Of a stretch of 64,000 bases of DNA, positions 1 to 64,000 are shown piece by piece. How positions within the stretch are numbered: position 1 is the first letter of the stretch; each line of letters starts with the position of its first letter. Both the position numbers and the translations under genes were made by a program. Source of the stretch: Candidatus Eiseniibacteriota bacterium (GTDB lineage Bacteria; Eisenbacteria; RBG-16-71-46; CAZAMP01); assembly GCA_965224245.1 (NCBI GenBank), contig OZ245046.1:5792001-5856000 (forward strand), written 5' to 3'. Below the pieces are notes generated by a model, which was not told the DNA's origin, did no database searches, and saw nothing but the letters and a program-made list of their open reading frames with translations.

Positions 1-1
1 G

Positions 2-1471
2 CCAGCCCCCGGCGAAGAGCGTGCCGTCACTCGCTTCGTAGAGCGTGGTGACGCTGCTCGTCATCGCGGCGAGATCGTCCTCCAGCACCCAGACTCCGGG
101 GGGACCGCCGCTGGTGTCGAGCTCGTAGATGGCCGGGTCGGGAGACACCCCGGCCAGAATGCGTCCGTCGGACGTCTCCAGGAGGGCGCGAACCGCGGTG
201 GCGCCCGCGATGTCGCCGGTCGGGAGCCACGTGTCCCCCCGGTTCAGCGAGACCCAGACGTCGCCGTCCGGGTACGTGCCGACGTAGAGGCGGCCGTCGC
301 TCGACGCGAGCACGGAGTACGCGATGCGCGGTGAGCCCGGGATCGCGGCGGTCACGGACCAGGTCGCGCCGTCGTCTTCGGAGCGATGGACCGCCGCCGG
401 ATACGTCGCCGCGTAGAGGGTTCCGTCGGCGTCCACGTCGAGACGGTACACGTTCCACGCGTTCTGGAGATTCCCGAGGAGCTCCCAGCTCGCCGGTCCG
501 GTTCCGACGGAATCCGGCTGCGGGACGAGCCCCCGGAGCGCGACCCAGATGTCCTCGGCGCCGCGCGCGCCTTCGAACGTCTCGGACGACATGTAGAACC
601 GGTCGCCGTCCAGCGAGAGATAGGCCGTACACGCCGGGCGGTCCACGTTCAGCATCGGGCCCACGTTGACCGGCGTGGACCACCCGGACACCGGGCCCTG
701 CCAGTCGCTGACCCACAGGTCGACGCCACCGAAGCCACCGCTCCGCAAGCCGCCGAAGTCAGAGAAGAACAGCTGGGTATCGTCCCTCGAGATGTACGGC
801 CGAACCTCCGAGGTCGTCGCCCCGTTGACGGCGCCGGGAACGGCGCCGAGCTCGATCCAGGCGTCGATCGCACCGCTCGGTGCGCGCCGCGCGTGGTAGA
901 TGTCGTTCGCGCCGGAGTACTTGCAGTAGTACAGGTGCAAGCCGTCCTGACTCAGACAGGGATCGAACCCGGTGAGGACGGCCACCGGATCGCTCCAGTC
1001 GCCGGCGGTCCGGATGCTGTAGTAGATCTCGCTGCCCCGTCCGAAGAACAACGTGTCGCCCTCGGCGGTGGTCGTCGGGCGTCGCTCGCCCTCGGACGTG
1101 TTTATCCTGGGACCGAGGTTGGTGACCGGCCCCCAGTCGCCGGTCGTCGTGTCCTTCTCGGCGTGGTAGATGTCCCACTCGCCGCCCCACGCCTCGAAGC
1201 CGGCGTCGGCGGGTCCGTAGGTCCCGCTGTGTCGGATGAAGAAGATCTCGGTCTCGTCGGCGGTCAGCCACGGGTTGCAATCCGAGTCGTAGTTGGAGAT
1301 CGGCACGCTGATCGGATGACCGAAGTCGTCGCCGAAGAACGTCCCACGGCGGTCGGTGGGCGATGCGGGCGCGTCGCCCGAGACGTCCGTGCCGTCGGGG
1401 CAGGCGGTGGCGACGCAGGCCAGCCCGGCCAACGCGAGCGCCATCGCGGCGAGTGAGTCGATCCGGCTCAA
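2..1471 (-). CDS. Secreted beta-propeller protein (PD40/TolB-like repeats followed by BNR-like repeats), 3' end runs off the window
   Basis: Not in the ORF track. Hand translation: GAGGAGG then TTG at 1471, hydrophobic N-terminus (ALALAGLACVATAC), repeats such as NPWLTADETEIFF, WDIYHAE and WGPVTNLGPRINT. Both ends read open in the same frame (SSVTTLYEASDGTLFAGGW at the left edge). Confidence 0.75.
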   Translation of the reverse strand, partial: MSRIDSLAAMALALAGLACVATACPDGTDVSGDAPASPTDRRGTFFGDDFGHPISVPISNYDSDCNPWLTADETEIFFIRHSGTYGPADAGFEAWGGEWDIYHAEKDTTTGDWGPVTNLGPRINTSEGERRPTTTAEGDTLFFGRGSEIYYSIRTAGDWSDPVAVLTGFDPCLSQDGLHLYYCKYSGANDIYHARRAPSGAIDAWIELGAVPGAVNGATTSEVRPYISRDDTQLFFSDFGGLRSGGFGGVDLWVSDWQGPVSGWSTPVNVGPMLNVDRPACTAYLSLDGDRFYMSSETFEGARGAEDIWVALRGLVPQPDSVGTGPASWELLGNLQNAWNVYRLDVDADGTLYAATYPAAVHRSEDDGATWSVTAAIPGSPRIAYSVLASSDGRLYVGTYPDGDVWVSLNRGDTWLPTGDIAGATAVRALLETSDGRILAGVSPDPAIYELDTSGGPPGVWVLEDDLAAMTSSVTTLYEASDGTLFAGGW

Positions 1472-1661
1472 GATGCGCCTCCTCGGGTGGATCGTGTGGG
1501 CGGTCGCGATCCCCCCGCCGCCGGCGGTGCGATCTCACCCAGCCGTGACACAAGGATACGCGACCGGCCGCCACCGCTCCAACGGCAGGCGTGCGCCGGG
1601 ACCGTCCCGCGGGTACTCTCCTCAGGGCGGGTCGGTGGACGGCCGCCCAGGAGGAGGCCGC

Positions 1662-2153
1662 GTGACCGCCCGAGACGTGATCGAGCTGCTGCGGCTCGAG
1701 GCCCACCCCGCCGAAGGCAGCTTCTTTCGCGAGACGTACCGATCCCGGGGGAGCTGTCACCCGGGCTCGCCGTTCGCCGGCGAGCGTGCGCTCGGCACCG
1801 CGATCTACTATCTCCTCACGTCCGGGACCTGCTCGGCGATGCATCGCCTTCCCGGCGACGAGATCTTCCACTTCTACCTCGGCGATCCGGTCGAGATGCT
1901 GATGCTGCACCCGGACGGATCGAGTGAGATCGTCGTGCTCGGGCCCGACCTCGGGCGGATGCGCGTACAGCACGTCGTGCCGGGAGGGGTGTGGCAGGGT
2001 GCGTGCGTGATTCCCGGCGGGAGCTGGGCGCTTCTCGGAACGACGATGGCGCCGGGGTTCGACTACGCGGACTACGAGACCGGCGACGCCGGGCTGCTGG
2101 CGTCTCATCCATCGCACCGGGACCGCATTGCGAAGCTGCTGCGGACGGTCTAG
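1662..2153 (+). CDS. Cupin_5 (DUF985) family protein
   Basis: GGAGGAGG then GTG at 1662; motifs LEAHPAEGSFFRETY, TAIYYLL, HRLPGDEIFHFYLG and TMAPGFDYADY. Confidence 0.9.
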   Translation: MTARDVIELLRLEAHPAEGSFFRETYRSRGSCHPGSPFAGERALGTAIYYLLTSGTCSAMHRLPGDEIFHFYLGDPVEMLMLHPDGSSEIVVLGPDLGRMRVQHVVPGGVWQGACVIPGGSWALLGTTMAPGFDYADYETGDAGLLASHPSHRDRIAKLLRTV

Positions 2154-2230
2154 TTTCGGGCCGCGCCGCGCCAAACGGCGCGGCGGGATCGACGGTCGTA
2201 CCGTCACATCGATGCACCGAGGATGAGCCG

Positions 2231-3328
2231 ATGGCGTCACCCGACGACGATGTCTTGCGTGAGCTACGCGACCAGATACGAGAGCTCGACCTCGAGCTGA
2301 TCGAGCGTGCGGCCCGACGCGTGGAGCTCGCGAGACGCCTCGGAGACGTCAAACGCCGACTGGACCTCCCCGTCGCCGACTACGCCCAGGAGCGACGCGT
2401 GCTCGACCGCGCCCGCACGGACGCCGCCCGTCTCGGCCTCGATTCCCGCGTCGCCGAGGATCTTCTCGCCGGGCTCATTCGCGCCGCGATCACGGTCCAG
2501 GACGAGGACCGGCTGCGCGGCGTCGCCGCCGGCGCCGGCCGCCGGGCGGTGGTCGTCGGCGGTGCCGGGCGCATGGGGCGCTGGCTGGATCGCTTCCTGG
2601 CCGCGCAGGGCTACCGCACGCACGTGCTCGACCCCGCACCGCACCCCGGTGGCGACGATCCCGCCGCGGCGCGCCGGGCGCTACCGGACGCGGACCTCGT
2701 CGTGTGCTGCACGCCGCCGATGGCGACCGTCTCGCTCTACGACGCATGGGTCGAGGCGCCCCCCTCCGGCGTGATCGTCGACATCGCCAGCATCAAGACG
2801 CCGCTCGTGGAGCCCATCCGGCGGCTCCAGCGGGCCGGCGGTCGCGTGGCGTCCATCCATCCCATGTTCGGACCGTCGATCGCGCTTCTTCGCGACGCCG
2901 ACGTCGTCGTCTGCGACACCGGCGATCACGACGCCGGCGCGGCCGTGGAGGCGCTGTTCGAGCCCACCGAGGCGCGGCTCGTGCGACTGCCCCTCGAGGA
3001 GCACGACCGTCTCATGGCCGATCTCCTGAGCCTGGCCCACGTCTCGGCGATCGCGTTCGCGCTGGCGTGTCCGCAGGACGAGCATCCGGTCCGGAGCACG
3101 ACCTTCCGGGCACTGGAGTCGCTCGCGGCCACCGTGGTGCGCGAGAGCCCCGACGTGTACTACGAGATCCAGGCCATGAACCCGCACTCGGCGGACGTCC
3201 TCGATCGACTGCGCGCGGCGCTCGATCGCATCGTCGAGGCGGTCGCGACACGCGACGCCGGCGCCTTCGCGACGCTCCTCGCCGATGGGCGGCGGCGGAC
3301 GCCGGACGTGCCGCCGGCCGCCGACTAG
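2231..3328 (+). CDS. tyrA: Bifunctional chorismate mutase / prephenate dehydrogenase
   Basis: N-terminal AroQ-type chorismate mutase (LRDQIRELDLELIE...RR...K); Rossmann motif VVGGAGRMG; DIASIK, HPMFGP and EEHDRLMA. Confidence 0.88.
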   Translation: MASPDDDVLRELRDQIRELDLELIERAARRVELARRLGDVKRRLDLPVADYAQERRVLDRARTDAARLGLDSRVAEDLLAGLIRAAITVQDEDRLRGVAAGAGRRAVVVGGAGRMGRWLDRFLAAQGYRTHVLDPAPHPGGDDPAAARRALPDADLVVCCTPPMATVSLYDAWVEAPPSGVIVDIASIKTPLVEPIRRLQRAGGRVASIHPMFGPSIALLRDADVVVCDTGDHDAGAAVEALFEPTEARLVRLPLEEHDRLMADLLSLAHVSAIAFALACPQDEHPVRSTTFRALESLAATVVRESPDVYYEIQAMNPHSADVLDRLRAALDRIVEAVATRDAGAFATLLADGRRRTPDVPPAAD

Positions 3329-3353
3329 CACGCAGCGCCGGGGGCGCCGGCGA

Positions 3354-6300
3354 TCACTTCAACAGCATCATCTTCCGGGCCAGGACCCGTCCGTCGCTGG
3401 TCAGGCGATACACGTAGACGCCGGATGGCACCTCGAGGCCGCGGTCGTCCCGGCCGTCCCAGGTCACGTGCCACTCGCCCGCCGAGTAGCGGGACTCCGT
3501 GAGCCGCCGGACCCGACGGCCCACCAGATCCAGCACGTCGAGCCGGACGTCGCCGGCATGGTCGAGCGAGAACGCGATCGTCGTCCGGGGATTGAACGGA
3601 TTGGGGCGGTTCTGGCCGAGCCGGAGCGACCGGGCATCCGGCACCTCGCTCGCATCCAGGAGCGCGCAGTCCGCCACGAACGGACCGGTGAGCGGCCCAG
3701 CGGCATCGGCGGCATCCACGGCCCGCAGCCAGTACGCGTACACGGTGCCGCCACCGAACGGGGGATCGTCGTACCACTGGAAGCCTGCCTCGGCAGGCTC
3801 GGCATCCACGGCGACACGGTCGATCAGCGTCAGCGGCGTGCCGGCGTCGTCCTCGCGGAACACCTCGACGTACTGCACCCGCTCGGGCTCCCCGGCCAGG
3901 TCGCGCACGTCGTCGTCCCAGTCGAGGCGCACGCTGGGACCGTCGAGACCGTCACCCGGCCGGGACAGGCACGTCGCGCCCGCGTCGACACCGCCGGGCT
4001 CGATGCAGTCCACCCGGTACTCCAGAATGCATCCACCCATGGGCTCGTCGGTCTGCGCGTTCACGAGCGTGAACGGCAGGTAGGCCGTCTCCCCGTGCTC
4101 GGCCATGGCCGCCGCCACGGCGACCCAGAGCTCGACCGGCTCGCACTCGAACAGATCGTACGGCCCCTCGTCGAACTGCACGTCCCAGCTCTCGGGCAGG
4201 ACCCAGTCGTCATACTCGGGATAGCTCCCGAGCCGTACGATCGCCGAACCGAACTGCTCGCCGCAGCCGAGCAGGTTGATCTTCGACACCTTCTCGAATC
4301 CACCCTCCCGGACGAGGGCTCTTTCGGCGCGTGAGCTCCCGGGGCGCACGACCAGGACCTGATGGTTCACCTGCGCGACGTTGTTGTCGTTGGGTGGAAA
4401 CTCGCTGGACTGGGTGTCGCCGAGGGTCGTGGCGATCGCGCCGATGCAGTAGTGATCCACGAACTCCGGCGTCGTGGGATAGACGAAGTCGATGAAGTTC
4501 TCCTCGAACCCGCCGGGAGCCACGAGGGGGATCACCCTCGACCCGATCAGCGTGCCGGTGGACGGGAAGTGAAGTCCCATGGCGGGGTCCGCGTAGTAGA
4601 GATCGACCTGGACGTTGGCGAGCGGGTCCGGCCCGTCGTTGTGCACGCGGAACCAGAGGTGGTTCGTGATCCCCTCGGCCGGGTGATCGTCGGCGCCGTC
4701 GTCGTCGTTGTCGATCCAGATGTCCGGGCTCGCCCACCATCGCCCGCAGGCCGAGAACTCGTTGCAGCCGTCCTCCTCGCAGTCGATCATGCACGCGTTC
4801 TCCGTGGAGGGGGTTCCCACCTCCACGTCCGCACAGATCCAGCCGGGCTCTCCCAGCTCGCCGCCCTCGCAGGAGTCGATCGCACGGATCCGCACGAGCG
4901 AATCGTCTCCCGAGTACGATCGGGTGTCGGGGATGCTCACGTCCGAGAACTCATCCTGGGTGCCGGGGCACCAGACATCCAGCTCGTCGCCGCGGTTGAC
5001 CTCCTGGTCGAGGTCGTCCGCATTGGCGGCGTGCGTGGCGTCCCAGCCGTCGGCGCACTCGACGTCGATGGCCTTGTGCGTCTCGTCCCCGTTGACGGTG
5101 TTGTCCCAGTACTCGGCGGCGTAGACCGCGTCGTCGACGTGGTAGATCACGAGACCCGGGGCGGGCACCTGGGCGTCGAAGCCGAGCGCCTGGCGGTTCT
5201 CCGCCACGAAGTACTCCGGCCCCATGCGACCGTATGTCCAGAGCCGGAGCGCGACCGGATACTCGACGACCGGCGGAATGCACAGCTGCTCCTGGTCGTG
5301 CGTGACGTTGAAGTAGGAGAGCCATCCGAGTCGCTCCTTCGTCCACGCCGTCATGTGCGCCGGGCTGTCCGGGGTGTTCCAGTTCCCGGCAGCCATCAAG
5401 CCCCAGTGACCGATGCCTTCGGACGGTCCGTTCATGTCGTCGGTGTCGTAGAGGTCGGGGATGTCCAGTGCGTGTCCGAACTCGTGCGCGAACGTGCCGA
5501 TCCCGGCGAGCGTCGACCCGTCACAGTCGAGGGCGCCGTAGATGAAGTAGCCGTTCACGCGGATGTTCGCCACGCCGGGCGCCATGGAGGGATCGTCGGT
5601 CTCGAACGAGCTCCCGGTCCACTGGTTGAGCGCCCACTGGTGGGCCCAGATGTTGCCTCCACCGGTCTCGCGACACGCGCCCTCGATCTCCGGATGGACG
5701 AACGCGATGAAGTCCACGTAGCCGTCGTCGTCTCCGGAGTTGGGGATGCCGTCCGGACCGTCGGTGTCGAACTGCCCGAAGTCGATCGCACCGTCGCGCG
5801 CGGCGAGCACCTCGACGATGAGCTCGTCGGTGCGGGCGGCGCCGGGGATCAGGCCGTTGGACGTGCCTTCGTAATACGTGTCGTTCTCGGAGAGCGTGAA
5901 CCAGGGATCCACCACGCCGTTGACCGAGTAGAGCCCGTACGAGACCTCCTGGTAGTAGTCCTTCAACGTGCCGGTGGGGTACGGTCCGTCGAAGAGCTGC
6001 GTCTGGATCTCCGCCGGCGTGAACGGCTCGGACTCCGTGTTCGCGAACAGGACGGGGAACACCGGCACCTGACCGCTGCCCGTCACACGGGTACCACCGC
6101 GCGCCTCGGCCTCGGCCGGCGTGATCTCACCCCGGGCGAGCGCGAGCCGATTGGCGCGCGTGCGTCTCGCAGTCTCGACGTAGCCCCACGGAGACCGCGG
6201 CCCGGTCTCTGGGAGCGACATCGCCTCGAGAACGTGGTCGGGGAGCGGGCGTTCCCGCGGCAGCCGGCAGATTCGCGGTCCGGCGAGGGTGGGAACGGCG

Positions 6301-6365
6301 GTGGCGCCGAGGAGAAGAGTGGCGACGATCGTGCGGATCGCACCGCGCGAGATCGGCTGATACAT
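3354..6365 (-). CDS. M6 (immune inhibitor A-like) metalloprotease with C-terminal FlgD-Ig/T9SS-like domain
   Basis: DYYQEVSYG, GTFAHEFGHALDIPDLYD, WGLMAAGNW and PAHMTAWTKERLGW; C-terminus QNRPNPFNPRTTI...WDGRDDRG...SGVYVYRL...RKMMLLK. Start inferred from GGAGG before ATG 6365. Confidence 0.9.
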   Translation of the reverse strand: MYQPISRGAIRTIVATLLLGATAVPTLAGPRICRLPRERPLPDHVLEAMSLPETGPRSPWGYVETARRTRANRLALARGEITPAEAEARGGTRVTGSGQVPVFPVLFANTESEPFTPAEIQTQLFDGPYPTGTLKDYYQEVSYGLYSVNGVVDPWFTLSENDTYYEGTSNGLIPGAARTDELIVEVLAARDGAIDFGQFDTDGPDGIPNSGDDDGYVDFIAFVHPEIEGACRETGGGNIWAHQWALNQWTGSSFETDDPSMAPGVANIRVNGYFIYGALDCDGSTLAGIGTFAHEFGHALDIPDLYDTDDMNGPSEGIGHWGLMAAGNWNTPDSPAHMTAWTKERLGWLSYFNVTHDQEQLCIPPVVEYPVALRLWTYGRMGPEYFVAENRQALGFDAQVPAPGLVIYHVDDAVYAAEYWDNTVNGDETHKAIDVECADGWDATHAANADDLDQEVNRGDELDVWCPGTQDEFSDVSIPDTRSYSGDDSLVRIRAIDSCEGGELGEPGWICADVEVGTPSTENACMIDCEEDGCNEFSACGRWWASPDIWIDNDDDGADDHPAEGITNHLWFRVHNDGPDPLANVQVDLYYADPAMGLHFPSTGTLIGSRVIPLVAPGGFEENFIDFVYPTTPEFVDHYCIGAIATTLGDTQSSEFPPNDNNVAQVNHQVLVVRPGSSRAERALVREGGFEKVSKINLLGCGEQFGSAIVRLGSYPEYDDWVLPESWDVQFDEGPYDLFECEPVELWVAVAAAMAEHGETAYLPFTLVNAQTDEPMGGCILEYRVDCIEPGGVDAGATCLSRPGDGLDGPSVRLDWDDDVRDLAGEPERVQYVEVFREDDAGTPLTLIDRVAVDAEPAEAGFQWYDDPPFGGGTVYAYWLRAVDAADAAGPLTGPFVADCALLDASEVPDARSLRLGQNRPNPFNPRTTIAFSLDHAGDVRLDVLDLVGRRVRRLTESRYSAGEWHVTWDGRDDRGLEVPSGVYVYRLTSDGRVLARKMMLLK

Positions 6366-6477
6366 CCATGGCCTCCCGATGTGACGGCTGATATCAGGGC
6401 TTCTCACACCGGTCGCTCGACGGCTGGAGGTGTGACCGGGGTGGGCCGTCAGAATCGAGAAACTCTCGGGCAAGAGA

Positions 6478-6501
6478 ACGGGGCGGCCAGGGCCGCCCCG
6501 T
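6478..6501 (-). terminator. Probable intrinsic terminator downstream of the S8 protease
   Basis: ACGGGGCGGC/GCCGCCCCGT perfect stem followed on the minus strand by a pyrimidine-rich tail (TCTCTT). Confidence 0.55.
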
Positions 6502-6529
6502 GAGGATCGGGATGTGGACGCGTCGGTCG

Positions 6530-9439
6530 CTACTTGAGGAGCGTCACGCGCTCCCGGAACTCACCGCTCTCGGTGGAGAGCCGGACGAAGTACACACCGC
6601 TGGAGAGCGCCGTACCGTCTCCCGCCGTGCCTTCCCACGAGAACGCGTAGCGTCCGGCCGCCTGCCGGCCCTGGACGAGCGTGGCCACGAGACGGCCGTT
6701 CGCGGCGAAGACCTCGAGCGACACCTCCGACGGGGTCGACAGGGCGTACTCGATCGACGTGTGCGGGTTGAACGGGTTGGGGCTCACCGCGGTGAGGCCG
6801 GTCGGCGGGCCCAGGATCGTCGTGGCGTCGTCGACACCGACGATCTCGCCATCGAACGTCTCGATCAGCACGTCGTCGATGGCGCTCTCGGTGAGCGAGT
6901 TGTTGGGATCGTCACACACGTGGAAGCGCAGGCGCATGTCGCTGGTGAGCGGCAGGATCTGGCACACGTTGATCCGGGCCTCGGTCCACGCGCCCACCGT
7001 GGAGGTCAGGCGCTCGAGCGGCATCCACGTGGCACCGCCGTCGTTGGAGATGTCGGCCTCGAAGACGTCGTCGTCGGGAACCGAGCCGCGGTTGTACCAC
7101 CAGCGCCAGTACGAGACGCGGGCGTCGGCGGCCCCGGACATGTCGAAGACGGGGGACGTGAGCGTGGTGCACCCGTCGTCCACGTCGTTGTCGCCGGCTC
7201 CGCTTCCGAAGAGGCCGGTCACGAAGCAGTCGGTGCCGAGCGGCGTGTGATCGTCCTCGGGCTGAACCTGATCCCCGCCGGAAGTCGTGCCCTGCGGATC
7301 ACCCCGCTCCCAGACACCGGTGGTGGCGGTGTCGCCGGGATCACCGAGGATCCAGCCGGTGTCCGACTCGACGTCGTCGGTGAACACCGTGACGGCGCTG
7401 GACACCGTGATGCGACGGGTGACCGCGGGGGCGCCCACCGGGTCCGTGGCGACGTTCCCGTTCGCGTCGGACGCGCTGATGTAGAAGTCGATCTCGGTCC
7501 CGAGCGGCTGCCCCGGGATCGCGAACGAGTGAACGTCACCCTCGACCGATGCGCCGGCGGCCAGGAACTCGCCACCGTCGACGCTGTACAGCAGCTCGGT
7601 CTCGACGAACACGAGATCATCGGTGATCGTGGCCGAGACCCAGTACGGGCCCAGCACGCCGTCGGTCGCGCACGGCTGTGCGACGTCGGTGATCGTGGGT
7701 GGCGTCGAGTCGAGCGGATTCGGGTCGAGCGCGAAGTCCTGGACGGTCGCGGCCGATTCGACGACGGCGACGTCGGTGGCCAGCCCGTCCAGGAAGGCGG
7801 GGTGGGTGACGCGGACCGTGTACGTTCCGGCGGTCAGGTAGCTCGCGTAGTGACCGTCGGCGTCGGTGTCGATCGTGCGGGCCGCCTCGACGATCTCGAC
7901 CACCGCGCCGGGTACGGGGGTGCCGGTATCGGCGTGCGTGACCGTTCCCTCTATCGAGCCGATGCCTTCCAGCGCCTGGCTGACCGCCTCGTACGCGTCG
8001 ACGAAGCCGTTCCCGTAGCCGTTGTCCTCTCCGGCGGGCCCGAAGTCGATCGCCGTGTCGTGGATGAGCTGCTTGACCGCGTCGACGGTCAGGTCCGGGT
8101 TGGCCGAGCGAATCAGCGCCGCGAGGCCGGTCACGTGGGGGCCCGACATCGACGTGCCGCTGAGGAACCCGTAGCCGCCCGGGACGCTGGACCAGACGTC
8201 GACGCCGGGCGCGCACACCTCGGGCTTGATCGTCGATCCGTCGCACCCCGACGGTCCACGGCTGGAGAAGCTGGCGATCGGGTACGGGTAGCCGAAGTTG
8301 GTCGCGTCGACGGCGCCGATCGAGAAGCTCGTCAGCGGCGTCGCGATGCGATCGGCGGGGGAGCCGATGGTCTCGGAGCCGGGACCCTCGTTCCCGGCCG
8401 ACCAGATGGAGATGACGCCGGCCGCGCTGGCGTTGTCGATGGCCGCGTTCCATCGACCGTCGCAGTCGCTGTACCCCGAGAAGCTCTCGTTCACCCGCCA
8501 GGAGTTCTGGACGACGTCCGGAACGTCGTCGCTCGTGCCGGGGTCGCCGTCGGGATCGGCGAACCACTGATACGAGTCGATGATGTCGTTGTCGAGCTCG
8601 GACCCGCCGCCCTGGCCGATGGCGTTGGAGGCGATCCACTGGGCACCGTAGGCCACGCCGATCGAGTCCCCCGCGGCGGAGAGGCCGGTGATCGTCCCCA
8701 TCACGTGAGAGCCGTGCGAGCCCGAGTCCCACGGAAAGGTCGTGGAGCCGCTGCCGAGCACGTTGAGCCACGACTCGGCCGCGCTCGCCCCGTTCGCGCC
8801 GCGCCAGCGATCGGCGAGCGCCGGGTGCGTGCCGTCCACACCGGTATCGCAGTTCGCGACGATGACGCCCTCGCCGGTGATGCCGAGCTCGTTCCACACG
8901 CGCGGCACGTTCATCGCGCGGAGGCCCGGCGTGGAGCCGCTACCACCGCGGAGACCGGCGCCGTCCTCGCCCGAGGGCGTGAAGCCGCCGACCGGCTCGA
9001 TCAGGCTGACCGTGAAGTTCGGATCGACGAACGAGACGTCGTCGCGGTCGGCGATCCGGCGAATGGCATCGGTGGTGCCCTTCACGACGATCGCGCTCAC
9101 GATCCAGTAACGGGTGTAGCCTTCGATGGCGCCGGAGATCGCCATCAGGTCCAGCTCGGCCGCGAGGGGCTCCTGCGCGGTCGCCGCGGACTGGAGCGCG
9201 CCGACGACCGTCTGGTGACGTTCGGCCCGTTTCGCGCTCGAAAGGGTCAGGGATCGATCGATCGCCGCGATGTCGGCCTGGTCGGCCATGTAGACGATGA
9301 CGGACGTCATCTCGGTCGCGGACTTCGCCGCCAGAGCGTCCTCCAGCGCGGGATGCAGCTGACCGGCGAACGCCGTGGACGCACTCAGCGCCAGCGTTGC
9401 GGTGATCGTCGAAAGAACCGGGACGCACCTGGGCTTCAC
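6530..9439 (-). CDS. S8 subtilisin-family serine protease with carboxypeptidase-regulatory-like domain and FlgD-Ig/T9SS-like C-terminus
   Basis: Triad motifs NCDTGVD, HGSHVMG and GTSMSGPHV; SAGNEG; FSSRGP; signal peptide; PNPFNP...SGVYFVRL...VTLLK; GAGGAGG before GTG 9439. Confidence 0.92.
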   Translation of the reverse strand: MKPRCVPVLSTITATLALSASTAFAGQLHPALEDALAAKSATEMTSVIVYMADQADIAAIDRSLTLSSAKRAERHQTVVGALQSAATAQEPLAAELDLMAISGAIEGYTRYWIVSAIVVKGTTDAIRRIADRDDVSFVDPNFTVSLIEPVGGFTPSGEDGAGLRGGSGSTPGLRAMNVPRVWNELGITGEGVIVANCDTGVDGTHPALADRWRGANGASAAESWLNVLGSGSTTFPWDSGSHGSHVMGTITGLSAAGDSIGVAYGAQWIASNAIGQGGGSELDNDIIDSYQWFADPDGDPGTSDDVPDVVQNSWRVNESFSGYSDCDGRWNAAIDNASAAGVISIWSAGNEGPGSETIGSPADRIATPLTSFSIGAVDATNFGYPYPIASFSSRGPSGCDGSTIKPEVCAPGVDVWSSVPGGYGFLSGTSMSGPHVTGLAALIRSANPDLTVDAVKQLIHDTAIDFGPAGEDNGYGNGFVDAYEAVSQALEGIGSIEGTVTHADTGTPVPGAVVEIVEAARTIDTDADGHYASYLTAGTYTVRVTHPAFLDGLATDVAVVESAATVQDFALDPNPLDSTPPTITDVAQPCATDGVLGPYWVSATITDDLVFVETELLYSVDGGEFLAAGASVEGDVHSFAIPGQPLGTEIDFYISASDANGNVATDPVGAPAVTRRITVSSAVTVFTDDVESDTGWILGDPGDTATTGVWERGDPQGTTSGGDQVQPEDDHTPLGTDCFVTGLFGSGAGDNDVDDGCTTLTSPVFDMSGAADARVSYWRWWYNRGSVPDDDVFEADISNDGGATWMPLERLTSTVGAWTEARINVCQILPLTSDMRLRFHVCDDPNNSLTESAIDDVLIETFDGEIVGVDDATTILGPPTGLTAVSPNPFNPHTSIEYALSTPSEVSLEVFAANGRLVATLVQGRQAAGRYAFSWEGTAGDGTALSSGVYFVRLSTESGEFRERVTLLK

Positions 9440-9644
9440 GCGGGACCTCCTCGTGGGGAACTCGATCGCGAGACGGGGTATCGGAAGAGTGTAACACGGT
9501 CTCCAGGGGAACGCGCCGGCTTCGGGAAGCACGACCGGCCCTCGTCGTCGATCGGGTGCGGAACCGGGCGCGAGAACGGCCGCGCCTCACCGGAACGTGA
9601 GACGCGGCCGCGTCGTCGAAACAACGTGCCTCCGAAGCGCGTCG

Positions 9645-11504
9645 TTACTTCAGAAGCATCATCTTCCGCGACTGGGACACTCCGGCCGCCTTCAACGTGT
9701 AGAAGTACATCCCGGACGGGACGTCCATCCCCGCGTCGTCACGACCGTCCCAGACCACCGAGTGCGCACCCGGCGACTCGACGCCCGCGCGCAGCGAGCG
9801 CACGTGCTGCCCGGCCGCGCTGTACACGTCCAGGAGCACCATGCTCGCACGCTCGAGCTCGAACGAGATCGTGGTGCGCGGATTGAACGGGTTCGGGACG
9901 TTCTGGCCGAGCTGCGCCGGGCCCTGGGGCACCGCCGCCTCGTCCACGCCGACGACCGTGCCGCAGAAGTCGGCCGAGTCGTAGATCGACCGGGCCTGGG
10001 CCACGTTCGTCAGAAGATCGGCCTCGCTCGTTCCACCGGCGAGCACGAAGCTGGCCGTGGTCTCGGCGCCCGCCGACAGCGTGAAGTCGCCGGTGGCGAT
10101 CAGCAGGTTCACGTCGTCGTTGACGACGTCGGTCGACGTGAAGTCCGAGAACAGGTAGTCGGCCTTGTTCAGGTCGGACTGCGGATCGGACGACGTCAGG
10201 CCGCGGAACGTGGCGGTGCCCGCCGCGTTCAGCACGGCGACGCCCGCGCGGCGCGTCGTCGACGGATCGGAGATGATTCCGACCTCGTTGACGGCGTCCC
10301 AGGTCAGGGAGTTCGTCGCGAACACGTCGTTGAAGTCCCAGTCCATCAGCATGCCGACGCGCAGGTTCGAGATCGTCGCGCCCGAGACGTTCTTCAGCGT
10401 GAAGCAGACGATGACGAAGTCGTCGTTCGGCGCCGAGCTGTACGCGCTCATGGTGGACGTGACCTCGATGCCGTAGCCGCCGCTCTCGCCACGGTCATCG
10501 GCGTAGCGGGCCTGCTTGACGTCGTCGGCGGCCAGGCCACCGGCGGTGACCGGCGTGAGCTGGAAGAAGTCGTTGTCCTGACCGAACGCGCCCGCCTGGC
10601 GGTAGTCGCTCGACACGGACGAGGAGCCGTCGGTTCCGAAGATCAGCGCCGCCTCGTAGAGGTTCTGCGTGCCGATCGGATACTGGAACCCGCTGCCGAA
10701 CTGACCCGGCACCGACTCGCCCGAACCCGAGATGCCGATGTTGCCGGCATTCAGGATCGAGCTCTTCACGTTGCCGCCCGTGACGTCGCCATAGTCGAAC
10801 GGCACATAGTTGGAGTCGTAGAGCACGCGCCCGCCGGCCATGTCGTCGGAGTGAAGCGACGACAGCCCCACGTTGCATGCAGAGGCCGACGCGAACATCG
10901 TCGAGCCCGGCACCGAGGAGTGACCGAGACCGATGAAGTGACCGATCTCGTGAACGGCGATGCCGCGGATGTCGAACGTGTTGCCCGCGGGGCACGCGTC
11001 GGACATGCAGCCCGAGCCGACGTCCGCCAGCGTCCCGAAGCGCCACGACTTCGAGAACGTGATGTCGGATTCCATCTTGCCGCGCAGCTGGCGCGGCGTC
11101 CCGCCGTCGAAGGCCCAGGTCGGGTCGCCGCCGCCACCCCAGTCGATGGAGCTGGTGACCGCGATGCAGCTGCCCGTGCACTGGTTGAGGCAGTCCTCCA
11201 TCGAGATCGTGTTCTGGCCGTCGACCACGAGACCGCAGGCCGCCCCGTTGCCCGGAACGTCCTGGAACGACATCGTGGTGCCGGTGACCGCTTCCCAGGT
11301 CAAGAAGGCCTGGCGGACCTCCTCGTCCTCGTCGTCACCGGTGATGCAGGCCTCGTCGAGCGTGGTGTTGAAGACGTAGGGCACCGGGAAGATCGGGTTC
11401 TGCCACTTGTCGCCGATGAACGAGTAGGCCCCCGCCTTCTGGAGGCCGAACCCGACGAGCGTGACGGCCGCCACCGCGGTCACCGGAAGGAGTACGCGCT
11501 TCAC
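9645..11504 (-). CDS. Matrixin-like (M10 metzincin) metalloprotease with FlgD-Ig/T9SS-like C-terminus
   Basis: HEIGHFIGLGHS zinc motif and Met-turn STMFA; signal peptide; QNVPNPFNPRTTI...RKMMLLK. Confidence 0.85.
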   Translation of the reverse strand: MKRVLLPVTAVAAVTLVGFGLQKAGAYSFIGDKWQNPIFPVPYVFNTTLDEACITGDDEDEEVRQAFLTWEAVTGTTMSFQDVPGNGAACGLVVDGQNTISMEDCLNQCTGSCIAVTSSIDWGGGGDPTWAFDGGTPRQLRGKMESDITFSKSWRFGTLADVGSGCMSDACPAGNTFDIRGIAVHEIGHFIGLGHSSVPGSTMFASASACNVGLSSLHSDDMAGGRVLYDSNYVPFDYGDVTGGNVKSSILNAGNIGISGSGESVPGQFGSGFQYPIGTQNLYEAALIFGTDGSSSVSSDYRQAGAFGQDNDFFQLTPVTAGGLAADDVKQARYADDRGESGGYGIEVTSTMSAYSSAPNDDFVIVCFTLKNVSGATISNLRVGMLMDWDFNDVFATNSLTWDAVNEVGIISDPSTTRRAGVAVLNAAGTATFRGLTSSDPQSDLNKADYLFSDFTSTDVVNDDVNLLIATGDFTLSAGAETTASFVLAGGTSEADLLTNVAQARSIYDSADFCGTVVGVDEAAVPQGPAQLGQNVPNPFNPRTTISFELERASMVLLDVYSAAGQHVRSLRAGVESPGAHSVVWDGRDDAGMDVPSGMYFYTLKAAGVSQSRKMMLLK

Positions 11505-12100
11505 TGGTCACCTCCCGGGAGCGTCAGGCGATCGGCCCAGGCTTCGATCGTGGAGACGAAGCGCTCGTAGCTGCGGACGCCGGTGGACGGATTGATCGTG
11601 GAGTCGAGCTCGCCCTGCTGGCTCCGGTTGAACGCCTGCTCGACGTCGAGCGGACGGGTGACACGTAGAGCCCCGTCATCACCGGTCTCGACTGTGAACT
11701 TGCCCTGCGCGAACCCGTGGCAGCGATAGTTGTCGTTGACGATGTCCAGGAAGACGACGACGTCCTCGCCGACCTCGAACTCGGGCACCGACGGCACCGT
11801 GACGGTGACGCCGTTCGCCACGCCACCCAGCTCCTCGACCACGATCGTCGACGCGACGCCGTGGCCCTTGAAGACCTCGCCGACCTCGATCGTCACGTAC
11901 GTGTAAACGAACTGGTGCTCGTCGTGCCACTTCGCCTCGACCGCGGTCACGCGACCCTCCACGACCGCTTCCGAGAGGACGGTGAGCTCTTCGGTGCTCC
12001 GTCGGACCACCGTCGTGGCCAGGGTGGACTCGACGAGCGAGATCAACCCGAGGACCGTCGCGATGACCGCGGAGACGCATGTCAGTCTGCGTCCAACCAT
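11501..12100 (-). CDS. Secreted hypothetical protein, translationally coupled to the matrixin
   Basis: AGGAGG then ATG 12100; signal peptide ending TLA-TT; beta-rich core (AVVEGRV, TYVTIEV, PEFEVGEDVVVFL, QGKF); 4-nt GTGA overlap with the downstream gene. Confidence 0.8.
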   Translation of the reverse strand: MVGRRLTCVSAVIATVLGLISLVESTLATTVVRRSTEELTVLSEAVVEGRVTAVEAKWHDEHQFVYTYVTIEVGEVFKGHGVASTIVVEELGGVANGVTVTVPSVPEFEVGEDVVVFLDIVNDNYRCHGFAQGKFTVETGDDGALRVTRPLDVEQAFNRSQQGELDSTINPSTGVRSYERFVSTIEAWADRLTLPGGDQ

Positions 12101-12652
12101 TGTGCCTCCTGATGGATTGTTCGAGATGCCGTGGCGGCAGCCCCCGAACGCGGACGTACGCCCACGCTCAGGCACACCGGTAGCCGCTCTCGACTACGGG
12201 CCACCATCCATGGCGCGAGACCTTTGGGGGATCGACCGCCATCAGTCTACGCGACATCGGCACATTCGACCAGCTCGACTCGTCCGGGGTCCGATCGAAC
12301 GTCCGGATTCGGACGCCGTGTCCCCGGGCCGACGGGGTGGCCGTGATCGACCGATCGATCGACGACGACGCGAGAGTGACTCGAACGCTCATTCCGGTCC
12401 GACGAGATCGCGACGGCCCGACCCGTCGAGACGAGGCGGCCCGGTGCGCCGACGCGCCGGTCACCCGCGCAACACACGGTGGATGAGGGAGCTAGCCGTC
12501 GAGGTGATTCAGCGGCCCCGGACGTGAGGCCTGGCCCCATTGTTGCGACCGATGAGCACCGGTCACGTGGGCGGCGATGGACTTTCGCCGGAGGCGGGAA
12601 TGGAGGCGTGCCGAACGGTAGGTCTCTCCGGGGCGTTCTCGCTTCCGGCGAC

Positions 12653-13111
12653 TCACTCCTCCAGGACGTCGCGCAGGTCGACGAGCTGGATCCCGAGCGC
12701 GTCGGCGAGCTCCAGCGCCCGCTCGTCGCGATAGAACTCGCCGTAGAAGATGCGCGTGATGCCGGAGTTCGCGATGAGCTTGAAGCAGCTCCAGCACGGA
12801 CTGGCCGTCGTGTAGATGTCGGCGCCCTGGATGGCCACCCCGTTCGTCGCGGCCTGACAGATTGCGTTCGCCTCGGCGTGCACGGTCCGGACGCAGTGGC
12901 CGGACTCCATCATGTGGCCGGCCTCGTCACAGTGGGGGAGTCCTCTGATCGATCCGTTGTAGCCGGTCGACAGGATCGTGCGATCGCGCACGATCACGGC
13001 GCCCACGTGCTTGCGATCGCACGTGGCGCGTGTGGCGACCTGGTGGGCGATGTTCATGAAGTACTCGTGCCACGACACGCGCGTCGCGGCGGGTGACTTG
13101 GGGTTCCCCAT
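12653..13111 (-). CDS. dCMP deaminase (ComEB family)
   Basis: SWHEYFM, RATCDRKHVGAVIV, TGYNG, HAEANAI and SPCWSC zinc motifs. Confidence 0.92.
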   Translation of the reverse strand: MGNPKSPAATRVSWHEYFMNIAHQVATRATCDRKHVGAVIVRDRTILSTGYNGSIRGLPHCDEAGHMMESGHCVRTVHAEANAICQAATNGVAIQGADIYTTASPCWSCFKLIANSGITRIFYGEFYRDERALELADALGIQLVDLRDVLEE

Positions 13112-13234
13112 GCGTGTGGTCTCCAGGAGCGGCTCCGGCGCGACCGACGTGGTGCGCGCCGGATGAATGGTAGCGCGACGCGGCGCCGTCGCCAATCGCA
13201 CTCCGAGCGAGTAGACTGACTGCGGAGGACTCCC

Positions 13235-14299
13235 ATGAGCGTCGAGCCCGGATCGCAGGCGGTGAGTGAGCGCGCGTTCATCCGCGAGATGGCGCGCCGG
13301 ATCGAGTCGGCGTCGCGCGGAAGCCCCGTCCGACACGCCGTCGACCCCGTCCGCATCGGTGTCGGCGATGACGCGGCCGTGCTGCGAGTAGTCGACACCG
13401 ATCTCGTGGTCTCGGTCGACGCCAGCATCGAGGGCGTTCACTTTCGACGGAGCTGGTTCTCCTGGGACGACGTCGGCTACCGGGCGATGGCGTCGGCGCT
13501 CAGCGACCTGGCGGCCATGGGCGCCGAGCCCGCGTGGGCGCTGACGGTGGTCGGACTGCCCGACGGCTTCTCCGAGTCCGACGCACGGGCGCTGGCCGCC
13601 GGCATCGTCGGTGCCGCGAGCGAGTTCGGCGCGCATCTCGTGGGCGGCGACACGACGCGCTCACCGGTCGTGACGCTGGCAGTGACCGTGGCGGGGACTC
13701 CGTTCGGCGAGGTCGCCACGCGCGCCGGTGCGAGGCCCGGAGATCGGCTCGTGGTGTCGCGGTCGCTCGGCGCGTCGGCGGCGGCGGTGGCCTGGCTCTC
13801 GCGACCCGACGCGGATCGTCCCCGGAGTGTCGAGCGCGAGGCCGCATCCGTCCTCGGTGCGTACGCGCGCTTCCAGCCGGAGTTCGACTGGGCTCGGCGC
13901 GCGGTGTCGAGCGGCGTCTCGGCCATGATCGACGTCTCGGACGGCGTGCTCATCGACGCGGGACACCTGGCCGAGTGCTCCGATCTGATCGTCGTCGTCG
14001 ACGCGGCACGGGTACCGGTCCACCCCGACGCGGAGCGCGTGCTCGACGCGCTCGGGCTCGAGCCCGGTCGGGAGGCGCTGCGATCCGGCGAGGAGTACGC
14101 ACTCCTCGCCGCGGTTCCGGGCGACGCCGGGCCGCACTCGCACCCGCCGCCGGGCCTCGTGCTCGGCGAGTTCGTCGCGGCGCCGTGGCACGGCTTCGAC
14201 GCCGCGCAGGGCCGCGTGCTCATCCGATCCACGGACGGGGCGATCGAGCGGCCTCACGACGTCGGGTGGTCGCATTTCGGGGACTCCACGACCGGGTGA
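13235..14299 (+). CDS. thiL: Thiamine-monophosphate kinase
   Basis: GVGDDAA, EGVHF, SDLAAMGA, GGDT, IDVSDG and GEEYALL. Confidence 0.93.
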   Translation: MSVEPGSQAVSERAFIREMARRIESASRGSPVRHAVDPVRIGVGDDAAVLRVVDTDLVVSVDASIEGVHFRRSWFSWDDVGYRAMASALSDLAAMGAEPAWALTVVGLPDGFSESDARALAAGIVGAASEFGAHLVGGDTTRSPVVTLAVTVAGTPFGEVATRAGARPGDRLVVSRSLGASAAAVAWLSRPDADRPRSVEREAASVLGAYARFQPEFDWARRAVSSGVSAMIDVSDGVLIDAGHLAECSDLIVVVDAARVPVHPDAERVLDALGLEPGREALRSGEEYALLAAVPGDAGPHSHPPPGLVLGEFVAAPWHGFDAAQGRVLIRSTDGAIERPHDVGWSHFGDSTTG

Positions 14300-14335
14300 C
14301 CGCGGCTGGGTCCTGGACGGAGGCCTAGACGCAGC

Positions 14336-15154
14336 CTAGCGGGAGGTTCCCGAGAGCCCGCTACGCTGGAGCACGTCGCGCAGCCACGGGGCGGAGGGCT
14401 TGTCGGACTTCGTCGTCCCCAGCACCTCGCTGAGGTAGCTGCGAAGCTCGGCGGCGTTCTTCATGCGCGTCATCTCGCCCTCGGATGTCACCGAGATGCG
14501 GCCGCTCTCCTCGGACACGACGACGATCACGGCATCGGACTCCTCGCTGAGGCCCAGCGCCGCACGGTGCCGGGTTCCGAGGGCCCGTCCGGGGTAGCGC
14601 GCGTTGGAGAGGGGCAGGATGCAGCGCGCGGCCGAGATCTGGTTGCCCACGATGATCACCGCGCCGTCGTGCAGCGGACTCTGTGTGTTGAAGATCGACA
14701 GGAGGAGCTCCTGCGTGACGTCCGAGTGGAGCGCGACCCCGGTCTCCAGATAGTTCCGGAGGCCCACGCCGCGCTCGATGACGATGATGCCGCCGACGCG
14801 GCGCTTGCTCATGGCCTCGGCCGCGCTGACGAGGTGTCCGACGACCCCGAACGACTCGGTCCGGACGAATCGCCGGAAGACACGCGACTGACCGATCTGC
14901 GCGAGCGCCCGCCGGAGCTCCGGCTGGAAGATGATGATGAAGCCGATGATCCAGACCGTCTTCAGGCTCGACAGGAGCCAGTTGAGCGTGTCCAGCCGGG
15001 CCCAGTCGGCGAGCACGCTGACCACCGCCAGCGCCGCGAGCCCCACGATCATCTGTGCCGCGCGCGTCCCCTGCACGAGGAGCAGCACGCGATAGAACAG
15101 GAACGCCACCAGGAAGATGTCGACGACTCGGAGCGCCCACTCCCGCCAGGTCAC
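14336..15154 (-). CDS. cdaA: Membrane diadenylate cyclase CdaA/DacA
   Basis: Three N-terminal hydrophobic helices; FQPELRRAL; catalytic HDGA and GTRHRAALG; VSEESG. Confidence 0.93.
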   Translation of the reverse strand: MTWREWALRVVDIFLVAFLFYRVLLLVQGTRAAQMIVGLAALAVVSVLADWARLDTLNWLLSSLKTVWIIGFIIIFQPELRRALAQIGQSRVFRRFVRTESFGVVGHLVSAAEAMSKRRVGGIIVIERGVGLRNYLETGVALHSDVTQELLLSIFNTQSPLHDGAVIIVGNQISAARCILPLSNARYPGRALGTRHRAALGLSEESDAVIVVVSEESGRISVTSEGEMTRMKNAAELRSYLSEVLGTTKSDKPSAPWLRDVLQRSGLSGTSR

Positions 15155-16071
15155 GAGCTCACCCCCGCGTTCGGGGCCACGCCGATGCCCGGGGCGGCCG
15201 GACGTGCGCCGGCGGATCGATCCGTGTCCCGATGCCGGCCCAGCGCGTCCGCGACCCGGATCGCACGGACCGTTTCCGCCACGTCGTGGACGCGAAGCAC
15301 GTCGACGCCGAGGAACGCGGCGACGGAGGCCGCGGCCAGGCTCGCCTCGAGCCGCTCGTCCACTCCCGCGCCCCCGAGGAGCGGGTCGAACATCGACTTC
15401 CGGGAGGCACCGATCAGAAGCGGTCGCTCGAGCGCGGCGAACGCGTCGGCGTTGGCGATCAGGCGGAGGTTGTGGGCGAGGGTCTTTCCGAAGCCGATGC
15501 CGGGGTCGAGCACGATGCGTTCCCGGTCGATCCCGGCGGCGTCGGTTTGCGCCAGGACGCTCCGGAAGAACGCGGCCACGGCCTCGACCACGTCGGCGTA
15601 CGCGGGGTCGTCCTGCATCGTGGCCGGCGTACCGCGCATGTGCATCACCACGAGCCCGCCGGGCGTGCCGGCCACCGTGTCCAGCATGGCCGGGTCACCC
15701 CGCAACGCGCTAACGTCGTTGACGATCGATGCCCCGCGCTCGAGGGCGGCCGCCGCCACCACGGCCTTCTGGGTGTCGACGCTGATCGGCACGTCGGTGG
15801 TCGCGGCCAGCGCCTCGATCACGGGCAGGACCCGATCGAGCTCCTCACGAGCGGGGACCGGGCGAGCGCCCGGGCGGGTGCTCTCCCCGCCCACGTCGAG
15901 GATGTCGGCGCCGGCCCGGACGAGGCGGTGTCCGGCGGCCACCGCGTCCTCGAGCGACACGAAACGACCCCCGTCCGAGAAGGAGTCGGGGGTCACGTTC
16001 AGGATGCCCATGACCAGGGTCCGGTTGCCGAGGATCAGGTCGCGATCCGTGAGCTTCCATGTCCTGCTCAT
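15151..16071 (-). CDS. folP: Dihydropteroate synthase
   Basis: MGILNVTPDSFSDGG, GGESTRPG, DPGIGFGK, SRK and RVHDV. Confidence 0.96.
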   Translation of the reverse strand: MSRTWKLTDRDLILGNRTLVMGILNVTPDSFSDGGRFVSLEDAVAAGHRLVRAGADILDVGGESTRPGARPVPAREELDRVLPVIEALAATTDVPISVDTQKAVVAAAALERGASIVNDVSALRGDPAMLDTVAGTPGGLVVMHMRGTPATMQDDPAYADVVEAVAAFFRSVLAQTDAAGIDRERIVLDPGIGFGKTLAHNLRLIANADAFAALERPLLIGASRKSMFDPLLGGAGVDERLEASLAAASVAAFLGVDVLRVHDVAETVRAIRVADALGRHRDTDRSAGARPAAPGIGVAPNAGVSS

Positions 16072-16130
16072 GCCCGGGAGCCTCGTGTCGTATCAGCGCC
16101 GCCGCCCGGGGCGCGCCCGGGCGACGTCGG

Positions 16131-18212
<2,082 letters not shown>

Positions 18213-18221
18213 TCTCGTCCC

Positions 18222-18809
18222 TCACTCGCGAGTGTGCGTCGGCACTGGCTCGTCGCCGGTTTCCCACAGTGCGACGTAGGGAAGGTGGCGATACTTCTGC
18301 CGGTAGTCCATGCCGTAGCCGACGACGAACTCGTCCGTCAGCTGGAACCCCACGTAGCGGATCGGGAAGTAGAACTTCCGCTCCGTGCGGCGATTGAACA
18401 TCGTAGCGATGGAGACCGAACGGGGATGGCTCAGCTCCAGGTAGTTCAGAACGTACTTCAGGGTGTATCCGGTTCCAACGATTCCCTCCACGACGATGAC
18501 GTCGCGTCCTTCGATGGGTACCTGGACATCGGCCAGAATCTTCACCGGATTGTGCACCGCCGCGCCGGGGTCGAACGGGGGGCGGTACACGGCGATGAAA
18601 TCGATCGCGTGCGGGATCGTCAGTGAGCGCACGAGATCGGACAGGAACACGAACCCGCCCCGGAGGACCGCGATCAGGACGGGACTCGAGTCCGCGTAGT
18701 CCTCGTTGATCTGCACGGCGAGCTCGGACGCTCGCCTCCGCAACGCGTCTTCGGAGTGGAGGATGCGGTCCTCGCCGACGTTGATGATCAGGTCTTCCTT
18801 AGGAGGCAT
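18222..18809 (-). CDS. hpt: Hypoxanthine phosphoribosyltransferase homolog (divergent PRPP loop)
   Basis: VLRGGFVFLSDL and FVVGYGMDY..YRHLPY; located between tilS and ftsH. PRPP loop reads VVEGIVGTG. Confidence 0.85.
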   Translation of the reverse strand: MPPKEDLIINVGEDRILHSEDALRRRASELAVQINEDYADSSPVLIAVLRGGFVFLSDLVRSLTIPHAIDFIAVYRPPFDPGAAVHNPVKILADVQVPIEGRDVIVVEGIVGTGYTLKYVLNYLELSHPRSVSIATMFNRRTERKFYFPIRYVGFQLTDEFVVGYGMDYRQKYRHLPYVALWETGDEPVPTHTRE

Positions 18810-20331
18810 CGTCGTTCGTTCTCGCTTCTGAAGTCCGATCGATCCCGAGGGTCTCGGCGGTCACCTCGACCACGCGCTCGGTCCGCCGTGTGACCGGGGC
18901 CCGCGCCGAGCGCCTGAGCCCGACCACCCAGAGGATACCGCGTCCGTCACTCAAGATCGGCACTCGGTGTCGCTCCGCGACCGGCACCCGCGCCTCGCCG
19001 AAGAGATCGCTCAGCTTCCGCCGGCCGGGTCCCCCGAAAGGTCGAAACCGATCACCAAAGCGCCAGCTGCGAACCTCCAGGGGGGGCTCCAGATCGTCCG
19101 CGTCGAACACGGCCTCCCTCCGGCCATCCAGGGAGACGACCGGTGGATCGGCACCGGAGCCCCCGGGCTGCCGCGCGACGTGCTCGGTCTCGGAGATCGG
19201 TCGCGTCCGGACGGTTAGACTCACCTTGGCCCACTGGAGATCCACGCGAGTCGGACCGGGCAGATCCAGGCGGCACGTCGCCGGAACGGGCCGAACGCGG
19301 TTCGGTCGGTCGGCGGTGCGACGGCGTACGGAAAGGCACTCGGAATCGGCGATGGCCACGACATCCCCGGGCAAATGGCACTCGCCGACCTGCCACAGCA
19401 GCTGATCGAGCGTCAGCACGTGCCGGCGTGCGAGATGGCGACGGCCTCCCCGAACCCGTTCGTAGGCCGTTCGCAGCGCAACTCGTCTAATGACCGCATG
19501 ATACGAACGCAGGGTCGCCTTGCCAACCCGGATCTCACACACGTCGGGGGCTCCGGGCCGGACCGGTGGCCGGGAGGGGGGCTCCTGGCCCGGACCCGCG
19601 TGCACGACGGCCCGTTCGAGGGCCTCGTTGCCGCACTCCGAGAGCCAGGCCGTGGTCTCGGCCGCGTCGTCGGCCAGCCGGCAGAGCGCGTCGGTGACCC
19701 GGGGGTTGAGGTGGATGGCCAGCGCCGGCAGGACGATGTGTCGCACGCGATTGCGGCGGTAGCGGAGCTCAGCGTTCGACGAATCCTCGACCCAGCCGAG
19801 ACCCTCGGACTCGAGCCAGGCCCGCACGTCGGCCCTGGACACCGCCAGCAGGGGACGAATCAGCCGGCCGCCACGGCTGACCGGGGCCATCGCGGCCAGT
19901 CCGGCCAGGGAGGTGCCGGCCGCCATTCGGAGGATCACCGTCTCCGCCTGGTCGTCCCGGGTGTGGGCGAGCGCGATCCGGTTGGCCCCGACGGCGCCGG
20001 CGGTCTCGGTGAGGAACTCGAGGCGGAGGACGCGCAGCCGCTCCTCCGGCGAGCCGCCGGACCGAGCCGGGGGACGCCGGCCCGCGAGGAGCGGCACGCC
20101 GAGGTCGGCTGCGAGCTGTTCGACCGCCCGCTGATCTCGCTCGGACTCGGCGCCTCGGAGCTCGTGATTGACGTGGGCCAGGCTCAGCGCGAACGCGAGC
20201 TCGCCGGCCAGGCGAGCGAGGGCGTGGGCGAGGGCAGTGGAATCGGCACCCCCGGAGACCGCGCACAGCACGTGATCGCCGGCGGCGGGAAGCCCGTGCG
20301 CTCGGCACCACCGTCGAACGCTGGTCAACAT
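18799..20331 (-). CDS. tilS: tRNA(Ile)-lysidine synthetase
   Basis: AVSGGADS PP-loop, HVNHELRG, AHTRDDQAET, IRPLL, DSSN, RNRVRH; TilS C-terminal GDRF...KLSDLF. Start approximate. Confidence 0.95.
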   Translation of the reverse strand: MLTSVRRWCRAHGLPAAGDHVLCAVSGGADSTALAHALARLAGELAFALSLAHVNHELRGAESERDQRAVEQLAADLGVPLLAGRRPPARSGGSPEERLRVLRLEFLTETAGAVGANRIALAHTRDDQAETVILRMAAGTSLAGLAAMAPVSRGGRLIRPLLAVSRADVRAWLESEGLGWVEDSSNAELRYRRNRVRHIVLPALAIHLNPRVTDALCRLADDAAETTAWLSECGNEALERAVVHAGPGQEPPSRPPVRPGAPDVCEIRVGKATLRSYHAVIRRVALRTAYERVRGGRRHLARRHVLTLDQLLWQVGECHLPGDVVAIADSECLSVRRRTADRPNRVRPVPATCRLDLPGPTRVDLQWAKVSLTVRTRPISETEHVARQPGGSGADPPVVSLDGRREAVFDADDLEPPLEVRSWRFGDRFRPFGGPGRRKLSDLFGEARVPVAERHRVPILSDGRGILWVVGLRRSARAPVTRRTERVVEVTAETLGIDRTSEARTNDDAS

Positions 20332-20443
20332 CGCGGTCACCCAGCAGGGTTGGGCACCCTGAGACCGACCCCGCCGGAGTCGCCCGGCGGCACCCATGGA
20401 ACGAGGTCCGATCGGCCCGGGGACGAGGACGGTGGACGGGAAA

Positions 20444-20520
20444 TGGTGCCGGAGCAGGGATTCGAACCCCGGACACGCGGATTATGATTCCGCTGCTCTA
20501 ACCAACTGAGCTACTCCGGC
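20444..20520 (-). tRNA. tRNA with CAU anticodon, most likely elongator tRNA-Met
   Basis: GCCGGAGTAGCTCAGTTGGTTAGAGCAGCGGAATCATAATCCGCGTGTCCGGGGTTCGAATCCCTGCTCCGGCACCA: full cloverleaf, encoded CCA, G1-C72 paired (not an initiator). Confidence 0.95.
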
Positions 20521-20585
20521 ACGCCAAGGCCCCGTGGCGTCGTCACCGCAGGCCCGCGCGAGCGGTCGGAATCACGGGGTCGCGG

Positions 20586-20615
20586 AATCTAGAAGCCGCC
20601 GGCATCGCGTGTCAA
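20586..20615 (-). promoter_or_regulatory. Sigma-70-like promoter for the tRNA-tilS-hpt-ftsH-folP-cdaA unit
   Basis: TTGACA-N18-TAGATT on the minus strand. Confidence 0.6.
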
Positions 20616-20697
20616 GCGCGGCCACGATGCGGCCGCATCCGCGGGCGCGGTCGGCGGAGACGGACTCGACCCGTCCACGGCAGGCGCGCGCCGGCCG

Positions 20698-20726
20698 TTG
20701 ACGACCAGAATCGCGTCTCCTATACT
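20698..20726 (+). promoter_or_regulatory. Sigma-70-like promoter for the OMP gene (possibly extending into guaB)
   Basis: TTGACG-N17-TATACT. Confidence 0.65.
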
Positions 20727-20783
20727 GCCGCGCACTCCCTTCCGTACCTTACGTGCGATCGCACAAGATGATAGGAGATCGGG

Positions 20784-21533
20784 ATGACCAACCGGCTGGC
20801 GGTGGTGGCAGGGATAGGGGGGTTGGTTCTCCTGCCGGCGGTGGCTTTCGGGTTCGATCACGCGCAATCGGCCGCGATGGGCGCCACGCTGGGGACGTTG
20901 CAGTACCTCGCCGACGAGGACTCCCGCGCCGACGCGTCGCCGCGGTTCGCCTTCGGCGCGACCTTCGAGTACTCCAGGTCCGCGAGATCGGCGATTCGTC
21001 TCGACACGAGTCTCGGCTGGGTCTCCTATCCGGATGACAAGTCTCCGGTGACCGCCGGCGTTCGGGACTCCCGTCCGGTCAAGCAGGTCTGGCCGACGGT
21101 GTTCTCGCTGATCCGCCGGTTCGACACCGAGGGCGACAACTTCTTCTACGCGGGCGCGGGAGCGGGACTCTACTGGTGGCGCTTCCGAATCAGCGGCAAG
21201 ACACAGCGCGACCCCGAGACGCTCGAGCGCGTCGAGTCCGGCCGCGTCTTCACGTTCGATCCGGGCGTGCACGCCCTTCTGGGATACGAGCGACCGGTGT
21301 CGGACAACGTGGCGATCCAGGGCGAGGCGTTCGCCCACTACGTGTTCAGCGCGAACGACACCGACCGCCCGGACAAGGACGCCGACTCGGAGTACGCGGA
21401 CTATCCCGTGTTCAACGGCAACGACGTGATCATCTCCGGCAGGATCGGCTTGAAGCTGTACTTCGATCTGGAACGGGTCGAGGAGCCCGAGGAGGAGTGG
21501 GTCGATCCTCGGAGGCGCACCGACGGCTCGTGA
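20784..21533 (+). CDS. Small outer-membrane beta-barrel protein
   Basis: AGGAG RBS, signal peptide, amphipathic strands ([31 protein letters not shown]). Confidence 0.7.
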
Positions 21534-21659
21534 CGCGTCGCCGGTGCGACCGGCCACGCCGGCGCCGGCCCGGCGACGCAGGACGAAGATGTGGATGATG
21601 GCGGATCTCGAGAGCCCGGTTTCGGCCGGGCTTCTTTGCACCCGCGAAAGGAGCCTGTC

Positions 21660-23132
21660 GTGAGCGAGGAGCGTTTCGTCTCCGACGAAGGCCTGACCTT
21701 CGACGATGTCCTGTTGGTTCCTCGCCGCAGCGGTGTCCATCCCACCGAGGTGAGCACCGCCACGAACCTGACCGAGCGAATCCGCCTGAACCTACCGTTC
21801 GTGTCGGCCGCGATGGATACCGTCACCGAGGCCCAGCTCGCGATCTCGATCGCGCGCGAGGGGGGCATCGGCATCGTGCACCGCAATCTCGGCATCGCCG
21901 AGCAGGCCGAGGAGGTCGACAAGGTCAAGCGTTCGGAGAGCGGCATGATCCTCGACCCGGTCACGATCGGACCCGACGCGTCGGTCGCAACCGCCCTGGC
22001 GCTGATGTCCAAGTACCGCATCTCGGGCGTGCCGATCACCGACGACGGGCGCCTGGTCGGCATCCTCACCAACCGCGACCTCCGCTTCATCGAGAACGCC
22101 AACGTGCCGGTCTCCGAGGTCATGACCCGCGACGGGCTGATCACCGCGGAGGTCGGGACGACGCTCGAGGAGGCCAAGCAGATCCTCCACGACAACCGGA
22201 TCGAGAAGCTGCCGGTCGTGGACGCCGAGCGCCGCGTGAAGGGGCTCATCACCGTCAAGGACATCCAGAAGCGCATCAAGTACCCGAACTCGAGCAAGGA
22301 CGACAAGGGCCGCCTGCGTGCGGGCGCCGCCATCGGCGCCAACGGCGACTACCTCGAACGAGCGGCGGAGCTGGTGAAGGCGGGGGTCGATCTCCTGTGT
22401 CTCGACAGCGCGCACGGCCACTCCGAGGACATCCTCCGCGCGACGGAGACGGTCAAGTCCCGCTACGGCGACATCGACGTGATGGCCGGCAACGTGGCCA
22501 CCGAGGCCGCGACGCGCGATCTGATCGCGGCCGGCGCCGACGTGGTGAAGGTGGGCATGGGACCGGGCGCCATCTGCACGACGCGCGTGATCGCCGGTAT
22601 CGGCGTGCCGCAGGTCACCGCGGTCATGGACTGCGCCCGCGCGGCCCGCGAGAAAGGCGTCACGATCGTGGCAGACGGCGGGATCCGCTACTCCGGCGAC
22701 GTCACCAAGGCGCTGGCGGCAGGAGCCGATGCCGTCATGATCGGGAGCCTGTTCGCCGGTGTGGCCGAGAGCCCCGGTGAGACGATCCTGTACCAGGGTC
22801 GCTCGTACAAGGCCTACCGGGGCATGGGGTCGGTGGGGGCGATGGAGAGCCGCGGTGGTCGCGAGCGATACGGACAGGGCGACGTCGACGAGCGCGAGAA
22901 GCTCATCGCCGAGGGCATCGAGGGGCGGGTCCCCTACAAGGGACCCCTGCACGCGGTCATCTTTCAGCTCGTCGGCGGTCTTCGCTCCGGGATGGGATAC
23001 TGCGGCGTGGACACGCTCGAGAAGCTGCGCACCGAGACGCAGTTCCTCCGTGTGACGGCGGCGTCGGTCACCGAGAGCCACCCGCACGATCTGACGATCA
23101 CCAAGGAAGCACCGAACTACGAGATTCGCTGA
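21660..23132 (+). CDS. guaB: Inosine-5'-monophosphate dehydrogenase
   Basis: [20 protein letters not shown] pair, [22 protein letters not shown] and EGIEG. Confidence 0.97.
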
Positions 23133-23172
23133 GCCGACCCCCGTAGCCCGAGCGTCAACGGAGTCGTCCCCT

Positions 23173-24465
23173 GTGCGCGTCCTGTACCTGGCCTACGAGT
23201 TTCCACCGGCCGTCGGGGGCGGCGTCATGCGCGCGGTGAAGTTCGCGACGTACCTTCGCGACTTCGGGTGGGACCCCGTCGTGCTCACGGTCGCCCGGCG
23301 TGCGCACGCCCGAGCCGAGGCGCTTCCCGATGGGCTCGAGGTGCATCGCGTCCGATCGCTGGTGCCGCCGGAGGATCAGAGGGCCGGACGCCGTCGGGTG
23401 GATGATGGTCGCCGTGCGGGTGGTCCGACCGGTCGCCGGTGGCTGGATCGGGTGCGGGACCGGTTCCTGGTGCCCGACACGCGCGTTCTCTGGTGGCCAC
23501 TCGCGAGGCGTCGCGCGCTCGCGCTGCATCGCGACGCGCCGTTCGACGCCGTGCTCGCGACCGCTCCACCGTTCTCGGCACTGTGCCTGGGAAGGGAGCT
23601 GGCGCGGCGCTTCCGGATTCCGTTCGTGGCCGACCTGCGCGATCCCTGGGTCGATTCGTTCGCGTCACTCCGCGCGGCCGAACGCCCCGAGCGCATGCGT
23701 CGCGAGGAGGCGATGGAGCGGCTCGTGGTCAGGGACGCGGCGGCGGTCGTGGTGACCGCGCCCGCGCTGGCCGAGGCCCTGGCCGAGCGTCACCCGGAGA
23801 GCGGCTCCACGCGCTTTCACGTGATCACCAACGGGTTCGATCCCGCCGACTACGAGGGCGTCGCGCCGCGTGAGCTGGATCATCCGGCGCTCGTGTACAC
23901 CGGGAAGCTCACGACGCAGTACGCACCGGATGCGCTGGCCGCCATGCTGCGCGAGCTCCGCTCACAGGATGCCGACGGGGCGCCGGAGATCCGCCTGCAC
24001 GTGGTCGGGGACGTGGATGCGGTGGCCGCCGGTGCCTTCGAACGGGCCGGCGTCGCATCCGCGGTCACGTTTCACGGGCCGGTGCCGCCGTCCGAGGTCC
24101 GCCGGTTTCAGCTCGGGGCCGACGTCCTCGTGTCGAGCCTGGGGCCCGACGACGCGCGGATCCGGATCTCGGGCAAGGTCTTCGAGTACCTCGCGACCGG
24201 ACGTCCGATCCTGGCGCTCGTCCCGCCGGGAGGCGCGACGGCGGAGATCGTCCGGGCGACGCCCCTGGGGCGCGTGTGCGATCCCTCCGATCCCGCCCGA
24301 GCGGCGCGCGCGCTCGTCGAGCTCCTGAGCGCGCCGCAGGTGACCGCGACGCCCCCGTCGACGTACGACCGGCGAACGCTCACCGGCGCGCTCGCGAGGA
24401 TCCTCACCGACGCCCGCGCGGCGGCCGACGGAGCCCCCCCCACGAGGTCCGGGGGCGACCGTTGA
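23173..24465 (+). CDS. GT4 (GT-B) glycosyltransferase
   Basis: YEFPPAVGGGVMR, ADLRDPW, ITNGFD and GKVFEYLATGRPILA. Confidence 0.88.
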   Translation: MRVLYLAYEFPPAVGGGVMRAVKFATYLRDFGWDPVVLTVARRAHARAEALPDGLEVHRVRSLVPPEDQRAGRRRVDDGRRAGGPTGRRWLDRVRDRFLVPDTRVLWWPLARRRALALHRDAPFDAVLATAPPFSALCLGRELARRFRIPFVADLRDPWVDSFASLRAAERPERMRREEAMERLVVRDAAAVVVTAPALAEALAERHPESGSTRFHVITNGFDPADYEGVAPRELDHPALVYTGKLTTQYAPDALAAMLRELRSQDADGAPEIRLHVVGDVDAVAAGAFERAGVASAVTFHGPVPPSEVRRFQLGADVLVSSLGPDDARIRISGKVFEYLATGRPILALVPPGGATAEIVRATPLGRVCDPSDPARAARALVELLSAPQVTATPPSTYDRRTLTGALARILTDARAAADGAPPTRSGGDR

Positions 24466-24977
24466 CCGTGCGCGCGCTGGCCGAGTCGCTCGGCATCTGG
24501 GAATCGATCACACGGGGCGTGAGCGCCCACGTCGGCGATCCCGCCCGGACCCGGTCGCTTCTCGACCGGGTCAGCCGGCTCTCGGTCCAGCGATCGCGAT
24601 CGACCCGGGCGTTCGGCATGTACGTGACCCGTCAGGGCTCGCCCGAGGCGATCCGCCTGCAGTTCGCGCAGGAGCCCGACGAGCTGCTCGAGACGTTTCG
24701 CCACGAGCTCGCGCACGCGTTCGACCACGTCAGCGGCGATCGGGACCGATCCGGCGGCGGTCCCCACGGTCCGACCTGGCGCGCGTGGGCCGTCGCGCTG
24801 GGCGCCCGGCCCGAGCGACGCGGGCGGAGCGCGGCGCTCGCGGCGCTCCGTCTCTCCCGCCTGAAGGTGGTCGCCGTCTGCGAGCGGTGTGGCTTCCGGC
24901 TTCGTCGCGTCCGCCGGCTGGATCGAGGGCGCACGTATCTGCACCGCGGCTGCGGCGGGCTCTTCGTGGGCATCTAA
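24462..24977 (+). CDS. SprT-like zinc metalloprotease
   Basis: TTG start overlapping the upstream stop; HELAH, PHGPTW, C-terminal CERCG...HRGCGG zinc ribbon. Confidence 0.8.
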   Translation: MTVRALAESLGIWESITRGVSAHVGDPARTRSLLDRVSRLSVQRSRSTRAFGMYVTRQGSPEAIRLQFAQEPDELLETFRHELAHAFDHVSGDRDRSGGGPHGPTWRAWAVALGARPERRGRSAALAALRLSRLKVVAVCERCGFRLRRVRRLDRGRTYLHRGCGGLFVGI

Positions 24978-25028
24978 TCTGCGTCCCGGGCGTCCGGCTC
25001 GTCGGCGCCGGCGACTCCCGATCGCGAC

Positions 25029-28000
25029 CTATCGCCAGTCGCCGGCGGCGACGAAGGCGGCCCAGTGGAACGGGTGCGTCGAATCGTGGCGGTAGCGCCG
25101 GGACCGGAGGATTCGCCGGCTCGCGTCGCGGACGGCCTCGGCGGTGGAGTCCCCGTGCACGAGCCGCGCGTCGTAGAGCGCGCGCATCCACTCCCGCGTG
25201 GCCAGATCGTCGACCGACCAGAGGCTCAGGATCGACGTGCTGACGCCGGCGGCGTGCAGCGCGCGCCGCAGCCCGAAGATCCCTTCGCGCGGTCGCAGCA
25301 CCCCGCGCCCGGTGTCGCATGCCGAGAGCACCGCCCACTGAACCCCCTCGAGATCCATGGTGGCGATCTCGACGCCGGTCAGGATGCCGTCGTCGTCGAG
25401 GGGGCGCTCGGCGCGGTCGTTCGCTCCGGTCAGCGCCAGGCCCGCGAGGAGGAGGGGGTTCAGGCCGGCGCCGGAGATGGAGGCGGTTACGCCGGCCGAG
25501 GGAGTGAGCCCGGAGACGGCTCGGCGGCGCGGCTCCGCGACGCTCACGTCGCAGCTCGCGGCCAGGAAGAACCCGTGCGTCGCGATGTGCACGATGCGCG
25601 TACCCGGCGCGAGCTGTCTGAGCATCGACTCGGATGCCTCGTCTCCGGTCAGGCCCACCGCGGGCTCGCCGTCGTGCGCGGCCGATCGCCACATGGAGAC
25701 GAGATCGGTCACCTCGTGGCGCGACTGAGGGAGCGGTGTGAAGTGGACGTCGGCCAGCGAGCAGGGAGCCGATCCGGGATCGGGTCGCGACGCCGGGTCC
25801 CGGCGCGACGCCTCATGCTCCCGGGCGCTCCCGACGATGTCGTCATCCGCCGATGCCACGAGGCCAGCGTCGAAGCTCGGGCTGCCCAGCGCCAGGAATC
25901 CCCATCCCGGCGTGGCCTCGTCGAGCACGTCACGCTCGGTCGTCAGGAGGTGGATGATCGGGCCGTGCTCGATCAGGAACGTCCCGTCGTCCTCGGTCAG
26001 CGCACCGAGCGCGACCCGGTGAAGGATGCCGTCGGGCACCACCAGGATCGCGTTCGTCCGGGCGCGATCGATCCCGTTCACGCTCGGGTCGACCACGTCC
26101 GTGATCGGGTCGATCACATCCGTGATCGGGTCCCAGATTCGCCGGCGAAGCGCCGTGGCCACTCCCAGATACGCGGCATCGGCCTCGGCGTCGGGACGGC
26201 TCATCGCGTGACCCAGCGTGGTCTCGTCCCGCCAGCGATCGGCCAGGAGATCGATCTCGGCCGCCGACCCGAGTCGCAGCATGTGCACGCCCGCGGCTCC
26301 ATCGGCGGATCGGCCGGGGGGCAGGACGAACGCGACGTACTCGGGGTCCGGAAGCGAGGTCCGATGAAACGCGACCAGTGCGTGATCCGGCGGCAGCGCC
26401 CGCTCCAGATCGTCGACGCGGCAGACCGCACGCGCTCGCCGCCGGCGAAACGGCTCGCTCACCCGCGCCAGCTCGCGCTCGGCGTCGTCCTCGTCACGAA
26501 CCGCCTCCGCGATGGAGGCTCGCAGGTCGTCGGGATCGTCCTCGGGATCCAGCGACACCAGATGAGCCAGGCGTGCGCTCGTCTCGATGACCCGTGAGAG
26601 TGCGGCGGCTACCTCCGGATCGTCGGCTCCCCGCGACGCGCGCGCGCGCTCGGCCAGCTCGTCCAGGAGCACGGCGCGGGACGCGATGATCGCGTCCCAG
26701 GTTCGTCTGACGTCGTCCGGATCGTTCGGGTCGGCCAGCGCCACCGCGTGGTCCAGCGCGTTGTCGCGCGTGGCGGAGTAGCGCAGCGCGAGACGCTCGG
26801 GCATGGCCCGTGCGGTCAGCACCAGGTGCGTACGCGCGATGCGCTCGGCGGTGAGCGCCATCTCGAAGCGTTCGGAGACCGACCCCACGGCGCCGTCCAG
26901 GTAGTGCATGAGCGCGTTCGCGGTCGTCGGGTTGTCGGCCCCGTACTGCGTCTCGCAGATGTGCCGCGCTCGATCGAAGGACCGGCGAGCCCGATCGAGG
27001 TGTCCGGCCCGGGCGTCGAGGCGGCCGAGGTTCAGGAGGCTGTTCGCGATCTCGATGTTGTCGTCGGGGTAGACGTCCTGCCGGATGGAGAACGCGCGCT
27101 CGTGAAGCCGGTAGGCCTCGGCCCCGAGCGTGTCGTCGCCGGAGACGCCGGCCGAGTCGGCCAGCACCAGCCCCAGATTGTCCAGCGCGGCGGCCAGGCT
27201 GCTGCCGGGTGCACCCTCACCGCCCTCGCCGTCACCCTCCAGGATCGAGATGGCCTCCTCCAGATACGAACGGGCGCCGGCGAGATCGCCGGCCGCCAGC
27301 GCGTAGCTCCCGAGGTTCTGCAGCAGTGTACCGACGTCCTGCTGATCGGCCATGTCCATGCCGCGCATGATCGCCAGCGCCCGCTCCGCCGTGCGGCGAG
27401 CGCCGGTGAGATCTCCCGAGCGGCGCTGGAGGATCGAGCGCGAGTTCAGCACGCTCACGAGGTCCACGTGAGCGGGCCCGAGGCGGGTCTCGATCTGCGC
27501 GATCGCCTCGTCGAAGATCGCCATCGCCGGCGCGTAGTGTCCCAGCGCGACCTCCGTGCTCGCGAGCGCCGCGCGCGTTTTGCTGGACGTGGGATGCGTG
27601 GGGCCGAGGGTCTCGTCCAGGATCGAGACGGCCTCGCGCAGCGCGTCGCCGGCCTCGCGGTGGCGGCCCGCGGTCAGCGCCATGAGCCCCAGGCTTCGAT
27701 ACGTGCGGCCGATGAGCGGGTGTCGGGGCGGAAGCGACCGCACCCGGATCGCGAGGGCGCGCTCGAAGTGCTCGCGAGCGGCGTCGTAGTCACCTCGATA
27801 CCGGTCGAGGATCCCGATGTTCTGGTGGCTCGTGGCGAGCGCGAGGTCGTCCGGATGAAGCGCGGCCTCCCGGATCCGGAGCGCGCGCTCGAACGCGGCG
27901 CGCGCGTCGTCGCGCCGATCGATGATCGCGAAGACGGTACCGAGCCCGTCCAGCGACTCCGCCACGTCGACGTGATCGGCTCCCAGAGCATCCTCACGGA

Positions 28001-28448
28001 TCGCCACCGAGCGCTCACTGGCCGCGATCGCGGCCTCGAAGTCCCCGCGTCGCCGGTGGAGCGCGGCGATCACGTGCAACGTCGCGCCGACGCTCTCGTG
28101 CTCGGGACCGAAGAGCCGCCGCCGGAGCGACAGCGCCGACTCGGCCAGGGCGGTCACCTCGTCACCCACTCGGTTCGCGCTCACGTGCAGCGACAGATCG
28201 GCGTCGAGGAGATCGGCGTACCGGGTCGAATCGTGTTCCGCTCCGGTCTCGAACGCGCTTCGCCACGCCCCGATCGCACTGTCGGCCTCCGCGAAGCGTC
28301 CGAGCTCGACGAGCCCGGTAATGGCGCTCCGCCGATCGCCGGCATCCGTGGCGGAGGTGACGGAGGACGGGAGGCCGGCGACGGCCGCGCACGCGACCGC
28401 CGCCAGGCTGAGGGAGGTGACGTCAGCGGAGAATCTGCAGCTTGCCAT
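25029..28448 (-). CDS. TPR-repeat CHAT (caspase/separase-like) domain protein
   Basis: About ten ~42-aa kinesin-light-chain-type TPRs; VPDGILH, HIATHG, LSACDTG, SLWSVDD and HPFHWAAFVAAG. Confidence 0.9.
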   Translation of the reverse strand: MASCRFSADVTSLSLAAVACAAVAGLPSSVTSATDAGDRRSAITGLVELGRFAEADSAIGAWRSAFETGAEHDSTRYADLLDADLSLHVSANRVGDEVTALAESALSLRRRLFGPEHESVGATLHVIAALHRRRGDFEAAIAASERSVAIREDALGADHVDVAESLDGLGTVFAIIDRRDDARAAFERALRIREAALHPDDLALATSHQNIGILDRYRGDYDAAREHFERALAIRVRSLPPRHPLIGRTYRSLGLMALTAGRHREAGDALREAVSILDETLGPTHPTSSKTRAALASTEVALGHYAPAMAIFDEAIAQIETRLGPAHVDLVSVLNSRSILQRRSGDLTGARRTAERALAIMRGMDMADQQDVGTLLQNLGSYALAAGDLAGARSYLEEAISILEGDGEGGEGAPGSSLAAALDNLGLVLADSAGVSGDDTLGAEAYRLHERAFSIRQDVYPDDNIEIANSLLNLGRLDARAGHLDRARRSFDRARHICETQYGADNPTTANALMHYLDGAVGSVSERFEMALTAERIARTHLVLTARAMPERLALRYSATRDNALDHAVALADPNDPDDVRRTWDAIIASRAVLLDELAERARASRGADDPEVAAALSRVIETSARLAHLVSLDPEDDPDDLRASIAEAVRDEDDAERELARVSEPFRRRRARAVCRVDDLERALPPDHALVAFHRTSLPDPEYVAFVLPPGRSADGAAGVHMLRLGSAAEIDLLADRWRDETTLGHAMSRPDAEADAAYLGVATALRRRIWDPITDVIDPITDVVDPSVNGIDRARTNAILVVPDGILHRVALGALTEDDGTFLIEHGPIIHLLTTERDVLDEATPGWGFLALGSPSFDAGLVASADDDIVGSAREHEASRRDPASRPDPGSAPCSLADVHFTPLPQSRHEVTDLVSMWRSAAHDGEPAVGLTGDEASESMLRQLAPGTRIVHIATHGFFLAASCDVSVAEPRRRAVSGLTPSAGVTASISGAGLNPLLLAGLALTGANDRAERPLDDDGILTGVEIATMDLEGVQWAVLSACDTGRGVLRPREGIFGLRRALHAAGVSTSILSLWSVDDLATREWMRALYDARLVHGDSTAEAVRDASRRILRSRRYRHDSTHPFHWAAFVAAGDWR

Positions 28449-31377
28449 GCGTGTGCGACTCGCCGGTCACGTTCCGGGCCGTGACCCTGTAGAAGTACAC
28501 GCCGGGAGTGACCCGATCGCCCGCGGACGTGCGGCCGTCCCACAGGACGCGATTCGTGCCCGCGGATGCCGCCTCGGCCATCGTCGCGATCCGGCGGCCG
28601 CCGGCGTCGAACACGTCCACCGATACCGGGACCGCGCCGGAGCCGGTCACGTCGAACACGAACGCCGCCGGTCCATCCCGGAGCGGGTTGGGCGACACGC
28701 CGGCGAACCGGACGGTGGAGACCGCCGGCACCGACGTCGGATCATCGACCGTCGGATCATCGACCGCGATCACGCCGGCGCCGCCGTCGAGGCACCAGGT
28801 CTTGCCGCCGCCCGCGGTGAGGTACTGCGTTCCGGCCACGACGTCGGGCGTTCCGTTCCCGTTCACGTCGCCGATCGCGCGCACCGTGAGCACGGTCGCG
28901 TCCAGGTGGTCATCCGTATCCCAAACCCGCTCACCGGAGGCGCCGTCGATGCAGTAGGCTTTCTGGTCCTGGCTGCCGGCGATCACCTCGGGGACACCGT
29001 CGCCGGTCACATCGGGCATCCAGTCGACCGACCAGTTGTTCTCACCCGTCGTGTAGGACCAGTGGAGAGCCCCGGTCGCGCCATCCAGAACGCGGAAGTT
29101 GGGTCCGAAGCCGCAGGCCACGACGTCCTGGACGCCGTCCCCGGTGACGTCGGGAATCGTCCTGGACTCGAGCACGGGCCAGCCGGTGATGTGCTCCCAC
29201 TCGACGCCGCCGCTCGCTCCGCTCAGGCAAAAGACGCGACTGGACCACGAGCCGGCGATCACGTCGGGCAGCCCGTCGCCCGAGACGTCCTCGATCTCGT
29301 CGACGAAGTAGGCGGTGCCGCCGGTGTCGAAGCTCCAGAGCACCGTGGCGAAGCCCGTGCTGGCACCGCTGAGGCAGTACACGAACTCGTCGGAGCTCGC
29401 GCCGACCACGTCCTGAACACCGTCTCCGGATACGTCACCGATCGACGTCACCGACTGGACCGCGTCGCCGGTGATGTAGGCGAAGCGGAGCGCGCCGGTG
29501 GCGCCGTCGAGGCCGTAGATCCGCCGGGATCCACCGCCGGATCCATCGGTTCCGGCCCCGGCCAGGACCTCGGGAAGACCATCGCCCGAGACGTCCTCCA
29601 GCACGTCGACCGAGTACACCCAGCCGCCACCGTGCACGGACGTGGCGTACGACCACAGGAGCGCGCCGTCCTCGCTGCCGCGGACCTCGACGCGCTGCCC
29701 GCCCCACGCCACGCCGCGGACGATCTCGGGGAACGTGTCACCGTCCAGATCGGCGATCGTGGCCAGGCAGTCGTCGCCGTAGCCGCCGCTGGCCCCCGCG
29801 CCGACAGCCCAGGCGGACACGCCGACGCCGTCGCTGTTGCCGTAGTACGCGACGTGCGGGTCGCCGCTGGCGCCCGCGTCGTAGGACTCCGACACGAGAT
29901 CGGGGATGCCGTCGCCGGTGATGTCGGCGATCGGCAGCGTGGTCACGACGTTCTCGATCCCCTGGGCGCTCCAGATCACGTCTCCACCCGCGTAGGTCCG
30001 CAGAACGCCGGTGCCGCTGGCCGCGAGCGTCTCGGTCGGCGTGGATGGATCGTCGCTCTGGATGCTGATCGTTCCTCCGTAGGCGATCTCCTCGGTCGGG
30101 GCGAAGACGATGGTGGCGTCGAACGACTCGAACGTCGAGAGCGTGATCGGCAGCGCATCGTGCAGCGCCGTGAACGCCGGATCGTCCGAGGCGATGTCGG
30201 TGACGGTGAGGTCCTGGAAGCCCACGTTCTCGATCGTCAGTATCCGGCCCTCCACAAGACCGACGCCGGTGTCGTCGAACACCGGGAGCCCGGCCACGTT
30301 GATGGTGGCATCGGCGAACACACCCGTGCCCTCGAGCGGGATCACGAGGGATCCCTCGTCGATGTCGTCGCTCTCGACGGTCATGTTCACCGCGAACGAG
30401 CCGGCGCCCGGCGGGTCGAACGTGACGTCGAACATCAGCGTCCCGCCCGGCGACAGCACGACGGGAAACGAGATGGCGTCACGCGAGAACGCGCCGCCCA
30501 CGACGACGTCGGAGATCGTCAGGTCGCCGTCGCCGTCGTTGCGCAGCGTCTGGGAGTACGAGGCGGGAGATCCGAGCGCCACGATGCCGAAGTCGAAGCT
30601 GGTCGGGATGGCCGTGATGTCGGGTGTGCCCGCGCCCGCGAGATCGATCTGGTAGATGCGCCGGCCGCCGCCCGAGGTCGCGTTGGCCACGAGCCACATG
30701 TAGCCGCCGCCGATCGCGATGCCCTTGGGGCCGCCACCGGGCGACGCGAAGTCCGAGAGGACGGCGCCCCCGGGGTAGGTCAGGTTCCAGATGTTCTCGG
30801 GGTCGCCGTCGATGTCGTCCATGCCGTTCCAGATCGTGCCGTCGGATCCGTCGTACGCGATCCCGAACGGCTGGAGTCCGGGGCTGGGTATCGTATTCAG
30901 TATGGTGCCGTCGGCCGGATCGACCACGAGCACGTCGGCCTGATCGTTCGGGTAGTAGCGTGACACCAGGAGGTTCGTTCCGTCCCAGGACAGCCCGCCC
31001 ACCGCATCGGTCGGGCTCGGAATCGAGTCCAGCGTCGCGCCCGCCGCATCCAGCTCGTAGATCCAGTCCTTGCCGAAGTCTCCCGCGACCCAGAACGAGC
31101 TGCCGTCCCAGGTCACGCCGTGATTCGCGCCGAACGAGATGTGGTTCTCGTCGTATGGAGACGGGAGCACGTCGAGCACCGTGCCGTCGGCCGGATCCAG
31201 CTTGTAGATGAAGCCGTCGGAGTCGTCGCCTTGCCAGAGGAACCCGTCGTGGTAATCGAGTCCCCACGCACCGGACGTCGCGTCGATGATGTTGACCACG
31301 GTCTGGGATGGCGCGCTCGTGGCGAGCGCGATCGTAGCGGCGGCGAGAGCCGTCACGGTGTGCACGAGACGCTTCAT
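28423..31377 (-). CDS. Secreted multidomain protein: beta-propeller, two Ig-like (choice-of-anchor D-like) domains, FG-GAP/PQQ-like propeller, FlgD-Ig/T9SS-like C-terminus
   Basis: Signal peptide; GLSWDG-type repeats; FDFG...LRNDGDGDLTISD; many D(V/I)xGDGxxD/E repeats; PNPLR...WDGR...PGVYFYRV...KLQILR. Confidence 0.85.
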   Translation of the reverse strand: MKRLVHTVTALAAATIALATSAPSQTVVNIIDATSGAWGLDYHDGFLWQGDDSDGFIYKLDPADGTVLDVLPSPYDENHISFGANHGVTWDGSSFWVAGDFGKDWIYELDAAGATLDSIPSPTDAVGGLSWDGTNLLVSRYYPNDQADVLVVDPADGTILNTIPSPGLQPFGIAYDGSDGTIWNGMDDIDGDPENIWNLTYPGGAVLSDFASPGGGPKGIAIGGGYMWLVANATSGGGRRIYQIDLAGAGTPDITAIPTSFDFGIVALGSPASYSQTLRNDGDGDLTISDVVVGGAFSRDAISFPVVLSPGGTLMFDVTFDPPGAGSFAVNMTVESDDIDEGSLVIPLEGTGVFADATINVAGLPVFDDTGVGLVEGRILTIENVGFQDLTVTDIASDDPAFTALHDALPITLSTFESFDATIVFAPTEEIAYGGTISIQSDDPSTPTETLAASGTGVLRTYAGGDVIWSAQGIENVVTTLPIADITGDGIPDLVSESYDAGASGDPHVAYYGNSDGVGVSAWAVGAGASGGYGDDCLATIADLDGDTFPEIVRGVAWGGQRVEVRGSEDGALLWSYATSVHGGGWVYSVDVLEDVSGDGLPEVLAGAGTDGSGGGSRRIYGLDGATGALRFAYITGDAVQSVTSIGDVSGDGVQDVVGASSDEFVYCLSGASTGFATVLWSFDTGGTAYFVDEIEDVSGDGLPDVIAGSWSSRVFCLSGASGGVEWEHITGWPVLESRTIPDVTGDGVQDVVACGFGPNFRVLDGATGALHWSYTTGENNWSVDWMPDVTGDGVPEVIAGSQDQKAYCIDGASGERVWDTDDHLDATVLTVRAIGDVNGNGTPDVVAGTQYLTAGGGKTWCLDGGAGVIAVDDPTVDDPTSVPAVSTVRFAGVSPNPLRDGPAAFVFDVTGSGAVPVSVDVFDAGGRRIATMAEAASAGTNRVLWDGRTSAGDRVTPGVYFYRVTARNVTGESHTHGKLQILR

Positions 31378-31583
31378 GCGTTGATCTCCTGGGATGAAGG
31401 GGGCTCAAGTCTAGCCGAAATCGCGTTCCACCGCTCGGCTCATGGGTTTGACGCCGGCTCCGAACGGCGCCTAGACTCCGGCGGACGCGTCGGACGACCC
31501 GGTCCGACTCCGCGCCCGAACCCGAGCCGGAACGGCGGGTCTCACCAGGTCGGATCGTCGCCTCGCGTCGAAGGGAGTCTTCC

Positions 31584-32519
31584 ATGCGCCATCTCGCCTG
31601 GTGGATGTTGATCGTCACGGCCGTGCTCGCCGTGACCGAGGTCGACGCGCGCCCGCGTCGGCCGAGGAAACAGGTCGACCACTACACCTACAATCCCGAC
31701 CGGGTGACCGATCGGATCGCTCCGTATCGGGACGCCTACGATCGCATCGTTCTGGAGCACACGTCTCGAACGCGGGTCACCGAGGGCGCCCCGATCTGCC
31801 GGTTGCAGTGGACCGGCCGGCGCGTCGATTACTTCACCGGGGCCCATTCCCGCGACGCGACGTTCGTGTTCCGGCGTCCGCGCAGCGCCGACATGAGCTC
31901 GCTGAACGTCTACCTCGTCGACCGCAACGGCAAGGACGCCGAGAAGCTGGAAGACGTTTCGGCGACCGTGGGCGACAGCCTCATCGTCGTCGCACTCGAC
32001 ATCGAGCCGCCGTGCGTGGTCGATCTGCAGTACGAGCTCACCGGCGTCGGCGTGTCGGTCGACGAGAGCTTCGAGTTTCAACCTCAGTGGCCGGTCCTGC
32101 GCGAGGAGTACCGGTTCTCGGTCTCGCGCGAGCTGTGGCAGAAGGCCGCGGACGAGGGGCTGGCGTGGGAGTTCTCGGCGAGCTCCACGCCGAGAACCTG
32201 GGAGCCCAAGCGCGCGGACACCACGGATTTCTTCACCTGGTACTGGGCGGAGAGCAACGTGGAGCCGTTGCCGGCGGGCGAGCCTGCGAGCCGCGCGAAG
32301 ACCGTGACCGTCGAGGGCTACCTGCCGGCGCCGGCTCTGGCCGGCATCGATCCGGACGAGCTCCCGCAGCTGGAATCGCTCACCGAGATTCTCATGCTCG
32401 AGGAGCGGCTGATCGACACGTACGAGGAGCGCGAGCGTGAGTTCGGGGGCCCCGGCGGCGTGTCGGAGTCCTCGACCGGATCCGGGGGAGCGTCGCTCCC
32501 TCCGCGCGTTGGGAAGTGA
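31584..32519 (+). CDS. Secreted hypothetical protein (weak DUF3857-like appearance)
   Basis: GGGAG RBS, signal peptide, codon usage typical of the genome; upstream TTGACG-N18-TAGACT. Confidence 0.65.
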   Translation: MRHLAWWMLIVTAVLAVTEVDARPRRPRKQVDHYTYNPDRVTDRIAPYRDAYDRIVLEHTSRTRVTEGAPICRLQWTGRRVDYFTGAHSRDATFVFRRPRSADMSSLNVYLVDRNGKDAEKLEDVSATVGDSLIVVALDIEPPCVVDLQYELTGVGVSVDESFEFQPQWPVLREEYRFSVSRELWQKAADEGLAWEFSASSTPRTWEPKRADTTDFFTWYWAESNVEPLPAGEPASRAKTVTVEGYLPAPALAGIDPDELPQLESLTEILMLEERLIDTYEEREREFGGPGGVSESSTGSGGASLPPRVGK

Positions 32520-32636
32520 TCACCGCGGTCGATCCCGCTTCCGGCGTGTGGTAGCATCCGCCGCCGTTCGCGCGTCGTTGCCTCGTGACCACGACGCGGG
32601 CTTCGAGCGACGCCCGCGAGCTTTCGGGAGAGCACC

Positions 32637-33677
32637 ATGAACCTCGAGCTGCTTTCAGAGATCTGCCAGACCCCCGGTGCGCCGGGCTCCGAGGACGAGA
32701 TTCGCCGAGTCGTCATCCGGGAGCTCGAGCCGCTGGTCGACGAGCTCGAGGTGGACAATCTCGGAAACGTCATCGGCCGGCGAAAGGGGAAGCCCGGCAC
32801 CAAGAAGCTGATGCTCGCGGCGCACATGGACGAGATCAGCTTCGTCGTGCGCCACATCGACGACAGCGGCTTCATCCGCGTCACGCCGCTCGGCGGCTTC
32901 GATCCCAAGACGCTCACGGCGCAGCGCGTGTGGGTGCACACCCGTTCGGGTCCCATGCTGGGTGTCATGGGGACCAAGCCGATCCACATCCTCACCGAGG
33001 AGGAGCGGCGGGCCGGCCCGAAGCTCGATCACTACTTCGTGGATCTCGGCCTGACCGGCAAGGAGGTCGCGCGCAAGGTCCGGATCGGCGACGCGATCAC
33101 CCGTGAGCGCTCGTTCGAGAAGATCGGTCACATGGTCAACTCGAAGTCCCTGGACGATCGCGTCGGCGTGTTCGTGATGATCGAGGCGGTGCGCAAGGCC
33201 AAGCGGCACGGATGCGAGCTCTACGCGGTGGCCACGGTCCAGGAAGAGGTGGGCCTTCGCGGGGCCATCGCGGCCTCGCATCGGGTTCAGCCCGACATCG
33301 GCATCGCGCTGGACGTGACGCTGGCCAACGACGTCCCCGACGCGAAGCCGCACGACCGCGTGTCGGTGCTGGGGGGCGGAACGGCCATCAAGATTCTCGA
33401 TTCCAGCGTCATCGCGCATCGCAAGCTGGTCGACTACATGATCAAGGTCGCCGAGACCAAGAAGATCCCCCACCAGCTGGAGATCCTACCTGCCGGAGGC
33501 ACCGACACCGCGGCGATGCAGCGAGCAGGCGTCGGGTCGATCGCGGGATGCGTGTCGATCCCGTGCCGGTACGTACATTCGGTGATCGAGATGTGCCACA
33601 CCAAGGACATCCAGGCGTCCATCGACCTGCTCGCAGCCCTCGTGGCCGACGTACACAAGGCCAGGCTCTCCTGGTAG
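32637..33677 (+). CDS. M42 family (TET) aminopeptidase
   Basis: AAHMDEI, LDDRVG, VQEEVGLRGA, ALDVT, GGTD and RYVHS. Confidence 0.93.
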   Translation: MNLELLSEICQTPGAPGSEDEIRRVVIRELEPLVDELEVDNLGNVIGRRKGKPGTKKLMLAAHMDEISFVVRHIDDSGFIRVTPLGGFDPKTLTAQRVWVHTRSGPMLGVMGTKPIHILTEEERRAGPKLDHYFVDLGLTGKEVARKVRIGDAITRERSFEKIGHMVNSKSLDDRVGVFVMIEAVRKAKRHGCELYAVATVQEEVGLRGAIAASHRVQPDIGIALDVTLANDVPDAKPHDRVSVLGGGTAIKILDSSVIAHRKLVDYMIKVAETKKIPHQLEILPAGGTDTAAMQRAGVGSIAGCVSIPCRYVHSVIEMCHTKDIQASIDLLAALVADVHKARLSW

Positions 33678-33846
33678 GCAAGAGATGCCCGGGCGCGCCC
33701 ACGCTCCCGGGGGCCTTTCCGGACGACGTTTGATATCCTCCCGGCTCGTCGTCGGCGGGTCGACGGCCTCTCGTAGCGTCGCCCCGCCCCGAGGAGTCGC
33801 AAACGTCGGGCGGCCCGCCCTCGACGGACGCCGAGGTGGGAGGTCC

Positions 33847-35745
33847 ATGGTCGCCGTTCTTCGAGCCGTCGTCGCGCTCGCCTTTGCGGCCGGCGCGTCG
33901 TCGGCGGTCGTACGCGTCGTGGACCCGTCCGGAGACGATTCGGCCTCCGGCACCGTCTCCGAGCCGTGGCGCACGATCGAGCTCGCGCTCACCCGGGTCA
34001 CGTCGGGCGACGTCGTGCTGCTCCGGGGCGGCGTCTACTCCGTGTTCAACCAGGGTGGGGTTGCCGGTCTCCGCGGCTGGAGCCCCGTCGAGCCCGGCGT
34101 CACGCTGGCCGCCTACCCCGGTGAGACCCCGATCGTCGACTACGACGGAATCTCGTTCGAACCGAACGCGCCGGCCATTCGTCTCGACACCGACGACGAC
34201 GGGTTCCGCATGTCCGGGATCACGTTCCGCGCGTGGGTGCACGCACTCGGCTCGGGATCGAACAGCGAGCACGTGCGCGTGGACGGCACCGACGCCCTCG
34301 AGATCGAGAGCTGCACGTGGGACAGCTGCGGCGCCGACTTCGGCACCGTCACCGTCACGTCCGCCGCCGGGGGGTCGCACGACGTCACCATCGCGGATTG
34401 TGCGTTCACCCGAAACGCCGACGACTGGCGGGCGTCGATCGTCCTCCACGGAGACGGAAACCCCGGTACCGACGAGATCTTCACCGTCCGCGACGGCCTG
34501 TTCAACGACGTGCGGGACCTTGCGCTGCCCGAGGGCGGACGGCCCGCCGTTCGCGTCTTCTCGGTCGACAGCCTCGTCGTGGAGGGGTGCTTCGGATACA
34601 ACGCGGGAGGCATCCGGACACCGACCACCGACGAGAGCGACTTCATCCACCTCACCTCCACCACCCGGGCCACGATCCGCGGCTGCGAGATGCGCCGCTA
34701 CGTCGGAGACTGGCAGTTCGAGGGCGAGGACCACCCGCTTCACCAGTGCGACGGCGTCGTTCTGTGGGACGGATGTTCGGACGTGCGGATCGAGGACTGC
34801 CTGTTCTGGGGCGCCGGGCACGGCGTGGAGGTGTTGCTCGGGTCCCACGACTTCACGATCGAGCGCGTGTACACGGACAGCACCTACGACGACGGCATCT
34901 ACGTCGACGCCACCTCCCATCATGGCGTGATCTCGGGCTGCGTCATCCATCATCCGTGGGACAACGGGATCGACCTGAAGGGTCAGTTCGTCGACGTGCG
35001 GCACAACACGCTCGTGCGCTGCTACTCGAACGCGCTCTCGGTCTGGGGAACCTGCGAATCGGTCAAGGTGCTCGACAACTGCGTCTACGATCTCCTGGCC
35101 GGGCCCGCGTCGTTCTTCGGCAACGAGGGCAGCACCTTCGACCAGGCGGACGGCGTTGCGTGGGACTACAACCTGTACTTCTCACCCGACGCGGACGAGG
35201 TGTGGTTCCAGGTCTGCGACCCGGTCTGTCGGGCCGTCGTATGGAGCGACTGGACCGGCGCCTGGGCGCACGACGCGAACGGCCACTTCGACGACCCGCT
35301 CTTCGTCGATCCGGACGGGCGGGGGTATCCGCTCGGCTCGACGAGTTTCATGCTCGGCGAGGGATCTCCGGGACGGGACGCGGCCAGCGACGGACTCGAC
35401 GTCGGGGCGATCCAGCGTCCCGTCACCGGGGTCGGTCCGGGCTCCGGGCAGCATCCCGTTCTGAGCCTGGCTCTCCGCACGCGCAATCCGTTCACCACCG
35501 GCATCGCATTCGAGGTGCTGGGGCAGGGGACGGGACCGGAAGCGCGGGGCGCCCTGGTGATCGACGTGATCGACGTGTCGGGACGTGTCGTGCGGCGGCT
35601 CGTGCGTGGGGCCGCGGCCGACGCCGGACTCGTGTGGTGGGACGGCACCGACGATGGGGGGCGCACGGTGGCGTCGGGCGTGTACGTGGTTCGCGCGACC
35701 GTGGACACGCGCGTCCGGTCGCGTCGGGTGGTCCGGCTACGCTGA
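33847..35745 (+). CDS. Right-handed beta-helix protein with FlgD-Ig/T9SS-like C-terminus
   Basis: GGAGG then ATG 33847; GTVSEPWRTI, GDVVLLRGGVY, AYPGE; beta-helix coils; DYNLY; C-terminal NPF...WDGTDDGG...SGVYVVR...VVRLR. Confidence 0.8.
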   Translation: MVAVLRAVVALAFAAGASSAVVRVVDPSGDDSASGTVSEPWRTIELALTRVTSGDVVLLRGGVYSVFNQGGVAGLRGWSPVEPGVTLAAYPGETPIVDYDGISFEPNAPAIRLDTDDDGFRMSGITFRAWVHALGSGSNSEHVRVDGTDALEIESCTWDSCGADFGTVTVTSAAGGSHDVTIADCAFTRNADDWRASIVLHGDGNPGTDEIFTVRDGLFNDVRDLALPEGGRPAVRVFSVDSLVVEGCFGYNAGGIRTPTTDESDFIHLTSTTRATIRGCEMRRYVGDWQFEGEDHPLHQCDGVVLWDGCSDVRIEDCLFWGAGHGVEVLLGSHDFTIERVYTDSTYDDGIYVDATSHHGVISGCVIHHPWDNGIDLKGQFVDVRHNTLVRCYSNALSVWGTCESVKVLDNCVYDLLAGPASFFGNEGSTFDQADGVAWDYNLYFSPDADEVWFQVCDPVCRAVVWSDWTGAWAHDANGHFDDPLFVDPDGRGYPLGSTSFMLGEGSPGRDAASDGLDVGAIQRPVTGVGPGSGQHPVLSLALRTRNPFTTGIAFEVLGQGTGPEARGALVIDVIDVSGRVVRRLVRGAAADAGLVWWDGTDDGGRTVASGVYVVRATVDTRVRSRRVVRLR

Positions 35746-35803
35746 ACGGTCGGCCGAGGCGCTCGGCGACCGTGCCGCCGGTCGGATGGGCGCGAAGACG
35801 GGG

Positions 35804-38455
35804 CTACGACGTCGGCTGCGGGAGCCTCCGCGCGACCGACACGATCCGGAGACGCCGCGGACCATCTTCCAGCGGCACCGTGACCTCGTCGCCCACCTTG
35901 TGGCCACGCAGCGCGGCGCCCAGCGGGGCCCGGTACGAGATCACGTCGTTTCCGAGGAAGGTGTCGCCCTCGCCCAGGATCCAGTACGTGTGCGTGGACC
36001 CGTCGGCCAGGTCCTCGGTCACGACCTCTCGACCCGGTCCGGCCACCGTGTCGTCGAGGGCCATCTCCTCGATCGCGCGGGCCTGGGAGATGAGCTGCTG
36101 GAGCTGCTGCACCCGCTGACCGAACTGGCGCTGCTTGTCCTTGGCGGCGTGGTACTCGGCGTTCTCCTTCAGATCGCCCAGCTCCATCGCGCGGCGGATC
36201 GTGGCCGGGAGCGTGGTCTTGAGGGCCGTCTCCAGCTCCAGGATCTCGTCCCGAAGTCGTTCCATGCCGGCGCGCGTCATGAAGATGCCGGCCTCGCCCT
36301 CGTCGGCGTCCCCGCGCACGACGAACTCGGCCGACTTCTCGGAGCGGTCGCGGTGCACCTCCTCGACCACGTTCCGGGCTCCGGCCATCTCGATGAAGTC
36401 CAGGATCGGGAAGAGCAGGCGATCGGTCGTGCGCCAGGACGTCAGCTGGGTGACCAGGAGCTGGTGACCCTCGTCGTCGATCGGGTGGTCGGCCAGGACC
36501 TTCACGAACGGACCGCTCAGCTTGAGCTGAGCGAGAGCCTGACGGCGCGGCGGCTCCTTTGCCGCGCCGTGAATGATGGCGATCAGCGCACGTAGCGCGA
36601 ACCAGGGATCCTCGATCGCGACCGGGACCGCGTCGGGCGCCGAGACCGCGAACTCCACGAGTCCCAGGATCCGGTTGGCGTCCTGGGGCGACCGGCTGAA
36701 GAGCTCGCGCACGAAGCGACGGACCTCGTCGGGCGGCTCGCCGCCCAGCAGCTCGGCCGCGTGACGCCGGACGTTCTCGTGGCGCGACGGGAACGCGGCG
36801 AGGGCGGCTACCATCGTCAGTCCCATGTCGTGGGCGACGTCGACGAGCTCCATCTGCTCGACGTCCAGCGACGTGAACGAGAAGTCGCCCCCTGCGGCGA
36901 GGAGCTCGCGCAGCTCCTCGCGGAACGACTGATCGAGCCCCCGATCCCAGCGACGCAGCACGGCCAGGATGTGCACGCGCGCCTCGTGGCGCTGGCTGGT
37001 GCCCAGCCACTGGGCCAGCCGGGGGCGGTACACGCGGCGGGCCTCACTCTCGGCCTCGGGATGCTGGATCAGGAAGTGGTGGATCATCTCGAGGTTCTGA
37101 TGGAGGTCCGAGCGCTCCTGGATCGGCGGGAGCAGGGACGCATCGCCGGCGGCGTCGGCCACCCGGTAGACCCGGCGGAACGTCTGGCTGGTGTCGATGC
37201 GGGCGTCGTCCTTCGCGGCGGTCGTCGCCCTCTTCCACCACGCAGGCCAGGACTGCGCCGACATGACCCGCGGCACGAGCTGCTTGCGAACGTCGGCGCT
37301 CGACGCCTCGCCGCCGGCCTTGACCAGCGCCAGGCTCAGGAGCTCGACCGGGTCCTTCTTGGCCATCGTCTTGATCCCGTCGAGATCGGTGAGGATCTTC
37401 GTCATCAGATCGTCGGGGGGGAGGATGTCCAGGGAGCGCTCGGCGATGCTGAGGCTCATCCGATGTCCGCTCTTCTCGTCGAAGTCGATGACGAGGCTGT
37501 CGCCGTCGTTGTCCTTGATCGTGCCGGCGCCGAAGCCCTGGTGAATGACGAGCAAGCCGGGTGCGAACTTGAGCAATCGATCGTACTCCTTGAGCGCCGT
37601 CTTCGCCGGCACGTCGCTGTTGCCCAACCCACTGCGCTCGAGGATCTGCTCGATCGATGCCAGGCTTCGATGTCGATGCGTCGCCACGGTCGTGGCGAAG
37701 GCGCGGATCTTCCGTGTGGATTGGCCGATCTCCATCAGTCGCCGGAGCGAGTCCCAGACGGTGTCGAGCATGCCGAGCGGAGCGAGGTGCTCCATGCCCA
37801 TCTCGAGGAAGCTGTTGAGCGGCTTCGGCTCGCCGTGCTTGGCGAGGTGGGTGACCGCGTCCCAGATCTGCTCCCAGTGATCGGCGTCGGGCGTCTCGAT
37901 GACCTGGAGGATGGCCTCCTCGACGCGCTCGACCGCCTTGGCTCGGGCCCATCCGGGCGCCGCGGCGGCAAAGAAGCTGTCGGCGTTGCCCTCGCCCGCG
38001 TCGGCCAGGCGCGTGCCCTTCAGCCACAACAGGCGGTGGCTGTCCGGCGCCAGCTCCAGCGCCCGGTCCAGTGTCCCTTCCGGGAGGACGTCCACGCTGC
38101 CCTCCTCGCCGGCCCGGGCCACGTAGCGGCAGAAGCCGGGATCGCCGGCCAGGTCGGCGATCCCGATGGCCAGCCGCCCCAGCGCGGCCCACTCGCCCTG
38201 CTGATTGAGGTTCTCCAGGGTGGCCGCGAGCCGCTCGGCGTAGATGGGGTCGGTCCCGTCGAGCGCCGCCATCAACGTGAACGCGAAGCGAAGCTGGGGC
38301 GTGGCGCCGCCATCGGCGGCGGCCTCCGACAGCTCCTGGAGATCCTCCGAGATCGTCCCGGCCGACAGCGAGCCGCGGACCGCGTCCATGAGCGAGTCGA
38401 TGAGGGACTCGTCCCAGCCCGTGGCGCTTCGCAGCTGGATGATCAGCGTCTCCAT
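35804..38455 (-). CDS. greA: GreA/GreB-family elongation factor with long helical N-terminal extension
   Basis: C-terminal ~155 aa contain GDLKENAEYHAAK and ISYRAPLGAAL; GGAGG before ATG 38455. Confidence 0.85.
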   Translation of the reverse strand: METLIIQLRSATGWDESLIDSLMDAVRGSLSAGTISEDLQELSEAAADGGATPQLRFAFTLMAALDGTDPIYAERLAATLENLNQQGEWAALGRLAIGIADLAGDPGFCRYVARAGEEGSVDVLPEGTLDRALELAPDSHRLLWLKGTRLADAGEGNADSFFAAAAPGWARAKAVERVEEAILQVIETPDADHWEQIWDAVTHLAKHGEPKPLNSFLEMGMEHLAPLGMLDTVWDSLRRLMEIGQSTRKIRAFATTVATHRHRSLASIEQILERSGLGNSDVPAKTALKEYDRLLKFAPGLLVIHQGFGAGTIKDNDGDSLVIDFDEKSGHRMSLSIAERSLDILPPDDLMTKILTDLDGIKTMAKKDPVELLSLALVKAGGEASSADVRKQLVPRVMSAQSWPAWWKRATTAAKDDARIDTSQTFRRVYRVADAAGDASLLPPIQERSDLHQNLEMIHHFLIQHPEAESEARRVYRPRLAQWLGTSQRHEARVHILAVLRRWDRGLDQSFREELRELLAAGGDFSFTSLDVEQMELVDVAHDMGLTMVAALAAFPSRHENVRRHAAELLGGEPPDEVRRFVRELFSRSPQDANRILGLVEFAVSAPDAVPVAIEDPWFALRALIAIIHGAAKEPPRRQALAQLKLSGPFVKVLADHPIDDEGHQLLVTQLTSWRTTDRLLFPILDFIEMAGARNVVEEVHRDRSEKSAEFVVRGDADEGEAGIFMTRAGMERLRDEILELETALKTTLPATIRRAMELGDLKENAEYHAAKDKQRQFGQRVQQLQQLISQARAIEEMALDDTVAGPGREVVTEDLADGSTHTYWILGEGDTFLGNDVISYRAPLGAALRGHKVGDEVTVPLEDGPRRLRIVSVARRLPQPTS

Positions 38456-38610
38456 CCGGACGACCTCCAACGATATGGGCCTGTTGAACGGCGGAGCATG
38501 ATGCCAGAAAGCCCGCGCGGGCGCAACGGACGTGGACCGCCCGCCCGGGCATCACGGCCGTCGCCCCGGGCCGGGTTGTCACGCGCGTCGATTTGCCGAT
38601 AATGCGTCGG

Positions 38611-40131
38611 ATGAGCATGACGACACCCCCCACCCCGGTCCACGTCGGCGCCGGGGGACGCCGCGCGCGCCGCGCCGCCCCGCTCGGAATGGGCCTCTTC
38701 GTCGCACTGGCCGGTGCGGTGGCGCTCTCCCAGTACTGGGGCTACGCGGGCGACGACACGTTCATCCATCTCCAGTATGCCCGCAACATCGCTTCCGGCA
38801 ACGGGTTCGCGTTCAACCCGGGCGAGCCGTCCTATGGCTCGACGAGCCCCCTGTGGACGATCCTGATCGCCGGCGGGGGCCAGCTCGCGGGCGGGCGCTT
38901 CTACCTGGCCGCCAAGGTGCTGTCGGCGCTGGCCTACGTCGGTGCCGTGGTCGCCGTGTTCGTGCTGGCCCGGCGCGTGACGCCCGGCCGCGTACCGCCG
39001 CTCTGCGCCGCGGCGCTGGTCGCGTTCGATCCATGGATGCTGAAGTGGGGGGCCAGCGGCATGGAGACCTCGCTGGCGGTGGCGCTGGCGGTGAGCGCGG
39101 TCACGATGCACCTCGTGCGTCGCAACGAGGGGGGGATCCCGGCCTCGGCCTTCCTCCTCGGGATCGCGACCCTGGTCCGCCCGGAGCTCGTGGGGCTGTT
39201 CCTGGTGTGCACCGTCGATCGAGTGTTCTTCGCGCGGCGCCCCCTGTACGAGAGCGCGTTCGGGGTATTCCTGTTCCTGGTGCCGCTCCTGCCGTGGGCG
39301 CTGTTCGCCCTGTCCACGTTCGGCGACGTCGTGCCGACGACGATCCATGCGAAGGCCGGGCACACGTCCTGGATCGATGCGGCCACGCGCACGGTCAAGA
39401 TCCTGGGCTCCTCGATGGTGCCGCTGACGCTGCTCGGCGTGGCCGGCGCGATCGCCGCGCTCCGGCGGCCGGTCCCGTGGGCGGCGCGCCTCCGGTGGGT
39501 GACGGACCGGACAGCCGTCTGGGGCTGGGCGTTCGGGCTGCCGGTCGCCTACGTCCTCACCGAGAGCTACGTCGCGTCGCGCTATCTCCTCCTGTGTACG
39601 CCCTTCTTGGCGGTGCTGGTGGTGGCCGCGCTCGACGCCATCCCCGAGCGACACCGCTCGCGCGTCGCCCTGGCCACGATCGTCGCCTCCCTCGCGGGCT
39701 CGATCCTCGTACAGGCGCAGGTGGTCTATCCCCGCACCCGCTTCGTCCGCGGCGTCGACGAGAGCCTGATCGCGATCGGGGACTGGCTGCGGAGCCGGAC
39801 CGACGAGAACGCCGTCGTCGCCGTCCACGAGGTGGGCGCCGTCGGCTTCTTCGCCGAGCGCCGCGTGATCGATACCGCGGGGCTCGTCACCCCGGGAGTG
39901 CTGCCCTACGTGACCTCGTACCGGGTGGCGGACTACCTGATCGAGGCGCGACCCGACTACTACGTCTCGAGCGGGGACGACCGCATCGATCGACAGGTCT
40001 TCGAGTCTCTCGGCTCGCGTCTCAACGTCGTGTTCGAGACGACCGTCCAGCGCGGGGGATCCTCGGCGCGGTTCGCCGAGCCCATGCCGATGGCGGTGTA
40101 CGCGTTCGACTGGGAGTCCCCGCCGAGCTGA
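38611..40131 (+). CDS. Polytopic membrane GT-C-like glycosyltransferase
   Basis: DDTFIHLQYARNI...FNPGE...STSPLW, SGMET, RPE, RY; many hydrophobic segments. Start approximate. Confidence 0.7.
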   Translation: MSMTTPPTPVHVGAGGRRARRAAPLGMGLFVALAGAVALSQYWGYAGDDTFIHLQYARNIASGNGFAFNPGEPSYGSTSPLWTILIAGGGQLAGGRFYLAAKVLSALAYVGAVVAVFVLARRVTPGRVPPLCAAALVAFDPWMLKWGASGMETSLAVALAVSAVTMHLVRRNEGGIPASAFLLGIATLVRPELVGLFLVCTVDRVFFARRPLYESAFGVFLFLVPLLPWALFALSTFGDVVPTTIHAKAGHTSWIDAATRTVKILGSSMVPLTLLGVAGAIAALRRPVPWAARLRWVTDRTAVWGWAFGLPVAYVLTESYVASRYLLLCTPFLAVLVVAALDAIPERHRSRVALATIVASLAGSILVQAQVVYPRTRFVRGVDESLIAIGDWLRSRTDENAVVAVHEVGAVGFFAERRVIDTAGLVTPGVLPYVTSYRVADYLIEARPDYYVSSGDDRIDRQVFESLGSRLNVVFETTVQRGGSSARFAEPMPMAVYAFDWESPPS

Positions 40132-40276
40132 ACGGACGTCGACCCGCTCGGCAGGCCGGTCCCGCGAGGCCGGCGGACCCCGGCGCGCGCGGGGACGAAC
40201 GATGTGGTTATAATGCCCGCCCGAGAAACGGAACCCGAGCGCCGGCTCCCCGGGCGTGGAAGGAGCGATCGGATCG

Positions 40277-42154
40277 ATGGGAACGAGATTCTACAGGCCC
40301 GCCGCGCTGGTCACCGCGCTCGCGCTGGCCGTCTGCGCCTGCGACCGCGACCGGAAGCCGGAGACCGGGTTCGAGGCGGACTCGCGACCGACCTTCCAGG
40401 CCCACGATCCGTACGAGGAGCTGAGCCTCGTCGACTGGCGCCCGTGGAGCGACGATCTGTTCGGGAAGTCCAGGAAGCCGGTCCTGCTGGACATCAGCGG
40501 CAAGTGGTGCCACTGGTGCCATCTCTACGACGAGACCGTCTACGCGAACCGTGAGCTCGCCCGGTACATCTCCGAGCACTTCGTCCCCGTGCGGGTGGAT
40601 CCCGATGCGCGACCCGACATCGACTCCCGGTACAACCACGGCGGCTGGCCCACCCTGGTCGTGCTGACCCCCGACGGCGACGTCATCCGCGGCACGACGT
40701 ACGATCCGGACGGCGTGCAGGCGTTTCTCGAGCGGGCGCTCGAGGGCTACGCATCCATCGCCGACTCGACCCGCACGCAGATGCTCGAGGCGAGGCGCAA
40801 GCTCGCCGAGGCACAGCCGTTCCTGCGCGAGCAGAGCGAGCTGGACGGCGACGTGCGCCGGAAGGTCGTCACGGGGCTCCGGCGGGTCCTGGATACCGAC
40901 TACGGTGGCTTCTCGGGCATCGCGGGCGGTAATCGGAAGCTGGCCTCGGCGGGCGTGCTGGCCGTCATGCTGCGCGAGATCGACCCCCTGTCGGCGATCG
41001 ATCCGGCGTTTCAGACCTGGCTGGAGGTCACGTGCACCACGATGGCGCGCGGCGCCGTGCACGATCACATGTTCGGGGGGTTCTTCCGCTCCACCGAGGA
41101 TCGGGCCTGGTCGATCCCGCACTTCGAGAAGCTCCTGTCGGTCCAGGCCGACATGATCGATCTCTACGTCCTCGCCGCGCGCCGCTGGGACGATCCGCTG
41201 CACCGTGACGCGGTCCGCTCGACGGTCGACTTCGTGATGACGACGCTGGCCAACCCCGACGGGGTCACGTTCGCGAACGCCGTCGATCCCGACCTCGGCC
41301 CCGGTGACGACGGCAGCTTCTACACCTGGACCGTGTCCGAGGTGGACTCGCTGGTGAGCCCCGAGGAGGCGCAGGTCTTCAAGTTCCACTACGGGATCGC
41401 CCCCTCGGGAGAGGTGCCGACGAGCCCCGATCGGAACACGATCTACGAGACGTACTCGATCGACGAGGCGGCCCAGCGTCTCGGAATGGAGACCGCGACG
41501 TACGCCGCGGTGCTCGAGCGTGCGACGACGCGCCTTCGTGCCGCGCGCACCAGCGGCCCGCGACCGCGCGTCGACACGAACGCCTACGCCGCGGCCAACC
41601 TGCGCGTCGCGTCGGCGCTCCTGGGCGCGTCCCAGGTTCTCGACGAGGTGAGCTACCGCGAGCGCGCCATCGCCACCATCGACTTCTTCACCACTGCGAG
41701 CGGAGACTGGGGCACCGGCATCCCGCACGGATACGACGGGAAACGGTTCGTGGGCCCCAACGTGCTCGAGGATCAGGTGGCCGGGCTCGAGGCGTTGATT
41801 CGCGCCTACGCCGTCACGGACGACGACTCGTACCTGGCCCGCGCGAGGGAGCTCGAGGCCAGGATCCGGCTCGCGTATGCGAACGACGTCGCCGGTGTGT
41901 TCTGGGACGTGCCGATCATCGCCACCGGACCCGGTCGCCTGATGCTGAAGGACCGGCCCCTGACGTTGAACGTCCGCATGGCCGATTGTCTGATGGACCT
42001 CTACGCGGCCACGCTGGAGGACACCTACAAGCAGCTCGCCGAGCGCACGTTGGAGTCGTTCGCGCAGTCGTTCAGCCAGTCGGGTGTCGAGTCGATCCGC
42101 TACGCCAACGCCGTGCACCGGCTGCTCTGGGAGCTGCGCGCCCGCTCGAGCTGA
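40277..42154 (+). CDS. YyaL/SSP411 (DUF255) thioredoxin-domain plus alpha/alpha-toroid protein
   Basis: WCHWCH, RPDIDSRY..GGWP, GGFFR, PHFEKLL and FYTWT. Confidence 0.85.
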   Translation: MGTRFYRPAALVTALALAVCACDRDRKPETGFEADSRPTFQAHDPYEELSLVDWRPWSDDLFGKSRKPVLLDISGKWCHWCHLYDETVYANRELARYISEHFVPVRVDPDARPDIDSRYNHGGWPTLVVLTPDGDVIRGTTYDPDGVQAFLERALEGYASIADSTRTQMLEARRKLAEAQPFLREQSELDGDVRRKVVTGLRRVLDTDYGGFSGIAGGNRKLASAGVLAVMLREIDPLSAIDPAFQTWLEVTCTTMARGAVHDHMFGGFFRSTEDRAWSIPHFEKLLSVQADMIDLYVLAARRWDDPLHRDAVRSTVDFVMTTLANPDGVTFANAVDPDLGPGDDGSFYTWTVSEVDSLVSPEEAQVFKFHYGIAPSGEVPTSPDRNTIYETYSIDEAAQRLGMETATYAAVLERATTRLRAARTSGPRPRVDTNAYAAANLRVASALLGASQVLDEVSYRERAIATIDFFTTASGDWGTGIPHGYDGKRFVGPNVLEDQVAGLEALIRAYAVTDDDSYLARARELEARIRLAYANDVAGVFWDVPIIATGPGRLMLKDRPLTLNVRMADCLMDLYAATLEDTYKQLAERTLESFAQSFSQSGVESIRYANAVHRLLWELRARSS

Positions 42155-42192
42155 CCGCCGCCGCGGGGCCGTTCGACGACAGGAGTGTTTCA

Positions 42193-42912
42193 GTGAAAGG
42201 GATCATTCTCGCCGGCGGGCGCGGCACGCGCCTCGATCCGCTGACCCGCGTGACGAACAAGCATCTTCTGCCCGTGTACGACCGACCGATGATCCACTTT
42301 CCGTTGCGGACGCTCGTGGACGCGGGCATCGACGAGATCCTGATCGTCACCGGCGGCGAGAGCGCCGGCGACTTCCTGAAGCTCCTGGGCAACGGCAAGG
42401 ACTTCGGGCTGCAGCATCTGAACTACACGTACCAGGAAGGCCACGGCGGGATCGCCGAGGCCCTCGGGCTGGCCGAGCACTTCGTCGCCGGCGACTCGAT
42501 GGTGGTGATCCTCGGCGACAACATCATCCAGAGCGGCATCGCGACGCATCGCCGGAACTTCGAGACTCAGGGCGTGGGCGCGCGGATCCTGGTCAAGGAG
42601 GTCGACGATCCCGAGCGCTTCGGCGTGGCCGAGATCGACGGCGATCGCGTCGTGCGGATCGTCGAGAAGCCCGCGTCGCCGGTCTCGCGCTTTGCGGTCA
42701 CCGGCATCTACTTCTACGACGCGACCGTGTTCGACATCGTCCGCCGCCTCGACCCGTCCGCGCGGGGCGAGCTCGAGATCACCGACGTCAACAACGCATA
42801 CATCGAGCGCGGGCAGATGTCGTTCGACGTGCTCGACGGGTGGTGGAGCGACGCCGGGACGTTCGCGAGCCTGCATCGGGCGGGAACGCTGGTGGCGGCC
42901 TCGGCGGGATGA
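42193..42912 (+). CDS. Sugar-1-phosphate nucleotidyltransferase (glucose-1-phosphate thymidylyltransferase-like)
   Basis: AGGAG then GTG; KGIILAGGRGTRLDPLT, KHLLPVYDRPMI, LGDNI, VEKP, RGELEITD and WSDAGT. Confidence 0.92.
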   Translation: MKGIILAGGRGTRLDPLTRVTNKHLLPVYDRPMIHFPLRTLVDAGIDEILIVTGGESAGDFLKLLGNGKDFGLQHLNYTYQEGHGGIAEALGLAEHFVAGDSMVVILGDNIIQSGIATHRRNFETQGVGARILVKEVDDPERFGVAEIDGDRVVRIVEKPASPVSRFAVTGIYFYDATVFDIVRRLDPSARGELEITDVNNAYIERGQMSFDVLDGWWSDAGTFASLHRAGTLVAASAG

Positions 42913-42963
42913 CCTCCACGAGGCTCGCCGGCGCGGGTCCAGGGCGGGCGGCGACCGCGTCGG

Positions 42964-43518
42964 TCAGCGTGAGGGTGTGCGCGTGTACCGGACGACCGTG
43001 AGCTCCGCGTTGTAGGGATGCGCCGACGGCTCGTGGCGCGACCACGTGTCCATCGGGATCGTCGGGAACCGAACGGCGTCCGGGTGATCGATCACCTCCG
43101 GGACGAGCGTCAGGTCGATCAGGTTCCCCAACGGCATTGCATCCGCGTAGATGCGCGCACCGCCGATGAACCACACGTCGGCGTCTCCGGCCAGCGAGAG
43201 CGCCGCCTCCACCGACGGGACGAGCTCCACGCCCGGGATCGGACGGGACGTGACCACGACGTTGCGGCGATCCGGCAGCGGGCGCGCCCCCATCGACTCC
43301 CACGTGAGTCGACCCATCACGACCGTCGTGCCGCGCGTGATCTCCTTGAAGCGGCGGAGATCCCCGCGATACGACCACGGAATCCGGCCGTGAAGCCCGA
43401 TCACGCCGTCGACGCTGACCGCGGCGATCAGCCCGCGGACGGGGGTCGGAGCCGACGCCTCGGCCCGGGTGGCGGCACGGGACGAGGACTCCTCGGGAGG
43501 GGACGCCTCGCGCGTCAC
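42964..43518 (-). CDS. folA: Dihydrofolate reductase
   Basis: IAAV..DGVIG..IPW...DLRRFK, VMGRLTWES, PLPDRRNVV and IGGARIY; GTGA overlap with thyA. Confidence 0.92.
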   Translation of the reverse strand: MTREASPPEESSSRAATRAEASAPTPVRGLIAAVSVDGVIGLHGRIPWSYRGDLRRFKEITRGTTVVMGRLTWESMGARPLPDRRNVVVTSRPIPGVELVPSVEAALSLAGDADVWFIGGARIYADAMPLGNLIDLTLVPEVIDHPDAVRFPTIPMDTWSRHEPSAHPYNAELTVVRYTRTPSR

Positions 43519-44393
43519 ACGGCGACCTTGAACCGGATCGCCGGCTGCGGCGCGTATCCCTCCAGTCGAAACACGTCGAGGATCTCGGTGGTGTCGGCAC
43601 GGATCAGCCGATCCACGTCGTCGAGCGTCCGGACGTCCGGGGAGATCGTCAGACGCGGCAGCGGTCCGGGCGTCCGCGTGAGTTGCTCGCGGAGACCCGG
43701 CACGTGGTCGTACTCGGACATCGACCCGTCGGGCTTCTCGGTGTAGACGTGCGCGTCCACGAGCGTGTGCGCGAACCGGCCGGCGCGGATTCCCGAGAGA
43801 TGCGAGAACAGCTCCAGGATGAACGCGTACCCGGCGATGTTGTACGGCACGCCGAGCGCCACGTCCGCGCTCCGCTGTGTCAGGTGGAGGCAGAGTCGCG
43901 GCTCGCCGTCGGCGTCGAACTGCACGTTGAACACGAACATCGCATGGCATGGCGGGAGCTTGCTGGTCTGCGCGTTGCCCGGCGCCCATGCCGACACGAC
44001 CAGACGCCGGCTCGTCGGGTTCCGCGCGAGCTCGTCCAGCACGTAGCGGATCTGGTCGTTGAACGCCGGACCCTCGGGGCCGGGAACCGGGAAGCGCCGC
44101 CAGAAGTTTCCATAGGCGCTCGGCACCCTACCGTCCGCGTCGGCCCAAGGATCCCAGAACCGACACCTGTGCTTCCGGAGGAGGCCGATGTCCAGGTCGC
44201 CGGACAGGAACCAGAGGTTCTCGACGACGATGTTCTTCCACGAGATCTCCTTGGTCGTGAGCAGCGGGAAGCCGTCGTCGAGCGAGATGCTGTAGTTGTG
44301 GTTGAACGTGGAGAGCGTGTCGATGCCGGTCCGGTTGGGCTTGCGCGTTCCCTGGTCGAGAACGGTGCGGACGAGATCCAGGTAGGCTTGCAC
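43515..44393 (-). CDS. thyA: Thymidylate synthase
   Basis: RTG, FPLLTTK, LPPCH, QRSAD, GVPYNIA and DAHVY. Confidence 0.96.
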   Translation of the reverse strand: MQAYLDLVRTVLDQGTRKPNRTGIDTLSTFNHNYSISLDDGFPLLTTKEISWKNIVVENLWFLSGDLDIGLLRKHRCRFWDPWADADGRVPSAYGNFWRRFPVPGPEGPAFNDQIRYVLDELARNPTSRRLVVSAWAPGNAQTSKLPPCHAMFVFNVQFDADGEPRLCLHLTQRSADVALGVPYNIAGYAFILELFSHLSGIRAGRFAHTLVDAHVYTEKPDGSMSEYDHVPGLREQLTRTPGPLPRLTISPDVRTLDDVDRLIRADTTEILDVFRLEGYAPQPAIRFKVAV

Positions 44394-44567
44394 GGGTCGG
44401 CTCCGCCGATCTAGCGTTGTTGGACGCGGGCGCCGGATGATCGCGGCGGCGCCGCAGGCGAGCGATGGCTGCGATGGGCAAGACTAATACGGCGGCTGGA
44501 CCCCCGCAACGACCGGTCGCGGTCGACGCGGGGCTGCGGCGGCGGAGACGATGGAGAATCGGGAGCG

Positions 44568-45854
44568 ATGACACACAGACGGATCGCACGCGCGGTGCTG
44601 GCGGCGACGATCCTCCTGGCCCTCGGCGCCGCACCGGCGGTGTCGGGATCACGGGAGGATCTGGCGGCCGCGTGGGCGCGCCTGGAGGCGGAGACACGCC
44701 AACGTCCCCGGGCCGAGGCGAGCGAGATCACCCGCGCCTTCCTGGATGGCATCACCGACGCGGACGTCCTCGACGCGTGCGCCGCGGATCCCGGCCACGA
44801 CGCCGCCGGCGCGAGCGCCGCGACGGAGCCCGCGCCGGCGTTTCGCCGCCTCCTGATCGCGTACACGCGTCATCGTCCCCCCGATGCGGCCACGATCGTC
44901 GCGCGCCTCGGCGATCCCTCGCTCGCCCCCGATTGCCACGACGCCTATCTGCGCGCGGCCCAGCGGCAGATCGACGCCTTCACGGACGCCGAGGCCGACG
45001 CGATCGCGCGCTCTCTCCTGACGCTCTCCGATGCGCGCCCCGGCTCCAGCACGGACCTGGAGCGCAGCGCGGTGGCGTTCGGACACAGCGATGCGGTGCT
45101 CGCGCGCCTCAGCACCCATCTCACCTCGACGCGCGACGCCGACCGGCGACGCGGCGCGGAGCTGGCGCTCGAGTCGCGGGACGACCGCGTCGGCCCCCTC
45201 CTGGTCCGTCTGCTCGAGAAGATCGTGCACGATCCCATCCCGTACGCCGAGAGCCTCGACGCGGTCGCGGTGGCCGCGGCCGAGCAGTCGGGTGGGGCCG
45301 CCCTTCCGCTCCTTGCTCAGCTCATCGCGAAGACCTCCGACTGGCGGATCCAGCGCGCCGGCATCGTCGCGCTCGGGCGCACCGGCGAGCCGCGCGCCTA
45401 CCGCGTCCTGGCGCGCCTCTACCGCGAGGCACCCGCGATGGCGCGATCGTGGCCGTCCCGCGATCCGGAAGCGGACGGGGCAGATGCCGACGTTGGAGCC
45501 GGCGCCGACAGTGGAGCCAGTGCCGACGTTGGAGGGAGCGCCGACGGTGGAACCGGCGCCGGCGTCACGGCTCACGACGTGTCGCACGCGACCGGTTCGG
45601 TCCCCAGCGCACTGCCGGCGGAGCTCTACCGCACCGCGCGGCGGCTCGAGCCGGCGGGGCTCGCCGCGCTCCGGCACGGACTCGTGGCCGAGGCCCGGGA
45701 CGTCGTGGAGGTGCTCGATCGGATGAGCCGGGAAGGGCCCTGCGTGCGTCCGGAGTCCGTGATCGAGGCGTTGAAGGACTACCTGACGCGCGACGCCGAC
45801 GCCGACACCGAACGCATCCGGGCGATCGTGGAGCGAATCGGCGCCACGCGCTGA
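44568..45854 (+). CDS. Exported HEAT-repeat-like hypothetical protein
   Basis: Signal peptide, helical repeats (WRIQRAGIVALGRTGEPRA), low-complexity insert. Confidence 0.6.
   Translation: MTHRRIARAVLAATILLALGAAPAVSGSREDLAAAWARLEAETRQRPRAEASEITRAFLDGITDADVLDACAADPGHDAAGASAATEPAPAFRRLLIAYTRHRPPDAATIVARLGDPSLAPDCHDAYLRAAQRQIDAFTDAEADAIARSLLTLSDARPGSSTDLERSAVAFGHSDAVLARLSTHLTSTRDADRRRGAELALESRDDRVGPLLVRLLEKIVHDPIPYAESLDAVAVAAAEQSGGAALPLLAQLIAKTSDWRIQRAGIVALGRTGEPRAYRVLARLYREAPAMARSWPSRDPEADGADADVGAGADSGASADVGGSADGGTGAGVTAHDVSHATGSVPSALPAELYRTARRLEPAGLAALRHGLVAEARDVVEVLDRMSREGPCVRPESVIEALKDYLTRDADADTERIRAIVERIGATR
45486..45557 (+). repeat. Degenerate 18-bp tandem repeat x4 in the coding sequence
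   Basis: GCCGACGTTGGAGCCGGC / GCCGACAGTGGAGCCAGT / GCCGACGTTGGAGGGAGC / GCCGACGGTGGAACCGGC. Confidence 0.8.
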
Positions 45855-45873
45855 GCCCGCGGCGAGGAAGCGG

Positions 45874-48771
45874 CTAGCGCCGCGAGCCCGGCCTCCGCGC
45901 CGAGCGTGCCCCGGGCTTTCGGGTGACGGCGCGTCGTGCGGGCGCGTGCGCGTGCCCGGGTCGTGCTTCGGCCGGGCGACCCCACCGCTTCAGATGAGCG
46001 GCCAGGTGTCGTCCGGTCACCGAGCTCGCGTTCGCGGCGATCTCGTCGGAGGTTCCGGTCGCGACCACGCGACCGCCACCGGCGCCCCCCTCGGGACCCA
46101 GATCGATGACGTGGTCCGCGCGCGCCACGACGTCCAGGTTGTGCTCCACGACGACGACGGTGTGTCCCCGATCCAGCAGCCGCTCGAAGGCGCGCAGGAG
46201 ATTGCCGATGTCGCCCACGTGCAGCCCCGTCGTGGGCTCGTCGAGAATGAAGAGGTTCGTGCCGCGCGTCGTCCTGGCCAGGTGGCTCGCGATCTTCAGC
46301 CGCTGCGCCTCGCCGCCCGACAGCGTGGTCGCCGGCTGCCCGAGCCGGAGGTACCCGAGGCCGACCTCCGCGAGGTGCCACAGCGGCCGCGAGATCGCCG
46401 GCGTGTCGGCGAAGAACGAGATCGCATCGGTGACGGTCATCTGGAGAATCTCGTGGACGTTCTTGCCGCGGTACCGTGCCTCGAGAATCCGGGCCTGATA
46501 GCGGCGGCCGCCGCAGTCGTCGCACGTCACGAACAGATCGGCGAGGAACTGGAGCTCGATCCGGATCGAGCCGGCCCCCTCGCACGTCTCGCAGCGCCCG
46601 CCCGCCACGTTGAACGAGAAGTCGCCCGGCGAGAGTCCGAGCCTCGACGCGTCCCGCGTTCCCGACAGGAGCTTCCGGATGCCGTCGAACGCCTTCACGT
46701 ACGTGACCGGGTTCGATCGGGGCGTGCGGCCGATCGGTGATTGATCCACGAGCAGCATGTCGTCGATTCTCGCATGTCCCGACAGGCGCTTCAGCGGCGC
46801 CGGGGAGGCGCCGCCCGGATCGCGCTCGGCGCGGTAGTTCCGGTACAGCGTCTCCTCGACGAGCGTGCTCTTGCCCGATCCCGAGACGCCGGTCACGCAG
46901 ACGAGTCCTCCCAGCGGAACGTCCACGTCCACGCCGTCGAGGTTGTGACCGCTCGCCCCGCGGATGCCGATCACGGGTGCGCCGGTCAGGTCGCGCCGCG
47001 TCATGGGCGGCAGCGTCTGGCGGCCACTCAGGTACGCCGCGGTGGAGCCGGGAGCGTCGGTCTCCAGCGCGGCCGGGTCGCCCTCGTAGACGATCCGTCC
47101 GCCGTGCTCGCCGGCGCCCGGTCCCAGATCGATCACGTGATCGGCGGCGGCGATGATGTCGCGGTCGTGCTCGACGACGACCACCGTGTTGCCGCCGTCG
47201 CGCAGCTCGGTGAGGATGCCGAGGAGCCGATCGTTGTCGCGGGCGTGAAGGCCGACCGACGGCTCGTCGAGCACGTAGAGCGTGTCGACCAGACCCGATC
47301 CCAGCGCCCCGGCCAGGAGGATGCGCTGATACTCGCCGCCCGACAGGCTGCGGCTGGATCGGTCGAGCGTGAGGTAGTCGAGCCCGGCCCGCTGCATGAC
47401 ATCCAGACGCCGCACGATCTCGGTCACCAGCGGCGCCGCGGTCTCTCCCGCGCGGCCGTCCAGCGGGAGCGCCTTCCAGAACGCGAGCCCATCGGTGACC
47501 GACATCCGACACACGTCGGCGATCGACCGGCCGAGGACCTCGAACGCGAGCGCCTCGGGTCGGAGCCGCGTGCCCCCGCACGCGTCGCAGGTGACGTAGC
47601 GGCGATGCCGGCTCAGGAACACCCGCACGTGGAGCTTGTAGATCTTGGCCTCGAGCGCCTTGAAGAATCCGCGCACGCCGGGGAAGTCCGGGGTGCCGTC
47701 GAAGATCGCGCGCCGATCGGTCTCCGGGAGGTCTTGCCAGGGAACGTCCGTCGGAATGCCGGAATCGGAGGCGAACGCCATCAGACGGCGCCGCCACTTC
47801 TGTCGCGCCGCGCTCTGCCAGGGCGCGACGGCGCCGCGGGCCAGGGATCGTGAGGGATCGGGGACGATGCGATCGGGGTCCAGGTCGATGATGTCGCCGA
47901 AGCCCCGGCATCTCGGACACGCGCCGGCCGGGCTGTTGAACGAGAACGCGAGCGGGCCCGGATCCGTGTACGCGCGGTCACATTCCGCGCAGTGAAACCC
48001 ACGCGAGAGTCGAACCGGCCGCGGGCCGTCGAGGAACACGGCCGCGCGGTCACCGCCCTCGGAGAAGGCGGCGTCGAGCGCCTCGGCCAGGCGCTGGCGG
48101 TTCGACGGCGCCAGCCGGAGCCGATCGGACACCACGAACGTCGGCGGCGAGTCGTCCGGGCCGACGGTGGCCACCGCGTCGCGCACGACGGGCTCGTGGA
48201 GATCGTCGATACCGGTGCCGTCGGTCGTGACGCGATAGAATCCCCGGCGCACCAGCGCGTCGAGCGCGCTCTCGCTGCGATCGATCACCGGAAACACGAC
48301 GGACGCCCGCTCGCCGGCGTGGGCATTCAGGAGGCGGTCCACGTTGGAGACGGTCGTGTCCCGCGTGACGACGTTCCCGCATCCCAGGCACCGGAGCACG
48401 GAGGCGCGAGCGTAGAGCATGCGCAGGTAGTCGAGGATCTCGGTCACGGTCCCCACCGTCGATCGGCTCGTCTTCGCCGGCGGCTTGCGCTCCACCGCGA
48501 TCGCGGGCGGGATCCCGCCGACGGTATCGACGTCGGGCCGGTCCATCCGCTCCAGGAACTGACGCGTGTACGCCGAGAGCGACTCCACGTACCGCCGTTG
48601 TCCCTCGGCGTAGAGCGTGTCGAAGGCCAGGCTCGACTTGCCCGATCCGGAGGGGCCGGTCACGACGACGAGCTTCCCGCGCGGGATGTCGACGTCGAGG
48701 TTCTGCAGGTTGTGCGTGCGCACGCCTCGTAACGAGATCACGTTCGAGGCCGGCGGAGCGTTCGGCGTCAT
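45874..48771 (-). CDS. uvrA: Excinuclease ABC subunit A
   Basis: HNLQN, GPSGSGKSSLAFDTLYAEGQRRY, FSFNSPAGAC, LSGGE (twice), GVSGSGKS and LDEPTTGLH. Confidence 0.95.
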   Translation of the reverse strand: MTPNAPPASNVISLRGVRTHNLQNLDVDIPRGKLVVVTGPSGSGKSSLAFDTLYAEGQRRYVESLSAYTRQFLERMDRPDVDTVGGIPPAIAVERKPPAKTSRSTVGTVTEILDYLRMLYARASVLRCLGCGNVVTRDTTVSNVDRLLNAHAGERASVVFPVIDRSESALDALVRRGFYRVTTDGTGIDDLHEPVVRDAVATVGPDDSPPTFVVSDRLRLAPSNRQRLAEALDAAFSEGGDRAAVFLDGPRPVRLSRGFHCAECDRAYTDPGPLAFSFNSPAGACPRCRGFGDIIDLDPDRIVPDPSRSLARGAVAPWQSAARQKWRRRLMAFASDSGIPTDVPWQDLPETDRRAIFDGTPDFPGVRGFFKALEAKIYKLHVRVFLSRHRRYVTCDACGGTRLRPEALAFEVLGRSIADVCRMSVTDGLAFWKALPLDGRAGETAAPLVTEIVRRLDVMQRAGLDYLTLDRSSRSLSGGEYQRILLAGALGSGLVDTLYVLDEPSVGLHARDNDRLLGILTELRDGGNTVVVVEHDRDIIAAADHVIDLGPGAGEHGGRIVYEGDPAALETDAPGSTAAYLSGRQTLPPMTRRDLTGAPVIGIRGASGHNLDGVDVDVPLGGLVCVTGVSGSGKSTLVEETLYRNYRAERDPGGASPAPLKRLSGHARIDDMLLVDQSPIGRTPRSNPVTYVKAFDGIRKLLSGTRDASRLGLSPGDFSFNVAGGRCETCEGAGSIRIELQFLADLFVTCDDCGGRRYQARILEARYRGKNVHEILQMTVTDAISFFADTPAISRPLWHLAEVGLGYLRLGQPATTLSGGEAQRLKIASHLARTTRGTNLFILDEPTTGLHVGDIGNLLRAFERLLDRGHTVVVVEHNLDVVARADHVIDLGPEGGAGGGRVVATGTSDEIAANASSVTGRHLAAHLKRWGRPAEARPGHAHAPARRAVTRKPGARSARRPGSRR

Positions 48772-49107
48772 GTGTCGTCCTGGCGGGGAGAGAACGGTGA
48801 CCACGAGCGGCCGATTGTCCTGCGTCGCACCATCCGGCGCAACGTCGCGGCGCCCGGCCGCGTCCCGCCACGCGCGGGCCGGCGGGCGGCACGAGGCTCG
48901 GGCGGATACCCACGCACCGGTCGCCGCCGGGTACGAAGTACCCACACCAACATGCTGCAGGAGAACGGTTTGTGCGAGAACTGGCTACTATGGGCACCCC
49001 GGTCCCGGATCCGGCCTCCGATCCGGGGTTCCCGATCCCGCGGCACCGGGCTCTCCAAGCGTGTGCGGTCGAGGAGCTTGGGCGGATCGAGGCGCTCCTC
49101 GGTCCTT

Positions 49108-49123
49108 TGGCACACTGCGTGCA
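49108..49123 (+). promoter_or_regulatory. Sigma-54 (-24/-12) promoter candidate
   Basis: TGGCAC-ACTGC-GTGCA against consensus TGGCAC-N5-TTGCA/T; the best-spaced match among the TGGCAC sites I checked on both strands. Confidence 0.6.
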
Positions 49124-49130
49124 ATACGAC

Positions 49131-49385
49131 AGGGCAGCGTGAGGCGCCGGCGGGATCTGGAAGAACCGCGACCTGTTTCCCAACCCCGGCAGTCTAGCAG
49201 CTCCTTCTCTTGGCAGCGGTCGGAGCTGTTCGTCGCGGTTCTTCCAGATCCTGCTGGCGACCTCGCCAGAGCCCTCGTTGCTGTTGTCTTGCAGAGTCAG
49301 GACCGACGGCCGGTGCCTCCGCTCTTCTTCAGGCGTTGGGGTACTAGCCTCCCGACGCCTGGGGACCGCGGCCGTGGGCTTTTTT
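49131..49385 (+). ncRNA. Unassigned structured non-coding RNA candidate
   Basis: 28-bp uninterrupted helix (49145-49172 with 49232-49259) plus flanking helices; second 15-bp helix (49326-49340 with 49351-49365); terminal U6. Non-Watson-Crick pairs in these helices are G-U on the plus strand. Confidence 0.65.
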
Positions 49386-49488
49386 CGTGCCCCCGAGGCG
49401 CCCGTCATCCCGGTCGCGTAAGATGCCGCCGGGCCGGACCCGCCGGCCGCATCCCACGCGAGATCCACGACCGAGACGGGCACCCCTC

Positions 49489-51936
49489 ATGCCGCCACCG
49501 ATTCGTTCCGACCGCGATCCGGTTCCGACGAGCACCTCGGCACGCGCCGAGATCGGGCTCGCCATCGTGGCGTCGAGCGTTCTCACGCTCGCGATGGTCG
49601 GTGCGCTCCTCTCGCTGGGGGTCTCGGCGCTGTCACTGAACGCGTCCTCCTCGGCGCCGCTGCCCCATGGACCGACCACGGTGCTCCGCGTCACCATCGC
49701 AATGGCGCTCGGCTACGCGGGCGTCTTCGCGCCGGTCGGGCTCATCGTGGGCGTCGTCGTCGCTCTCGTGCGTGGCCACGCGATCGCGAGGCGGCCGGGA
49801 CCGCGGACCCTCGCGCGGGCGGCGCTCGCGTTCGTCGGGCTGGAGGCGCTCGTCGTGCTGAGCGCGCCGTGGCTGGCCGACCTGCTCGACGGCGAGCGGC
49901 GGGTCGTGGCGGCCGTGGCGGCCGGCACCGCGCTGGCCGTGCTGCTGGCGGTGATCGTCGTCCGGCTTCCCCGTGAGGGACGTCACCCCGCGTGGGACCG
50001 CATCCGCATGGCCGTCCTGTTCGCGGTGGCGGTGCCGGTGGGCGTCGCGGTCGTCGTGAGGTCGACGTCCGAGCCACGCCCGGCCGCGGCGACCGAGCCG
50101 TTTCCACCGCTCACGCGCGCGTCGTCCTCCGGCATCGCGCTCCTGGGAGTCGACGGCGCGGACTGGATCACGCTCGATCGGCTGATCGCGGCCGGTGTGA
50201 TGCCGAACCTGGCCCGTGCGCGAGAGGACGGCGCCGCCGGCGATCTGTACGTCCGGTTTCCGTTCACGCCCCCGTCGTGGACGACGATCCTGTCGGGCGT
50301 GGACGATCACACGCACGGGATCGTCGCGTTCGCCGGGCAGGTGGACGCGTGGGGAGACCTCGTTCGCCGCCCGCGCATTCACGACATCACGGCGCGAGTC
50401 CTGAGCGAACGTCGGCAGCTCCCTCCGCCGCCGGCCATCATCGGGTGGCTGTCGGCTCCGGCGGACCTCGCCGCCGTCGCCTACGCCCGCGCGATCCATC
50501 CGTTCGATCGGCCGCTGGTGCTGCTGGACGCCACGCACGTCGCGTTCAAGCGGCTCTGGCAAATCGCCGAGGATGCCGGACTCGCGACCGGGACGTTCGG
50601 GGTCGATCTCAGCTGGCCCGCCGAGCAGGTGCGCGGCTTTCTCGTCTCCGATCGGTTCGTGCGGGGTGAGCGGGCGGACGCGGTCTACCCCGACCGGCTG
50701 GTCATGCCCCTCGACGCCCTCGCGATCGGCTCGCCCGACGCGATGGCCGATCCGGGCGACACGCCCTCGATCGATCCCGGCGGCCGAGATGCGGACGTCT
50801 CCGGCTCGCGCGAGGCCGAGACGGCGTTCTTCGTGCGAACCGCGCGGCGTCAGCACCGCGAGTGGCTCGAGGAGCTCCGGATGGCGCGCCGTCTCTTCGA
50901 GACCGAGTGCGACGGGCTCGACCTCGTCACGCTGAAGTTCCGCCAGCCCGACACGATGAAGCACTACCTCCTGCCGTTCCTGAGACCCGACGCGTTCCCA
51001 TGGCTCGACGTCTCACCCGACGCGAGCGCCGCCGTGCTCGAGGTGCTTCACGACGCCTACTACGAGCTGGATCTCCTGATCGGAGAGATCCGCGACGCCG
51101 GGTGGACGCTGTGCATCGTCTCGGACCACGGTTTCTATCCGAACCGGGCGGAGTCCCCGAGACAGGACAGCGTCTCGCTCGACGCAGACACGCTGCTCGA
51201 TCGACTCGGATGGCTCGTTCGGGGTGAAGACGGGGACATCGACTGGACGCGAACGCGCGCGTACGACCCGGGCACCCCGACGCCGGCGGAGACGAGCGGC
51301 CTCCGGCTCAACCTCCGGGGAAGGGAGCCGAACGGCGTGGTGCCCGTCGCCGAGCGCGCGTCCGCGCTCGAGGCGCTCGTGCGCGACCTGGGGTCCGTCC
51401 GGTACGCCGACTCGGGCGAGCCCGTGTTCACGACGATCGAGACCGATGCCGCGGGCTTCGACGTGGTGGTGCGCCATCCGCTCCGGCGGCCGCTTCGCGA
51501 CGTGCTGGAGCCACTCACGCGTCGCGTGGTCGTGGCCGGCCGCTCCGCGCCGATGAGGTCGGTGTTCGCGTTGCATCCGACCTACGGGGGTCACCGGGGT
51601 GGCACCGACGTCGCGGGGTACGGCCCGGCCGTCCTGCTCCTGTGCGGTCCCGACGTGCGCCGCGGCGTGACGCTGGAGAGCGCGGAGGACCTGGACGTGA
51701 CGCCCACGATCCTGCGGCTCCTCGGCGTTCCGCTGTCGGCGGAGCTCCAGGGACGGGTGCTGGACGAGGCGCTCGCGCCGGCGTTCCTCGAGGCTCACCC
51801 GATCACGACGGTTCCGGGCTACGGCCCGCACCGGTTCGACCCCGAGCTCCTGGCGAGGGCACGCGCGGGCGGCGGCAGCGAGGCCACACGCAAGGAGATG
51901 GTGGATCGGATCCGGGCCCTCGGCTACCTGAACTGA
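49489..51936 (+). CDS. Membrane-anchored AlkP-superfamily phosphodiesterase/phosphohydrolase
   Basis: Several N-terminal TM helices; LLGVDGADW, TPPSWTTILSG, VSDHGF, DVTPTIL, GRVL; C-terminal RIRALGYL. Confidence 0.82.
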   Translation: MPPPIRSDRDPVPTSTSARAEIGLAIVASSVLTLAMVGALLSLGVSALSLNASSSAPLPHGPTTVLRVTIAMALGYAGVFAPVGLIVGVVVALVRGHAIARRPGPRTLARAALAFVGLEALVVLSAPWLADLLDGERRVVAAVAAGTALAVLLAVIVVRLPREGRHPAWDRIRMAVLFAVAVPVGVAVVVRSTSEPRPAAATEPFPPLTRASSSGIALLGVDGADWITLDRLIAAGVMPNLARAREDGAAGDLYVRFPFTPPSWTTILSGVDDHTHGIVAFAGQVDAWGDLVRRPRIHDITARVLSERRQLPPPPAIIGWLSAPADLAAVAYARAIHPFDRPLVLLDATHVAFKRLWQIAEDAGLATGTFGVDLSWPAEQVRGFLVSDRFVRGERADAVYPDRLVMPLDALAIGSPDAMADPGDTPSIDPGGRDADVSGSREAETAFFVRTARRQHREWLEELRMARRLFETECDGLDLVTLKFRQPDTMKHYLLPFLRPDAFPWLDVSPDASAAVLEVLHDAYYELDLLIGEIRDAGWTLCIVSDHGFYPNRAESPRQDSVSLDADTLLDRLGWLVRGEDGDIDWTRTRAYDPGTPTPAETSGLRLNLRGREPNGVVPVAERASALEALVRDLGSVRYADSGEPVFTTIETDAAGFDVVVRHPLRRPLRDVLEPLTRRVVVAGRSAPMRSVFALHPTYGGHRGGTDVAGYGPAVLLLCGPDVRRGVTLESAEDLDVTPTILRLLGVPLSAELQGRVLDEALAPAFLEAHPITTVPGYGPHRFDPELLARARAGGGSEATRKEMVDRIRALGYLN

Positions 51937-51968
51937 ACCCGTTCCGCTCGCCCTGCGGACGGCGCCGC

Positions 51969-52415
51969 CTACACGTATGCGATTGCGTACGACATCGCGA
52001 ACACGACCAGCGTGAGCACCGCGCCACCGATGAGCACGTTCCCGGGACCCCGTCGCGGCGCGTGTCCATCGCCGGCGTAGACGGCGGGCGTCGCGATCAG
52101 GATCCCGAACGCGACGATCGTGCCCGCGATCTTGCTAATCAGCAGGGGACCGTACGGCGTCATCGGGATCAGCATCACCGACACCAGCGTCGAGCGCAGG
52201 TGGAGCGCGCCGAAGACCGCCGCGGCCAGTAGACCGATCATGGCCACCAGGCGCAGGCGGGCCTCCAGCCGGAACGCGGCGTGGATCGCCTCGGCGGTGT
52301 CGACCGGCAGCGGGCGCCACACGATCAGCGCGAGATGAAGCTGACTGCCGACGACGACGGCGCCCGCGAGCGCGTGGAGCAGCTGGATCAGCTGCGGAAC
52401 GGACGGCAGGAACAC
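51969..52415 (-). CDS. Small four-TM membrane protein (CopD-like appearance)
   Basis: GAGGGG before GTG; four hydrophobic helices; LLHALAG and TPYGPLLISK. Confidence 0.6.
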   Translation of the reverse strand: MFLPSVPQLIQLLHALAGAVVVGSQLHLALIVWRPLPVDTAEAIHAAFRLEARLRLVAMIGLLAAAVFGALHLRSTLVSVMLIPMTPYGPLLISKIAGTIVAFGILIATPAVYAGDGHAPRRGPGNVLIGGAVLTLVVFAMSYAIAYV

Positions 52416-52572
52416 GAAGACCCCTCGGCAATCGGCCGCGCAGCGAGACGGAGGACCCGAATCGAGCGGGTCAGTCTAGGAGAAGTCCCGTGCTTGCGCC
52501 AGCGCGACGCACGGGCCAAGATCGATCCCCCTGCCGGGCTGCACCCCCGACACACGTCTCGGATGAAGGTCA

Positions 52573-53088
52573 ATGCGTCGAACACTCCGGCCTCGATCGA
52601 TCCTCGCCACGCTCCTGGCCGCCGCCGTCGTGGTGATCGTGGCAGAAGTGCTCCTGATCGATCACGTGCGCGTGGCCTCGGGCTCGATGCGCGAGGCGCT
52701 GCTGGTGGGCGACCGAGTCGTGGCGAATACGCTCGTGTTCGGCAGCCGGGTGCCCGGGCTGGGACGGCTGCCGGCGCTCCGATCGCCCCGGCCCGGGGAC
52801 GTGCTGCTGTTTCGCCACCCCGACGAGCCGCACCGCCGGTTCGTGAAGCGATGCGCGGCGGTCGCCGGCGACTGGGTCGAGACGGACGGGCGCCGGGTCG
52901 AGGTGCCGCCGGGCATGCTCTACGTGCTGGGTGACCATCCGGAGTCCTCGTGGGACTCGAGGGACTGGGGCTTCCTGGACCTCGGAAACGTGATCGGGAA
53001 GGTCGAACTCGTGTACTGGTCCCGCCGCCCGGACGCAGGGGCGTTTCGTGGCGCGCGGTGGGAGCGAATCGGTCACCGCGTCCGTTGA
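52573..53088 (+). CDS. lepB: Signal peptidase I (S26)
   Basis: One TM; SGSM, GDVLLF, FVKRC and VLGDH..SWDSRDWG. Confidence 0.88.
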   Translation: MRRTLRPRSILATLLAAAVVVIVAEVLLIDHVRVASGSMREALLVGDRVVANTLVFGSRVPGLGRLPALRSPRPGDVLLFRHPDEPHRRFVKRCAAVAGDWVETDGRRVEVPPGMLYVLGDHPESSWDSRDWGFLDLGNVIGKVELVYWSRRPDAGAFRGARWERIGHRVR

Positions 53089-53134
53089 CGGCTCCGGCGA
53101 GGCGCACGCACCCGGGGAGGATCCGCGCCACGCG

Positions 53135-54541
53135 TCAGCGCGGGACGGTCGTGTCGGAGGGCGTGAGTCGGTCGAACAGCTCGGCGAGCTGGCGCGCCTG
53201 GCTGGGCCGGGAGTAGGCCGCCACGGCCTCGGGGCGCGCGCCGCGCAGCGTTCCCGCGACCCAGCGCTGGTGCAGATCGACCAGCGCCCTGCACATCGCA
53301 TCCACGTCGCCCGGAGCGACGACGGCGCCGGCGTCCAGCGACTCGATCAGACGCGTGGCCTCGCCCGCGGCCGCCAGGGCGAGGATCGGCTTGCCGAGTC
53401 CGAGATACTCGAAGAGCTTCCCGGTCAGGATCCCCGGCGCATGAGGCGTCTGATCGACGACGAGAAGCGCGACGTCGGCGGCGCGCAGCTCGGCGATCGC
53501 GGTCGCGTGGTCCACGTAGCCGACGCGGTCGACGGCGCCCGCCACGGTGCTTCGCGCGATGCGGTCGGCGATCGCGTCATCCACCCGGCCGATCAGGCGG
53601 ACCCGCGTGGCGGCGGCGGCGTGACCGTCGGCCGCGAGGCGCTCGAGGCCGTGGATCAACGTCTCGGGATCTCGGGGACCGTACAGCGTCCCCGAGTACA
53701 CGATCACCGGACCGTCCGCCGCTGGTAGCTCCCCGGGCGCCGGGCCGACTCGAGGGCTCGCGCCGCCCGGATCGGCCAGGTCGGCGGGATCGAACCCGTT
53801 CGGGATCCGGACGAATCGCTCGGACGTGATCGCCGGGTGCCGGGACCGGAGATCCTCGGCGACCCCGTCGGACACCGTGACCACCGCCGTGGCCTCGGCC
53901 AGGACGGCGCCCTCGAGGGTCAGATCCCACCGCCGCGAGAGGCCCGCGCGCGACGGCGCCGACAGCCAGTCCACCCACGAATCCCGGAAGTCGGCCACCC
54001 ACGGCAGACCGGTCCGCCGGTGCAACGTCAGCCCGATCACGTGTGCGGTGTAGGGCGGCGCGGTCGTGTAGATGATGGACGCCCGGGTCTCGCGGAGCAC
54101 GCGGCTGCCCGTGCGCACCGCGAACGGGTACCAGCCGATGCGCGCATCGGGCACGAAGACGGTGGCGCGGATCCACTCGGAGAGGCGTTCGCTCCACGAT
54201 GGATCGGATCGCGTCAGCGACGCCACGTCGAGCGATCCCCGCCGGCCGGTCAGTCGACGGTACACCGCGTACGGCTCGAGGATCCGGGCCTCGTGACGCA
54301 CGACCTCGGGGGGCACCTCGGCCTCGAGGAACGGATCGGTCACCGGGTAGTCCGGGTTGGCCGGAACGACCAGATGCGGCCGCCACCCGTGGGAGGGAAG
54401 ATAACGCGTGAACTTGAGCGTGCGCTGGACGCCCGCCCCTCCGGCCGGCGGATAGTAGTACGCGACCATCAGGACCGGGCGAAGCGACGTGGACTCCTTG
54501 TCGAGTGGCCGGGTCGGCCGTTGGCGCGGCGACGCTAGCAC
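53135..54541 (-). CDS. GT4 (GT-B) glycosyltransferase
   Basis: YYYPPAGGAGVQR, PDARIGW, ADFRDSW, IPNGFD and GKLFEYL. Start uncertain. Confidence 0.88.
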   Translation of the reverse strand: MLASPRQRPTRPLDKESTSLRPVLMVAYYYPPAGGAGVQRTLKFTRYLPSHGWRPHLVVPANPDYPVTDPFLEAEVPPEVVRHEARILEPYAVYRRLTGRRGSLDVASLTRSDPSWSERLSEWIRATVFVPDARIGWYPFAVRTGSRVLRETRASIIYTTAPPYTAHVIGLTLHRRTGLPWVADFRDSWVDWLSAPSRAGLSRRWDLTLEGAVLAEATAVVTVSDGVAEDLRSRHPAITSERFVRIPNGFDPADLADPGGASPRVGPAPGELPAADGPVIVYSGTLYGPRDPETLIHGLERLAADGHAAAATRVRLIGRVDDAIADRIARSTVAGAVDRVGYVDHATAIAELRAADVALLVVDQTPHAPGILTGKLFEYLGLGKPILALAAAGEATRLIESLDAGAVVAPGDVDAMCRALVDLHQRWVAGTLRGARPEAVAAYSRPSQARQLAELFDRLTPSDTTVPR

Positions 54542-54621
54542 GCGGTCGGAGGGCGCTCAACGGTGGCCTGCTCGACACCCCGGATCCGGTGTGCTAGCGT
54601 CACCCGCCGCGGGAGGACCTC

Positions 54622-55173
54622 ATGACCGACGACCGACCAGACGCCTCCGACGACGCTCCGGAGCCGACCCCGGAAGACGAGCGCTCCGACCGGTCCCCCG
54701 ACGTCGACGCCACCGGCGAGCCGGCCGGCACTCGGGCGGACGATCGCCGGAGCGATGCGGACGATCGCCGGAGCGATGCGGACGATCGCCGGAGCGATGC
54801 GGACGATCGCCGGAGCGATGCGGACGACGAGCCCAAGCTGCCCACGCACGTGGCCTGCGCACTCTGCTACATCCTCAGCTTCGCGTCCGGCATCGTCATG
54901 CTGATGCTCGAGCAGGAGGACCGGTCGGTCCGGTTTCACGCATTCCAGTCGATCCTGCTCGGCGCGGTGTGCCTCGTGCTGACGATCGGCGTGGTCGTGC
55001 TGGGGTGGATCCCGCCGCTCGGCTGGCTCCTGGGCGGCATCCTCCGCTGGATCGTGGGCTTTGCGTGGCTGTTCGTCAGCGTCTTCCTGATGCTGAAGGC
55101 GTACAGCGGCGAGGACTACCGCCTGCCGTACCTCGGGTCCCGCGCCAGCCGCCTGGCCAGCCCGCTGGACTGA
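54622..55173 (+). CDS. DUF4870-like membrane protein with acidic repeat N-terminus
   Basis: GGAGG RBS; ALCY, VRFHAFQS and KAYSGEDYRLPYLG. Confidence 0.8.
   Translation: MTDDRPDASDDAPEPTPEDERSDRSPDVDATGEPAGTRADDRRSDADDRRSDADDRRSDADDRRSDADDEPKLPTHVACALCYILSFASGIVMLMLEQEDRSVRFHAFQSILLGAVCLVLTIGVVVLGWIPPLGWLLGGILRWIVGFAWLFVSVFLMLKAYSGEDYRLPYLGSRASRLASPLD
54736..54827 (+). repeat. Perfect 21-bp tandem repeat x4 plus a partial copy (encodes ADDRRSD)
   Basis: GCGGACGATCGCCGGAGCGAT at 54736, 54757, 54778 and 54799. Confidence 0.95.
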
Positions 55174-55264
55174 CCCCCCGGGGTTCCCGATCGCTCATCG
55201 TCTTGGCTACTCTGGTCGATGCTCCCCGTAAACGTGAGACGTTCCAGCGTCGAGGAGGATCGAC

Positions 55265-55531
55265 ATGTCGAGAAGATGGTTGGGGCTCGTCGCGTGTGCC
55301 CTCGTCGTGGTCGCCGGGCTCGGGTACGACGTGGGGTCGCGTGTGGCCGAGGCGCAGCAGATGCGTCTCGAGCGGAGCGGCGTCGAGCCGGTCGGCATCA
55401 CCCAGGTCGGGCGCTACGTGTTCGTCGCGATGAGCAACGGTCAGGTGTATCGGGCCGATGGTGAGGCCACGACGCCCCTGTGGCAGTTCTGGGGTCAGCC
55501 GTTCGCGGATGCCCGACCCGGCTGGAAGTAG
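55265..55531 (+). CDS. Small exported or membrane-anchored hypothetical protein (88 aa)
   Basis: GAGGAGG RBS, N-terminal hydrophobic helix, short beta-rich body. Confidence 0.7.
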   Translation: MSRRWLGLVACALVVVAGLGYDVGSRVAEAQQMRLERSGVEPVGITQVGRYVFVAMSNGQVYRADGEATTPLWQFWGQPFADARPGWK

Positions 55532-55639
55532 CCGCCGGGGAGTCGCGGGCACCGGGCGCCGCCGCGCGTGCGGCGCCGGCCGCCCGGTCGTCGAGCCGCG
55601 CCGGACAACGCGACAAAGCAACGGCGAGATCGCCGGACA

Positions 55640-55677
55640 AAGCAACGGCGAGACCGGGAGGGCACCGGTCTCGCCGT
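55640..55677 (-). terminator. Hairpin, probable intrinsic terminator on the minus strand
   Basis: 13-bp perfect stem ACGGCGAGACCGG/CCGGTCTCGCCGT with a 7-nt loop, followed by TGCTTTGT on the minus strand. Confidence 0.6.
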
Positions 55678-55786
55678 CAGGAGGCATCCTCCGCACGAAG
55701 TGCGTCGGTGTGGTTGCCTGCATATACCCGTCTCGTGGAGCCGGGTTCCAGAAAGTCGACGCCGCCGGTCCACCGGGTGGCGCGGG

Positions 55787-57211
55787 TCAGTCCAGATAGC
55801 CCAGCGAGCGCAGCAGCTCGCGATACGCCTCGTCGTCACCGGAGCTGACGGGGAGCGCATCCTCCGGCGATGCCTCGAGCCGGTAGGGAGGGGCGGTCAC
55901 GGCCGGGCGCCGGACGAACCCCGGCTCGAACAGCCCGGTCAGCACGTCGCCCTGGAGGTCCTCGCCGATCGGCTCGCCCATGGCGTAGAGCAGCGTGGGG
56001 ACGACGTCGTAGACGCTGCCGTCGACCTCGGCTCCCGGCGCCACGCCATAGCCCCACGCGGCCAGGATCCCCTCCAGCCGATGCCAGTGCGGGTTCGCGG
56101 CGTGGAGCCCGTCCCCGATGTGGAGCTTCTCCCCGGATTCGTTTTCCCCGTACCCGTGGTCGGACACGATCACGATCGTCGTGCTGTCGTCGGCCATCGC
56201 GATCAGCTCGGCGAGCGTGTCGTCCACGAACCGGAACGCGCGTTCGAAGTTCTCGCCGACGTACTGCGCGAAGTCGGGGGGCATGTTCTTGGGCGGGTCG
56301 GTCCAGCGCGTGGGCTCGCCGAAGCGCGCCCAGCGCGAGTAGCGCCAGCTGTCCCAGAAGTAATGCGCCATCACGTCGGGAAGCTCGAGGTAGAGCGTGA
56401 AGAAGTCCGGCCGTACCGACGGCACGAGCCGACGGGCCATGCGCACGAAGGTGAGGTCCTTGGCGTACACGTCGGCCACGGACGGACCGCGGTTGTCGAC
56501 GGTCCCCAGCGGACCCGACACGTCGACGCGCGTGGCCTCGGCGACCGATCCCCGGCTCAGGTCACGCCGCGTGACGATCTCCGACGCGATGCCGTCGTAG
56601 AGGGTCTCCGGGTAGGTTCGACGGTCGAGCTCGGGGACCTCGTGCGACGTCACCGGCATGCCGTGCTCGCTGAACGTGATCGGCCACGTGCGCTCGGAGA
56701 CGAGGAATCCATCGACCGGGGTGGCAGGCCACGTCGTCCACCAGCCGATCACCCCCACGGTCCGGTTCCGGGATGAGAGCATGTCCCACAGCCTCGGAGC
56801 GCGGACGAGGTTGCTCGTGACGGGGATGGGCTTGCCGTCCACCGGAACCGTGAAGCTCTGGATCCCGTGGACCTCCGGAGGCTGACCGGTCGAGACCGTG
56901 GCCCAGACGACGGGTGAGAAGATGGGCTCGATGGTCCGCAGCGTCCCGTGGGCGCCTTCGCGGAGCACGCGCTCCCAGGTGGGCAGTGCCCCGTCGGCGA
57001 TCAGGAGATCGATCACGGTCCAGTCCGCGCCGTCGACCGCCAGCAGCATCACGCGCGGGGCCGGCGGCACGGGCGGAGTGCGATCGCAGGATCCCAGCAG
57101 GGTCGAGAACGCCAGGGGCGCGAGCGTCGCGAGCGCGCGCCGGGCCGTGGCGCGTCGCCTCGCGCGCCGGCGCACGTCGGGGACGCTCGGTGACGGCAGC
57201 GTGAACGTCAT
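55787..57211 (-). CDS. AlkP-superfamily phosphodiesterase/phosphohydrolase, probable lipoprotein
   Basis: LLGSC lipobox-like; LLAVDGADW, SPVVWATVSTG, VSDHGY and DVVPTLL; C-terminal LRSLGYL. Confidence 0.82.
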   Translation of the reverse strand: MTFTLPSPSVPDVRRRARRRATARRALATLAPLAFSTLLGSCDRTPPVPPAPRVMLLAVDGADWTVIDLLIADGALPTWERVLREGAHGTLRTIEPIFSPVVWATVSTGQPPEVHGIQSFTVPVDGKPIPVTSNLVRAPRLWDMLSSRNRTVGVIGWWTTWPATPVDGFLVSERTWPITFSEHGMPVTSHEVPELDRRTYPETLYDGIASEIVTRRDLSRGSVAEATRVDVSGPLGTVDNRGPSVADVYAKDLTFVRMARRLVPSVRPDFFTLYLELPDVMAHYFWDSWRYSRWARFGEPTRWTDPPKNMPPDFAQYVGENFERAFRFVDDTLAELIAMADDSTTIVIVSDHGYGENESGEKLHIGDGLHAANPHWHRLEGILAAWGYGVAPGAEVDGSVYDVVPTLLYAMGEPIGEDLQGDVLTGLFEPGFVRRPAVTAPPYRLEASPEDALPVSSGDDEAYRELLRSLGYLD

Positions 57212-57425
57212 GCAGGGCGGTCCTCGATGAGTCGCTCAGGGGTCGGGTGGCCGTGTCAGCGTACGGGGACGATGCGGATCGGGTCAAATCCCCGGCGCCG
57301 CCCGACGGCGGGGCTCGTCGTTGGCGCGTGTCCGGGGGTTGGGTACACTCCGCCGGCCTCGACCAGCCTCACGCCGGGTCCCACCGGTTCACGGCGCGAC
57401 GAGTGGCACCGAAACGGAGTCGACC

Positions 57426-57980
57426 ATGATCCCGCAGAGGATGTTCCTGACCAAGGGCGTCGGCCGTCACAAGGAGAAGCTCCAGTCGTTCGAGCTGGCC
57501 CTTCGCGACGCCGGCATCGCCCACGTCAACCTCGTGCGCGTCTCCAGCATATTCCCGCCCGGCTGCAAGATCGTGCCCAGGGCGCGCAAGTCCGAGCTCG
57601 AGCCCGGCGAGATCGTGTTCGCGGTCATGAGCGAGGCTCAGACCGACGAGCGGAACCGACTCCTGGCCGCCAGTATCGGGCTGGCGCGGCCCAGCGATGC
57701 CGAGCGGCACGGCTACCTGTCCGAACACCACGCGTTCGGTCAGACCGAGCGCGTGGCCGGGGACTATGCCGAGGACCTCGCCGCGAGCATGCTCGCCTCC
57801 ACGCTCGGCATCGACTTCGATGCCGACGAGGGCTGGGATCACCGCAAGCAGGTCTTCCACATGGCCAACGAGATCGTGAAGACACGATCGGTCACGCAGT
57901 CGGCCGAGGGTCGCCACGGGGTCTGGACCACGGTGATCGCCGCCGCGATCTTCCTGCCGAAGCACCTCCGACACCACTGA
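57426..57980 (+). CDS. pdaD: Pyruvoyl-dependent arginine decarboxylase
   Basis: SFELALRDAGI, NLVRVSSIFP (Ser-Ser self-cleavage site), GYLSEHH and WTTVIAAA. Confidence 0.9.
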   Translation: MIPQRMFLTKGVGRHKEKLQSFELALRDAGIAHVNLVRVSSIFPPGCKIVPRARKSELEPGEIVFAVMSEAQTDERNRLLAASIGLARPSDAERHGYLSEHHAFGQTERVAGDYAEDLAASMLASTLGIDFDADEGWDHRKQVFHMANEIVKTRSVTQSAEGRHGVWTTVIAAAIFLPKHLRHH

Positions 57981-58044
57981 GCCACGTACGCGAGCGACCC
58001 CGGAGAGGATCGCCCTCGGGCGCGGGCGTCGACGCCGGCAGCGG

Positions 58045-58767
58045 TCAGATCGACGCCACGCCGAGCGACACCACGTCGTCGACGGCGATCGGCTCCAGGG
58101 TCACGAACGGCTCGCCGTACGGTACCTGGATCAGCGAGCCGTAGTGTGCCGCCCGCAGCTCGACGCTGGCGTAGAAGTCCCGTCCGGTCGGGAACAGCTC
58201 TCCGCCCTGGTCGCGGCCGTCGAACTGGGTGCCGTAGGCGCGGATCGCATCCATCTTCTTTCCGAGGGTGTCCGTGACGTCCACGACGAAGCTGGGGTGG
58301 GAGTCGTGATCCCGGTACGCCGACGCGTAGAGCAGCTTCCGGGGCTTGTGCGGCTCGGCGTCCGACATCGCGAAGCGCCTGAGGCCGGCCAGGAACGCCG
58401 CGCTCCTGCCGAGCGCGGAGGCGGCGCCGTGATCGGGATGCCGGCCGGCGGGGTACGGGAGGATGATCGTCGCCGGCCGAAGCCGGCGGATGACCTCCGC
58501 CAGCGCCTCTCGCTGGGCGTCCACGTCGGCCAGGCCGGCATCGGGCAGTCCCAGGTTCTCCCGGTGGGTCAGGCCGAGGATCCCGGCCGCCTCGGCGGCC
58601 TCACGCGCCCGCTCGTCGACGCTCCCGCGCGAGGCCATCTCGCCGCGGGTCAGGTCACAGACGCCGACCCGGTACCCGCGCTCGGCCATGCGGGCCAGGG
58701 TGCCTCCGGCCAGAAGCTCCGCGTCGTCGGGATGGGGCATCACGGCCAGGAGGTCGATGGCTTCCAC
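58045..58767 (-). CDS. bshB1: PIG-L family deacetylase, BshB1-like (bacillithiol biosynthesis)
   Basis: HPDDAEL, DLTRGEMASRG, RHPDH, A.FLAGL, PSFVVDV and YGEPF. Confidence 0.8.
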   Translation of the reverse strand: MEAIDLLAVMPHPDDAELLAGGTLARMAERGYRVGVCDLTRGEMASRGSVDERAREAAEAAGILGLTHRENLGLPDAGLADVDAQREALAEVIRRLRPATIILPYPAGRHPDHGAASALGRSAAFLAGLRRFAMSDAEPHKPRKLLYASAYRDHDSHPSFVVDVTDTLGKKMDAIRAYGTQFDGRDQGGELFPTGRDFYASVELRAAHYGSLIQVPYGEPFVTLEPIAVDDVVSLGVASI

Positions 58768-59006
58768 GGGGGCGCTCCTTCACGGCGGCGGAACGGGGCG
58801 TGACGGGACGCCGGCGATGATATCCCGCCTCGGGGGGTGCGCCGACCGCGAAAACGCGCGATCATGCCCGCGCTTCGGTTCACCGATCCGAGCCTTCGGG
58901 CGCGTGGCCGACCCGCGAGGGCGTCGCGTCGCCAGAGTCCGCCGGAACCCCGATCGGGGCCACGGGTGGTAACGACACTCCGGATGCACGAGCGCACGAG
59001 GCGCGT

Positions 59007-61040
59007 TTGGCCGATGTAGCGAAGAGGGTTCTCCGTGCGGGAAGGCGGGTCGACGGCCGGCCGGACACCGCGTGGGGACGGGTCGCGCCGAGGGCGGCGT
59101 CGCGGCGGGCCGCCCCGCGGTGGGCCGTGCTGCGCCGCGTCGCGGCGTGCCTCGTGGCGTCGCTCCTGACGGTGGCGCCGGCACTCCTGCCGGACCGGGC
59201 CTCGGCGCAGGCGCTCTCCCGCCCCGACGGCGTCCTGGGGCCGCTCCACCCGGTGTACAACACGTCGTACGACGTGCTCCGGGCGCGCAAGACCTGGAAC
59301 CAGAGCTTCAAGCTGGATCATCGACTCGACTCGCTCCTCGTGAGCACGTCGATCACGTCCAAGATCGAGCGCAACGAGGACCTCTCGGATCTCGAGACGC
59401 GGGTGTCGAGGAGCCGGAGCACGCTCGACTACACGCTGTTCGGCGGGCTCCGGACCGGCGTGCTCCTCGACTTCGATCGAAACCGGCGCACCCAGACCAC
59501 CTCGAATCGCGAGGCCACGACCAACACGTATCAGCTCACCGCGGGGGTCACGCGCCGCGTCGCCGGGCTCCGCGTGGCCGCCAACGGCCGGGCCGGCTAC
59601 ACCGAGCAGGACGCGTCCACGTTCACCACCGGCTTCCGGACCGTTCGCGACGATACGCGCCAGACCGGCCCCGAGATAAACCTGGATCTCAGCGTCACCA
59701 GCGGCGCCGGCGCGACCCGCCGCCCGCTGATCTACGGGCTCGACGCCTCCAGCACCACGTTTCGCCAGACCACCGACAACACGAAGCTGGAATCCCAGTC
59801 CGACGGCACCGAGACCCGCACCGACACGTTCCAGAAGTCCGACAACGTCACGCGCAGCGTGTCGGCGAACGCGACCTGGCGGGGACTCTCCTGGGTCGAG
59901 TCCACGGTGCGCGTCTCGCGATCGACCGCCGACCTCGTGCGCCCCAACGCGACCCTCGGCTCGATCGAGAAGTTCGAGACCCGGGACGACAACGTGACGG
60001 TGGATCTCGAGCTGAAGCCCGTCGACGACCTCGCGATCAGCACGGCGTACAGCATCGCCGATTCCAGGTCGCGATCCGGCCAGGAGGTCCAGAACCGCGA
60101 CCAGTCCCAGGACTCGTTCATCCTCCAGGCCGCCTACCCGCTTCTCGGGTGGGACACGAGCGTGGACTTCACCAGCCGGAGCGACGTGCGCGAGTACTTC
60201 GGCGTGGAAGGCGGGAGCACCACGTCGCTGGAAGACGTGACCACCGACTTCGTGTCGTTGAAGGGCACGCTGCGGCGCCGGCTCTCGGACCGGATCACGC
60301 TCACCTACTCCGGTGAGCTGTCGCTCACCCAGGATTTCTACGAGAAGGGGCTCCTGGACAAGGACAAGCAGAACCGCGTCAACGACGTCAACTTCAGCTA
60401 CGAGCCGTTCGACGCGTTCTCCAGCAGCGTGCGACTCACCGAGGCCCGCACACGCACCGTGAACGTGCACCCCGACCGCTCGGCCAACACCAACACCGAG
60501 CAGCAGGTCTCGGTCGAGGCCACGTACTCGTACGACGCGCGCCGCTTCACCGCCACGCAGAAGATCACCGTCACCGCGAAGTCGCGCGAGTTCGACTTCG
60601 ACGACGCGGCGCAGAGCGATCTCACGCGGAACAGCCGTCTGAACACGACCGTCGCCGTGCCGATCTACGGGCGCGCGCGGGTGACGCTCGATCACCGGTA
60701 CAACTTTCGCAATAGCGGGCAGTACACCGACGAGGACGCCGACGGGATCCGCCTCTTCGCGCTCGAGCGCGAGGTCACCGAGCAGGAGCTGACGCTGGCC
60801 ACCGCGTACGCGCCGATCCGAGACCTGACGGTCTCGGGCGAGCAGCGCCTCCGCGTGAACCTGACCGAATCCCCCGACTCCCCGCCACGGCGTTCGACAC
60901 GCTATGATCTCGAGCTGAAGACCACGTTCAAGCGGCGGCTGATGAAGTCGATCGACACCAACCTCGACGTGACGCGGATCATCTCGACCCAGGAGGACTA
61001 CTACTGGAAGGTCCGGGCGAGCGTGAACCACGTGTTCTGA
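59007..61040 (+). CDS. Large outer-membrane beta-barrel hypothetical protein
   Basis: Hydrophobic signal ending ASA-Q, continuous alternating beta-strand pattern, C-terminal YWKVRASVNHVF (terminal Phe). True start is probably downstream of 59007. Confidence 0.7.
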   Translation: MADVAKRVLRAGRRVDGRPDTAWGRVAPRAASRRAAPRWAVLRRVAACLVASLLTVAPALLPDRASAQALSRPDGVLGPLHPVYNTSYDVLRARKTWNQSFKLDHRLDSLLVSTSITSKIERNEDLSDLETRVSRSRSTLDYTLFGGLRTGVLLDFDRNRRTQTTSNREATTNTYQLTAGVTRRVAGLRVAANGRAGYTEQDASTFTTGFRTVRDDTRQTGPEINLDLSVTSGAGATRRPLIYGLDASSTTFRQTTDNTKLESQSDGTETRTDTFQKSDNVTRSVSANATWRGLSWVESTVRVSRSTADLVRPNATLGSIEKFETRDDNVTVDLELKPVDDLAISTAYSIADSRSRSGQEVQNRDQSQDSFILQAAYPLLGWDTSVDFTSRSDVREYFGVEGGSTTSLEDVTTDFVSLKGTLRRRLSDRITLTYSGELSLTQDFYEKGLLDKDKQNRVNDVNFSYEPFDAFSSSVRLTEARTRTVNVHPDRSANTNTEQQVSVEATYSYDARRFTATQKITVTAKSREFDFDDAAQSDLTRNSRLNTTVAVPIYGRARVTLDHRYNFRNSGQYTDEDADGIRLFALEREVTEQELTLATAYAPIRDLTVSGEQRLRVNLTESPDSPPRRSTRYDLELKTTFKRRLMKSIDTNLDVTRIISTQEDYYWKVRASVNHVF

Positions 61041-61711
61041 TGGAGACCGACGTGACCCACCGGCATCCCGTCGACCGCGGCTCGATCCCGAGGGCGGCGT
61101 CCCGAGGCGCGGCGCCACCGGTGACGCGGCATCGCCTTCCGGCGCTCGCGGCGGCCGCCGTCCTGCTCGCGTTCGCCGGCTGCCCGTTCGACACCCGCGA
61201 GCCGGTGCCGCCGGTGGACGACTCCGAGATTCCCGAGGAGTGCCGGAGTCAGGACGTCCAGGATCCGGTCGAGCTGCTGCGGAGCTTCGAAACGGCGTTC
61301 GAGTGCACCGAGAACGGCGTCACGCTGTTCGCCGGCCTCCATGCCGACGACTTCGTCTTCACCTCTCCGTTTCCCGACGACGACACGTTCGTGAACGGCC
61401 AGCCCATCGATCAGATCTTCAGCCAGCGGCTCTCTCCGCTGGCGGGGCAGTCCGTCATCATGACGATCTCGGAGGCGAGCGGCAGCCAGGTCACCGAGGG
61501 CGACATAACACGCTTCATCAATGTGACTTACACGCTCAAGATCGAGCTCGGGTCGACCGAAGTGGATTTCGGGGGGATCACGACGATCACCGTGCGCGAC
61601 GACGGGACGACCCAGGTCATCACGTCCTGGGAGGACAACGAGGGCGCCTTCGGTCCCGAGACGATCGGTGCGTTCTGGCAGTTCGGAACCGCCGGCCGCG
61701 GCGGCGGGTAA
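61040..61711 (+). CDS. Lipoprotein, NTF2-like appearance
   Basis: LAFAGC lipobox; DPVELLRSFETAF...LHADDFVF; start overlaps the barrel gene stop. Confidence 0.65.
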   Translation: METDVTHRHPVDRGSIPRAASRGAAPPVTRHRLPALAAAAVLLAFAGCPFDTREPVPPVDDSEIPEECRSQDVQDPVELLRSFETAFECTENGVTLFAGLHADDFVFTSPFPDDDTFVNGQPIDQIFSQRLSPLAGQSVIMTISEASGSQVTEGDITRFINVTYTLKIELGSTEVDFGGITTITVRDDGTTQVITSWEDNEGAFGPETIGAFWQFGTAGRGGG

Positions 61712-61911
61712 ACCTGGACGTGGATTCGGCGCATGTCGACCCGTCTGGACGGCGCCGACTTCGAAACGCCCCCTGGCCGGACCGGGTGGCGGCGCTGGGC
61801 TCGACGCTCGGTGGCGGCGCTCAGCCCGTCTGGACATTTTCGAGATGCTCCGCGTAGACTTGATCCAATCCCCGGAGCAACCCGTGACTCCCTCGACGAG
61901 GTCTCTCTGAC

Positions 61912-62529
61912 ATGATCAACGCGCTTCACCCCCGACGCTCGTTCGTTCTCACGGTGCTCGCGATCGGTGTGCTGACCGCCACCGGTTGCCTCTTCTCGCC
62001 CGAGAAGAAGAGCGACCCCCCAACGGACCCGGGTGGAACCTACCTCGCGCCCACGTCCCCCGAGAACGTGCTGCACAACCTCGAGGAGGCCTACCGCAAC
62101 CGCGAGATTCAGCGCTACACGGCACTCATCGCGGACGACTACGTCTTCGAGGCCTCCGAGGCCGACCTCGAGGTGGACTTCGACTACCTGAACTACGATC
62201 AGGAGATCGAGACCCACGAGAACATGTTCCGCAACGTCGACAACATCACGATCACGCTCGATCACAACGGCGCCGTGCCGTCCGATCGCGCCGCGTACCC
62301 GCCGGAAGACGGCTACATGAAGATCCTCGTTCCGGCCGTTCGCATCGACGTGCTGTCGCGCATCGCGGACGAGACGTCCGGCGAGCTGATCACGTTCCGC
62401 GTCAACGGCGATCCCGCCGTGTTCATCTTCGAGCCCGACTTCACCAAGACGCCCACCGAGTACAAGGTCGTCTACCAGCAGGATCTGTTCACGGGCCGTC
62501 TCGCCGCAGACCACCTGGCCCAGCGCTGA
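61912..62529 (+). CDS. Lipoprotein, NTF2-like appearance
   Basis: GAGG RBS; LTATGC lipobox; SPENVLHNLEEAY...LIADDYVF. Confidence 0.72.
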   Translation: MINALHPRRSFVLTVLAIGVLTATGCLFSPEKKSDPPTDPGGTYLAPTSPENVLHNLEEAYRNREIQRYTALIADDYVFEASEADLEVDFDYLNYDQEIETHENMFRNVDNITITLDHNGAVPSDRAAYPPEDGYMKILVPAVRIDVLSRIADETSGELITFRVNGDPAVFIFEPDFTKTPTEYKVVYQQDLFTGRLAADHLAQR

Positions 62530-62576
62530 CGCGTGAGCGCGGCGCGCGAGCGCCCCGCACTCGAACGGTCGTGGAG

Positions 62577-62608
62577 ACGCCGCCCGGGCCCGGGCGGCGT
62601 TTTCGTTT
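62577..62608 (+). terminator. Intrinsic terminator
   Basis: ACGCCGCCCG-GGCC-CGGGCGGCGT followed by TTTCGTTT. Confidence 0.75.
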
Positions 62609-62709
62609 GCCTGCCGCGAGGTCCGCGCCTATACATGGCCACGCCGTCGCGAGGGCATGCCGCTCGCGATCGTCCCCACGCCACCCCCATCCCGAGAGGT
62701 CCCGGAGAC

Positions 62710-63897
62710 GTGTCGAGCCGGAAGTCCCGGAGAGACCGGAGCACGGTCCTGACGATCGTGGGCGCCGTCCTCGCGATGCTGCTCGTGGTGAGTGCCTGGA
62801 GCGTACGCGACATCCTGTTTCCCGAGCGCGTGGCCGTCGAGCTGGATCGCAGGCTCCGGCCGGGGCGCTTCGAGGAGCGCGTTCCATGGGTGCAGGGCCA
62901 GGTCGTCGAGGCCATGGCGGCCATAGAGGACGTGACCGCGAGCTGGGAGACCTCCGCCGAGGCCGGGGGCGAGTTCGGCGTGCGGCTGACCGCCACCGAC
63001 ACCACGCCGCTCGAGGAGGCGAACCGCCGGCTCCGGGAGGCACTCGTCGCCTTGGGGCTCGAGGTGCTCGACGCGGTCGAGCTGGAGCCGCTCGAGGATC
63101 ACCGCCGGCTCGAGATGTCGGTGGGGCTGGACGGCCGCCGGATCGCCTGGGCCCACGTCCGCGCCTACCGGCACGAGCCGGTCATACCCGGTCCCAAGGT
63201 CGCGCTCGTCATCGACGACCTGGGGCAGCAGCCGATGGATCTGGCGCGTTCGTTCATCGACGTGGACTTTCCGCTGGCGGTCACCGTCCTGCCGGACCTC
63301 CGCAACAGCGTGGCCATCGTGGAGGAGGCGCGGGCGCGGGGACGCGAGGTGCTCCTGCACCTCCCGATGGAGCCGCGAGGCTATCCGCGCGAGAACCCGG
63401 GCAAGGACGCGATTCTCGTCCACCTGTCCGACGGCGAGGTGAAGCGGCTCGTCCGCCGCGCGCTGGAGGCCGTGCCCGGCGTCGAGGGGATCTCCAACCA
63501 CATGGGATCCTTGGCCACCCAGGATCGGGCCACGATGACGGCCGTCCTGGACGTCGTGGCCGGCGAGAACCTCTACTTTCTCGATTCCCGAACGACCAGC
63601 CGATCGATCGTGCCCAAGATCGCCCGGGAGTCCGACACCCGCTGCGTCCAGAACGACATCTTCCTGGACAACGTCCGGGAGGCCGAGCCCATCCGGGAGC
63701 GCCTGGCCGAGACCGCCGAGCTGGCCCGAGCCACCGGGAGCGCGGTGGCGATCTTCCACCCGCACGCGGTCTGTCTGGAGGTCATCCCGCCCGAGGTGGA
63801 GCGGCTCCGGGACGAGGGCATCACGTTCGTGACGCTCCGGGATCTGGACCGCGACCGCTGGATCGGGGGGCGCCCCCCCGTCCAGACCGGACGTTGA
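62710..63897 (+). CDS. Divergent polysaccharide deacetylase (YibQ-like), membrane-anchored
   Basis: ALVIDDLG, LLHLPMEP, SNHMGS, FLDSRT and DIFLDN; one N-terminal TM. Confidence 0.9.
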   Translation: MSSRKSRRDRSTVLTIVGAVLAMLLVVSAWSVRDILFPERVAVELDRRLRPGRFEERVPWVQGQVVEAMAAIEDVTASWETSAEAGGEFGVRLTATDTTPLEEANRRLREALVALGLEVLDAVELEPLEDHRRLEMSVGLDGRRIAWAHVRAYRHEPVIPGPKVALVIDDLGQQPMDLARSFIDVDFPLAVTVLPDLRNSVAIVEEARARGREVLLHLPMEPRGYPRENPGKDAILVHLSDGEVKRLVRRALEAVPGVEGISNHMGSLATQDRATMTAVLDVVAGENLYFLDSRTTSRSIVPKIARESDTRCVQNDIFLDNVREAEPIRERLAETAELARATGSAVAIFHPHAVCLEVIPPEVERLRDEGITFVTLRDLDRDRWIGGRPPVQTGR

Positions 63898-63923
63898 CAC
63901 CCCAATCGGCCCGACCCTACAAT
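63894..63923 (+). promoter_or_regulatory. Sigma-70-like promoter for a transcript continuing beyond the window
   Basis: TTGACA-N18-TACAAT. Confidence 0.6.
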
Positions 63924-64000
63924 CTTCGCCTTGTTTCGCCCGGGCTGTGCCGTCTCCCGGTGCCCGCCCGAGCGTCGAGCCAGCCAGTGGCCGTATGCGC

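Follow-up and report, generated by a model that had tools for sequence, protein, structure and literature searches.

An uncatalogued family of structured RNAs with a predicted sigma-54-dependent promoter in Eisenbacteria

Does the gap adjacent to uvrA in this Eisenbacteria genome (G000) harbour an RNA gene, and if so, how might the gene be controlled and what might its product do? A sequence-only reading of the window, by which we mean the whole 64-kb stretch of DNA that was analysed, had proposed that a structured noncoding RNA of an uncharacterised family is transcribed from the plus strand of this gap in a sigma-54-dependent manner. The sequence features described were found again letter by letter in the window and are compiled with further elements of the locus in Table 1. 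The distance from the predicted start to the U-run is approximately 252 nt in the window as well as in genome G001, and members of the family range from about 230 to 400 nt. A check of sequencing runs listed no RNA run for the locus; of four runs compared with it, one gave nothing and another yielded a 37-nt piece outside the RNA only. On the evidence of sequence comparison and modelling the core of that proposal is supported, and we regard the locus with high confidence as a real RNA gene.

Table 1. Features of the RNA locus, with positions counted from the first letter of the window
Feature	Position	Strand	Description
19-bp palindrome, candidate activator site	48927-48945	.	GGGTAC-GAA-GTACCC core; 182 nt before the -24 GG
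Inverted repeat	49004-49027	.	CCCGGATC-N8-GATCCGGG; present in the window, outside the conserved unit
Promoter	49108-49123	+	TGGCAC-N5-GTGCA; GG 49109-49110, GC 49121-49122; predicted start ~49133-49135
P1 rod, 5' strand	49131-49172	+	Contains the 28-bp uninterrupted helix (49145-49172)
Predicted RNA	49134-49385	+	~252 nt, from inferred start to U-run; both ends inferred
P2 hairpin	49173-49192	+	CUGUU, loop UCCCAACCCC, GGCAG; invariant block of the family
P3 hairpin	49196-49230	+	AGCAGCUCC/GGAGCUGUU; UUGGCAGCGG inside the loop
P1 rod, 3' strand	49232-49275	+	From fold, covariation and pairing check
3' domain	49276-49375	+	Small hairpin; 7-bp helix 49306-49312/49369-49375 around 15-bp helix 49327-49364
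3'-terminal element	49376-49392	+	GGGC, U-rich stretch, GCCC; terminating U-run, or small terminal hairpin with U-rich loop

Promoter, upstream palindrome and gene neighbourhood

The putative -24/-12 promoter on which the proposal was built was found at the position given for it, and its register is kept in 23 of the 25 copies of the RNA. The general pattern GG[CT]A[CT]-N5-N[TC]GC precedes the invariant motif by 50-64 nt in these copies, compared to none of five chance matches to the motif. In the f4 copy, both the promoter pattern and the palindrome described below are lacking, and one f15 copy (G033) fits the promoter pattern loosely; on one metagenome contig the promoter is kept although the 12-nt leader has diverged. 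Matches of this kind are scarce, numbering only 112 across both strands of the 6.9-Mb genome. The presence of rpoN, which had been named as a check, was confirmed for the genome (PF04552, 220.3 bits), and 42 matches to PF00158, 35 of them with at least 145 bits, point to about 35 sigma-54 activators. None of the PF00158 matches represents an activator gene within the 64-kb window.

As a site for such an activator, the sequence-only reading had suggested the inverted repeat about 80-100 bp upstream of the promoter. This repeat is indeed present but lacks equivalents in the other copies, whereas a 19-bp palindrome located further upstream is conserved. Of 24 copies examined, 22 have a palindrome with the consensus GTGGNWMC-N3-GKWNCCAC at -182 to -205 and one has it at -227; the f4 copy lacks it. 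A position weight matrix (PWM) gave 16.2 bits for the palindrome in the window and no match of at least 8 bits between -150 and -40 at this locus; as it was trained on the reported sites themselves, independent support comes from its matches elsewhere. Four of 53 PWM matches in G000 have a sigma-54 promoter at a distance of 163-181 nt, with approximately 0.3 promoters expected in all searched flanks together, a value derived from the 112 genome-wide promoter matches. Three further sites in G000 have this module of palindrome and promoter, which is also found ahead of an operon encoding a TPR-type activator. Taken together, the RNA gene very likely depends on sigma-54 and the palindrome, such that sigma-54 RNA polymerase would transcribe the RNA once an enhancer-binding protein on the palindrome is active.

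The palindrome was also considered as an SOS box of uvrA and rejected as such: the upstream region of lexA in G000 has a TGCAC-N4-GTGCA palindrome instead, and the palindrome of the RNA gene accompanies the RNA at loci lacking uvrA too.

The gene neighbourhood differs among the families. The divergent neighbour is uvrA in f1 and f4, and uvrA is not adjacent to the RNA gene in f6, f11, f13 and f15. In f11, a gene for HU lies upstream of the RNA gene, and downstream of it is a kinase or Wzy gene; in f13 and f15 it is speA that converges on the RNA gene, and G001 likewise has a convergent next gene. RNA, promoter and palindrome stay together irrespective of these neighbours, which supports a standalone gene. 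The arrangement in the window by itself might suggest a cis-acting 5' leader or attenuator, since a phosphodiesterase-like gene (~49490-51936) follows in the same direction about 100 nt past the RNA end, which consists of a hairpin and a U-run; similarly, a regulator of the divergent uvrA might be envisaged from f1 and f4. A riboswitch or cis-leader would, however, occupy a constant position before one class of genes, and the downstream genes vary among the families or converge on the RNA gene. Synteny largely refutes a role as leader, and for uvrA the four families in which it is no neighbour speak against control of this gene. We consider both variants very improbable.

Fold, covariation and distribution of the RNA

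The helices described for the plus strand were re-examined by a pairing check. Positions 49145-49172 pair with 49232-49259 at all 28 positions, including two G-U pairs, and the flanking segments AGGGC/GCCCT (5/5) and GTGAGG/CCTCGC (6/6, one U-G) as well as the apical AGCAGCTCC/GGAGCTGTT (9/9, one G-U) pair completely, as had been claimed. The helix ACGGCCG/CGGCCGT was located in the 3' domain, and the enclosed 15-bp helix (49327-49341/49350-49364) pairs at 15 of 15 positions. This last helix contains four G-U pairs, however, and not three as counted before, so that these helices hold at least eight wobbles instead of six in all.

The expectation that the sequence forms a structured RNA better than shuffled controls was borne out. 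The plus strand folded with -150.2 kcal/mol compared to -112.7 ± 5 kcal/mol in shuffled sequences (z -7.5), and none of 200 shuffles was as good; for the minus strand, -131.7 kcal/mol and z -5.0 were obtained. Single-sequence minimum-energy folds share a three-way junction in 25 of 25 copies, and in 21 of 25 the predicted transcription start and the beginning of the rod are 0-9 nt apart. According to these models, the P1 rod extends from the 5' end up to a three-way junction, which it closes and from which the invariant hairpin P2 and the covarying hairpin P3 project. The variable 3' domain comes after the junction, and its modelled fold is the least certain part. Close to its end it carries the motif CCUGGGG-N4-GCGGCC; the motif CCUGGGG...GCGGC near the 3' end recurs in f1, f6, f13 and f15, with the remaining 3' domain being dependent on the family. 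Concerning the 3' end itself, a T-run is present at 49380-49385, and a simple terminator scan called no canonical intrinsic terminator at the locus. One metagenome variant has UUUCUC at the position of the U-run and retains GGGC...GCCC, and the counterpart of this terminal element in G001 reads GGGGG-U6CU-GCCCCC.

Covariation among homologues, another of the proposed checks, was strong. The sequence of the rod is wholly different among the 25 copies and its pairing is nevertheless kept. In the 25-copy alignment, which was fitted to the covariance model and is hence biased towards structure, 90.9% of the cells are paired compared to 72.5% in shuffled alignments, of which 0 of 500 reached this value, and 31-45% after sliding; double changes were found in 27 of 35 pairs. 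All 22 aligned rod pairs of P1 showed double changes in this model-fitted alignment. The base helix of P3 showed them in four of six pairs, with 99.3% of the cells paired, and in one metagenome variant the exchange C49226>U converts a G-C pair of P3 to G-U. With plain MAFFT alignments and RNAalifold (25 and 16 sequences), no more than P2, the P3 base and the uppermost part of the rod was recovered, and the lower rod emerged only from the model-based alignment.

These data bear on the idea that the locus is a palindrome at the DNA level or a mobile repeat of the MITE/REP type giving rise to no RNA. What favours this idea is the inverted-repeat nature of the rod together with the minus-strand fold, which likewise beats its shuffled controls. 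However, the copy-number check revealed a single copy in G000: BLASTN retrieved the locus and its own inverted repeat, and the model gave one match (two copies are present in G058). In addition, the strands score very differently with the covariance model (133.8 bits for plus, 54.1 bits for minus), many G-U pairs, two of them invariant, would be A-C on the other strand, and helices that are not mutual DNA palindromes across families still covary. Copy number and strand asymmetry refute this explanation, to which we attach practically no probability.

The long helix had also led to the suggestion of a processed precursor or RNase III substrate; in such a case the products or the cleavage itself would be the functional output. 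RNase III typically acts on helices of about 20 bp or longer, and the window indeed offers 28 uninterrupted pairs. This perfect helix turned out to be peculiar to f1, however; already in G001 a 2x2 internal loop is present within the rod helix, and bulges or internal loops break the rod in f4, f6, f11, f13 and f15. What is conserved across the families is the whole rod together with the junction and not an uninterrupted duplex of at least about 20 bp, which makes processing by RNase III as the function improbable.

A covariance model of the 5' domain matched in 28 of 28 genomes of the families f1, f4, f6, f11, f13 and f15. Among 123 other genomes of the same phylum (a single class), three weak matches only were obtained (E 0.03-0.1). 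The lead to this wider family came from a first-stage model (R1) of two sequences only, which gave weak matches in f11 (26 bits). Pattern scans combining the P2 loop with the P3 loop motif yielded three loci on genome contigs, of which the one on the G001 contig alone was real, and 25 loci on metagenome contigs, none of which was homologous by BLASTN or folding; the P3 half of the pattern is specific for f1, and the other families are therefore beyond the reach of such scans.

The claim of novelty stood up to a covariance-model search against Rfam, which gave no match at the locus, 6S included. For 6S RNA (RF00013) there was no match at E ≤10 within 48000-50500, and a canonical 6S RNA was found elsewhere in the genome with 66.2 bits. 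Likewise, SRP RNA (RF00169) gave no match at the locus and was detected at C1:465376-465474 (72.6 bits). We conclude that the RNA family is uncatalogued and, within its phylum, restricted to six related families, in which every searched genome has it.

Possible function and candidate activator

The most constrained part of the RNA is P2. Its motif of 20-21 nt (CUGUU, the C-rich loop and GGCAG) showed zero mismatches in 25 copies from 24 genomes; not only the loop but also the five stem pairs C-G, U-A, G-C, U-G and U-G are identical in all 25 copies, whereas P1 and P3 covary, which we count in favour of P2 as the effector. We propose that the RNA would work in trans via the invariant P2 hairpin and the junction, the rod shielding the 5' end and displaying the junction. 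Most likely, a conserved protein would be bound by P2 and the junction and thereby titrated or guided; long antisense pairing would be less likely, and in G000 the invariant block has no antisense partner with more than 15 contiguous pairs when G-U is allowed. That P2 is a protein-binding effector site is a tentative assignment, to which we give somewhat less than an even chance.

P2 may instead have a base-pairing role by means of a short seed. The RNA would then be a base-pairing sRNA whose C-rich loop UCCCAACCCC recognises G-rich stretches of mRNAs and alters their translation or stability, for example mRNAs of the same regulon encoding envelope proteins or proteins of TonB-dependent uptake. 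The loop is invariant and exposed in all predicted folds, several known sRNAs (6C, RoxS/RsaE) use C-rich loops as seeds, and the products of the other units with the enhancer module are TonB-like and secreted proteins. Nevertheless, a seed would constrain the loop alone, and the P2 stem is invariant in both of its strands as well, its two U-G pairs included; the best antisense matches in G000 do not exceed 15 contiguous pairs, which is the chance level for a genome of 70% G+C, and the P2 loop is not complementary to a ribosome-binding site of the GGAGG type. Base pairing as the mode of action thus appears possible, though rather unlikely.

An RNA of this shape might also act as a decoy that binds RNA polymerase in the manner of 6S RNA, or sigma-54 or its activator, and feeds back on transcription. 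It is rod-shaped with the 5' end within the rod, and it would belong to a sigma-54 regulon whose probable activator is itself autoregulated. There is no 6S match at the locus, however, the canonical 6S RNA lies elsewhere in the genome, and the large central bubble is absent from the predicted folds; inspection of the sequences revealed no GG/GC spacing resembling -24/-12 in the conserved RNA. Feedback of this kind has only a slight probability in our view.

Returning to the proposed trans-acting RNA with P2 as effector, the question arises of which activator controls it. The operon of the TPR-type activator carries a palindrome of 16-22 bits 163-197 nt before a sigma-54-like promoter directed towards the operon in nine of ten orthologous loci (f1, f7, f11). 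We slightly favour this TPR-AAA+-HTH protein of about 1030 amino acids, encoded in G000 at about C1:3028069-3031167 on the minus strand, as the cognate regulator. As its own operon has the same palindrome-promoter module, the RNA would be one output of its regulon, which might also comprise TonB-like proteins, secreted proteins and a second candidate RNA. For the N-terminal 700 amino acids of the activator, 191 of 206 genomes gave a match, among them genomes of families that lack the RNA, and its distribution therefore does not single it out; the palindrome could be bound by some other activator. The chain as a whole, up to a trans-acting RNA with P2 as effector, has about an even chance in our estimation, which leaves aside whether the partner is a protein or an RNA.

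A further-reaching scenario would be that the RNA and another structured RNA that looks unrelated to it, encoded at locus A next to recO, form the RNA arm of a phylum-wide regulon under an autoregulated TPR-type activator, with P2 docking a conserved protein. Pairing of the P2 loop with the locus A RNA was at background (-22.1 kcal/mol compared to -21.5 ± 2.2 kcal/mol for shuffled sequences). This scenario is speculative and in our judgement unlikely; if true, it would provide a new RNA-protein regulatory pair like GlmY-RapZ or CrcZ-Hfq in uncultured Eisenbacteria, through which a signal would reach functions of the envelope and of TonB.

Next to nothing is known of how genes are regulated in this uncultured phylum, and in the Eisenbacteria literature no RNA study appeared among the matches listed, as far as the excerpts of these sources go. 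The locus offers a complete, testable circuit derived from sequence alone, in which a candidate activator that controls its own operon would act via the enhancer palindrome on the sigma-54 promoter of a structured RNA with an invariant hairpin, and the covariance model can be used for annotating these genomes and for finding the RNA in metatranscriptomes.

Relation to known regulatory RNAs

With 6S RNA (RF00013) the RNA shares the rod-like appearance, the size class of about 200 nt and the pairing of the 5' end with a downstream strand. It differs from 6S in having no central bubble, a 3' end outside the rod and a promoter of the sigma-54 type.

Sigma-54-dependent trans-acting sRNAs are known from Vibrio (Qrr, activated by LuxO together with sigma-54) and Myxococcus (Pxr). 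They are about 100 nt long, of the Hfq type or composed of three stem-loops, and often encoded beside the gene of their activator. The RNA described here resembles this type in possessing a conserved single-stranded or loop region, but no activator gene is present in the 64-kb window and Rfam gave no match.

CrcZ and CrcY are protein-sequestering RNAs, and CrcZ works via repeated A-rich motifs. According to two reports, CrcZ/CrcY of Pseudomonas depend on CbrB and sigma-54 and are about 400 nt long (PMC6296734, PMC8871633). The RNA described here would share with them sigma-54 dependence, a length of several hundred nucleotides, a position as one output of a global activator's regulon, and titration of a protein as the likely mode. 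In contrast to CrcZ, the RNA has a single invariant C-rich hairpin without a repeated motif, and no Rfam match was found.

GlmY, finally, acts as a protein decoy, which is the mode favoured for the RNA presented here. In Enterobacteriaceae, GlmY and GlmZ have sigma-54 promoters that are activated by GlrR at three upstream sites together with IHF (PMC3045617). Both systems consist of standalone genes whose -24/-12 promoters are accompanied by conserved activator sites far upstream, and in both, two RNAs may share one activator, here the RNA and locus A. The Eisenbacteria RNA is larger, is built as a rod with a three-way junction and matches GlmY/GlmZ neither in sequence nor in structure, belonging to no Rfam family. 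Furthermore, a single palindrome at about -182 to -205 takes the place of the three GlrR sites of GlmY/GlmZ, the RNA is likely controlled by a TPR-type activator instead of a response regulator, and it occurs in another phylum. With this RNA, the short list of sigma-54-dependent RNAs gains a family that is new to Rfam and well supported by 25 copies and strong covariation.

Occurrence of the RNA gene in the phylum

All elements that the sequence-only reading had described in the roughly 700-bp gap between uvrA and a gene for a PF01663 phosphodiesterase-like protein were recovered by a letter-level check: the promoter-like TGGCAC-N5-GTGCA, the 28-bp helix, the AGGGC/GCCCT and GUGAGG/CCUCGC stems that flank it, an apical hairpin of 9 bp, two 3′-domain helices of 7 and 15 bp, and the T-run. 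The six G-U pairs claimed were an undercount, as the named helices contain at least eight. The start of uvrA (minus strand) was assigned from the sequence to the ATG at 48772 rather than to the GTG at 48945 that opens the longest ORF and would cover the conserved palindrome, because both the N-terminal sequence and the Pfam P-loop position agree with the ATG. The phosphodiesterase-like gene, next on the plus strand, starts around 49490, and a simple terminator scan of the locus called no canonical terminator; a leader function of the RNA is considered less likely. Next to uvrA, abutting its 3′ end, is a 470-aa ORF that matches no Pfam family, is recognised very poorly by the protein atlas and may therefore not be a real gene.

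As anticipated from sequence, no known family was matched within the element in a search of Rfam 15 with an E cut-off of 10, and ten homologous loci yielded nothing relevant in Rfam. An ordinary 6S RNA (66.2 bits) and an SRP RNA (72.6 bits) are encoded elsewhere in the genome; a 6S-like role of the element is less likely. The element is present in single copy and is therefore not a dispersed repeat.

BLASTN over 40 relatives revealed one clear homologue, 75% identical, in the genome G001 of the same family (f1), where it is likewise divergent from uvrA and preceded by TGGCAC-N5-CTGCG in matching register. A two-sequence covariance model then gave weak full-length matches in family f11, judged real on inspection since promoter and a 20-nt block are shared while the rod sequence differs. 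The invariant block CUGUU-N1-3-CCAACCCCGGCAG occurs 25 times with zero mismatches, in 24 of 206 genomes of the phylum, which is represented there by a single class; the reversed control pattern gave 0 matches at up to 2 mismatches in one scan and 3 at up to 1 mismatch in another. Five one-mismatch matches outside the six families were rejected, being without promoter and resembling coding sequence. A second covariance model, built from 16 f13 and f15 sequences, scored all 25 copies (33.8-115.7 bits), including those of families absent from the seed, and none of the chance loci. Applied to 151 genomes, it detected the RNA in all 28 genomes of f1, f4, f6, f11, f13 and f15 and gave only three weak matches (E 0.03-0.1) in the remaining 123; 49 f9 and six f17 genomes were scanned with the motif only. 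Genome denominators include the unpublished G053, in which the motif scan found no RNA motif. One f15 genome (G058) carries two copies on different contigs (L074, L099); both have a palindrome and a promoter of their own, the promoter in one case being the weaker GGTAC-N5-TTGCC.

Near-identical copies were found on contigs from two metagenome runs. The first is identical over 49139-49241; its promoter is retained apart from a single change in the spacer, whereas the 12-nt stretch leading from there to the rod has diverged. The second carries 12 substitutions and one insertion; among the changes listed, three on predicted pairs preserve pairing (G-C to G-U, C-G to U-G, U-G to C-G), one disrupts a U-G pair, and the others affect sites that either the fold or the originally proposed pairing leaves unpaired.

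Coordinates of features in the window, on contig C1 of the source genome (G000) and in extracted loci (L numbers)
Feature	Position	Strand	Remark
Structured RNA gene	49134-49385	+	predicted
Sigma-54 type element TGGCAC-N5-GTGCA	49108-49123	+	
Helix	49145-49172 with 49232-49259		28/28 pairs
T-run	49380-49385	+	
19-bp palindrome	48927-48945		conserved
Activator site proposed from sequence	49004-49027		
470-aa ORF	44465-45877	+	
TGGCAT-N5-GTGCC	9064-9079	+	sole other strict sigma-54 promoter match in window
Locus A	L103 466-935 = G000:C1 about 3013965-3014435		outside window; homologue L127 (G001)
Activator operon	L102 2570-6320 = G000:C1 about 3028069-3031820		
Region upstream of lexA	L100, G000:C1 about 3555906-3556000		TGCAC-ATTC-GTGCA
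Gene preceding palindrome	L078 1931-3019	-	example from f13/f15/f6
f11 extension block	L046 about 1745-1850		also L047, L006, L066, L092

A covarying rod and an invariant hairpin

The plus strand folds at -150.2 kcal/mol compared to -112.7 +/- 5 kcal/mol for shuffled controls (z -7.5), and the minus strand folds less well (z -5.0); a DNA element is a less likely explanation. Folded individually, all 25 copies share one architecture, in which P1, a rod with some 20-30 pairs that begins within a few nt of the predicted 5′ end, leads to a three-way junction with the hairpins P2 (5 bp, 10-11-nt C-rich loop) and P3. Standard pairs occupied 90.9% of 831 cells of the model-based alignment compared to 72.5% in the partner-shuffled control, with 0 of 500 shuffles as high as observed, and sliding the partners by 1-3 columns left 31-45% paired. 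Two-sided changes occurred at 27 of 35 pairs, including all 22 rod pairs, and double-change cells numbered 161 against 53 expected, counts taken on an alignment fitted to the model and hence biased towards it. Rod sequences are unrelated between families, yet pair in independent single-sequence folds. In P2, all 25 copies have the same loop and the same five pairs, of which two are U-G.

The 28-bp perfect duplex is peculiar to f1, and even there an internal loop interrupts the rod of G001; rods of the other families contain bulges and internal loops. Processing by RNase III is regarded as less likely. The 3′ domain is more variable between families, with a CCUGGGG...GCGGC motif near the 3′ end in f1, f6, f13 and f15. 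Where a hairpin and U-run could be found, predicted lengths span about 230-400 nt, with 252 nt in both f1 genomes. In f11 a different conserved extension follows about 250 nt beyond the rod, kept across five genomes (GGCUCCCUG...GCCUCCCUUGCG...GAAGCCACGG) and without Rfam match; it may belong to the RNA as a 3′ domain specific to this family, or be an element of its own.

Promoter, palindrome and candidate activator

Of the 25 copies, 23 have a -24/-12 element (GGCAC or GGCAU, N5, xUGC) 50-64 nt ahead of the invariant block. The sigma-54 promoter pattern has only 112 matches on both strands of the 6.9-Mb genome, which encodes rpoN, as the first reading called for, and about 35 activators. The activator site suggested in that reading is not conserved in relatives; conservation was found instead for a 19-bp palindrome, GTGGNWMC-N3-GKWNCCAC. 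Of 24 copies examined, 22 have it 182-205 nt ahead of the -24 GG and one has it at -227, whereas the f4 copy lacks it. The palindrome accompanies the RNA regardless of neighbours, which are uvrA (f1, f4), speA (f13, f15) or HU with a kinase or Wzy (f11); in the window it lies about 155 nt from the uvrA start. In f13, f15 and f6 the gene preceding it, some 300-400 nt ahead of the RNA, is co-directional; a match to the FadL/Toluene_X outer-membrane family (E 3.6e-8) was obtained in one case, and no Pfam match at 1e-5 in the rest.

An SOS box was rejected as identity of the palindrome because the region upstream of lexA has a TGCAC-N4-GTGCA palindrome instead. This candidate SOS box resembles the type reported for Fibrobacter. 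The 155 nt preceding uvrA in the window showed no TGCAC-type box.

Scanning the source genome at 13 bits or more with a matrix built from the RNA-locus palindromes yielded 53 matches, four of which, the RNA locus being one, have a sigma-54 promoter at 163-181 nt, compared to about 0.3 promoters expected by chance over all flanks searched. Of the other three modules, one drives a TonB-like gene, one a secreted protein and one locus A, a candidate second sigma-54-dependent ncRNA. Convergent with a recO-like gene, locus A has no credible ORF over about 440 nt, a fold of -203.7 kcal/mol, a hairpin and U-run terminator, and a palindrome about 170-178 nt ahead of a TGGCA[CT]-N5-TTGC promoter; it has no Rfam match. 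Its G001 homologue has the architecture in common, with palindrome and promoter equally far apart, and shares a core of 27 identical nt.

The two best palindromes of the genome precede an operon encoding a small secreted protein, a 1032-aa TPR-AAA+-HTH activator (Sigma54_activat, HTH_8), a TonB_C protein and an EIIA(Ntr)-like protein (PTS_EIIA_2); a degenerate -24/-12 element also precedes it. With a slightly looser promoter pattern, nine of ten orthologous activator loci (f1, f7, f11) showed a 16-22-bit palindrome 163-197 nt before a sigma-54-like promoter directed towards the operon; the recurrence of the module in f7 and f11 suggests positive autoregulation. The simplest reading is that the activator would regulate its own operon and bind the palindrome, and that its regulon would include the RNA. 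The activator family is present in 191 of 206 genomes of the phylum, and being nearly universal, its distribution neither supports nor refutes a link to the RNA.

Mode of action and relation to known sRNAs

These comparisons show, at the sequence level, a gene for a structured, strand-specific RNA that is conserved and universal in its clade, and whose sigma-54 promoter and enhancer-like site are conserved as well. An activator would turn on transcription, the rod would shield the 5′ end and display the junction, and the invariant P2 hairpin would be the business end. We tentatively favour a protein that recognises folded P2, the RNA serving as decoy or adaptor in the manner of GlmY or CrcZ, since the stem of P2, two wobble pairs included, is conserved as strictly as its loop whereas neighbouring helices covary, and since the genome lacks a long antisense partner. 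The partner search gave 15 contiguous pairs at most. A role in short-seed base-pairing is somewhat less probable.

Among the papers listed in a literature search, none dealt with RNAs of this phylum. Qrr and Pxr are sigma-54-dependent sRNAs of the same kind as this RNA. It is also alike in kind to the sigma-54-dependent sRNAs GlmY/GlmZ (PMC3045617) and CrcZ, but has neither sequence nor fold in common with GlmY/GlmZ, CrcZ, Qrr or Pxr. As it also belongs to no Rfam family, the RNA is a new family among sigma-54-dependent sRNAs.
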